A stretch of DNA of 40,030 nt from Anaerolineae bacterium (lineage in GTDB: Bacteria; Chloroflexota; Anaerolineae; S140-20), in contig JALUTT010000082.1 of assembly GCA_027021705.1 (NCBI GenBank), forward strand, positions 1 through 40,030, written 5' to 3'. Shown here one piece after another: positions 1 through 40,030 of the stretch. The position numbers were made by a program, and so were the translations under genes. The notes under the pieces are model-generated. The model ran no database searches and was not told the DNA's origin. It saw nothing but the letters and a program-made list of their open reading frames with translations. Each line of letters opens with the position of its first letter. The stretch's first letter is position 1.

Positions 1-41
1 CTGCCGATGTAGCCAGCACCTCCTGTGACCAGAATCTTCAT
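1..41 (-). CDS. galE: NAD-dependent epimerase, probably UDP-glucose 4-epimerase (5' end only; runs off the window)
   Basis: Reverse strand from ATG at 41 reads MKILVTGGAGYIG (GxxGxxG, typical GalE N-terminus); AAAGGAGG RBS upstream. Absent from the ORF track because truncated. Confidence 0.75.
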   Translation of the reverse strand, partial: MKILVTGGAGYIG

Positions 42-64
42 TGACTTCCCTCCTTTACCTTTAC

Positions 65-172
65 CTTCACGTCTTTACGCTTCACGTCTTTACGCTCCAC
101 GTCTTTACGCTTCACGTCTTTACGCTTCACGTCTTTACGCTCCACGTCTTTACGCTTCACGTTCACGTTTCA
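65..172. repeat. 15-bp tandem repeat CT(T/C)CACGTCTTTACG, 6 full units plus partials
   Basis: Units start at 65, 80, 95, 110, 125, 140; variants ordered A-A-B-A-A-B. Confidence 0.95.
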
Positions 173-1705
173 CCCCTCATCCACCTTCTGTCCCGGCGAA
201 AGAGTCCGAGGGCGCAGCAGGATGGCCGGCACCAGCGCGAGAGCGGTGACCAGGGCCGAGATCAGGAAGAGCTCCCGGATGATGCGGGCCGTGACCTCCA
301 TCGCCCGCTGCACCTGGGCCGCCGTGTCGGTCAGCGGGATGGGAGGCAGGCTACGGGTGATGACCCCAAATCGGTGCAGCCCCCAGGCCGTCAGCGCAGA
401 GAGGCCCACCGTCATCCCCATCAGCCGCAGGAGGATGACCAACGCCGAAGCGACCCCCCGCTGCTCCATCCAGGCGCTGTCCACGACAGCCGTCGCCACC
501 GGCGAGATGACCAGCCCGAAGCCGAGGCCGACCAGGGCCAACTGAGCTGCCATCTCCCCGTACCCCACGCCCAGGTCCCAGGAACGGCCCATCAAGAGGA
601 ACCCGCCCAGAGTGCTGACCAGCCCCAGCAGCGTGGGCAGCCGGTATCCCCACCGCTGACAGAGCCACCCGCCCAGGACCGAGGCCAGGGCCATCGAGAC
701 GGTCAGGGCCGAGAGGACGCGCCCGCTGGCAACGGCCGCCGAACGGACATCCTCGGCCAGGATGACGTTGATGAAGAGGGGAACGTCCACCATCGCGATG
801 ATGAGGACGAAGCCGGTGGTCAAGTTGACCAGACCGGCCAGGTTGAAGTTCCGCAGCCGGAGGAGTGCCAAGTCCACGAGAGGGCGTCCGACCCGCCTCT
901 CCACCCAGGCGAAGAGGCCGAAGGCGAGGGCTGCCACCCCGTAGAGGGGAAACACCGGAGCAGAATCCCGACGCTGAGTCACCAGCGCCTCGAAGCTGGT
1001 AGGTGCGTTGGCCCCGCCGCCGCTGCGGATGAGGGCCACATTCAGGGAAATCAGTCCGGCCGTCAGCAGGATCGCCCCTGCCCAATCCAGCCTTCGGTCC
1101 CGCTCGTGAGGCTGGAGGCCGGCTAAGGCGTAGTAGGCCAGGACCGCTCCCACCAGGCTGGCGGGGATGTTGATGTAGAACTGCCAGCGCCAGTTGAGGT
1201 AGCGGACGAGCAGGGCTCCGTAGAGCGGGCCCCAGATCCAGCCGGCGGTGTCCACCGCCCCCAACAGCCCCATAGCAAAGGCCCGCCGCCGGGGGGGGAA
1301 GACATCGCCGATGATCGCCATCGCCACCGGGACCATCGCCCCGCCTCCCAGCGCGGTGATGGCCCGCCCCACGATGAGCCAGGTCAGGTTGGGGGCCAGG
1401 GGAACCCAGAGGGAGCCGGCGGCGAAGAGGAGCAGACTGACCACGAAGACGAAGCGCCGTCCGTAGAGGTCCGACACCCGCCCCATAAAGGGCATCGTCA
1501 CCACATAGGCGATCAGGTAGGCGTTGACGATCCAGGCCGCCTGGTCCAATCCTGACGGGATGGGGATCTCCAGGTCCACGATCATCTGGGGGAGCATCGT
1601 GGAGACGACGGTCAGGTCGTCGGCAGCGATGAAGACCCCGTAGGCGATGAGGGCCAGGATGAGGTAAGGAGCCAACAGACGGCGTTCTACATCTCGCATC
1701 ATCAC
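170..1705 (-). CDS. MFS transporter, DHA2/14-TM type, Rv1410c(P55)-like
   Basis: 511-aa hydrophobic ORF; motif A GRVSDLYGRR; WIVNAYLIAY; C-terminal GMTVGLSALTAWGLHRF. Start could be 1705, 1702 or 1699. Confidence 0.9.
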   Translation of the reverse strand: MMMRDVERRLLAPYLILALIAYGVFIAADDLTVVSTMLPQMIVDLEIPIPSGLDQAAWIVNAYLIAYVVTMPFMGRVSDLYGRRFVFVVSLLLFAAGSLWVPLAPNLTWLIVGRAITALGGGAMVPVAMAIIGDVFPPRRRAFAMGLLGAVDTAGWIWGPLYGALLVRYLNWRWQFYINIPASLVGAVLAYYALAGLQPHERDRRLDWAGAILLTAGLISLNVALIRSGGGANAPTSFEALVTQRRDSAPVFPLYGVAALAFGLFAWVERRVGRPLVDLALLRLRNFNLAGLVNLTTGFVLIIAMVDVPLFINVILAEDVRSAAVASGRVLSALTVSMALASVLGGWLCQRWGYRLPTLLGLVSTLGGFLLMGRSWDLGVGYGEMAAQLALVGLGFGLVISPVATAVVDSAWMEQRGVASALVILLRLMGMTVGLSALTAWGLHRFGVITRSLPPIPLTDTAAQVQRAMEVTARIIRELFLISALVTALALVPAILLRPRTLSPGQKVDEG

Positions 1706-1781
1706 GCCTCACATTTCACGCCCCACGCTTCACGTTTCACGCCTCACGTTTCACGCCTCACGCCTCACGCTTCACGCTTCA
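1702..1781. repeat. Heptamer tandem repeat TCACG(C/T)(C/T), about 11 units
   Basis: tcacgcc tcacatt tcacgcc ccacgct tcacgtt ... fills the whole gap between the lipoprotein and MFS genes. Confidence 0.9.
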
Positions 1782-2519
1782 GATCGGCGGCTCAATCTCC
1801 ACCGGCTCCCCCAGCCGGGAGAAGGTGATCTCCCAGACGGTCGGGTCCTGGGGGTCGGTGGCCGGCTCCACAATCCGCACCCGCCGGATGAGGAAGTCCT
1901 GGCTCCCCACCCACACCTCGACCTCCACGTCACCGCCGAGGCCGATGAGCCCCTGGGTGAGCAGCACCACCCGCTCCCCCGTGGCCCGGCCGGCCAGGTG
2001 GTAGGCAGAGACCCCCTCGACCTTCTCCACACCCGCCAAGGTCAGGTCGCGCAGTCCCTCCTCCATCAGCCGCTCGATGCCCACCTCAGGGTCGAAGAGG
2101 TGGGCCGGGTTGAAGCCCCACTCCGGGGGAATCTGCTCCCAATCGCCGCTCAGCGGGTTGGTGGCGTACTGCTCATCGCCCAGGGCGATGGCCCCCACGT
2201 CCAGGGTGAAGCCCTCCGGCGTCGCGATGCGCACCAGGACCCGCATGCGGTCGGGACGTTGAAAATCCCCTTCGGCCCGCCGAAAGACCATCGTCTTGTA
2301 GGCCGGGTCCAGGTAGGCGATGGCCCCGCTCCGCTCGATGCGAAAGTGGAGGAACTGGACCTCCAGCATCGCCTGGGCAGCCCGCTGGGCGATCTCTTGG
2401 GGAGAGAGGGCCGGCGTCGGCGTGGGCCTGGGGCCGCAGCCGCTCAGGAGCCCCCCCAGCCCCAGGGCCAGGAACAGCCCTACGAAGACCAGACCACAGG
2501 ATCGTCCCTTTGCCATCAC
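1779..2519 (-). CDS. LppX/LprAFG (LolA-like fold) family lipoprotein
   Basis: Signal peptide with lipobox LSGC, Pro/Thr linker, then beta-rich domain (LHFRIE, AEGDFQRPDR, LFDPEVGI, EKVEGVSAYHLAG, ITFSRLGEPVEIEPP) typical of the family. Confidence 0.75.
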   Translation of the reverse strand: MMAKGRSCGLVFVGLFLALGLGGLLSGCGPRPTPTPALSPQEIAQRAAQAMLEVQFLHFRIERSGAIAYLDPAYKTMVFRRAEGDFQRPDRMRVLVRIATPEGFTLDVGAIALGDEQYATNPLSGDWEQIPPEWGFNPAHLFDPEVGIERLMEEGLRDLTLAGVEKVEGVSAYHLAGRATGERVVLLTQGLIGLGGDVEVEVWVGSQDFLIRRVRIVEPATDPQDPTVWEITFSRLGEPVEIEPPI

Positions 2520-2553
2520 CTGTCCCCCCCGATCTCCAAATCCTGCCCTCCGC

Positions 2554-4458
2554 TTACCCCTTCCCTTCCTCGGCTTCCCGCCCCAGTACGCCGATCACCT
2601 CGGCGGCCATGTCGTAGCGACCCAGCGGCGGCATAATGTAGACGCCATGGACCATCTCTCTCAGGGCCAGGAGGAGGTCCTGGGCCATCTTGACCCCGAC
2701 CTCCCGACCCCGATCGCCGGCCAGGCGCATCTGGTGGCGCACCTCGTCGGGGATGATCAGGCCGGGCACCTCGTGGTGCAGGAACTCGGCCTGGCGGGCG
2801 CTGTAGAGGGGCAGGATGCCCACCAGCAGCGGGAGCTGAAGGGGGCCGTAGGCCTCGGCGTAGCGCCGGAGGAAGCGATGGACGGTCTCCACGTCGTAGA
2901 CGGGCTGGGTGAGGGCGAAGTCGGCGCCCGCTTCTACCTTCTTCTTCAGCACCCGCATCTCCCGCTTGAGCTTGGGCGTCCCCAAGTTGAGGGCGACGCC
3001 GACGTGGAAGGCGCAAGGCCGGCCTAGCGGTGTCCCCGCGTGGTCCCGTCCTTGGTTGAAGTTCTGCTTGATCAGCCGGACCAGCCCGGAGGGCACCACG
3101 TCGTAGTGATCGCTGGCCTGAGGATAATCCCCCACTGCCGGCGGGTCTCCCATCACGACGAAGAGGTTGCGGATGTCCAGGGCGTGGATGGCCAGGAGGT
3201 CCGACTGGACGCGGAGGAGGTTTCGCCCCCGCGTGGGGAAGTGGAGGACGGTCTCGATGCCCACCTGAGACTGGATGAGGTGGCAGATGGCCCAGGGACT
3301 CATCCGCATCCGGGCCATCGGGCTGTCGGCGACGTTGATGACGTCAGCGCCGACCTCTTTGAGCATCAGGGCCCCGGCCAGCACCTTGCTGTGGTTGAGC
3401 CCCTTGGGCGGGCTCATCTCGACGCTGACGACGAAGTGGCCCCGGGCCAGCTTCTGCTGCATCTCTGTGGGAGCTTCGGGGGCGGCCGGCTCCTCACTGA
3501 TCACCTTGGGCGGGCGCAGGACCTGGATGCGGGCCGGGCGCGGGGTCAGGGCCAGCGCGTTGAGGGTCAGCCGCATCGCCCGGGTGTGGGCCGGCGTCGT
3601 GCCACAGCAGCCCCCGATGAGCCGCACCCCTGTGGCCACGAAGCGGCGGGCGTAGTGTCCGAAGTAGTCGGGAGTGGCCGGGTAGACCACCCGCCCTCCC
3701 ACCCGCTCCGGCCAGCCGGCGTTGGGCTGGGCGGCGAGGAAGGGGGGATGATCCACGGGCCTTCCCTCGGGGTAGAGCAGGGAGGCCATCCGCCGGACGA
3801 CGGCGAAGACGCGGGCCGGCCCCACGGAGCAGTTGGCCCCGATGACCGGGACCTCTAGCGCCCGAAGCCCCTCGACGACCGCCTCAGGGCTGTAGCCCAG
3901 AGGGGTTCGGCGGTCCTCGGCGAAGGTCATCTGGGCGACGATGGGCAGGTCGCAGACCGACCGGGCGGCCCGGATCGCCACCTCCATCTCGGTCAGGTCG
4001 GAGAAGGTCTCCAGGATCAGCAGGTCGGCACCGGCCTCCGCCAGCGCCTGGACCTGCTCGGCGAAGGCCCGGAACGCTTCCTCGGGGGTGATGGTCCCGA
4101 TGGGGGCCAGGTGGGCGCCCAGGGGGCCGACGGAGCCGGCGATGAAGACAGTGTGGCCGGCGCCGGCCCGTGCTCGCTGAGCTGCGCGGACCCCGGCCTC
4201 GTTGATGGCGGCGACCCGACGCTCCAGCCCGTACTCGGCCAGCTTAAAGCGATTGGCTCCGAAAGTGTTGGTCTCGATGATCTCAGCCCCGGCGGCGATG
4301 TACTCCCGATGGATGCCCTCGACCAGGGCCGGTTCGTCCAGGTTCAGCGCGTCGAAGCAGCGATCCAGGGGCACCCCTTTGCTGTAGAGGTAGGTTCCCA
4401 TCGCGCCGTCGCAGAGGATGGGGCCTTGCGCCAATCGTTCCAGAAAGTCCAACGCCAT
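2554..4458 (-). CDS. yitJ: Bifunctional homocysteine S-methyltransferase / 5,10-methylenetetrahydrofolate reductase (YitJ-like)
   Basis: DGAMGT, ETNTFGAN, GANCSVGP, IGGCCGTTP (Zn-binding HMT domain); C-terminal MTHFR (VEMSPPKG, ADSPMARMRM, KVEAGADFALTQPVYD). Start set to ATG 4458 behind GGAGAAGGAG. Confidence 0.93.
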   Translation of the reverse strand: MALDFLERLAQGPILCDGAMGTYLYSKGVPLDRCFDALNLDEPALVEGIHREYIAAGAEIIETNTFGANRFKLAEYGLERRVAAINEAGVRAAQRARAGAGHTVFIAGSVGPLGAHLAPIGTITPEEAFRAFAEQVQALAEAGADLLILETFSDLTEMEVAIRAARSVCDLPIVAQMTFAEDRRTPLGYSPEAVVEGLRALEVPVIGANCSVGPARVFAVVRRMASLLYPEGRPVDHPPFLAAQPNAGWPERVGGRVVYPATPDYFGHYARRFVATGVRLIGGCCGTTPAHTRAMRLTLNALALTPRPARIQVLRPPKVISEEPAAPEAPTEMQQKLARGHFVVSVEMSPPKGLNHSKVLAGALMLKEVGADVINVADSPMARMRMSPWAICHLIQSQVGIETVLHFPTRGRNLLRVQSDLLAIHALDIRNLFVVMGDPPAVGDYPQASDHYDVVPSGLVRLIKQNFNQGRDHAGTPLGRPCAFHVGVALNLGTPKLKREMRVLKKKVEAGADFALTQPVYDVETVHRFLRRYAEAYGPLQLPLLVGILPLYSARQAEFLHHEVPGLIIPDEVRHQMRLAGDRGREVGVKMAQDLLLALREMVHGVYIMPPLGRYDMAAEVIGVLGREAEEGKG

Positions 4459-4481
4459 TCTCCTTCTCCCCCTTGCAGGAA

Positions 4482-4520
4482 CCTCCCGCAGGTTCCAGGT
4501 CTGCATGACCTGCAGGAGGG
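4482..4520. repeat. REP-like palindrome CCTCCCGCAGGT...ACCTGCAGGAGG in the yitJ 5' leader
   Basis: The same arms recur inside the MITE at 4579-4700. Confidence 0.65.
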
Positions 4521-4541
4521 TGGGCATGAAGCTGGGGCTGG

Positions 4542-4570
4542 ATTGTACACCAACCCGGTCCCGCAGTCAA
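4542..4570 (-). promoter_or_regulatory. sigma70-type promoter for the yitJ run
   Basis: TTGACT (4570-4565), 17 bp, TACAAT (4547-4542). Confidence 0.75.
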
Positions 4571-4578
4571 ACGCCCTC

Positions 4579-4700
4579 GTATCTGTTCAGCCTACCCTCC
4601 CGCAGGTCCCCGGTCGAGGGCGCTTTCAGTTCCGATGGGCTGTTTGAAACACGGTTTCGCATCGGAAACGCGCCTAACCTGCAGGAGGGTGAACAGTTAC
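4579..4700. mobile_element. 122-bp MITE with 11-bp TIRs and 8-bp target duplication
   Basis: GTATCTGTTCA (4579-4589) / TGAACAGTTAC (4690-4700), 10/11 inverted match; direct repeat ACGCCCTC at 4571-4578 and 4701-4708. Confidence 0.75.
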
Positions 4701-4870
4701 ACGCCCTCCGACAGGGAACCTTTGCGCCACCTTTAGCGTCTTAAAAGGGTAGATGCAGGATTGTGAGCCCCGGCAACGTGCCACCGCCCAGCACCTTCAA
4801 GCATCTCCTCACAGACGAGACACGGTCGGCGGTGGGTGTTGGAAGACCAATGCAAGGAGGTGAGAGGACG

Positions 4871-5665
4871 ATGAAGCCCATACGGTTTTGGACCTGGACC
4901 TTTCTTCTAGGATTCCTGGCGCTCCTCGTGGCAGGCTGTGCCGGGGAGACGCTATCTACACCGGCGCAGACCTCCCCTCTAGGTGCGAAAGGAGGGAGCG
5001 GAGCCTCGCCGTTGAGCTCGCCCATGCCCCGGTCCACGCCCCCTATGGCCCCGTCGGGGACGATAACGGTTCCGATCCCCCCAGACACGGGGGTCATCAC
5101 AGAGCCTGGAGGGATAGAGATGGGTCTGATGACGTTGGAAGAAGCGCTGGCCTTGGCGAAGGAGACGGTTGCCACCCAGACGGGTATCGCCGAAGCGGCC
5201 ATCGAGGTGGTCAACGCCGTAGCCGTCCGCTGGCCGGATAGCAGCCTGGGATGCCCCCAGAAGGGCATGATGTACCTGCAGGTCATCACGCCGGGCTATC
5301 GGATCCTCCTGCGGGCCGGCGGTGAGGAGTACGACGTGCGAGTGGGGAACAACCGCGCCCTCATCTGCGAGCAACCGGCCAAGACCCCCCTGGCCCCCTC
5401 CAAGGGCAGGGTGGGCGCGGCGGCCCAGGCCTCGGAGCGAGCTCGGCAGGACCTGGCAGCCCGGCTGGGCGTGCCTGTAGACGAGATCCAGGTTCGCTTC
5501 ATCAAGATCACCCAGTGGCCCGACACCAGCCTGGGGTGCCCCCAGCCTGGCGAGAGCTACGAGCAGGTCCCGACCGAGGGGTTCCTGATCGAGCTGGAGC
5601 ACGGGGGGAAGACATACGAATACCGCGCCGATGAAGAACGCCTCGTCCTGTGTGAAGGCTCGTAG
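4871..5665 (+). CDS. Lipoprotein with two tandem WPDxSLGCP domains (function unknown)
   Basis: RBS AAGGAGG; lipobox VAGC; internal repeat WPDSSLGCPQKGMMYLQVITPGY / WPDTSLGCPQPGESYEQVPTEGF, each closed by L(I/L)CE. Confidence 0.85.
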   Translation: MKPIRFWTWTFLLGFLALLVAGCAGETLSTPAQTSPLGAKGGSGASPLSSPMPRSTPPMAPSGTITVPIPPDTGVITEPGGIEMGLMTLEEALALAKETVATQTGIAEAAIEVVNAVAVRWPDSSLGCPQKGMMYLQVITPGYRILLRAGGEEYDVRVGNNRALICEQPAKTPLAPSKGRVGAAAQASERARQDLAARLGVPVDEIQVRFIKITQWPDTSLGCPQPGESYEQVPTEGFLIELEHGGKTYEYRADEERLVLCEGS

Positions 5666-5800
5666 GTCGGCCTTCTCGTGGGCCCGGTAGGGGGAGACTC
5701 CCTGGTAGCCGCCGGAATGGGAATTCCGGCCCACGAGCAGCTTGCACGGGTGGGTGTGGAGCTTGTCCCCCGGAAGGGCACAGGATAGTTCCTGCAAAGG

Positions 5801-5830
5801 GCAAGGGGAGAGCATCTGCTCTCCCCTTGC
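5801..5830. terminator. Hairpin between convergent genes, probable terminator
   Basis: GCAAGGGGAGAGCA-TC-TGCTCTCCCCTTGC perfect inverted repeat; no clear U-tract. Confidence 0.6.
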
Positions 5831-5866
5831 TGGTTCTCCGGACACCCCCGTTCGGCGGTCGGAGGG

Positions 5867-8182
5867 CTACTCGGTTGTCACGTAGAGCTTGAAGTAGTCG
5901 GGCTTGTACATCTCGTAGCCCTGGATGTAGACGTAGTACAGGGTGTCCGTCGGGTTGTCAATGACAGCCCGCTCCGGCGCGTTGAGCGTCGCCCCATCCC
6001 ACGACACCAGGTTGAAGGCGGAGTCGAAGACGAACATGTCAATGTCGCTGGTGGGGAACTTGTTCCACTTGCGGTGCCAGTTCAGATCGAAGGTCACCCG
6101 GCTGGTGCCCGGATCCACGGAGACAGGGACCAGGAAAGCATCACCCTGGTTGATGGGACCAGCAGCGACGGGGTGACGCAGGGGCGTGCGGAAGTTCTCA
6201 CGGGTGACGCGCACCTTGAAGCTGACGGGAGCCTCGTTGGAGAAGTCCCCGATGAGGGTCAGCTTCATCTTCCCCGGCTCCATCGGCTGGTAGGTCCAGG
6301 GGATACCCCAGAAGGTCCACGGGCCGTCTTCGACCACGATGTCGAAGGAGTCGCCGTACCAGAAGGGGTACCAGTAGACGCCGACCGGATGGTCCACGGC
6401 CGTGCGCTTGGCGCTCTGGAGCCGGACCTCCAGGGCGTTGGGCCAGTAGGCGTAGGCCGAGTTGTCGGGTGTGGTGACGTCGAAGACCTCGATGGTCACC
6501 TTGCTGGTGTAGCGGCTGATGTCCCAGACCAAGTCAATGGACTCGCTGGGGTTGAGGGTGATGACATCGCTCTCCCAGGTGTCCACCTTGTTCTTCTTGG
6601 CCTTGGGCAGGATGTTGGACTTGAGAGCGCCCGTCTTGACGATGGTGCTGAAGTGCCAGTTCTTGGTCTGCAGCATGAACAGGGAAGCAGGCACATTCAG
6701 AGCACCCCAACCCTGAGTGTTGATGTCCTGCCAGGCGGGGCCGACAACGTAGGGGTTGGCACCACCCATTAGGACCTTGCGCAGGACGATGGGATGGGTC
6801 TCCTTCCCCTGGGCCTCCCACCAAGCGTTGAGCAGGGCTGCACCGCCGGATACCGTGGGCGCGGAGAAAGAGGTGCCGCCGGCCCACATGAAGTACCCCT
6901 GCGGGGCCTGCTGGAAGTTCCACAGACCGAGGGCGGACATATCGGGCCCGGCCCGGCCATCGCTCAGGGGACCCCGGCTGGAGAAGTTGGCCACGCGGGT
7001 CTCATCGGTGGGGCGCATCACCATGCCCATCCCCGGTCCTTCGTCACCGTTGTAGGGCACGCCGTCAGGCCCTCGGGTGAGGCCCAAGTACTCGTAGAGG
7101 ACCCGGGAGGAGGGCGCGTAGTCCAGGGCCCCGACGGAGAGGGAGTCGTAGGAGGTGGCCGGCGAGCCCACGCTGTTGGGGGTCGGCCCATCATTGCCGG
7201 CCGAGGTCACCACCAACATCCGAGCCTTCTTCAGTTCGCGGATGAAGGTATCGAAGGTGTCTCGACCATCGTAGACGGTGGGACCACCCAGGCTCATGTT
7301 GACGATGTCAATGTCCAGCAAGTCGTTCTTCTTCAGGGTCAGGATGTGGTCCAGCCCGTCCAGGATGACGGAGGTCGGGACACCGCTGCCGTCCTGGGGG
7401 AAGACCTTGACCGGGTAGAGCTTGGCCGCAGGAGCCTGACCGATGACCGGCACGAAGTTGGGCGGCCAGGGCAGGTAGGCGGAGATGGCCTGGTAGAGGG
7501 GGTTCGTGGGGTCGGAAGAGAAGTCAAGGACGCAGTGGGAGGCGATCACCCCGCCCACGAAGGTACCGTGCCAGTGGTTGGTCGGGTCAATGGGGGAGAC
7601 GCCATCGCCGGTGGCGTTGTAGCCCTCGGGATAGCCCGGCGCCCCGATGACCGACCCGGTGAGGCAGGGATAGACGGGGGTGGTGCCAGTGTCCACGACG
7701 GCCACGACGCTGCCCGCACCGAAGCCCGTCTGAAGCCAGGCGAGGAAGGCACCCGTGTAGAGGAAGTTGGCGTACCCTTCCGGCAGCGCCTCCACGTCAA
7801 TGGCCTCGGGGTCCACCGCCTGGACCTCGACCCCTTCCATCTCCTCAACGGTGAAGAAGTTGGGTGCACCGTGGCTCTTGCCGTAGGTGGGATCATCGTC
7901 GAGGTAGACGATGCTGTCCTTCTCCACCTTGACGACGCCGGGAAGGGTGGAGACGACATCCCACTGACTCGCAGGGATTTCGGCGGCCACGGCGGGGACG
8001 TTCTTGTACTGATACTTCACCGTCCCGCCGGCAGCCTCGATCTGGCTGACCAGCGCATCGGTCGAGCCCTTGGCCAGGATAAGGACGGCGACCGTGTCTC
8101 CACCACCGCCCTCGGCACTGGCCGGGATCCAGGTAGCAGCCAGCAGCACGATCACCATCACGCTAAAAAGCAGCTTTTTCAC
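5867..8182 (-). CDS. Secreted subtilisin-like S8 serine peptidase with propeptide and C-terminal beta domains
   Basis: Signal peptide (ASA-E); catalytic D (VVDTG), H (HGTFVGG), S (GTSFSAP); oxyanion N (SAGNDG). GTG start behind AAGGAGG. Confidence 0.93.
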   Translation of the reverse strand: MKKLLFSVMVIVLLAATWIPASAEGGGGDTVAVLILAKGSTDALVSQIEAAGGTVKYQYKNVPAVAAEIPASQWDVVSTLPGVVKVEKDSIVYLDDDPTYGKSHGAPNFFTVEEMEGVEVQAVDPEAIDVEALPEGYANFLYTGAFLAWLQTGFGAGSVVAVVDTGTTPVYPCLTGSVIGAPGYPEGYNATGDGVSPIDPTNHWHGTFVGGVIASHCVLDFSSDPTNPLYQAISAYLPWPPNFVPVIGQAPAAKLYPVKVFPQDGSGVPTSVILDGLDHILTLKKNDLLDIDIVNMSLGGPTVYDGRDTFDTFIRELKKARMLVVTSAGNDGPTPNSVGSPATSYDSLSVGALDYAPSSRVLYEYLGLTRGPDGVPYNGDEGPGMGMVMRPTDETRVANFSSRGPLSDGRAGPDMSALGLWNFQQAPQGYFMWAGGTSFSAPTVSGGAALLNAWWEAQGKETHPIVLRKVLMGGANPYVVGPAWQDINTQGWGALNVPASLFMLQTKNWHFSTIVKTGALKSNILPKAKKNKVDTWESDVITLNPSESIDLVWDISRYTSKVTIEVFDVTTPDNSAYAYWPNALEVRLQSAKRTAVDHPVGVYWYPFWYGDSFDIVVEDGPWTFWGIPWTYQPMEPGKMKLTLIGDFSNEAPVSFKVRVTRENFRTPLRHPVAAGPINQGDAFLVPVSVDPGTSRVTFDLNWHRKWNKFPTSDIDMFVFDSAFNLVSWDGATLNAPERAVIDNPTDTLYYVYIQGYEMYKPDYFKLYVTTE

Positions 8183-8481
8183 GACGCTTCCTCCTTGGAA
8201 ACTAGGATGTTCCAACGGACGATGTCACAGAAGTGAACGGGACGCTCCTGAGATGCAGACAGGTCCACAGGGCCATCTATCGAGGGCGATCACCTCCTTT
8301 CTCAGGCTGTGGCGTTCGTTGGGATTCGGGAGCCCGGCTCCTGGCAGCACAAGGAGAACCCGGCGCCCGCTGTTAACCCGGTGTCAAACGGTAACCCCAG
8401 CCCTTCCTGAAGGCGCGGAGAAGCGCTGGGGTTATCCTCACGAGGTAAGGTCTCTGGAACCTCTCGGCAGGCTTGTACGTC

Positions 8482-8530
8482 ATTCTAAAGATACTGAAAA
8501 GTGGTTAGAAATCGGTTAGAGAAAAGTTAG
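8482..8530 (-). promoter_or_regulatory. Probable activator-dependent promoter of the S8 gene with three 11-bp-phased CTAAC repeats
   Basis: -10 TAGAAT (8487-8482), weak -35 TTCTAA at 17 bp; GTTAG on + strand at 8504, 8515, 8526. Confidence 0.55.
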
Positions 8531-8610
8531 GAAAAAGCAAAGGAAGGTCTGCGATGGGAAAGGGCGGCGCTTCCCAAATGGGGGGAAGGTGAGCGAGGAT
8601 TGGGACACGG

Positions 8611-10929
8611 TTAGGGGAGGGTTAGCGTCGCCGCATCGTCGGGCAGAACTCGGCCCCCCTCGTCGGTGACGGGGAGCCTCTGACCATCGGGCCAGGTGTA
8701 GAGTCCCACCCGGAGGTGGTGGCCCTGCAGGTTCACTCCGGCAGGCAACGCCAGGGGGTGCTTGTCTACGATCCGATCACCAGGCTGCCACCAGGAAGCA
8801 GGATAGTCTCCATCGCGTGGTGGACCATCGTGCTGGGCCACCAACCGCCCGGTCTCGTCCAGCAGGTGGACGAAGACGGTCAGGTCCTCCGGCGGCGATG
8901 CCAGGGCCTCCCAGTGCAGGGTGACGGTCATAGTGGTCCCGCTCTGGACCAGGTCGTAGCCGTTCAGACGGATCGTCCGGTCAAAGGTGAAGGAAGTTGG
9001 ATGGGCAGGGGCAGGGATGGACCGAGGGTGGGGCACCAGGCGCACCGGCCCCAGTTGGAGCGTCCCCTCCGGCACCGGCCGGCCGTCGGCCAAAAGGGGC
9101 AGTCGCCGGTTGGGATCGTCCGCGTAGAGCCCCACACGGAACCAGTAGAGGGCAGGGACGGCAGCGTTCCTCGGGATGCGCAGCGGGTGTTCCTGGGCGA
9201 CCACCTCTCCCGGCTGCCAGACCGAGGTGGGGTAGCGGGAGGTCCCCAGCCAGGTGTCCAGGCCGGCCACCCGGCGCTCCGGATCCTGGGGGGTCAAGTG
9301 CACGAAGACGGTCAGGTCGGGCAGGATCGTCCTTCCCTCGCGCTGCCAGTAGAGGGTCAGGCGCACCGTCTCCCCCGGACGGGCCGTCTCCGGGGCGAAG
9401 CGATAGCCCAGCAACCGCAGCCCATCGCCGAAACGGGCCTGAAGCGGGATGGCCCCCTCCAGAGCATCCTGAGAGACGACGGGGCTGGCGAAGGCAGGAT
9501 GGAGGTGGCGGAAGGGGACCAAGGCGGCGAAGAGGAAGAAAAGCAAGATGACGCCCCCCTGCCAGACCCCTTGGACGGCCCACCGGAGGCGGGTGACCCA
9601 GGAGGCAGGGATAAGGCGACAGGGTGGGAGAACCTGGAGCCAGCGCCGCCATCCCTCGACGAGAAGGCAGGCGGTGGGGGCCAGGGTGGGGAAGAGGAGA
9701 CGGCCATAGGGGGCCGGCGTGCGCCACAGCCAGAGGAGCAAGGCACCCCCGTTGAGCAGGGCGGCGCTGCCCAGGAGCCAGGCCATACCCGGCGGCCATC
9801 CCGGCTTTCCCGTGGGACAAGGCCGCAGCCAGCCGGTAAGCCCCACCAGTGTGAAGAGCCCCACGGTCACGTACCAGGCGGGGTGGACCAGGATGAGGGA
9901 CCAGCCGAAGGCGGCCCAGTAGCTGCGGAAAGCGCCCCACACCTGCTGCCCCAGAAGGCGCAGTCGGTCCGCCACCGTCCCGCCGGCCGGTAGGGGACGG
10001 TGAGGCCGGAGCCCCAGAGGATCGCCATAGGCCACGCCGTTGTGGGCATACCACCAGCCGGCCACCAGAAGGACGACCAGCCCGCCGATGAGCAACCAAC
10101 TCAGGAGCCGTCGCCGGGGCCATCGGGCGCTGCGGGCCTGGAGGACGAGGGCAAGCCCGGCCGGAGGGAGCAGGAGCAGGGCACTCTGCTTGGTGAGCAG
10201 GGCCAGGCCCAGGAGGAGGGCCAACCCTAACCCCACCGCCCTGCCCCCGTGGGTGAGCAGCCGGCCCATCAGGACGAAGGCCCAGGTGCTGAGGGCGATG
10301 AGGAGGGCATCGTTGGTCACCCCGATGGTGACGAAGAGGTAGGCCGGGTTGAAGGCGACCAGAGCCGTCGCCACCCAGGGCCATCCTTCGGGGTCCGGCC
10401 AGAGCTGACGGGCCAGCATAAAGGTGCCTACGACCGTGATCGCACCCAGCAGGAGGGAGAAGGAGCGCAGCCGACGGACAGCTCGCGCCCAGCCAGCGTA
10501 GGGTGGGCGCTGATCCGCTGTGTGGACGTAGGCGTTCTTGTTGTTCGGGTCCCGTCCCGGTGTGGGCGCCCACCCTCGTGCCCATCCGGGGTTGGGGATG
10601 ACGGCCTGAGCGAAGCCATCGGTCTCCAGGCCGGCAATCAGGGAAGCACCCAGCAGGTAGTAGAGCGGCGGCGCGTAGTAACGGGGGGGCCCCGGTGCGA
10701 TGGTGGGCACCGGTGGCCCCTCCTTGGGTGGTGGTGGCTCTGGAGGAAGACGGCCCATATCGGCGATGTACTTCACCAGCGAGACGTGGGAGGGCTCATC
10801 AGGCGTCTCCAGCAGTGGGGTCTCTCGAAAGTAGAGCCCCCCTAGAAGCAGGAAGAGGAGCAAGAGGAGAAGCAGGATTCCCCCTGGGGGGAAGGCAACG
10901 GGGCAACGGGGACGGCCACCGCGTGTCAT
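8611..10929 (-). CDS. GT-C (ArnT/PMT-like) membrane glycosyltransferase with two C-terminal extracellular beta domains
   Basis: PDEPSH acidic motif after TM1, PPLYY, ND motif, many TM helices; two C-terminal repeats of the L.W...D.TVFVHL...YP...W.PG type. Confidence 0.8.
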   Translation of the reverse strand: MTRGGRPRCPVAFPPGGILLLLLLLFLLLGGLYFRETPLLETPDEPSHVSLVKYIADMGRLPPEPPPPKEGPPVPTIAPGPPRYYAPPLYYLLGASLIAGLETDGFAQAVIPNPGWARGWAPTPGRDPNNKNAYVHTADQRPPYAGWARAVRRLRSFSLLLGAITVVGTFMLARQLWPDPEGWPWVATALVAFNPAYLFVTIGVTNDALLIALSTWAFVLMGRLLTHGGRAVGLGLALLLGLALLTKQSALLLLPPAGLALVLQARSARWPRRRLLSWLLIGGLVVLLVAGWWYAHNGVAYGDPLGLRPHRPLPAGGTVADRLRLLGQQVWGAFRSYWAAFGWSLILVHPAWYVTVGLFTLVGLTGWLRPCPTGKPGWPPGMAWLLGSAALLNGGALLLWLWRTPAPYGRLLFPTLAPTACLLVEGWRRWLQVLPPCRLIPASWVTRLRWAVQGVWQGGVILLFFLFAALVPFRHLHPAFASPVVSQDALEGAIPLQARFGDGLRLLGYRFAPETARPGETVRLTLYWQREGRTILPDLTVFVHLTPQDPERRVAGLDTWLGTSRYPTSVWQPGEVVAQEHPLRIPRNAAVPALYWFRVGLYADDPNRRLPLLADGRPVPEGTLQLGPVRLVPHPRSIPAPAHPTSFTFDRTIRLNGYDLVQSGTTMTVTLHWEALASPPEDLTVFVHLLDETGRLVAQHDGPPRDGDYPASWWQPGDRIVDKHPLALPAGVNLQGHHLRVGLYTWPDGQRLPVTDEGGRVLPDDAATLTLP

Positions 10930-10934
10930 CGCGC

Positions 10935-12119
10935 TCACACCTCCTGAGCCACCTCCCGGAAGAAGGCCACGGTCTGCGCGGCGATCTCCTCCCAACGGAA
11001 ACGGCGGGCCAACCGCAATGCCCCCTGGGAGAGGCGGTTCCAGAGGCGGGGATCACCGGCCACCCGGACGACCGCCCTGGCGATGGCCGGTGCATCCCGT
11101 GGTGGCACCAGCAGCACGTTCTCTCCATCCCGAAGCTCGGGCAGCTCAACTTGGGGATAGGTGGTGATGATGGGGCGACCGTGGGCCAGACAGGCCATCA
11201 GGCTCCCCCGCCGGAAGGAGACGCCATCCACGTAAGGGAGCACGCAGAGATCCACCGTCAGCAGGTAGCCGGAGACGTAGCGGTCGGGCACGAAACCGGT
11301 CCAGCGCACTCGATGCTCCAGGTCCAGGTCCTGAATCAGCGCCCGGATCTGTTCGGCATACGCCTGGTTGGTCGGGTCGCTGCTGCCCACCATCCCTCCG
11401 ATCATCAGCAGGTAGACGGGCCGGGGCAGCAAGGGATCGGCCATCAGCAGGGCCAGGGCGCGGATCAGCGTGTCCACCCCCTTGCTGACGTTGAGGAAAC
11501 CGAAGTAGCCGATGAGGAGGTCTCGGGGGCCGATGCCCAGAGAGCGCCGCCAGGCATCCCGATTGTAGTCGGGCGGCGGGTTGGGGGCGATGTTGCTACC
11601 GATGGGGATCTGGGCAAGCCGCCGGACGGCGCTCTCCCCCCAGCCCTGGATGGTTAGCTCATCCTCCCGGTTGGTCACGATGACCCCATCGGCTTGGGAG
11701 GCCAGGAAGCGGATGGCCCATCGGCGGAGCGGGCCGGCTTTGGGGAAGAGATAGGGGACCTTCAAGTCGTGGAAGGTGACAACCACGCAGGGTCGGGCTT
11801 CGACGCTACGACGCCACCACCAGGGGAGGAAGTGAATGGGGGGACGCATCTGATAAGCAGCCGCCTGGTACTGAATGTTCACCACCTCCAACTCCAGGGA
11901 CTCGACCAGAGAGGTGATCTCGCCCAGCGTCCGCCATCCCCAACGCCGCACGAGGGGATGGACGATGAAGGGGACCGTTTGGGGGCGGGCGTCGGCGTGG
12001 GTGATGACGTGGACCTGGTGCCCCTGATCGGCCAGGGCGTGGGCCAGCTCTCGGGTGAAGTCGCCTACCCCCCCCTGCATCGGCGGGTATTCACCGCTCA
12101 AGAGCCCGATGCGCATCAT
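10935..12119 (-). CDS. Glycosyltransferase family 4 (GT-B)
   Basis: MRIGLLSGEYPPMQGGVGDFT, GYFGFLNVSKG, VLPY...GSLMACLAHGRPIITT; ATGA overlap with upstream stop. The track's extension to 13832 is a shadow frame. Confidence 0.9.
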   Translation of the reverse strand: MMRIGLLSGEYPPMQGGVGDFTRELAHALADQGHQVHVITHADARPQTVPFIVHPLVRRWGWRTLGEITSLVESLELEVVNIQYQAAAYQMRPPIHFLPWWWRRSVEARPCVVVTFHDLKVPYLFPKAGPLRRWAIRFLASQADGVIVTNREDELTIQGWGESAVRRLAQIPIGSNIAPNPPPDYNRDAWRRSLGIGPRDLLIGYFGFLNVSKGVDTLIRALALLMADPLLPRPVYLLMIGGMVGSSDPTNQAYAEQIRALIQDLDLEHRVRWTGFVPDRYVSGYLLTVDLCVLPYVDGVSFRRGSLMACLAHGRPIITTYPQVELPELRDGENVLLVPPRDAPAIARAVVRVAGDPRLWNRLSQGALRLARRFRWEEIAAQTVAFFREVAQEV

Positions 12120-14767
12120 GGTGCCCGTACCTGGATCTGAGCCAGAGGCACCCGTTCCTCGAAGAAGGGTCCCAGGGTCTTCGAGAGAGCAGGAAGCCGG
12201 CCCCGCTCGTCGTAGAGCCCTACCTCCAGGGAATAGCGGCCCGGCGGCAGGTCGGGCGGCAAGGTCACCCGGCGCCGATCGGCGATCACCTCGCCCACGG
12301 CCCAGGTGTACGGCGGCCGGGTGCCGAAGACGGCCCAGCCATCGGTCTGCGGCCCCAGGCGGCCCTGGGCATCGTAGAGATGGATGAAGACCTTGGCTGT
12401 GCTGGTCACCGGCGCCGTCGCCTGCCAGTAGAGGGTCAGGGAGAGCGCCTCGCCAGGGTGTAGGGTGGACCGGGCCAGGTCGAAGCCCAGGAGGCGCAGG
12501 TCGGGCATGCCTTCGCCGCCCCCCGCAGGGCTGCGGAAGGCGACATCCAGCGGACGGGCAATGGAGAGAGGCTCCTGTCGGGGCTCTCCCTGGAGGAACC
12601 AGAAGTGGTAGGGGGCGTAGTGGCGGAAGTCGGGGTTGTCGGCGTCTACGATCAGGCGGACCTCCGTCCGCCGGCCGGTCACGACCTCGGCGGGAACGAC
12701 GAAGAGGCTCTCCAGCCATTCGCCGGGCAGGGGGGGATAGGCCCACCACCCCACCTCCTGGCCGTTCACCACGACGCGCACGGCCCCCGCCTCGCGGGCG
12801 TGGAGCCGGGCGACGATCCAGAGAGGCTCCCGGGATTGCGTCTGCACCTGAAAGGCCATCCCCCCGGTGACCAGCCGTCCGCCGTCCAGCACTTCGACGC
12901 CGGGGTCCGTCCGGTAGCGCATCTGGTAGACCTCGGTGGGGAAGCCGGGCCGGCGGACGGTGTGCCACCAGCGAAGGCGATGGGCAGCCTCGTCGGCCAG
13001 GTCGGCCACGTCCAGCCGGTCCACCAGCCGCAACCCCCGGGTGCGGGCCAGGATGTCGGACTGGTAGAAGCGATCGCCGCTGCCGGCCAGCCGCCAGTCG
13101 GCCCGCCACACGCCCTGAACGGGGCCGGCGCTGGCCACGGCATAGTCGGGCACCTCGACCCGGAAGAGTTCCTGGGCGAAGAGGTCCGTCGCCGCCAGGT
13201 AGGGGATGGAAAAGACGTCGGGGTAGATGGCAAAGTAGTCGGGGCGGTCGGAGGAGCGCTCCATCTGCTCGAAGAGGCTCCCTGCGCCGTGACGCCAGGC
13301 CCGCGTCGTCTCGGCCGTGGTCAGCCCCACCAGGTCGTAAGTGGGGCGCTCCCCCAGGTAGCGCAGGCTGCCCGTATCGTGGACGCCGACCCGGGCTTCC
13401 GGGGGCAGGTGCTCCCGTATCCAGTCCGCCAGAGCCAGTTGCTGCCGGGCCGTGGTTTGAACAGCCCGCCGGAAGGCGGTGAGGGCAGCGTGGGTGGAGC
13501 GCAGGGAACCGACCAGCAGCCAGAGCAGGAGGAGGCCGGCCAGGACCCGCCGTCCGCCCCGCCAGCGGCCCGACTGCTCGGCCAGCACGGCGATGCCGAC
13601 CAAGGCCAGGACCACGGCCAGGGGGATGAAGGGGGCCTGGTAGCGGCCCAGATGCCAGGTGGCGGTGATGAGGGTGGCGGTGCTCAGGGTGCCCAGCCAG
13701 AACCAGGCAGCGGTCAGGAGCAGGGGGAGCCGGCGTCGGTGCAGGACCAGCGCTCCCCAGCCCAGTCCGGCGAGGAGCGTCAGGCCGGGGGCGACGAGGC
13801 TGATGGAGGTCGCCCGCCCCGGCGGTCCCCACCCGTTCAGAACCCGGAGGAAGATGCGCCGGTAACTCAGCAGGATGGAGCGCAGGATCTCAGGCCAGAC
13901 AAAAGGGACGTTGTAGAACCAGGATTTGGCTTGGAGGCCGGTCGAGGAGAAGGTGCCGGTCAGGACCTCGTTGACCAACAGCGGGGTGAGGCCCAGCCCC
14001 ACCGCGAGGAGCAGGTTGGGGCGAGAGGGGCGCCGGGCCAGCGCCTGAATGCCCTGCCACCTCCCCTGGACTCGTTGCCTCGTCGCCCCATCGTCTTGCG
14101 GCCCGATGGCTTCGTTGCCCTGCTGCCCGGTCGCCTCACGGCCTTGGTGCCCCACGAGCCCGATGCCCCAGGCCAGCAGGGCGAGGATGAGCCCTTCGGG
14201 GCGGGTGAGGCCCATCAGACCTAACCAGAGCACGGCCCGCTTCGCCTGCCGTCGGAGCAGAGCGTCCAGGGCGGCCAGGAGCAGCAGGGTGAAGAGGCCG
14301 GTTTCCATGCCCAGGAAGGCCCCCCACTGGACCAGGCCGGTGGCCAGGACGGTCAGCGCGGCGAGGGTCCCCCAGCACCGGGAGTGGCGGAGAGGTGGCG
14401 CCAGGACGTCCCAGAGGCGCCGGGTCCAAAAAGCGATCCCCGCCAGCCAGAGGAGGCCGCTGGCCACGGCCACCAGGACGAGCCGTTCGCCTTGGAAGCC
14501 CAGCCGGTAGAGGCCGGCCAGGAGCCAGGGGTAGAGCAGGCTGGTCATTCCGGTGGAGGGGGGATCCCCATCGTTGTACTGCCAGGGGTGGCCTCGGGCG
14601 ATCTGGCGGGCGTACTGGTAGAAGATGTAGCTGTCATCCAGGGGGGCGACAGGGCGACCTCCGCCGACCTCGCTCATCGTCCCCAGGTAGGCCAGGCTTA
14701 GGGCGATGACCAGGATTCCTATAGACAAGCGGGGCAAGAGCGCTCTAAGCCGATTTTGAGAAATCAC
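12116..14767 (-). CDS. GT-C superfamily membrane protein (DD motif, AftB-like N-terminus) with extracellular C-terminal domains
   Basis: LDDSYIFYQYARQIARG...STGMTSLLY, GMETGLF, LTRPEG, GRY, DLVGLT; multiple TM helices. Confidence 0.75.
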   Translation of the reverse strand: MISQNRLRALLPRLSIGILVIALSLAYLGTMSEVGGGRPVAPLDDSYIFYQYARQIARGHPWQYNDGDPPSTGMTSLLYPWLLAGLYRLGFQGERLVLVAVASGLLWLAGIAFWTRRLWDVLAPPLRHSRCWGTLAALTVLATGLVQWGAFLGMETGLFTLLLLAALDALLRRQAKRAVLWLGLMGLTRPEGLILALLAWGIGLVGHQGREATGQQGNEAIGPQDDGATRQRVQGRWQGIQALARRPSRPNLLLAVGLGLTPLLVNEVLTGTFSSTGLQAKSWFYNVPFVWPEILRSILLSYRRIFLRVLNGWGPPGRATSISLVAPGLTLLAGLGWGALVLHRRRLPLLLTAAWFWLGTLSTATLITATWHLGRYQAPFIPLAVVLALVGIAVLAEQSGRWRGGRRVLAGLLLLWLLVGSLRSTHAALTAFRRAVQTTARQQLALADWIREHLPPEARVGVHDTGSLRYLGERPTYDLVGLTTAETTRAWRHGAGSLFEQMERSSDRPDYFAIYPDVFSIPYLAATDLFAQELFRVEVPDYAVASAGPVQGVWRADWRLAGSGDRFYQSDILARTRGLRLVDRLDVADLADEAAHRLRWWHTVRRPGFPTEVYQMRYRTDPGVEVLDGGRLVTGGMAFQVQTQSREPLWIVARLHAREAGAVRVVVNGQEVGWWAYPPLPGEWLESLFVVPAEVVTGRRTEVRLIVDADNPDFRHYAPYHFWFLQGEPRQEPLSIARPLDVAFRSPAGGGEGMPDLRLLGFDLARSTLHPGEALSLTLYWQATAPVTSTAKVFIHLYDAQGRLGPQTDGWAVFGTRPPYTWAVGEVIADRRRVTLPPDLPPGRYSLEVGLYDERGRLPALSKTLGPFFEERVPLAQIQVRAP

Positions 14768-15746
14768 CTTCGACCTTTCTCGACTTCAGCCGGCTCTCCA
14801 GCACCTGCCGGTAGGCAGCGATGCGTTGGGCCCGCAAGGGGCGCTTGTGGCCGACCAGCCATTTGGCCCCTTCGACCCCCATTTGCCACAGGTAGTTGCC
14901 CAGCAGGAAGCCCCGCAGGAGGGCAGCCGCCACAGGACCGTGGTACTTGCGGGTGTAGCGCACCTTGCTGGTCTGGAAGTGGATGTGGCGGGCTGCCACC
15001 ACCTGCTCGCTGCTCTTGCCCACGTGGTGGACGATCTGGGCCGACGGCAGGTAGACGATGCGCCAGCCGGCCGCCTTGAAGCGCCGACACCAGTCCAGCT
15101 CCTCCGAGTACATGAAGAAGCCCTCATCCAGCGGCCCCACCTGCCGGACCGCCTCACGCCGGGCCAGCATCGCCGCGCCGGTCACCCAGTCCACCTCCTG
15201 GATCTCCCCGTCGGGCCGGTCCAGGACGTAGTACCGCTCCAGGAGGCGGCGGGGTGCCCAGGGCTGGAGCCAGGTGCTCTCGAAGAAGAGGGTCGGCAGC
15301 GTCGGGAAGCGGCGACGGGAGGATTGGACGGAGCCGTCGGGATTCAGGAGCTGGGGGCCGATGAGCCCCACATCGGGATGGCGGTCGGCGTAGGCCACCA
15401 TCGTGCTCAGCGCATCGCCCACGACCTCGGTGTCCGGGTTGAGCAGCAGGAGGTAACGCCCCCGGGCAATGGCAATGCCCTGGTTGTTGGCCGCCGGGAA
15501 GCCCCGGTTGACTTCGTTGACGAGGAGCCGGACCTGGGGGAAGCGGTCCCGCACCATCGGGACGCTGCCGTCGGTGGAAGCGTTGTCCACGACGATGACC
15601 TCAAGCCCAGGCCGCCCCCCCCAGGAGGCGTAGACCGAGGCCAGACAGCGACGCAGCAGCGGCTCCACGTTCCAGTTGACGATGATGACGGAGAGGGAGG
15701 TGCCGGATGCTGAACGTTGGGCGTCAGGCGATCCGCTAGCCCTCAT
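14745..15746 (-). CDS. Glycosyltransferase family 2 (WbbL-like)
   Basis: SVIIVNWN, VVDNASTDGS, LLLNPDT, DWVTGAAML, FFMYSEELDWC. Confidence 0.9.
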   Translation of the reverse strand: MRASGSPDAQRSASGTSLSVIIVNWNVEPLLRRCLASVYASWGGRPGLEVIVVDNASTDGSVPMVRDRFPQVRLLVNEVNRGFPAANNQGIAIARGRYLLLLNPDTEVVGDALSTMVAYADRHPDVGLIGPQLLNPDGSVQSSRRRFPTLPTLFFESTWLQPWAPRRLLERYYVLDRPDGEIQEVDWVTGAAMLARREAVRQVGPLDEGFFMYSEELDWCRRFKAAGWRIVYLPSAQIVHHVGKSSEQVVAARHIHFQTSKVRYTRKYHGPVAAALLRGFLLGNYLWQMGVEGAKWLVGHKRPLRAQRIAAYRQVLESRLKSRKVEGDFSKSA

Positions 15747-15954
15747 CGGTGGGGGGTGAGGATTCAATTTGCTCCAGGAGCTGGCGGACATCTTCCAGCT
15801 CCTCTTCCAGGGCATCCATCTCCGCGACCATCGCCGGCGGGATAGAGTGTGCCGGGAACCGCCGACGCAGGTCCTCCAGGCGTGCTTCTAACCGGGCGAT
15901 CCGCGCCCGAATCTCCTCCACCCGCTCGTGCTCCTCACGCTTATTCTCCCCCAT
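15736..15954 (-). CDS. Small coiled-coil protein (PAHS motif), hypothetical
   Basis: 72 aa; two amphipathic helices around FPAHSIPP; overlaps both neighbours; GAGGGGAG RBS. Confidence 0.65.
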   Translation of the reverse strand: MGENKREEHERVEEIRARIARLEARLEDLRRRFPAHSIPPAMVAEMDALEEELEDVRQLLEQIESSPPTDEG

Positions 15955-16384
15955 GCTCCCCCTCTTCGATAATCTCGTAGGTATAGTCAATCTTGGCCGT
16001 CTTCCCCAGCATTGCCGAGGCAGAGCAGAAGGTCGTTTCCGACATCTCGATGGCTCGACGGACCTTCTTCTCCGCCAGGCCGCGTCCGCGAACGATGTAC
16101 TGGATGTGGATTTCGGTGTAGACCTTGGGGTGATGGGCGGCTCGTTCGGCGGAAACTTTGACCTCCAGGCCGGTGACCTGCTGGCGCATCCGCTGCTTGA
16201 GGATGAAGATGACGTCCATCGCCGTGCAACCGGCCAGCCCCATCAACAGCAGCTCCAGGGGGCGGGCACCCGTGTCCCGTCCCCCAACGCTAGGCGCCCC
16301 GTCCAGGACAATGGCGTGGCCGGAGCCGGCCTCGGCGACGAACTGCATGCCTGCAACCCAGGTGACTTGTGCAGTGCTGGTCAT
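15941..16384 (-). CDS. OsmC/YhfA family protein
   Basis: GARPLELLLMGLAGCTAMDV and second Cys in TFCSAS; RBS GGAGGAG. Confidence 0.92.
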   Translation of the reverse strand: MTSTAQVTWVAGMQFVAEAGSGHAIVLDGAPSVGGRDTGARPLELLLMGLAGCTAMDVIFILKQRMRQQVTGLEVKVSAERAAHHPKVYTEIHIQYIVRGRGLAEKKVRRAIEMSETTFCSASAMLGKTAKIDYTYEIIEEGEHGGE

Positions 16385-16407
16385 AGGGGTCTCCTCCGAT
16401 GATGGTG

Positions 16408-16468
16408 TGTGAGGCATGATGCGTGATGCGTGCCACGTAAGCGTGATGGGTAATGCGTGTTGCGTAGG
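16408..16468. repeat. Degenerate heptamer tract (GATGCGT-like)
   Basis: gatgcgt gatgcgt gccacgt aagcgt gatgggt aatgcgt gttgcgt; resembles the reverse complement of the TCACG family. Confidence 0.7.
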
Positions 16469-16475
16469 ATGAACG

Positions 16476-19400
16476 TTACGTCGAGGCGGCCGGGAGCCAG
16501 ATGGTGAAGGTACTGCCCTCCCCGACGGTACTCTCCGCCTCGATGCGTCCTCCGTGCAGGGCGACCAGCCGCTGGGCGATGGTCAGACCGATGCCCACCC
16601 CTGGCTGCTCCAGCTTCTCCCGGTCTACCTGGTGGAAAGGTTTGAAGATGTGCGGAAGCTCACCGGGTGGGATGCCAATCCCTTCGTCCTGCACGGCGAT
16701 CCCCACCTCGCCGTTCTGGACCTCCAGCCGGAGCGTGATCTGGTTGCCCTTCTGCCGACTGAACTTGATGGCGTTGTCCAGGAGCCGGCCCAGGGCATCC
16801 TGCAGGTATTCCTCGTCGGCAATGACGGGGGGCGGTGGGGAGGCGACCTCGAACCGGATCTTCAGACCGGCCTTCTCCGCGCGGGGGGTGTAGCGCTCCA
16901 CTACAGCAGCGACCAAGTTCTGGAGGGCGGTCACCCGTCGGCGACGCACCTGATAGGTTTCGGCGGCCGTTCCCGTCTCCAGGTTGACCAGGAGCAGGAA
17001 GTCCAGGACCAGCCGGCGCAGGCGCTCGCTCCCCCGCCGGATGCCATGCAACATCTGTTGGAACTCTTCGTCGTCCAGGTGGGCACCGCCCTCGGCCAGC
17101 ATATCGCTGTAGGCCGTGATGTAGGTGAGGGGTGTGCGAAACTCGTGGCTGAGGAGGGTGAGGATCCGCTCGCGTAGCCCGATGACCTCGGCCTCGTGAG
17201 CCGCTTTCATCTCCGCGTAGCGTCGGAGACGGGCCTCTACGATGGTCAACAACTCATCGGGGTCAAAGGGCTTCACCAGGTAGTCCTCAGCGCCCATCTC
17301 CTTCCCCTTCAGGATTGTCTTTCGCTCCCCCCGAGCGGTGAGGAAGATGAAGGGGATGGAAACGCCGTCGGGGCGGGAGCGGACCGCTTCGAAGAAGGCA
17401 AACCCATCCATCCGGGGCATCATCACGTCGGAGACGATCAGGTGGGGGCGAGCCTCCTCCAGCCGCTCCAGGGCCTCCTGACCATCCCGGGCCGTCCAGA
17501 CCTGATAGCCGGCGCTGATGAGCCATTCGGAGAGGCCGGCGAGCAGTCGGGGGTCATCGTCCACCACCAGGAGCCGCCACCCTCCCTTCTCCGGCTTCCT
17601 GGAGGGAAGAGCGGGCTCCTGCACAGGAGCCGTCTCCTCCCGAACGACCAAGGCCGGCAGGTAAAGAGTGAACGTGCTGCCCTTTCCCACCTGGCTTTCC
17701 ACCATAATCCGCCCACCATGGCGGTGGATGATCTCCTGAGCGATGGAGAGCCCCAGACCGGTCCCCGGCACACCTCGCTGTCGGACCTCGCGCCCCCGGA
17801 AGAAGCGCTCAAAGATGCGAGGTTGCTCATCCGGCGGAATGCCGATGCCGGTGTCGGAGACGCTGAGGCAGACCATCCCCCCTTCAGCCCAGACCCGCAC
17901 CGTAACACGTCCTCCGGCCGGTGTGTAGTTCAAGGCGTTGGTGATCAGATTACTGACTGCCTGGATGATCTGCTGACGATCGGCCCGGACCAGGGGCACC
18001 GTCTCCGGCAGTTCGGCGTGCAGGGTCAGCCCACGGGCGGCCGCCACGCTGCTGAAACGGGCGAGGAGATCGCGAATGAGCGCGGAGAGCACCAGGGGTT
18101 CAGGGCTGTACTCCACCTGGGCTTCTAGGCGGGAGAGGTCTAGGATGTCCTCGATGAGGCGCTCCAGCCGCATCGTCTCCCGTTCCAACACAGCCAGGTA
18201 GGCAGCGTGGTGCTCGGGAGGTGCCGTGTGCAAGAGACCTAGGTAGAGCTTGATGTTGGTCAGGGGAGTGCGCAACTCGTGGGAGACGTTGGAGATGAAC
18301 TGACTCTTCAGGCGATCCACCTCTTTCCACTGGCTGATGTCCCGCTGGCTGCCGATAAAGCCCACCACCTTCCCTTCCTCGTCGCGGAGGGGGACGATGG
18401 TCAGATCGGCATCGTAGAGAGAGCCGTCCTTGCGTCGGTTGATGACCTCTCCGTGCCAGACCTCCCCCCGCAGGATGGTGGACCACATCTCCTGGAAGAC
18501 CTCATCGGGCACCTGCTTGCTGTTCAGGAGGCGGGTGTTCTGTCCGATCAACTCTTCCTGGCTGTAACCGGTCAGGCGAGCGAAGGCGGGGTTGGCGTAC
18601 TGGATGTTGCCCTCCACGTCGGTGATGACGATGGCATCGGCGACGTTCTGCAAGATGGCCTCCGTCTGTTCTTTCTCTGCCCGCAGTTGGGCCGTGCGTC
18701 GAGCGACTTCTTCCTCCAAGATGGCCGCGTGACGGCGTACTTCCTCGTAGAGTCGTGCTTTCTCGATAGCCATCGCCGCCTGATCGGCCACGGTGAGCAG
18801 CATCTGCTGGATCTCCTCGCTGATGGTCTCCTCCTCTGTGGCCGCCAGAATGGTGCCCAACAGCCGTTGCTGGCTTCGGATGGGCACGCTGATATTGCAA
18901 CGGGTGCCGTAAAGGCGCTGGACGGCATCAGCAAGAGGACGAGGGATGATGGGATGCACGAAGACGGCAAAGGAGGTCTCGATCCAGGGCTTGCCCTCCA
19001 ACAGGTTCCGATAGCCGGGGTTCTCCTCCGGGTCGAAGCGGAAGCTGAGGCTCCAGGGATCAAGTCCCAGCATGTCCAGGGCTCGGCGAAGCAACGCCCC
19101 TCGGGGATAGGTGGCGACCGGTCGAAAGGCATCCTCCTCGGCATCGTAAAAGGTCACGAGGGCGGCCTTGAAGCCCAGGTGGGTGACGATGCCTTCCGCC
19201 ACCACTTCCATGATCCGGGAGAGGTCCAGTGTCTCGGAGATCGCCCGATCCACCTTGCGCAGGGCGGCCAGGTGGTCTCGCTGACGGGCAGTTTCCTCTA
19301 GGAGGCGTCGGTTGGTAATGGCAACGGCCAGCGCATCGGCGATGGGGCGCAGGACCTCCAGATGGCGTTGGTGGAAGGCATTGCGGCGACGGCTGGCCAG

Positions 19401-20339
19401 GTTCAAGGCTCCTTGAACTCCACCTTCAAAGAAGAGGGGGACGTTCAGGCGAGAGCGGAATCCGGCCTGGTACAGGGCCCGCTCGGCCGGGAAATGGGCC
19501 TCCGCTCCCAGGTCTGGTGTGAAATGGGGGCGACCTTGGCGCACGTCCGTGGCGGCAGCGCTAGCAGTTATCGGCACAACGGATCCCACGGTGATTGCGT
19601 CGTCGGGGGGATCCAACGCCACGAGGGTGAAGTGCTCCCCATCCTCGGTGATCAGGGCCAAGCTGACCCGATCGGCTCCTGTGAGTACCCTGAGCCGGGA
19701 GACAATCTCGGCAAAGGCCCGATCCAGGTCCGGTGAGATGCTCAGAACCTGAAGCACAGCGCTTACGGCCGCCGCTTCGTCGGCCCGCCGCCGAATCTCG
19801 TCAAGCAGACGGACATTGGCGAGAGCGATGGCAGCTTGATCGGCCAAGGTCTGGAAGAGGAGAAGGTCGTCTTCATCGAAAGCATCCAACTGGCTGCTTT
19901 CGGCGCTGAGAACCCCGATCACCTCCCCTTCGACCCGCATCGGCACACAGAGCTCAGAACGGGTGGCGGGGTCCAGGGCAAGGTAGCGTGGGTCCTGAGA
20001 GACATCAGAGACGTTGAGGGGTTCTCCAGAGCGGGCTACGTGGACGACGATCCCTTTTTCGCTCTGGAGGGGGAAGGCGCCAGGATGATGGAAGGGTATG
20101 GGGCCGATGGAATCCCGGAGGACCAAGGCTTTCTTTTCGCGGTCCACCATCAGGCAGGCAGCGTGTTCAAAGGCCAGGACGTCGGCTGCGGCTTGAAGCA
20201 CAAGTCGGATGATCCTTGCCTCGTCCCGCGCCAGAACCAGCTCCCGTCCCAGCCGATAGATGGCCGCCAGCTTCTGGTCTCGCGGCGTTTCCAGCCCATG
20301 GGGGCGCGATTCGCTGTCCCTAGCATACCCGGATTTCAT
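16476..20339 (-). CDS. Cytoplasmic hybrid histidine kinase: GAF x3 - PAS - HisKA/HATPase - REC - HisKA/HATPase
   Basis: H-boxes SHELRTP and SHEFRTP; two N/G1/G2 sets; REC with LVVDDD, SDVMMP, FLTA, KPF. Start uncertain (ATG 20339 chosen; the track's start lies in a MITE). Confidence 0.88.
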   Translation of the reverse strand: MKSGYARDSESRPHGLETPRDQKLAAIYRLGRELVLARDEARIIRLVLQAAADVLAFEHAACLMVDREKKALVLRDSIGPIPFHHPGAFPLQSEKGIVVHVARSGEPLNVSDVSQDPRYLALDPATRSELCVPMRVEGEVIGVLSAESSQLDAFDEDDLLLFQTLADQAAIALANVRLLDEIRRRADEAAAVSAVLQVLSISPDLDRAFAEIVSRLRVLTGADRVSLALITEDGEHFTLVALDPPDDAITVGSVVPITASAAATDVRQGRPHFTPDLGAEAHFPAERALYQAGFRSRLNVPLFFEGGVQGALNLASRRRNAFHQRHLEVLRPIADALAVAITNRRLLEETARQRDHLAALRKVDRAISETLDLSRIMEVVAEGIVTHLGFKAALVTFYDAEEDAFRPVATYPRGALLRRALDMLGLDPWSLSFRFDPEENPGYRNLLEGKPWIETSFAVFVHPIIPRPLADAVQRLYGTRCNISVPIRSQQRLLGTILAATEEETISEEIQQMLLTVADQAAMAIEKARLYEEVRRHAAILEEEVARRTAQLRAEKEQTEAILQNVADAIVITDVEGNIQYANPAFARLTGYSQEELIGQNTRLLNSKQVPDEVFQEMWSTILRGEVWHGEVINRRKDGSLYDADLTIVPLRDEEGKVVGFIGSQRDISQWKEVDRLKSQFISNVSHELRTPLTNIKLYLGLLHTAPPEHHAAYLAVLERETMRLERLIEDILDLSRLEAQVEYSPEPLVLSALIRDLLARFSSVAAARGLTLHAELPETVPLVRADRQQIIQAVSNLITNALNYTPAGGRVTVRVWAEGGMVCLSVSDTGIGIPPDEQPRIFERFFRGREVRQRGVPGTGLGLSIAQEIIHRHGGRIMVESQVGKGSTFTLYLPALVVREETAPVQEPALPSRKPEKGGWRLLVVDDDPRLLAGLSEWLISAGYQVWTARDGQEALERLEEARPHLIVSDVMMPRMDGFAFFEAVRSRPDGVSIPFIFLTARGERKTILKGKEMGAEDYLVKPFDPDELLTIVEARLRRYAEMKAAHEAEVIGLRERILTLLSHEFRTPLTYITAYSDMLAEGGAHLDDEEFQQMLHGIRRGSERLRRLVLDFLLLVNLETGTAAETYQVRRRRVTALQNLVAAVVERYTPRAEKAGLKIRFEVASPPPPVIADEEYLQDALGRLLDNAIKFSRQKGNQITLRLEVQNGEVGIAVQDEGIGIPPGELPHIFKPFHQVDREKLEQPGVGIGLTIAQRLVALHGGRIEAESTVGEGSTFTIWLPAAST

Positions 20340-20437
20340 CTTCCCGAAAATCTTCCACGACATCTCAGAGACGATGGGCTGTCCCCAACAAGTGGGCCAA
20401 CCTATTGTAACACAAATTGGGAGAAAGGAAAGGGTCC

Positions 20438-20590
20438 GGTGATTACCCATATCTTTGGAGATAGGGAGACTAGCCGTCCACGAATGGGGCACGAATACAC
20501 GAATTAAGGACCGCCTCATTTGTGCATTTGTGAGAAATTCGTGGACGGCCTGCTACGGACCACTCTCTCGCTCACTTGTGGGCAATCACC
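20438..20590. mobile_element. 153-bp MITE, copy 1 (TIR GGTGATTACCCA)
   Basis: TIRs 20438-20449 / 20579-20590; direct repeat GGAAAGGGT at 20427-20435 and 20592-20600; near-identical inverted copy at 29673-29912. Confidence 0.88.
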
Positions 20591-20603
20591 AGGAAAGGGT
20601 GCG

Positions 20604-20632
20604 TTGACGCCGGGGACGCTCAGGTGTATAAT
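20604..20632 (+). promoter_or_regulatory. sigma70 promoter of the Ser/Thr kinase gene
   Basis: TTGACG, 17 bp, TATAAT. Confidence 0.8.
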
Positions 20633-20720
20633 GGCCCTGAACCTACAGAGGTCCTCGGCATCGGGAGCCCCTGCTCTGACTGCTCTCCTTAGCGCGGCAG
20701 GGAGGCAAGGAGAGACCAAA

Positions 20721-22715
20721 GTGATCGGGAAGACACTGGGCAAATATCGCATCGTGGAACATCTAGGCCGGGGTGGTATGGCCGAAGTCTACAAAGCCTA
20801 TCAGCCCGGTCTAGACCGCTACGTCGCCATCAAGCTGATGCACACCTTCCTCGTCGAGGAGGAGGGCTTCCTGGGGCGCTTCCAGCGGGAGGCCAAAGCG
20901 GTCGCGCGGCTACGCCATCCCAACATCGTCCAGGTCTACGACTTCGATGTGGAGGATGGCGTCTACTACATGGTGATGGAATTCATTGATGGCATCACGC
21001 TGAAGGCCAAGCTCCAGGAATTGGAGGCCCAGGGCCAACGCCTGCCCCTGGAGGAGGCAGTTCGGATCGTGAAAGCGGTCGGCGAGGCGCTGGCCTACGC
21101 TCACAAACAGGGGATGGTCCATCGGGATGTCAAGCCCGCCAACATTATGCTCACCCGTGAGGGCCACGTGATCCTGACCGATTTCGGCATCGCCAAGATC
21201 CTGGGATCCAGCACCCAGTTTACGGCCAGCGGGATGATGATCGGCACGCCGGCCTACATGGCTCCGGAGCAAGGGATGGGCGCCCACGGTGATGAGCGCT
21301 CCGACATCTACTCCCTGGGCGTCGTGCTCTACCAGCTGGTCACGGGCCGGCTGCCCTTCGACGCCGATACGCCCTTGGCCATCGTCCTCAAGCACCTCAA
21401 CGATCCCCTGCCGCTGCCCCGGGCGGTCAACCCCGAACTATCGGAGGGGATCGAGCGGGTCATCCTGAAGGCGCTGGCCAAGGACCCTGCTGACCGCTAT
21501 CAGAGCGTTGAGGAGATGCTGGCCGATCTGGACAAGGCGATGCAGGGTATCCCGCTGCCGGCCGTGGACCCGGCCATCACCACAGCCAGCGCTCCGGCCG
21601 TTGAGCCGGTCACCGCCGTCAGCGGCCGGGCGGCCACCGTGGTAAGCAGGGAAGCAGCGGAACAGCCCCCGACGACGGCAGCCCCTCCCACCGTAGTGAC
21701 CGAAGCCCCGCCCAGAGCCGCCAGGCTCCGGCGCTGGATCGCCCTCGGAGGGGTGGCTGCCCTGCTCCTGATCGGGGGAATCCTGTTCTTGCTCTCGATC
21801 CAGAGAAGAGGACCCGGCATCCCCGCCATCGTCTCTCAGGCCACCGCGACAGCAACGGCGACTCCGGTCGTCACGCCGAGTCCATCCAGCACGTCTACCC
21901 CCGATCTGCCTGCCACCCGTCTGGCGGAGTTGGTCGCGGCCCTCAGCGCCACGCCCACCCCCTCGCCTACCCCGACCAACACACCGACGCCTTCACCCAC
22001 CCCGACCTCGACGCCCACACCCGACCTGACGGCTACGGCCATCGCGGCCTGTGTCCCCAGCGCCGAATTCGTCAAGCACGTCACCTATCCCGAGGGCGTC
22101 TACCTGGCTCCGGGCACCGCTTTCGAGAAGACCTGGCGCTTCCGCAACGACGGGGAGTGTCCCTGGCGTCAAGGAACGCGCCTCGTCTTCGTGGAAGGGG
22201 AGCAGATGGGTGGACCCGATGAGGTTGAGGCCGGCCCGCTGGAGATCGGGGAGACGATAGACCTCAGCGTCAAGCTGACGGCTCCGTCGGCCAACGGTCG
22301 CTACGAGGGGGTCTGGCAGCTTCGGGACGCGCAAGACCGGCCCTTGGGCGATCCGGTGCGTGTGGTCGTCAACGTTGGGCCCACCCCCACCCCGCGACCG
22401 ACGCCCACGCCGACCGCGTCGCCCACCCCGCTGGGCCCCCTGAACATGACCGTTCCCACCCTGCTGCCGGGAAGCTGCTGGGTAGATCCCAACACGGGGA
22501 CCTGGGGAGGCACCCTGGTCTGGCAGGCCTTCGGAGGGACTGGGGAGTACCGCTATTACCACGGCGACATCAAGCCGGAGCTGGAACTCTCAGGACCCCG
22601 CTACGAATTCACGGGCCAGGTGAACCGGCGCTTCGGGCCGGAGTCCTTCTTCACCGTTTCGGGCAACGAGGTGGTGAAGCAGGACGTCATCATCGAATAC
22701 CCCCCTCAATGCTGA
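20721..22715 (+). CDS. Membrane Hanks-type Ser/Thr kinase with Pro/Thr linker and extracellular NBR1-like Ig domain
   Basis: LGRGGMAEVY, VAIK, HRDVKPAN, DFG, GTPAYMAPE; one TM; KTWRFRNDGECPW...YEGVWQL. GTG start behind AAGGAG. Confidence 0.93.
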   Translation: MIGKTLGKYRIVEHLGRGGMAEVYKAYQPGLDRYVAIKLMHTFLVEEEGFLGRFQREAKAVARLRHPNIVQVYDFDVEDGVYYMVMEFIDGITLKAKLQELEAQGQRLPLEEAVRIVKAVGEALAYAHKQGMVHRDVKPANIMLTREGHVILTDFGIAKILGSSTQFTASGMMIGTPAYMAPEQGMGAHGDERSDIYSLGVVLYQLVTGRLPFDADTPLAIVLKHLNDPLPLPRAVNPELSEGIERVILKALAKDPADRYQSVEEMLADLDKAMQGIPLPAVDPAITTASAPAVEPVTAVSGRAATVVSREAAEQPPTTAAPPTVVTEAPPRAARLRRWIALGGVAALLLIGGILFLLSIQRRGPGIPAIVSQATATATATPVVTPSPSSTSTPDLPATRLAELVAALSATPTPSPTPTNTPTPSPTPTSTPTPDLTATAIAACVPSAEFVKHVTYPEGVYLAPGTAFEKTWRFRNDGECPWRQGTRLVFVEGEQMGGPDEVEAGPLEIGETIDLSVKLTAPSANGRYEGVWQLRDAQDRPLGDPVRVVVNVGPTPTPRPTPTPTASPTPLGPLNMTVPTLLPGSCWVDPNTGTWGGTLVWQAFGGTGEYRYYHGDIKPELELSGPRYEFTGQVNRRFGPESFFTVSGNEVVKQDVIIEYPPQC

Positions 22716-22767
22716 GCGCCTCTCTGAAGGCCGCCGCGATCAGGGATCTCGGGGTCCCAACAAAAGC

Positions 22768-22799
22768 AAAGGGGCCGGGAGAAGGCTCCCGGCCCCTTT
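22768..22799. terminator. Bidirectional intrinsic terminator
   Basis: AAAGGGGCCGGGAG-AAGG-CTCCCGGCCCCTTT between convergent genes. Confidence 0.8.
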
Positions 22800-22816
22800 C
22801 GGTCACGAGGGGGAAG

Positions 22817-23134
22817 CTACCAAATGCCCAACCTGGCTGCGGCTTCTTCTTCCATCATGCTGGGGTCCCACATCTCCATCCCCAGCTCGACCTTGGTGGG
22901 CATCTCCAGCGTCTCCTGGGCCCGCATCTGAACACGCTCGATGAGCGCGGGGGCATAGGGACAGAAAGGGGTAGTCAGGATCATCGTAATGGTGACTTCT
23001 CCGGCCTCATCGTCAAACTCGACATTGCGGATCAATCCTAATTCGACGACGTTCAGCCCCAGTTCAGGATCATACACATCCCGCAATGCAGTGAACAATG
23101 CCTCACGCTTTTCCTGGTGCTCTTCTGCAAGCAT
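22817..23134 (-). CDS. sufT: DUF59/SufT-like Fe-S cluster assembly factor
   Basis: VYDPELGLNVVELGLI...LTTPFCP...WDPSMM; divergent from sufC. Confidence 0.88.
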   Translation of the reverse strand: MLAEEHQEKREALFTALRDVYDPELGLNVVELGLIRNVEFDDEAGEVTITMILTTPFCPYAPALIERVQMRAQETLEMPTKVELGMEMWDPSMMEEEAAARLGIW

Positions 23135-23248
23135 ACATCCCCTCTCCTTTCGCTCAAAGACTCACGACCGGCCTACTCCGCAAGGCTCAAGCCCGAGGCT
23201 GAGCGACTGGCGGACTCCTAGAGTCTGTTTGGAAAACCGCGCGTGGAG

Positions 23249-23333
23249 ATTATATCACAGAAGCGGAGGCTTGTCCAGAATATTTATCATAACTATGATA
23301 AATATTGACGTTCTCCCCCGAATGTGGTATAAT
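23249..23333. promoter_or_regulatory. Back-to-back promoters for sufT and sufCBD with a central 13-2-13 palindromic operator
   Basis: Minus: TGGACA(23277-72), 17 bp, TATAAT(23254-49). Plus: TTGACG(23305-10), 17 bp ending TGn, TATAAT(23328-33). Perfect IR AATATTTATCATA-AC-TATGATAAATATT at 23279-23306. Confidence 0.82.
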
Positions 23334-23389
23334 CAGCCCCACCTTAGGAACAAGACTTTCAGCCGCACTTCAAGTGGGAGGCAAACTTT

Positions 23390-24175
23390 ATGTCTGAATT
23401 GGTCATCCGCGATCTGCACGTCAAGGTCGAGGATCAGGAGATCCTGAAGGGGGTTAGCCTGACCGTCCGGCAAGGTGAGATCCACGCGCTGATGGGGCCC
23501 AACGGCTCCGGAAAGAGCACCCTGGCCTACACGCTGATGGGCCATCCCGCTTACGAGGTCACCGAGGGGGAGGTCTGGTTCAAAGGCCAGAACATCCTGG
23601 AGTTGGAACCCGACGAACGGGCCCGGATGGGGCTCTTCCTGGCCTTCCAGTACCCGGTCGCCATCCCCGGCGTCACGTTGGCGAACTTCCTGCGGATGGC
23701 GCTCAACGCCCGCCTGCAGGGGGATGGATCGGGCAATAGGGATGGGAATGACCACAAGAAGACGATCTCGATCCCTGAGTTCCGCAAACTGCTCAAGGAG
23801 AAGTTGGCCCTGTTGGAGATGGACCCCAGCTTTGCGCGGCGCTACCTGAACGAGGGCTTCTCCGGCGGTGAGAAGAAGCGGGCCGAGATCCTTCAGATGG
23901 CCGTCCTCCAGCCCGAGATCGCCATCCTGGACGAGACGGACTCAGGGTTGGACATTGACGCGCTTCGCATCGTCGCCAACGGGGTGAATGCCCTGACCGG
24001 CCCCGACCTGGGGGTGCTGATCATCACCCACTACCAGCGGATCCTCAACTACATCAAGCCCCACTTCGTCCACGTGATGCTCAACGGTCGGATCGTCGAA
24101 TCGGGCGGCCCAGAGCTGGCTTTGACCCTGGAGGAGAAGGGGTACGACTGGGTTCGCGAGAAGCATGCCGCTTAA
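23390..24175 (+). CDS. sufC: Fe-S cluster assembly ATPase SufC
   Basis: [54 protein letters not shown]. Confidence 0.97.
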
Positions 24176-24201
24176 AGCGGCTTAAGGCGAGGGAGGAACC
24201 G

Positions 24202-27200
24202 ATGTCCGAAGAAGCCACGCTGGCGACGTTGAAATCCGATTATGCCGAGAAGTACGGCTTTCGCGTTCCAGAGGACTACGTCTTCAAGGCCCGCAAGGGG
24301 CTAGACGAGGAGATCGTGCGGGAGATCTCCTGGCTCAAGGGGGAGCCGGGGTGGATGCTGGAGTTCCGGCTGAAGGCGCTGGAGATCTTCCGGCGCAAGC
24401 CGATGCCGACCTGGGGAGCCGACCTCTCGGCGATAGACTTTGACGACATCTACTACTACATCAAGCCGATCGAGGAACAGCAGCGGAGTTGGGACGACGT
24501 CCCCGAGGAGATCAAGACCACCTTTGACCGGCTGGGCATCCCCGAGGCGGAGCGCAAGTTCCTGGCCGGCGTAGGGGCCCAATACGAGTGCTTGAGTGGG
24601 GATACCCGTGTGTACACAGCTCGGGGATTGGTGCCAATCCGGCAGGTTGAGCCAGGTGACGTGGTCTTCTCGTTCGACGAGCAAGAGAATCGAATCGTCC
24701 CCGCCCGCGTCAAGGCCCGAGCATATAAGGGAGAGCGGGAGGTGTTTGAGGTGCGTGTGGGCACCCGGACAATCCGCGCGACGGCAAACCATCCCTTCTT
24801 GGTCTTGTCCTACGAGCGCAAACCCGGCAGACAGCGAGGCCGATACCGCCGCCAATGGAAGTACTTGTACGAGCTCAAACCAGGCGACCTGGTGGCCGTT
24901 GCCAAAGCACTGCCGGATGTAGGGCAGTCCTATCCCCTTACCCAACCTGAGATCAAGACGCAAGTTGTAGGGCGGAACCAGTCAACCGAGTACGTCTTGG
25001 ACATCAGCGACCGGTACAATCCCGTTACGCTACCCGAACGCACATCGGTTGACCTGATGTGGTGGCTGGGAGTCTACATCGGAGATGGCTTCATCCATTA
25101 TACGAAGGGGGCAGACAAAGCTCGCGTTGAGGTGGCCATCCCAGCCAGTCAAAAACAACTGCGTGCGGAGTTTGGCCGTGTCACCCACGAGTTGTTCGAC
25201 TTACCAGCAGTCAATGGGGATACCTATCGGCTGACCATTTACTCCACCATCCTGGCGCGCTACCTGGAGGCAAACGGTCTCGGCGGCACCGCCCACACCA
25301 AACGGGTACCTGAATGGGTGTATACACTGCCCGAAGAGGAGCGTCTAGCTTTCCTGGGTGGCTACATAGATGCCGATGGCTACGTGCGCGACCATGCTAA
25401 GAACCACGACATTGTGCTTACCAGCGCCAGCGAATCTCTCCTGCGCGACTTTCAGGCCTTGGCATCCCTGTGCGGCTTGCCCACGTCCAGGATTCACCGT
25501 TTCGAATCCAAGCACCCGTTCGAGGAAGGTCGAACCATTGTCGGCTACCGGCTCCAGATAGCCGGGGATTTTGAACGTGTCGGCTGCCGATCCCCAGACC
25601 GAGTAAGCCGTATGGGGAAACGACAGTTCTTCCACAACCACTCTAGTGCCAGAGGAACGTCCTTCCGCAACCACACCAACGAGTTCATAGGCTTTGTGAA
25701 GATAGAGCATATCGAGCCAGCCGGCGTTGAGCCCGTTTACGACATCGAAGTTGATGGCCCCCACAACTTTGTGGCCGAGGGGCTTATCGTCCACAACTCC
25801 GAAGTCGTCTATCACAGCATCCAGAAGCACCTGGAGGAGCAAGGGGTCATCTTCCTGGATACGGATACGGCGCTGAAGGAGCACCCAGAGTTCTTCCGAG
25901 AGTACTTCGGCACCATCGTTCCCCCCACCGACAACAAGTTCGCCGCCCTCAACTCGGCCGTCTGGTCGGGCGGGAGCTTCATCTACGTCCCGCCGGACGT
26001 CCACGTCGAGCTCCCTTTGCAGGCTTACTTCCGCATCAACGCCCAGAATATGGGGCAGTTCGAGCGGACCCTGATCATCGCCGACGAGGGAAGCTACGTC
26101 CACTACGTCGAGGGCTGTACGGCGCCCATCTACTCCACCGACTCCCTCCACGCCGCCGTGGTGGAGATCATCGTCAAGAAGGGGGCCCGGGTCCGCTACA
26201 CCACCATCCAGAACTGGTCCCACAACGTCTACAACCTGGTGACCAAACGGGCCGTGGCCTACGAAGACGCCACCATGGAGTGGATTGACGGTAATCTGGG
26301 GTGCCTGGCCGGGGAGACCCCAGTGCTGTTGAACAACGATGTCAAGCCCATTGCAGACGTTGAACCGGGCGATAAAGTGTTTACCCTGACGCCACACTTC
26401 ACCCTGGAAGCGCAACAAGTGGTGGCTAAAAAATACAGCGGACGACGACCTGTCTTCCGCCTCCGCACCGCCAACCACCGCGAGATCGTGGCCACAGCCA
26501 ATCATCCGTTCCTGACGCTGCGAAAGCAAGGACGCCACCAATCGCTCACCTGGCAACGCCTGGACCAACTCCACCCCGGCGATTATGTGGCCATCACCGG
26601 CGAGATCCCCGACAGGGGGGAACCTTACCCCCTGCCCGCTCCCCCACAGGTGCCACGGGCGAAACCCCTGCGCACCCCTCACGAAACCAACGAGGACTTG
26701 ATGTGGTTCCTGGGGTTCTATCTGGGGGATGGTTTCTGCGAAAAGACTCGCCTGAACATTGCTATCGTTCCAAATGACCCGGCCTATCCGCGCGTCGTGG
26801 GCTTGCTAAAGCAGCTCTTTGGCAAAGAAGGCACACTGTACCGCGGGCGTGTGTTGCGCGTTGCCTCCGCGCCATTGGTGCGTTGGTTGAAGAGCATTGG
26901 CTTCACCGGGAACGCGCGCCAAAAGCGGATCCCGGCGTGGGTATACCGGTTGCCCCGATCGCAGCGTGAAGCCCTGCTGAAGGGTTACATCGCTGCTGAT
27001 GGGTATGTCCGGGCCAACCATCGCAATATGTCCGTCACCAGTGTCAACCGGGAGTTGCTGGAGGACATCAAAATTCTGGCCATCAGTTGCGGCTGGAACC
27101 CGCTGAAAATCAGTGAGTGGCGACGGGTGGAGAAAAAGCCGTTGGGACGAGAGGTCAAAGAGTATCGTCATTACATGCTGTACTTCTCCGATGAAACTTT

Positions 27201-27843
27201 GGATGCGCCAGTGGTCTTTGTACGCATCAGCAACATCGAACCTGCTGGCGAGGCAGACACCTGGGATATTGAGGTAGAAGGCAGCCATAACTTCGTCGCC
27301 AATGGCTTCATCGTGCACAACAGCAAGATCACAATGAAATATCCGGCTGTCTACCTCCTGGGCAAGGGCGCCCACGGCGAGGTCCTTTCCATCGCCTTCG
27401 CCGGCCGGGGGCAGCACCAGGACGCCGGCGCCAAGATCGTCCACGCCGCCCCCTACACCAGCTCCAAGGTCACCTCCAAGTCCATCAGCATGGACGGCGG
27501 ACGGGCCAGCTACCGGGGGTTGCTCAAAGTGCACAAGGGCGCCCACCACGCCAGCTCCCACGTCGTCTGTGACGCGCTGCTGCTGGACGAGCACTCCCGC
27601 TCCGACACCTACCCCTACATCGAGATTGACGAAGAAGAGGTCACCATCGGGCACGAGGCGACGGTGAGCAAGATCGGCGAGGACCAGCTCTTCTACCTGA
27701 TGAGCCGGGGGCTGACGGAAGAAGAAGCGATCACGATGGTCGTCAGCGGCTTCATCGAGCCGATGGTCAAGGAGCTGCCGATGGAGTACGCCGTAGAGAT
27801 GAACCGGCTCATCCGGCTTCAGATGGAAGGGTCCATTGGTTAG
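24202..27843 (+). CDS. sufB: Fe-S cluster assembly protein SufB precursor with two inteins (470 aa after splicing)
   Basis: Extein motifs LGIPEAE, AQYE/SEVVYH, FAALNSAVWSGGSF, GQFERTLI, YVEGCTAP, GNLG/SKITMKYP, HEATVSKI, ELPMEYAVE. Confidence 0.97.
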   Translation: MSEEATLATLKSDYAEKYGFRVPEDYVFKARKGLDEEIVREISWLKGEPGWMLEFRLKALEIFRRKPMPTWGADLSAIDFDDIYYYIKPIEEQQRSWDDVPEEIKTTFDRLGIPEAERKFLAGVGAQYECLSGDTRVYTARGLVPIRQVEPGDVVFSFDEQENRIVPARVKARAYKGEREVFEVRVGTRTIRATANHPFLVLSYERKPGRQRGRYRRQWKYLYELKPGDLVAVAKALPDVGQSYPLTQPEIKTQVVGRNQSTEYVLDISDRYNPVTLPERTSVDLMWWLGVYIGDGFIHYTKGADKARVEVAIPASQKQLRAEFGRVTHELFDLPAVNGDTYRLTIYSTILARYLEANGLGGTAHTKRVPEWVYTLPEEERLAFLGGYIDADGYVRDHAKNHDIVLTSASESLLRDFQALASLCGLPTSRIHRFESKHPFEEGRTIVGYRLQIAGDFERVGCRSPDRVSRMGKRQFFHNHSSARGTSFRNHTNEFIGFVKIEHIEPAGVEPVYDIEVDGPHNFVAEGLIVHNSEVVYHSIQKHLEEQGVIFLDTDTALKEHPEFFREYFGTIVPPTDNKFAALNSAVWSGGSFIYVPPDVHVELPLQAYFRINAQNMGQFERTLIIADEGSYVHYVEGCTAPIYSTDSLHAAVVEIIVKKGARVRYTTIQNWSHNVYNLVTKRAVAYEDATMEWIDGNLGCLAGETPVLLNNDVKPIADVEPGDKVFTLTPHFTLEAQQVVAKKYSGRRPVFRLRTANHREIVATANHPFLTLRKQGRHQSLTWQRLDQLHPGDYVAITGEIPDRGEPYPLPAPPQVPRAKPLRTPHETNEDLMWFLGFYLGDGFCEKTRLNIAIVPNDPAYPRVVGLLKQLFGKEGTLYRGRVLRVASAPLVRWLKSIGFTGNARQKRIPAWVYRLPRSQREALLKGYIAADGYVRANHRNMSVTSVNRELLEDIKILAISCGWNPLKISEWRRVEKKPLGREVKEYRHYMLYFSDETLDAPVVFVRISNIEPAGEADTWDIEVEGSHNFVANGFIVHNSKITMKYPAVYLLGKGAHGEVLSIAFAGRGQHQDAGAKIVHAAPYTSSKVTSKSISMDGGRASYRGLLKVHKGAHHASSHVVCDALLLDEHSRSDTYPYIEIDEEEVTIGHEATVSKIGEDQLFYLMSRGLTEEEAITMVVSGFIEPMVKELPMEYAVEMNRLIRLQMEGSIG
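24589..25797 (+). mobile_element. Intein 1 in SufB (403 aa) with LAGLIDADG homing endonuclease
   Basis: CLSGDT..., block B ATANHPF, LGVYIGDG and FLGGYIDADG, ends VYDIEV...HNFVAEGLIVHN followed by Ser. Confidence 0.95.
26302..27321 (+). mobile_element. Intein 2 in SufB (340 aa) with LAGLIDADG homing endonuclease
   Basis: CLAGET..., ATANHPF, LGFYLGDG and LKGYIAADG, ends TWDIEV...HNFVANGFIVHN followed by Ser. Confidence 0.95.
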
Positions 27844-27865
27844 GAAAGGTGGGAGTCGAAGGACG

Positions 27866-29206
27866 ATGACACAGGAGAAGCAGAGCACCACAACCACGTT
27901 CACCGTGGCCACCTACACCGACGAGGCCATCGCCGCCCTCTCCCGCCGATGGGGAGAGCCCGACTGGATGCGGGAACTGCGGCTGGAATCCTGGCGCGTC
28001 TTCCAGGAGACGCCCCGGCCCACCCTCCAGGACGAGCCCTGGCGGCGGACCGACATCCGGCACCTGGACCTGGCGGCCATCGCGCCCACGGAGGCCGGCG
28101 GTTCCCTGGACGACCTGCCGTCCGACTGGGCGGCGCTGATGGAGGACCCGGACGTGGGGGGAACCCTGCTCCACGTCAACGCGGTCACCGTCCACCAGGC
28201 CCTGGCCGACGAACTGGCGGCCCAAGGCGTCATCTTCGCCCCGATGGGGCAGGCGGTGCGGGAACACCCGGACCTGCTCCGGCGCACCTTTATGACCCAG
28301 GCCGTCGTGCCCGCCGATGGCTACTTCGCCGCCCTCCACGGGGCCCTGTGGCGAGGGGGCACCTTCCTCTACGTGCCCCGCAACGTGGAGGTTCCCCTGC
28401 CGCTGCGGGCCGTGACCTGGGCCACGTCCGGGCAGAGCACCTTCACCCACACGCTGGTCGTCGTGGAACCGGGCGGGCGTGTCACCTTTGTGGACGAATA
28501 CGGCTCCCAGACCGAGGAGGGGATGACGATGCACAACGGCGTCGTGGAACTGATCCTCCACGATGGGGCTCAACTGGACTACGTGAACCTCCAGGACTGG
28601 GGCCGCCACGTCTACCAGTTCACCCACGAGCGAGCGCTGGTGGGCCGGGATGCGACGCTGCACTGGGTGCTGGGGGGGATGGGGAGCAAGCTGACCAAGA
28701 GCTTCCTGGACGCCACCCTCGCCGGCCCCGGAGCCACGGCGCTGATGTCCGGCGTCTACTTCGCCGACGACCGGCAGCACCTGGACTTCGACACCCAGCA
28801 GAACCACTTGGCCCCCAACACCACGTCGGACCTGCTCTACAAGGGGGCCCTCAGGGACCAAGCCCGGACCGTCTGGCAGGGGATGATCAAGGTCTTCCCC
28901 GGCGCCCAGAAGACGGACGGCTACCAGGCCAACCGCAACCTGGTCCTGAACCGGGGAGCGCGGGCCGATTCCATCCCCGGCCTGGAGATCGAGGCCGACG
29001 ACGTGCGCTGCACCCACGGCTCAACGGCGGGGCCCATAGACCCGGAGCAGCTCTTCTACCTGATGAGCCGGGGGTTGCGCGAGATGGAGGCCAAGCAGAT
29101 CATCGTCGAGGGCTTCTTCACGCCCGTTCTAGAGCGCATCCCTCTGGAGAGTGTGCGCCGGCAGTTGGAGGAGGCGATCCGGGCCAAGTCGGTCCGCAGC
29201 CCGTAG
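27866..29206 (+). CDS. sufD: Fe-S cluster assembly protein SufD
   Basis: EPWRRTD, FAALH, SDLLYKGAL, AQKTDGYQANRNL, PGLEIEADDVRCTHG, FYLMSRG. Confidence 0.95.
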   Translation: MTQEKQSTTTTFTVATYTDEAIAALSRRWGEPDWMRELRLESWRVFQETPRPTLQDEPWRRTDIRHLDLAAIAPTEAGGSLDDLPSDWAALMEDPDVGGTLLHVNAVTVHQALADELAAQGVIFAPMGQAVREHPDLLRRTFMTQAVVPADGYFAALHGALWRGGTFLYVPRNVEVPLPLRAVTWATSGQSTFTHTLVVVEPGGRVTFVDEYGSQTEEGMTMHNGVVELILHDGAQLDYVNLQDWGRHVYQFTHERALVGRDATLHWVLGGMGSKLTKSFLDATLAGPGATALMSGVYFADDRQHLDFDTQQNHLAPNTTSDLLYKGALRDQARTVWQGMIKVFPGAQKTDGYQANRNLVLNRGARADSIPGLEIEADDVRCTHGSTAGPIDPEQLFYLMSRGLREMEAKQIIVEGFFTPVLERIPLESVRRQLEEAIRAKSVRSP

Positions 29207-29496
29207 TCCTCAGTCCGCCGCCGTCCCGCTTGGTCGGGTGGTCGTCTGGTCGGGTGGTCGAGTGGTCAGGCAATTGAATGGTCGGCGGTCCGCCGTCGGT
29301 GGTCGGCGGTCGGGGTCAGGCAGTCCTCAGTCCGCCGCTAGGCCGCTTGGTCAGGTGGTCAAGTGGTCACGTGGTCAAATTGGTCGAGTGGTCCTCGGTC
29401 CTCAGTCCTCAGTCCGCCGCTTGGTCCGGTGGTCGGCGGTCCGCCGTCGGCGGTCCGCCGTCGGCAGTCTGCGGTCAGTCATCAGCGGTCGGCTGG
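29205..29496. repeat. Mosaic heptamer/octamer tract (CAGTCCT, GGTCGGC/GGTCCGC, GGTCNAGT)
   Basis: About 290 bp of GTC-anchored 7- and 8-nt units; block CAGTCCTCAGTCCGCCG occurs three times (first copy TAGT). Confidence 0.85.
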
Positions 29497-29511
29497 TTCC
29501 GCAGTAAAACC

Positions 29512-29540
29512 AAGTCCGTCCCTTTCGGGACGGACTTTTT
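29512..29540. terminator. Bidirectional terminator between the suf operon and tRNA
   Basis: AAGTCCGTCCC-TTTC-GGGACGGACTT then TTT; GAAA tetraloop and GGTTTT tail on the minus strand. Confidence 0.8.
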
Positions 29541-29553
29541 GCGTTCCCGCAGG

Positions 29554-29626
29554 CGCCCCAGGCAGGACTCGAACCTGCAACCCGCAGATTAGAAGTCTGC
29601 CGCTCTGTCCGTTGAGCTACTGGGGC
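29554..29626 (-). tRNA. tRNA-Arg (anticodon UCU); CCA not encoded
   Basis: GCCCCAG/CTGGGGC acceptor stem, TAGCTCAACGGACAGAGC D-arm, GCAGA-CTTCTAA-TCTGC anticodon arm, GGTTCGAGTCC T-loop; followed by CCT. Confidence 0.96.
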
Positions 29627-29636
29627 TCTGCAACGT

Positions 29637-29665
29637 ATTCTAGCCTACCAGGCGTCAACTGTCAA
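29637..29665 (-). promoter_or_regulatory. sigma70 promoter of tRNA-Arg
   Basis: TTGACA (29665-29660), 17 bp, TAGAAT (29642-29637). Confidence 0.85.
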
Positions 29666-29672
29666 GGGGTGC

Positions 29673-29912
29673 GGTGATTACCCACAAGGGAGCGAGAGAG
29701 TGGTCCGTAGCGGGCCGTCCACGAATTTCTCACAAATGCACGAATGAGGCGGTCCTTCATTCGTGTATTCGTGCCCCATTCGTGGACGGCTAGTGGTTTG
29801 TCAACCGATATTTTGTGGGCGCGAAACAGCCTTATAGGAAGGTGCTCACACCCACAAATTCAGGGTTGACGGCCCACTAGTCTCCCTATCTCCAAAGATA
29901 TGGGTAACCACC
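29673..29912. mobile_element. MITE copy 2 (inverted relative to copy 1) carrying an 87-bp nested insertion
   Basis: TIRs GGTGATTACCCA / TGGGTAACCACC; direct repeat GTCAAGGGGT at 29661-29670 and 29914-29923. Confidence 0.88.
29794..29876. mobile_element. Nested mini-MITE inserted at CTAG (TA/CTAG target, IS630-like by inference)
   Basis: CTAG at 29790-29793 and 29877-29880; ends TGGTTTGTCAACC / GGTTGACGGCCCA; copy 1 has a single CTAG at this site. Confidence 0.82.
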
Positions 29913-29929
29913 GGTCAAGGGGTCACCGT

Positions 29930-30041
29930 CCCTCGCCCCTTGCTCCTTGCTCCGTTCCCCCTGCCCCCTGCCTCTCAGTCCTCGGTCCGCCGCTAAGCTG
30001 CTACGCCGCCGAGCCGCTAGTCGCTAGGCCGCTACTGCCGC
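29930..30041. repeat. Degenerate heptamer/octamer tract
   Basis: cccttgc tccttgc tccgttc cccctgc cccctgc, then gccgctaa gctgctac gccgccga gccgcta gtcgctag gccgctac. Confidence 0.7.
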
Positions 30042-30070
30042 TTGCCCCTTCGGCAGCTCAGAGGTATACT
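30042..30070 (+). promoter_or_regulatory. Probable sigma70 promoter of the sensor operon
   Basis: TTGCCC, 17 bp, TATACT, 42 bp before ATG 30113. Confidence 0.6.
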
Positions 30071-30112
30071 CAAGGGGGAACCGGACGTACCGATGACACG
30101 GAGAGGACCGAG

Positions 30113-31042
30113 ATGCGAACCCGATGGTGGAAACTGTCCATCTTCCTGCTGTTGGCGCTGGCGATGGTCTCGCTCGGTGGCTGCGCCACAGCCTATTCAG
30201 AACCCCTGCCCACGGTGCGCCTGAACGACCTGAGCCCGCTCCCCACGGTGAGCCCGCAGGTCACCCCCCTGCGGGTGGCCGTCGCCGCCATCGTCTCTCC
30301 CCAGGGGACGGTGGCCTCCTACCAGCCGCTGCTGGACTACTTGAGCCGGCGGCTGAACCGCCCCGTGGAGTTGGTCCAGCGGCGCACCTACGCCGAGGTC
30401 AACGACCTAATCCGCCACAATGAGGTAGACGTGGCCTTCATCTGCACCCGGGCCTACGTCCAGGGCCGGCGGGAGTTCGGCCTGGAGCTGCTGGCCATCC
30501 CCCAGGTGCAGGGGAAGACCGTCTACCACTCGCAGATCATCGTACGGGCCGACCTGCCCGCCCAACGTTTCGAGGATCTACGGGGCCTTGTCTTCGCCTT
30601 CACCGATCCCCTCTCCAACACCGGCTATCTCTACCCCAACGTCCTGCTCAAGCGGCTGGGGGAATCGCCCGACACCTTCTTCCGACGCACCTTCTTCACC
30701 TACAGCCACGACAACGCCATCTACGCCGTCGCCGAAGGGGTGGCTGATGCAGCGGGGGTGGACAGCCTGGTGCTGGACTACGCGATGGCCCGCGATCCAT
30801 CCCTGCGGGATCGCGTGCGCATCATCCACACCTCTCCCCCCTTCGGGATGCCGCCGGTGGTGGTGGGGCCGGACGTCCGGCCCCAGACCAAGGCATTGCT
30901 CGAAGAGATCCTCCTGGAGATGGCCGACACCCCCCAGGGCCAGCAGGCCCTAGAGGCGTTGGGGGTGGACCGCTTCGTGTTGGGACGGGACGAGGATTAC
31001 GACATGATCCGGGCGATGGAGGCGGAGCTAGATGAGCAGTAG
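30113..31042 (+). CDS. PhnD-family (AioX/ArxX/ArrX-like) substrate-binding lipoprotein
   Basis: Lipobox LGGC; VQRRTYAEV, DVAFIC, YHSQIIV, FAFTDPLSNTGYLYP, YSHDNAI, PPFGMPP. Confidence 0.85.
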   Translation: MRTRWWKLSIFLLLALAMVSLGGCATAYSEPLPTVRLNDLSPLPTVSPQVTPLRVAVAAIVSPQGTVASYQPLLDYLSRRLNRPVELVQRRTYAEVNDLIRHNEVDVAFICTRAYVQGRREFGLELLAIPQVQGKTVYHSQIIVRADLPAQRFEDLRGLVFAFTDPLSNTGYLYPNVLLKRLGESPDTFFRRTFFTYSHDNAIYAVAEGVADAAGVDSLVLDYAMARDPSLRDRVRIIHTSPPFGMPPVVVGPDVRPQTKALLEEILLEMADTPQGQQALEALGVDRFVLGRDEDYDMIRAMEAELDEQ

Positions 31043-31202
31043 GGCGGGTTTCTTACCTGCCCACCCAGGTTCCAAGCTGGGCGGCTGAGGAAGGCCGCCC
31101 CACATCCCTTCACATCCCCTTCACACCCTGTGGAGGGCAGGCTTCTTACCCACCCACGCAGGTTCCTGGGCGAGATTAGGCGGCTGAGAAAAGCCGCCCC
31201 GT
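31039..31202. repeat. Two copies of a GTAG-type REP-like doublet
   Basis: GTAGGGCGGGTTTCTTACCTGCCC...GGCGGCTGAGGAAGGCCGCCCCAC (31039-31103) and GGAGGGCAGGCTTCTTACCCACCC...GGCGGCTGAGAAAAGCCGCCCC (31132-31200), separated by a short CATCCCTTCA duplication. Confidence 0.75.
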
Positions 31203-31223
31203 GTCCTAGGTGAGGTCCTGCCG

Positions 31224-32681
31224 ATGGCTCCGAAATCCTGGGAACACTGGCGCCACCGCCTCTGGCACATGCTTGGGGGCGTCAGCGTCCGCACCAAAAT
31301 CCTGGGCATCGTCCTGGCGGTGATCCTCCTGCCGGGCCTCCTGGTCACCTATCAGGTGCGCTCGGCGCTGGTCCGCACCATGCGGGAGCAACTTCAGCAG
31401 CAGAGCCTCTCGGTGGCCCGGGACGTCGCCGCCCGGAGCACCGACCTGGTGCTCATCAACGACCTCTACGCCCTGAGCCGCCTTCTCCAGGACACCCAGA
31501 AGTACGACCCGGATGTCCGCTACCTCTTCATCCTGGACACCGAAGGGCACGTGCTGGCCCACACCTTCGAGGGCGGATTCCCCCTCGACCTGCTGGAGGT
31601 CAACACCCTGCCGCCGGGCAGCTCCCACCACCTCCAGCCCCTGCTCACCGAGGAAGGGGTGGTCTGGGATACCGCCGTGCCCATCTTCGAGGGGCGGGCC
31701 GGCGTGGCCCGGGTGGGCCTCGGCGAGCAGCGGATGTGGCAGGTCGTCAACGCCATCACCGGACAGATGGTGCTCAGCATGCTCCTCATCTCCATCGTGG
31801 GCATCGGGGCCGCCTTCACCCTGACCTGGCTGCTCACCCGGCCCATCTTGGAGCTGGTGGCGGCCACCGAGCGGGTCGGGCGGGGCGACTACTCCCCCCG
31901 AGTCTCCCGCTGGGCGGACGACGAGATCGGGGCCCTGGCCGAAGCCTTCAACCGGATGGTCGCCCAGTTGGCCCAGGCCGAGGCGGAGCGGGCCGAGCGG
32001 GAGCGGCTGCGCCAGTTCTACCTGAAGCGGGTCATCCACGCCCAGGAGGAGGAGCGGCAGCGCATCGCCCGGGAGCTGCACGACGAGACGGGGCAGGCCC
32101 TGGCCTCCCTGATGGTGGGGCTGCGCAACGTGGAAGAGGCCCCCACCCCCGAAGAGATGCGCCGGCGTCTCCAAGACCTGCGCCAGGTGCTGGCCGGCAC
32201 CTTGGAACGGGTCCGCCGCCTGGCCTTCGACCTGCGCCCCTCCGTCCTGGACGACCTGGGGCTGGTGGCCGCGCTGCACCGCTACGCCCAGCAGTACCGG
32301 GAGCGGTTCGGCATCACCGCCGAGGTCCAGGCTGTCGGCCTCGACGGTCAGCGGTTGTCGCCGGAGGTGGAGACGAGCATCTACCGCATCGTCCAAGAAG
32401 CGATGACCAACGCCGCCAAGTACGCCGCCTGCTCCCGCATCAGCGTCCTCCTCCAACTCCGAGAGCGACAGCTCTCGGTCATCGTCGAGGACGACGGCTG
32501 CGGCTTCGACGTGGATCAGGTCTTCAGCGAGGAAGCGGGGCAGAGCAAGCTGGGCCTGTACGGCATGCAGGAGCGGGCCGAACTGATCGGCGGCCGGCTG
32601 GACATCGAATCCCGTCCGGGCGGAGGCACGGCCATCTACCTGCGCGTGCCCCTCGAGGCGGGAGAGTGCGTGGAGGGATGA
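31224..32681 (+). CDS. Membrane sensor histidine kinase (2 TM, Cache-like, HAMP, HisKA_3)
   Basis: DEIGALAEAFNRM; EERQRIARELHDETGQ; QEAMTNAAKY; DDGCGFD; GLYGMQER. Confidence 0.93.
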   Translation: MAPKSWEHWRHRLWHMLGGVSVRTKILGIVLAVILLPGLLVTYQVRSALVRTMREQLQQQSLSVARDVAARSTDLVLINDLYALSRLLQDTQKYDPDVRYLFILDTEGHVLAHTFEGGFPLDLLEVNTLPPGSSHHLQPLLTEEGVVWDTAVPIFEGRAGVARVGLGEQRMWQVVNAITGQMVLSMLLISIVGIGAAFTLTWLLTRPILELVAATERVGRGDYSPRVSRWADDEIGALAEAFNRMVAQLAQAEAERAERERLRQFYLKRVIHAQEEERQRIARELHDETGQALASLMVGLRNVEEAPTPEEMRRRLQDLRQVLAGTLERVRRLAFDLRPSVLDDLGLVAALHRYAQQYRERFGITAEVQAVGLDGQRLSPEVETSIYRIVQEAMTNAAKYAACSRISVLLQLRERQLSVIVEDDGCGFDVDQVFSEEAGQSKLGLYGMQERAELIGGRLDIESRPGGGTAIYLRVPLEAGECVEG

Positions 32682-32684
32682 GCG

Positions 32685-33347
32685 ATGGGAGAGATGAGGC
32701 CCATTCGGGTCCTGTTGGCCGATGACCACGCGGTGCTGCGGGCCGGATTGCGCCTGCTCATCAACGCCCAGCCCGATATGGAGACGGTGGGGGAGGCTCA
32801 GGACGGCCTGGAGACGCTGGCCCAAGCGGAAGCGCTCCAACCCGACGTGATCCTCCTGGACCTGAGCATGCCCCGGCTGGGTGGGCTCACCATCCTGCGC
32901 CAGTTGCACGACTGCGCCCCTGAGGCCCAGGTGCTTGTCCTGACCATGCACGCTGACGAGGCCTATCTGCGTGAGGCGCTGCGCCAGGGCGCAGCCGGCT
33001 ATGTGGTCAAGGCCGCCGCCGACCAGGAACTCCTCTCCGCCATCCGTGCCGTCGCCCGGGGCGAGATCTACGTCCATCCCTCGATGACGCGGGCGCTGCT
33101 GGAAAGCCTGCTGCCCCGCAGCGAGCCGGAGCAGCGGGACCCCTGGGAGGAGCTGAGCGAGCGCGAGCAGCAGGTGATCCACCGGGTGGCGATGGGGTAC
33201 ACCAACCGGGAGATCGCCGGACAGTTGCACCTGAGCGTCAAGACGGTGGAGACCTATCGGGCGCGGGCGATGGAGAAGCTGGGCCTGCGCAGCCGTGCCC
33301 AGTTGGTGGAGTATGCTTTGCGCCGGGGGCTGTTGAGCAGCGAGTGA
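32685..33347 (+). CDS. NarL/LuxR-family response regulator
   Basis: LADDH, LDLSMP, LTMH; HTH LSERE...GYTNREIAGQLHLSVKTVETYRARAMEKL. Confidence 0.95.
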   Translation: MGEMRPIRVLLADDHAVLRAGLRLLINAQPDMETVGEAQDGLETLAQAEALQPDVILLDLSMPRLGGLTILRQLHDCAPEAQVLVLTMHADEAYLREALRQGAAGYVVKAAADQELLSAIRAVARGEIYVHPSMTRALLESLLPRSEPEQRDPWEELSEREQQVIHRVAMGYTNREIAGQLHLSVKTVETYRARAMEKLGLRSRAQLVEYALRRGLLSSE

Positions 33348-33357
33348 GCCTCCTTCT

Positions 33358-33514
33358 TGTCAGGGTTTCCCCGACAGCGAGTCCGGTAAATCCCCGGCAC
33401 CCCCACCCCCCGCAGTCAAACGTTCCCCGACAGCCCCTTCGGAAATCCCTGACCTCTCCGGTTCAGGAAGTCAAACTTTCCCCGCTACACGGCGTCCCCT
33501 CTCTCTGCTAAGAT
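33358..33514 (+). promoter_or_regulatory. Five phased regulator boxes and an extended -10 for the rhodanese-reductase operon
   Basis: TCCCCGAC-like half-sites at 33368, 33391, 33424, 33446, 33479; first is within near-palindrome TGTCAGGG-TTT-CCCCGACA; TGC-TAAGAT at 33506-33514; no consensus -35. Confidence 0.7.
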
Positions 33515-33586
33515 AATCGTGAGCGACCATCCAGGTCACTTCTCTCCTTCCACCCTAGATCTCTATCCGGCTCCCAGAGCAGAAAG

Positions 33587-34261
33587 ATGGCCCGGCGACG
33601 ATCCTATCTGATCCTGCCCTTCCTCCTCGCCCTGATGGTGGGGGGATGTCAGAGCATCGCCAACTCGACGGGATCGGCCTCTCCCACCCCTTCCAACTCC
33701 CCGGACTATCGGGTGCTGGTCGAGCAGGCCCAGGCGGCCTTTCAGGCTGCCGATTACGCCCAGGCCCTGGACCTGGCCCGCCAGGCCGTGGCCGCCAACC
33801 CCGAGGACAACACCGCCTGGGAGCTCTACCGCCAGGCCAGCATCGCCCAGGCCGCCGATGACTACCTGAGCAGGCTGCCCGACCATCGCTACCGCCTCCC
33901 CGTGGAGCGCTTCGTCCGGGATCAGGTGAACCACACCAAGGACTGGTTTATCGTAGACGTGCGGGAGCCGGAGGAGTACGCCGCCGGCCACATCGAAGGC
34001 GCGGTGAACATCCCGCTGCGCGAGCTGATGCGCCATCTGGATGAACTGCCCGACAGCCGGACGGCTCCCATCCTGGTCTACTGCCATTCTCAGAAACGGG
34101 CCACCCACGCCCTGGTGATCTTGCACGAGCTGGGCTACCTCAAGGCGTACAACCTCCAGGGGGGCTACGCGGCCTACCAGGACTGGCTGCAACACCACCC
34201 GCTCCCCACCCCCGGCCCGACGCCCACGCCGGCACCCGAGGAGCCGGACTTCGGCTGCTGA
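33587..34261 (+). CDS. Rhodanese-domain lipoprotein with TPR-like helices and C-terminal Gly-Cys tail
   Basis: Lipobox [25 protein letters not shown]; active loop [13 protein letters not shown]; ends [18 protein letters not shown]. Confidence 0.9.
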
Positions 34262-34341
34262 GAAGGCGCTCCGATCGTTGCCCCGGTGGGAGGCCACCGA
34301 TTCGCGGGGGCCCCCACCCCAGTGCACATAAGGAGGTTCCT

Positions 34342-35061
34342 ATGCCCATCGTACAAGAGATGGAGAACGCCATCGTCCGTATGATGGAGGACCTGCAGCG
34401 GGCGCTGCAGAAACCGCCATCAGAACGCCGCTGGGGGATGGTCATTGATCTGACCAAGTGCGTGGCTTGCGATGCCTGCACCGTCTCCTGCAAGGCCGAG
34501 AACAAGACCCCCCCCGGCGTCAACTACAACGTCGTGCTCAAGGAAGAGGTCGGCACCTATCCCAACGTGCGGGAGGTCTTCCTGCCCCGCCCCTGTATGC
34601 AATGCGACAACCCGCCCTGCGTGGACGTCTGTCCGGTCGGCGCCACCTGGAAGAACGAAGAAGGCGTTGTGGTCATTGACTACGACGTCTGCATCGGCTG
34701 TCGCTACTGCATCACCGCCTGTCCCTACGGAGCCCGCACCTTCGACTTCGGCGAGTGGTACACCGAGGGGACACCGGTGCTGGCCGTCTACGAGACGGCT
34801 CCCACCTTCGAGTACAGCGAGGAGCGGGTGCGCCAGGAGGGGGCATCGCCGGTGGGCAACGTGCGCAAGTGCCACTTCTGCCTGCACCGCGTGCACGAAG
34901 GGCTCCTGCCGGCCTGCATCAACGACTGCATCGGTCGGGCCCGCTACTTTGGCGACCTGAACGACCCGGACAGCTTGGTCTCCGAACTGCTGCGGGAGCG
35001 ATATGCCTTCCGCCTGAAGGAAGAGCTGGGCACTCAGCCCAAGGTCTTCTACCTGTCGTGA
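34342..35061 (+). CDS. Four-cluster [4Fe-4S] electron-transfer subunit (TtrB/SrdB/NrfC-like)
   Basis: [41 protein letters not shown]...PACINDC; RBS AAGGAGG. Confidence 0.93.
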
Positions 35062-35071
35062 GGAGGCAGCC

Positions 35072-36322
35072 ATGAGCAACAACAATAAAGGTCTGAAGCT
35101 CGCCTACGGCGTCGTCGTGCTGATCATGCTGATCATCGGTGCGGTGGGCCTCTACTGGCGTCTCACCACCGGCCACCGCATGGCCGGCTACGGTCAGTTG
35201 ATTGTCTGGGGGCTGTGGGTGGCGATGTACATCTACTTTATCGGCCTCTCCGCTGGGGCCTTCCTCATCTCCGCCCTGGTCTACGCCTTCGGCGTTGAGC
35301 GCTTCCGCCCCATCGCCCGGCTGGCCCTCTTCACCGCCCTCGTCTCCCTGCTGGTCGCCCTGCTTCACATCTGGTTCGACCTGGGCCACATGGGCCGCTT
35401 CTACGAGGTCTACACCCGCCCCAACTTCCTCTCGATGATGGCCTGGATGGTCTGGCTTTACACAGCCTACTTCCTCCTCCTGGTGGCCGAGCTCTGGTTC
35501 GACGCCCGCCAGGATTTGGTGCGCTGGGCCGAGAAGCCGGGGTGGGCCGGCCGACTCAGCCGTCTGCTGAGCTTGGGCAGCAAGGACCTCTCGGAGGCGG
35601 GCCGGGCCCGTGACGAGAAGGTGACGAGAGTCCTGGGCGTCATCGGCGTCCCCCTGGCCGTGATGTTCCACGGCGGTGTCGGAGCCCTCTTCGGCGTCGT
35701 CTCCGCCCGCCCGGCCTGGCACAGCGGTCTCTTCCCCCTCATCTTCCTGGTGGCCGCCCTGGCCTCCGGCGGCGGCCTGCTGATGGCCGTCTACGCCTTC
35801 CTGGCTCCAGACCGGGGCACACCGGAGCACCGCCGTCTGGTGGAGGACCTGGGCAAGCTGGTGCTGGGCCTGGTGCTGTTGGACGCCCTCTTCACCTTCG
35901 CCGAGTACTCCATCGCCCTCTACGGTTCCATCCCCGGCGACGTGGCCCCGCTGCTGGCCGCGATGACCGGTCCTTTCTGGTACGTCTTCTGGATCGGCCA
36001 GATCGGCCTGGGGCTGGTCGTGCCGGTGATCTTGCTGAGCTGGAAGCGCACCCGCCAATCCCCCGGATGGGCGGGCGTGGCCGGCCTCGCCGTCGTGCTG
36101 GCCTTCGTCGGCGTGCGGCTGAACATCGTCATCCCGCCCCTCTCGGTGCCGGAGATCAAAGGACTGGTCGAGGCGGTGCCCTCTCCTCGGATGACCACCC
36201 TCTACGTCCCCACCGCGATGGAGTGGTTCCTCAGCATCGGCATCATCGGCCTGGGCATCGCCCTGTTCGCCCTCGGATACAACCTGCTGCCGCTCAAGCC
36301 CCAAGTGGCGAAGGAGGCGTGA
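35072..36322 (+). CDS. NrfD/PsrC-family membrane anchor (TtrC/SrdC-like)
   Basis: WGLWVAMYIYFIGLSAG, DLGHMGRF, SMMAW, RPAWHS, RLNIVIP. Confidence 0.92.
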   Translation: MSNNNKGLKLAYGVVVLIMLIIGAVGLYWRLTTGHRMAGYGQLIVWGLWVAMYIYFIGLSAGAFLISALVYAFGVERFRPIARLALFTALVSLLVALLHIWFDLGHMGRFYEVYTRPNFLSMMAWMVWLYTAYFLLLVAELWFDARQDLVRWAEKPGWAGRLSRLLSLGSKDLSEAGRARDEKVTRVLGVIGVPLAVMFHGGVGALFGVVSARPAWHSGLFPLIFLVAALASGGGLLMAVYAFLAPDRGTPEHRRLVEDLGKLVLGLVLLDALFTFAEYSIALYGSIPGDVAPLLAAMTGPFWYVFWIGQIGLGLVVPVILLSWKRTRQSPGWAGVAGLAVVLAFVGVRLNIVIPPLSVPEIKGLVEAVPSPRMTTLYVPTAMEWFLSIGIIGLGIALFALGYNLLPLKPQVAKEA

Positions 36323-36323
36323 A

Positions 36324-39300
36324 ATGGGCAAAAACGGAAATGGCAACGGCGTAAACCTGCTGCAGACCGAGATCACCCGCCGCGATTTCATCAAGACGTC
36401 GGCACTCGTCGGCGGCTCCCTGGCGTTGGCCTCCGGCGTCAACGCGGCCTTCCGCCGTGTGGCCGAGATGAGCCACACCCTGAGCGGGGCGGCCGCCGCC
36501 GGCGGGTACCCCCTGAACCGACCCGAGAACATTATCTACAGCGTCTGTCTCCAGTGCCACACCGCCTGTACCATCAAGGGGAAGCTGCTGGACGGGGTGC
36601 TGGTCAAGATTGACGGCAACCCCTACAGCCCGATGAACATGCTGCCTCACCTCCCCTACGACACCCCGCTGGCAGAAGCGGCGAAGGTGGACGCCAAGCT
36701 CTGCCCCAAGGGCCAGGCCGGCGTGCAGAGCCTCTACGACCCCTACCGCATCACCAAAGTGCTCAAACGGGCCGGCAAGCGGGGGGAGAACAAGTGGGAG
36801 GTAATCTCCTTCGACCAGGCCATTGACGAGATCGTCAACGGAGGCACCTTCGCCGACGGCACCCGCACCCCCGGCCTGAAGGAGATCTGGGCCGTGCGCG
36901 ACCCCGACCTGATGGCAGCCCTGAAGGCCGACGCGATGGCCGTCGCCAGCGGCGAGATGAGCCTGGACGAATTCAAGAGCAAGCACGCGGACCACCTGGA
37001 CCTGCTCATTGACCCCGACCACCCCGACCTGGGTCCTCGGAACAACCAGTTCGTCTTCCTGGCGGGGCGCATCGAGCACGGGCGCAAGGAGTTCGCCAAG
37101 CGCTGGCTGAAGGATGCCTTCGGCTCTGTCAATTGGTACGAGCACACCACCATCTGCGAGCAGTCCCACCATATCGCCTTCCAGCAGATGAGCAACCAGT
37201 ACAAAGGTGGGGGCAAGTGGGGAGGTGGCAAAACCCACCTCAAGCCCGACTTCGCCAACGCCGAGATGGTGATCTTCTTCGGGACCGGGGCCTTCGAGGC
37301 CAACTTCGGCCCCACGCCGATGAGCGAACTGGTCACCTGGTCCCTCACCTACCGCAATATGAAGATCGCGGTGGTGGACCCTCGTCTGAGCAAGACGGCG
37401 GCCAAGGCCAAATGGTGGCTGCCCGTCAAGCCGGGCACGGACGCGGCCCTAGCTCTGGCGATGGGGCGCTGGATCGTGGAGAACGAGCGCTACGACGCCA
37501 CCTACCTGACCAATGCCAACAAGGCGGCCGCTGCTGCTGATGGCGAGACCACCTGGACCAACGCCACTTACCTGGTGAAGATTGAGGGTGGAAAGCCGAC
37601 GCGACTGCTGCGCCCCGAGGAGGCCGGCCTGGGCGAGGTGGACGGCTTCGTCGTCAGCAAGGACGGTCAGCTCATCGCTGTGGACCCCAACGACGCCGAG
37701 AACCCGGTGGAAGGCGACCTATTCGCCGAAGGCCAGGTCAACGGTATCGCCTACAAGAGTGCCTTCTTGCTGTACAAAGAGCTCGCCTTCGAGCACAGCC
37801 TGGAGAAGTGGTCAGAGATCTGCGGCATCCCCGTGCGCAAGATCGTCGAGGTGGCGCGGGAGTTCACCAGCCACGGCAAGAAGGCCGCCGTGGACCTCTA
37901 CCGGGGTCCGGTGCAGCACACCAACGGCTACTACACCGCCCAGGCGATCATCACCCTCAACCTGCTCATCGGCAACACGGACTGGGTGGGTGGCATGGGC
38001 AAGGGTGGTGGCCACTGGCACGAGCTGGGGGACAAGGCAGGTGGTCCCTTCAACCTGAAGAAGCTGCATCCGGGTAAGCTGGGCTCTTTCGGCGTGACCC
38101 TCACCCGGGAGAAGTGGCACTACGAGAAGAGCACCCTCTTCCAGCGGGATGGCTATCCGGCCAAGCGCCCCTGGTACCCCTACACGGGTAACGTCTATCA
38201 GGAGGTGATCCCCAGCGCGGCCGACGGCTACCCCTACCCCATCAAGGCCCTCTTCCTGCACAAGGGGACGCCCGGCTACGCCAGCCCGGCCGGCAATCCG
38301 ACCCTGGAGGCCATCGCCGATCCCAACGTCATCCCCTTGGTAATCGCCTGCGACGTGGTCATCGGCGAGACCAGCATGTACGCCGATTACCTCTTCCCCG
38401 ACACGGCCATCTGGGAGCGGTGGGGCACGCCGCACACCACCCCGGCCGTGCAACCCAAGGTCAGCAAGATACGCCAGCCCATCGTCGAGCCGCTGGTGGA
38501 GAAGGTGACGGTCTTCGGCGAGGAGCAGCCCATCTCTATGGAAGCGATCATGCTGGCCATCGCCGAGCGGCTGGGCCTGCCCGGCTACGGCAAGGATGGC
38601 TTCGGCCCCGGAATGGACTTCAACCGGCGCGAGGACTACTTCCTGAAGATGGCCGCCAACCTGGCCTTCGGCGACAAGGAGGACGGCTCCGATGCCGTGC
38701 CCGAGGCCAACGATGAGGAGATGGCCATCTTCCGAGCTGCCCGCGCCCACTTCTCCCCTGCTATGTTCGACGAAGCCCGGTGGAAGAAGGCCATTGGCAA
38801 CGACGAATCCCTCTGGCGGCGGGTCGTCTACCTGCTCAACCGGGGAGGCCGCTTCGAGGACTTCAGCAAGGTCTACAAAGGCGCCAAGCTGGCTCACCAG
38901 TTCAAAGGGATGTTCAGCATCTACGTGGACAACGTGGCCGCCGGCAAGCACAGCCTGACGGGCGAGCCCTTCTCCGGCCTGCCCATCTACGAGCCGGTGA
39001 AGGATGCCGCCGGTCGGCCCGTAGACCAGGAAGACTACCCCTTCCGCCTCTTCACCTACAAGGAGATCTACGGCGGTCAGTCCCGCACCGTTGGCAACTA
39101 CTGGGCCCAGCTGGGCCTGGCCCAGGAGAACTGGGTCCTGATGAACAAGGCCGATGCCGACCGGCTGGGGCTGAAGAACGGCGATACGGTCCGCCTGGTC
39201 TCCAAGACCAACCCCGACGGCGTGTGGCGTCTCCCCAACGGGGAGAACCGGCCCGTGGCCGGCAAGCTCAAGGTCATCCAGGGCATTCGTCCGGGGACCG

Positions 39301-39515
39301 TGGCCGCCTCCTGGCACTTCGGCCACTGGGCCTACGGGGCCAGCGATGTCGTCATTGACGGACAGATGGTCAAAGGAGACCCCCGCCGGGCCACCGGCCT
39401 CTGCCCCAACGCCGTGATGCTGGAAGACCCGGTGCTCAAGAACGTCAGCCTGACCGATCCTATCGGCGGCAGTGCCAGCTTCTACGACACCCGGGTCAAG
39501 GTCGAGAAAGTGTAG
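36324..39515 (+). CDS. Tat-exported Mo/W-bisPGD oxidoreductase catalytic subunit, TtrA/SrdA-like
   Basis: Tat motif TRRDFIK; CLQCHTAC...CPKG; KIDGNPYSP; putative metal-ligand Cys in HTTICEQSH; ETSMYADYLFPD; SWHFGHW; 1063 aa; B-C-A gene order. Confidence 0.88.
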   Translation: MGKNGNGNGVNLLQTEITRRDFIKTSALVGGSLALASGVNAAFRRVAEMSHTLSGAAAAGGYPLNRPENIIYSVCLQCHTACTIKGKLLDGVLVKIDGNPYSPMNMLPHLPYDTPLAEAAKVDAKLCPKGQAGVQSLYDPYRITKVLKRAGKRGENKWEVISFDQAIDEIVNGGTFADGTRTPGLKEIWAVRDPDLMAALKADAMAVASGEMSLDEFKSKHADHLDLLIDPDHPDLGPRNNQFVFLAGRIEHGRKEFAKRWLKDAFGSVNWYEHTTICEQSHHIAFQQMSNQYKGGGKWGGGKTHLKPDFANAEMVIFFGTGAFEANFGPTPMSELVTWSLTYRNMKIAVVDPRLSKTAAKAKWWLPVKPGTDAALALAMGRWIVENERYDATYLTNANKAAAAADGETTWTNATYLVKIEGGKPTRLLRPEEAGLGEVDGFVVSKDGQLIAVDPNDAENPVEGDLFAEGQVNGIAYKSAFLLYKELAFEHSLEKWSEICGIPVRKIVEVAREFTSHGKKAAVDLYRGPVQHTNGYYTAQAIITLNLLIGNTDWVGGMGKGGGHWHELGDKAGGPFNLKKLHPGKLGSFGVTLTREKWHYEKSTLFQRDGYPAKRPWYPYTGNVYQEVIPSAADGYPYPIKALFLHKGTPGYASPAGNPTLEAIADPNVIPLVIACDVVIGETSMYADYLFPDTAIWERWGTPHTTPAVQPKVSKIRQPIVEPLVEKVTVFGEEQPISMEAIMLAIAERLGLPGYGKDGFGPGMDFNRREDYFLKMAANLAFGDKEDGSDAVPEANDEEMAIFRAARAHFSPAMFDEARWKKAIGNDESLWRRVVYLLNRGGRFEDFSKVYKGAKLAHQFKGMFSIYVDNVAAGKHSLTGEPFSGLPIYEPVKDAAGRPVDQEDYPFRLFTYKEIYGGQSRTVGNYWAQLGLAQENWVLMNKADADRLGLKNGDTVRLVSKTNPDGVWRLPNGENRPVAGKLKVIQGIRPGTVAASWHFGHWAYGASDVVIDGQMVKGDPRRATGLCPNAVMLEDPVLKNVSLTDPIGGSASFYDTRVKVEKV

Positions 39516-39554
39516 CGAGAGCCGGCGACGGCGCAGTCCTCAGCCAAGGCCAAC

Positions 39555-39597
39555 AAGGGGCGGCCCCCGGTAGTGGGGGTCGTCCCTTTCGTCTTTT
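39555..39597 (+). terminator. Intrinsic terminator after the reductase operon
   Basis: AAGGGGCGGCCCCC-GGTAGT-GGGGGTCGTCCCTT (G-U pairs on + strand) followed by TCGTCTTTT. Confidence 0.7.
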
Positions 39598-39641
39598 GGA
39601 GGCAGTCCCCGGCACACCACCGGCGGAGGGATACCTTATTT

Positions 39642-40030
39642 GGCCACGGATGACACGGATGGAACGGATGCTCACAGGCCCCTTGGAAACCATCCGCGCC
39701 GATCCGTCGCATCCGCGTTGACCCGTGCCCCATCTGATAGGCCACGGATGACACGGAGGGGACGGATGCTCACGGGCCCCTTGGCAACCACCCGCGCCGA
39801 TCCGCCGCACCCGCGTTGACCCGCGTCCCATCTGATAGGCCACGGATGACACAGATGGGACAGATGCCCACGGGCCTCTTGGCAACCATCCGCGCCGATC
39901 CGTCGCACCCGCGTTGACCCGCGTCCCATCTGATAGGCCACGGATGACACAGATGGGACAGATGCCCACGGGCCTCTTGGCAACCATCCGCGCCGATCCG
40001 TCGCACCCGCGTTGACCCGCGTCCCATCTG
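39642..40030. repeat. 98-bp tandem repeat array, at least 4 units, truncated by window end
   Basis: Units start GGCCACGGATGACAC at 39642, 39740, 39838, 39936; no spacers. Confidence 0.95.

Follow-up and report, generated by a model that had tools for sequence, protein, structure and literature searches.

Organization of the locus

The window, a stretch of 40,030 nucleotides from an Anaerolineae bacterium (contig JALUTT010000082.1), was analysed for open reading frames and protein domains. Seven open reading frames, all on the + strand and in the order X-S-R-rhodanese-B-C-A, were found between positions 30113 and 39515, in agreement with the genes and order given in an earlier note on this DNA. 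The features are the following:

30042..30070, +, sigma-70-like promoter candidate, 9/12 consensus matches, 43 bases before the start of X (a consensus match only)
30113..31042, +, X, ArrX-type oxyanion-binding lipoprotein (Phosphonate-bd, E 5e-71)
31224..32681, +, S, sensor kinase with two TM segments, sCache_3_2, HAMP, HisKA_3 (His286) and HATPase_c
32685..33347, +, R, NarL/FixJ-type response regulator, REC (Asp59) and LuxR HTH
33359-33375, 33415-33431, 33437-33453 (inverted) and 33470-33484, no strand assigned, four related operator-like boxes resembling the putative ArrR site
33587..34261, +, rhodanese lipoprotein with lipobox Cys21, TPR-like helical hairpin, rhodanese domain, Pro/Thr linker and acidic tail
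34342..35061, +, B, 4x[4Fe-4S] electron-transfer subunit, no Tat signal
35072..36322, +, C, NrfD/PsrC-type membrane anchor, about 10 hydrophobic segments
36324..39515, +, A, Tat-exported Mo/W-bisPGD catalytic subunit, Ttr-like, 1063 aa
39555..39597, +, intrinsic-terminator-like hairpin 3' of A, 15-pair stem and T-rich tail

A longer frame of X, opening at 29900, was dropped in favour of the start at 30113, where a promoter-like site and a ribosome site are present; the resulting protein has 309 aa, as in the public gene calls. Upstream of X lie a tRNA-Arg gene and sufCBD, and X has no permease or transport ATPase next to it. The contig ends 515 bases past A, so that genes further downstream are out of view. 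A contig of 8,555 bases, from what is probably the source sequencing run, covers positions 29884-38438, and near-identical DNA from a second study (two vent runs) also covers the stretch. The host, a hydrothermal-vent bacterium, had been taken for a probable member of the Anaerolineae; its place in the Chloroflexota was borne out, and the class is probable. Among 71 related loci, many of them not long enough to hold the whole set, 8 had the complete seven-gene order.

An ArrX-type sensor next to a molybdoenzyme

The top solved relative of X was ArrX (6X6B, E 3.7e-65, 223 bits), against 142 bits for AioX and at most 85 bits for transport proteins. Pocket residues Y93, C111, Y138, S168, N169, T170, H199 and D217 of X aligned onto Y88, C106, Y131, S161, N162, S163, H192 and D210 of NT-26 AioX: 6/7 residues of the AioX pocket are identical, S163 is replaced by T, and Cys106 is kept as C111. 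The same replacement occurs in the ArxX-type protein of another locus, L237. The signalling loop of X, short and polar, lacks V56/F57 of AioX and is ArrX-like, unlike that of AioX/ArxX. The arsenic-binding Cys was present in 40 of 43 X-like proteins adjoining such enzymes, and the alignment placed none in TtrS domains or in PhnD/PtxB. In trees (built, like all those used here, with FastTree and local supports), X grouped with AioX/ArxX, separately from PhnD/PtxB/TtrS (support 0.93). Structure-match scores, Cys pocket and tree thus ruled out a transport PhnD, and the earlier proposal that this orphan PhnD-like protein acts as a sensor, like AioX, ArxX and ArrX, stands; X also adjoins the kinase in related loci. 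It was missing from 11 of the 33 loci having at least 7 kb of upstream sequence.

R has no AAA+ domain and is FixJ-like, as ArrR is, and the placement of X-S-R beside a molybdoenzyme without a transporter is an ArrXSR-type arrangement. The multi-box promoter noticed earlier was recovered as four related boxes in the spacer 33348-33586. They are similar to the published ArrR site, with one base less between the half-sites. A similar box was found upstream of 12/38 X-bearing loci (window included) versus 2/33 X-less ones, with a pattern partly fitted to the window; a loose form of it (3 mismatches) showed no enrichment across the window as a whole (154 versus 137 +/- 13). The ArrXSR system of Chrysiogenes arsenatis (PMC5908839; 6X6B) shares the X-S-R order, Cys pocket, short loop, FixJ-like regulator and a similar box, but it controls a canonical ArrAB (~850 aa), whereas a 1063-aa Ttr-like B-C-A enzyme follows here.

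A Ttr-like reductase carrying the GR motif

Subunit A scored far below the cut-offs of both the NCBIfam TtrA model (536 bits, cut-off 1750) and the ArrA model (135 bits, cut-off 1600), and at 1063 aa it is longer than ArrA (~850 aa). Its residues include G248-R249, H274 and C278, the latter a predicted Mo ligand. In the alignment, G248-R249 falls on the GR of ArrA 6CZ7. GR occurs in 68 of the 72 sequences aligned; annotated TtrA and three distant homologues lack it. One comparison reports the motif in all arsenic enzymes compared and its absence from true Ttr (PMC12949373). The rule is a putative one, and the arsenate role of R249 is predicted. A Citrobacter ars island contains a GR-bearing Ttr-like enzyme (L074); a distant enzyme of the window's own genome (L231) also has GR in the same column.

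Compared with TtrRS-BCA of Salmonella and Shewanella, the locus has the same B-C-A order, a PhnD-fold sensing domain and a LuxR-type regulator. There, however, the binding domain is fused to the kinase in TtrS and has no Cys pocket, TtrA (~31% identical to A) lacks GR and TtrB carries a Tat signal, as seen in L075. By a crude hydropathy count, C has 10 segments versus 9 in TtrC. The locus thus keeps the gene order of a true TtrBCA and departs from it in the TtrA score, the presence of GR and the leaderless B.

Deep tree order was unstable, with L074 next to TtrA although it carries GR, and the subclade of A (subclade I) had supports of only 0.73-0.87. None of the enzymes with a tested activity could be assigned to subclade I, and the named PSR-1, M. 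roseus, P. aerophilum and SrdA proteins were not among the homologue-search matches. Peptides derived from primers suggest that the Anaeromyxobacter-type enzyme belongs to a sister subclade, about 50% identical. According to papers that cite them, Anaeromyxobacter PSR-1 and Pyrobaculum aerophilum (PAE1265) have arsenate reductases of a Ttr-like type that share lineage, GR and Ttr-type subunits with A; the Anaeromyxobacter type differs in its probable subclade and in the rhodanese, found at 0/11 loci of the sister subclade versus 19/34 of subclade I.

The combination of an XSR sensor with a Ttr-clade enzyme, implied to be new in the earlier note, is known from Melioribacter roseus, whose locus is described as 'ArrTSR'-ttrBCA-arsRPCB, that is, sensor, Ttr-like enzyme and ars genes (Gavrilov 2017, PMC5492636). 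As here, a PhnD-like protein, kinase and regulator lie directly 5' of the enzyme, for which an arsenate role was proposed. The ars operon adjoining it there has no counterpart here, whereas a TPR-rhodanese lipoprotein leads the operon here; the word 'rhodanese' is absent from the main text of that paper. Ttr-like putative arsenate reductases in Chloroflexota have also been reported (PMC11362583; PMC11462812). The core sensor-enzyme layout is therefore not new; what is new is a subclade without a placed tested member, and its frequent Cys-tailed rhodanese.

The Cys-tailed rhodanese

The catalytic-loop Cys166 of the rhodanese is intact, in a CX4R loop, and the tail ends in Cys224. The structure model had a pLDDT of 68, with residues 207-224 disordered. 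An acidic tail with a terminal Cys was found in 25/26 family rhodaneses versus 1/92 generic rhodaneses; the latter served as control and came from a metagenome scan with the rhodanese alignment, which returned generic rhodaneses only. The terminal Cys persists in Bacteroidota rhodaneses where the active-loop Cys was lost. A search of the Protein Atlas gave TPR leads only, all below 0.8.

Two other explanations were rejected. Selenocysteine readthrough past the terminal Gly-Cys was considered in view of the TGA stop and of selA, selB and tRNA-Sec in the genome, and was discarded because, of 20 complete family genes, 9 have TAA or TAG as their stop codon. A Cdc25/Acr2-type rhodanese arsenate reductase needs an HCx5R loop, and the loop here is CX4R.

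Rhodanese partners of respiratory molybdoenzymes have a precedent in the sulfur carrier Sud of Wolinella. In SrrE/SrrF (PMC12481199), too, a rhodanese domain is linked to a periplasm-facing Mo reductase, but the enzymes of SrrE/SrrF and Sud are of another lineage (Psr/Srr), and a terminal-Cys acidic tail was not found described for them, nor anywhere else in the literature searched. The conserved Cys tail, missed by the earlier note, is the least explained part of the locus. It may act as a thiol arm for arsenite or thioarsenate. The Cys-tailed rhodanese is a possible fourth component of the system.

Arsenate as the probable substrate

The earlier note held that the substrate cannot be read from sequence, which is too cautious: an ArrX-like X with its Cys, the GR motif, ArrR-like boxes and ars neighbours in related loci converge on arsenate as the likely substrate. 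The cassette is probably an arsenate-induced respiratory arsenate reductase, in which an ArrXSR-type sensor controls a Ttr-like B-C-A enzyme. By isothermal titration calorimetry, ArrX bound arsenate and did not bind tetrathionate, thiosulfate, selenate or antimonite; the same paper states that specificity is not fixed by pocket residues alone (PMC5908839). In M. roseus, which has the same layout, ttrA was up with arsenate, an induction that was not statistically clear (PMC5492636). Genes of ars type flank L041, L053, L251 and L252, and 5 of 18 hand-picked GR-type regions. Against this reading, in the window's own genome (94.9% complete) acr3 was not found and no ArsB or ArsM exceeded the cut-off; acr3 was present in only 19 of 40 carriers.

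It is improbable that the substrate of A is instead a sulfur compound (polysulfide, tetrathionate, thiosulfate or sulfite), the rhodanese acting as a Sud-like sulfur carrier and the sensor being re-tuned or vestigial. Such a role would suit the intact loop Cys of the rhodanese, the hydrothermal-vent habitat and the named close relatives, which include sulfur disproportionators; Ttr-like clades of unknown function are reported in such organisms (PMC12949373), and two Ttr homologues of Dissulfuribacter, which were not placed in the tree, are up on sulfite/H2. However, GR is present, B has no Tat signal, the TtrA score is far below cut-off, and ArrX leaves tetrathionate and thiosulfate unbound (PMC5908839). 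Moreover, the loop Cys, which is required for sulfur transfer, has been lost from the Bacteroidota rhodaneses, and genomes G174 and G014 hold a separate GR-less TtrA-like copy (L218, L219).

Reduction of selenate by an SrdBCA-like enzyme, or of antimonate, we consider very improbable: SrdA is of the same lineage with B-C-A order, as far as its published description goes, and a selenite reductase operon has the rhodanese-domain genes srrE/srrF, but selenate was not bound by ArrX (PMC5908839) and the neighbour genes in some related loci are ars genes. The reverse direction, in which an As(III)-sensing system would run the enzyme as an anaerobic arsenite oxidase of the Arx kind, has the slightest chance of all. 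The pocket string of X, Cys included, is that of the ArxX-type protein in L237. Vent fluids are also a source of reduced arsenic. Against this, the loop of X is ArrX-like and its ArrX score far above that of AioX, R has no AAA+ domain such as AioR/ArxR have, the identity between A and the ArxA-like protein of L237 is only 29%, and no ArxB' gene is found at the locus.

Under the arsenate reading, surface-anchored X would bind As(V) and stimulate S, which would phosphorylate R; R would then bind the boxes at 33359-33484 and switch on rhd-B-C-A. C would draw electrons from menaquinol and B would pass them on to Tat-exported A, which would turn arsenate into arsenite outside the membrane, with R249 holding the substrate. 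The rhodanese would probably be an accessory thiol carrier, Cys224 reaching the funnel of A to remove As(III) or sulfur; this is the weakest step.

Thioarsenates form in sulfidic geothermal water (PMC4220137), and the Cys-tailed rhodanese offers a way to study how microbes cope with them. A bolder proposal, which we regard as unlikely, is that the subclade serves a respiration by which marine and vent bacteria of sulfidic sites handle thioarsenates, with an ArrX-type sensor for As(V)/thio-As(V) and a dedicated rhodanese lipoprotein whose swinging terminal Cys ferries sulfur or As(III) between the Mo site and elsewhere. If true, it would provide an enzyme that couples arsenic and sulfur respiration in four phyla or more. 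Since a readable sensor is tied to the subclade and the enzyme has cultured carriers, Deferrisoma camini and Dissulfurirhabdus thermomarina, the substrate question is open to direct test.

Surveys based on arrA only miss these Ttr-like enzymes. The window's own genome gave no ArrA match, whereas 85 of the 401 genomes from its class have the Ttr-like family, so that Anaerolineae may be common, overlooked arsenate respirers.

The cassette and its genomic setting

All seven genes proposed in the earlier note were found in the window, in the order and with the family assignments given there:

30113-31042 (+), X, sensor lipoprotein
31224-32681 (+), S, kinase
32685-33347 (+), R, regulator
33587-34261 (+), rhd, rhodanese lipoprotein (loop Cys166, tail Cys224), preceded by a spacer (33348-33586)
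34342-35061 (+), B, 4Fe-4S subunit
35072-36322 (+), C, NrfD anchor
36324-39515 (+), A, 1063-aa molybdoenzyme

No transport gene lies beside X, as the note had also stated; a tRNA-Arg gene and sufCBD are found upstream. GC contents of 0.63-0.69 in the cassette genes are close to the genome value of 0.66. Window DNA was matched in hydrothermal-vent metagenomes, namely the probable source run and, near-identical, two runs of another study. Close homologues of A belong to Anaerolineae/Chloroflexota MAGs, with identities mostly of 76-91%, and a cluster mate of the genome's tyrS carries a Chloroflexota label; the class of the host is probably Anaerolineae.

The survey across genomes that had been suggested recovered the complete gene order in 8 Chloroflexota loci among 71 loci. 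An ArrX-type X was present near A in 26 of these 71; where at least 7 kb of upstream sequence was available (n=33), 19 loci had an ArrX-type X, three only a Cys-less binder and 11 no X. In the host's class, A was matched at E 1e-100 or better in 85 of 401 genomes (68 of 274 among high-quality genomes). The cassette is real and widespread. Its core layout is already described; the novelty lies in subclade I of A (see below), within which no tested member could be placed, and in the Cys-tailed rhodanese. In Melioribacter roseus, an 'ArrTSR' set immediately precedes a Ttr-clade locus that neighbours arsRPCB (Gavrilov 2017, PMC5492636), the lineage is defined in PMC10100899 and PMC7331816, Chloroflexota are among the carriers of Ttr-like putative arsenate reductases (PMC11362583), and Chloroflexota ttrA transcripts were found in paddy soil (PMC11462812). 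Our literature search, which covered few subscription papers, returned nothing joining ttrA, arrX and arsenate and nothing on a Ttr-like arsenate reductase with Chloroflex-; among the titles and abstracts listed, none dealt with a Cys-tailed rhodanese alongside such enzymes.

Sensor and putative operator

The best solved relative of X was ArrX of Chrysiogenes arsenatis (223 bits), versus 142 bits for AioX, at most 85 for phosphite/phosphonate binders and 48 for the PhnD entry 3P7I. In a FastTree tree built without ArrX, the X proteins and one Bacillus plasmid protein joined AioX and ArxX (support 0.93), whereas PhnD/PtxB and TtrS stood apart, which bears out the view of X as an orphan-type sensor. 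The AioX pocket consists of Y88, C106, Y131, S161, S163, H192 and D210 (Badilla 2018, PMC5908839); facing these residues of NT-26 AioX in the alignment, X has Y93, C111, Y138, S168, T170, H199 and D217, together with a short loop of the ArrX kind. That paper describes the ArrX loop as shorter and more polar, the PhnD pocket as devoid of the Cys, and ITC values for ArrX of 1 uM with arsenate and 150 uM with phosphate, the other anions tried not being bound. Of the X-like proteins encoded next to related enzymes (n=43), 40 had kept the Cys and the other three formed a separate phosphite-binder-like group; alignment revealed no AioX-type pocket in TtrS sensor domains. A Bacillus plasmid also carries an X-S-R trio (L239:2447-5416), with Ser replacing the Cys of X; it is divergent from an MFS transporter, and no molybdoenzyme occurs within the 5.8 kb examined.

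R consists of REC and LuxR HTH domains, like ArrR and unlike AioR/ArxR. Four related boxes in the spacer before rhd resemble the putative ArrR site of PMC5908839, except that their own spacer is one base shorter. Among 38 X-bearing loci, the window counted, 12 had a similar box upstream, versus 2 among 33 loci lacking X; shuffling gave rates of mostly 0-7% per locus, and one slice (L011) was mis-cut. This distribution supports, but does not prove, a reading of the boxes as candidate ArrR-type operator sites, since the window itself served in part to fit the pattern and the loci share ancestry.

Catalytic subunit

The TtrA model scored best on A, yet reached only 536 bits for a cut-off of 1750; the ArrA model gave 135 bits (cut-off 1600). 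B differs from true TtrB in missing the Tat leader. PMC12949373 reports that Arr, Arx and Ttr-like arsenate reductases share a Gly-Arg pair (ArrA R165) which true Ttr lacks; mutagenesis of the pair is still needed according to the same source. When aligned with ArrA 6CZ7, G248-R249 of A face this pair, and H274 and C278 face its His and Cys. Roles for this His and Cys are reported for ArrA (Glasser 2018); C278 is the predicted Mo ligand. Of 72 aligned sequences, 68 bear the Gly-Arg pair and four do not, namely one annotated TtrA and three distant homologues; in a wider set of 110, 101 bear it, including an Arx-like protein and a distant enzyme of the window's own genome (L231).

Relatives bearing the pair fall into subclade I (n=78, including the window's A) and subclade II (n=20), which share about 50% identity and join in the tree with support 0.999. 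No experimentally tested enzyme could be placed within the 78 sequences of subclade I. Since peptides from Anaeromyxobacter-targeted primers (supplement of PMC11462812) fit subclade II better, the tested PSR-1-type enzyme probably represents the sister group. Two class genomes hold a second, Gly-Arg-less TtrA-like copy beside the Gly-Arg type (L218, L219), and offer a natural pair for comparing substrates. In many Chloroflexota loci (L017:9641-12181 and relatives), A is directly followed by genes for a small cytochrome c, an Mrp/ApbC protein and an FmdE-like protein; in the window this trio is not adjacent to A.

Rhodanese lipoprotein

The lipoprotein encoded by rhd combines a TPR-like hairpin with a rhodanese domain whose loop is of the CX4R type. 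A Pro/Thr linker follows, for which disorder is predicted, and then an acidic tail whose last two residues are Gly-Cys. The loop differs from the HCx5R of Cdc25/Acr2 (PMC10135228); rhodaneses are also included in the srr operon (PMC12481199). Of 401 class genomes, 19 contain a member of the rhd family; 18 of these also match A and one has an adjoining A fragment. In the phylum of locus L037 (401-genome sample), all five rhd-matching genomes encode a subclade-I enzyme no more than 6 kb away. At another class locus (L253), rhd adjoins a B-C-TorD set, the catalytic gene lying beyond the contig.

With a generic rhodanese profile, and 29 short or duplicate loci excluded, 26 of 64 subclade-I loci (19 of the 34 with enough flank) had a rhodanese at most 4 kb from A, versus 0 of 12 hand-picked subclade-II loci and 0 of 12 other loci, habitat and kinship being confounded with subclade in this comparison. 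The acidic-x-Gly-Cys tail was present on 25 of these 26 rhodaneses, the remaining one being cut by a contig end; as a control, 1 of 92 generic rhodanese ORFs had a terminal Cys. A shorter form without the TPR part occurs at six loci, five labelled Bacteroidota, and in the four that were read Ser replaces the loop Cys yet the tail is kept. Conservation is therefore higher at the tail Cys than at the catalytic Cys, a pattern that speaks against plain sulfur transfer and in favour of a thiol arm comparable to that of SoxY.

Substrate of the cassette

Although the substrate had been held to be unreadable from sequence, the sensor pocket, the Gly-Arg motif, the ArrR-like boxes and the ars neighbours indicate that it is probably arsenate. 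Genes counted as ars (acr3, arsC, arsR, arsE-like thioredoxin) flank three of the 71 loci (L041, L045, L053), L010 having a lone arsR-like gene; they are also found next to 5 of 18 hand-picked Gly-Arg-type regions and next to L251 and L252, and an ars island of a Citrobacter plasmid encloses a Gly-Arg-bearing Ttr-like operon. Counting against this neighbour argument, the window's own genome (94.9% complete) yielded neither acr3 nor an above-cut-off ArsB or ArsM, its only ars-type matches being LMW ArsC-like and ArsP-like, and 19 of 40 hand-picked carriers (a sample of carriers only) had a match to acr3. No ArrA was found in the same genome. In Gavrilov 2017 (PMC5492636), arsenate raised ttrA, not clearly significantly.

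On these sequence data, we consider it fairly likely that the cassette senses and reduces arsenate. X would bind As(V), S and R would switch on rhd-B-C-A, and quinol electrons would pass through C and B to A, predicted to reduce arsenate. Respiration of a sulfur compound, aided by a Sud-like carrier, is unlikely; it stays alive because two Ttr homologues rose on sulfite/H2 in Dissulfuribacter (PMC13490349) and Ttr-like clades of unknown function are noted in PMC12949373. Thioarsenates are documented in sulfidic springs (PMC4220137). Selenate or antimonate would be a quite improbable substrate, and arsenite oxidation a still more improbable activity, for the cassette.

Other features of the window and related loci

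The window's genome contains a second sensor-reductase cassette (L001:5262-14902; G000:C76), in which genes for a Cys-less PhnD-like protein, a PAS/GAF HisKA_3 kinase and a NarL regulator lie upstream of B-A-D-C. Its catalytic subunit (941 aa) is closest to PhsA but scores far under every cut-off, and its B shows 62% identity to that of the window; the cassette probably serves a different oxyanion. The plasmid-borne B-C-A operon in the ars island of Citrobacter/Enterobacter (L074:10052-15447) is a candidate route by which enterobacteria may respire arsenate without ArrA.

In the window, two inteins with LAGLIDADG domains are inserted in sufB (24202-27843, 1213 aa). Around tRNA-Arg and between X and S lie imperfect short repeats and palindromic elements (29231-29476, 29671-29914, 31041-31200); the segment 29671-29914 is probably a dispersed genomic repeat, as its read-mapping depth was very high. 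Just past a terminator-like hairpin (39555-39597), a tandem repeat (39642-40030; 98-base unit, 4 copies, 94% identity) runs off the contig end.
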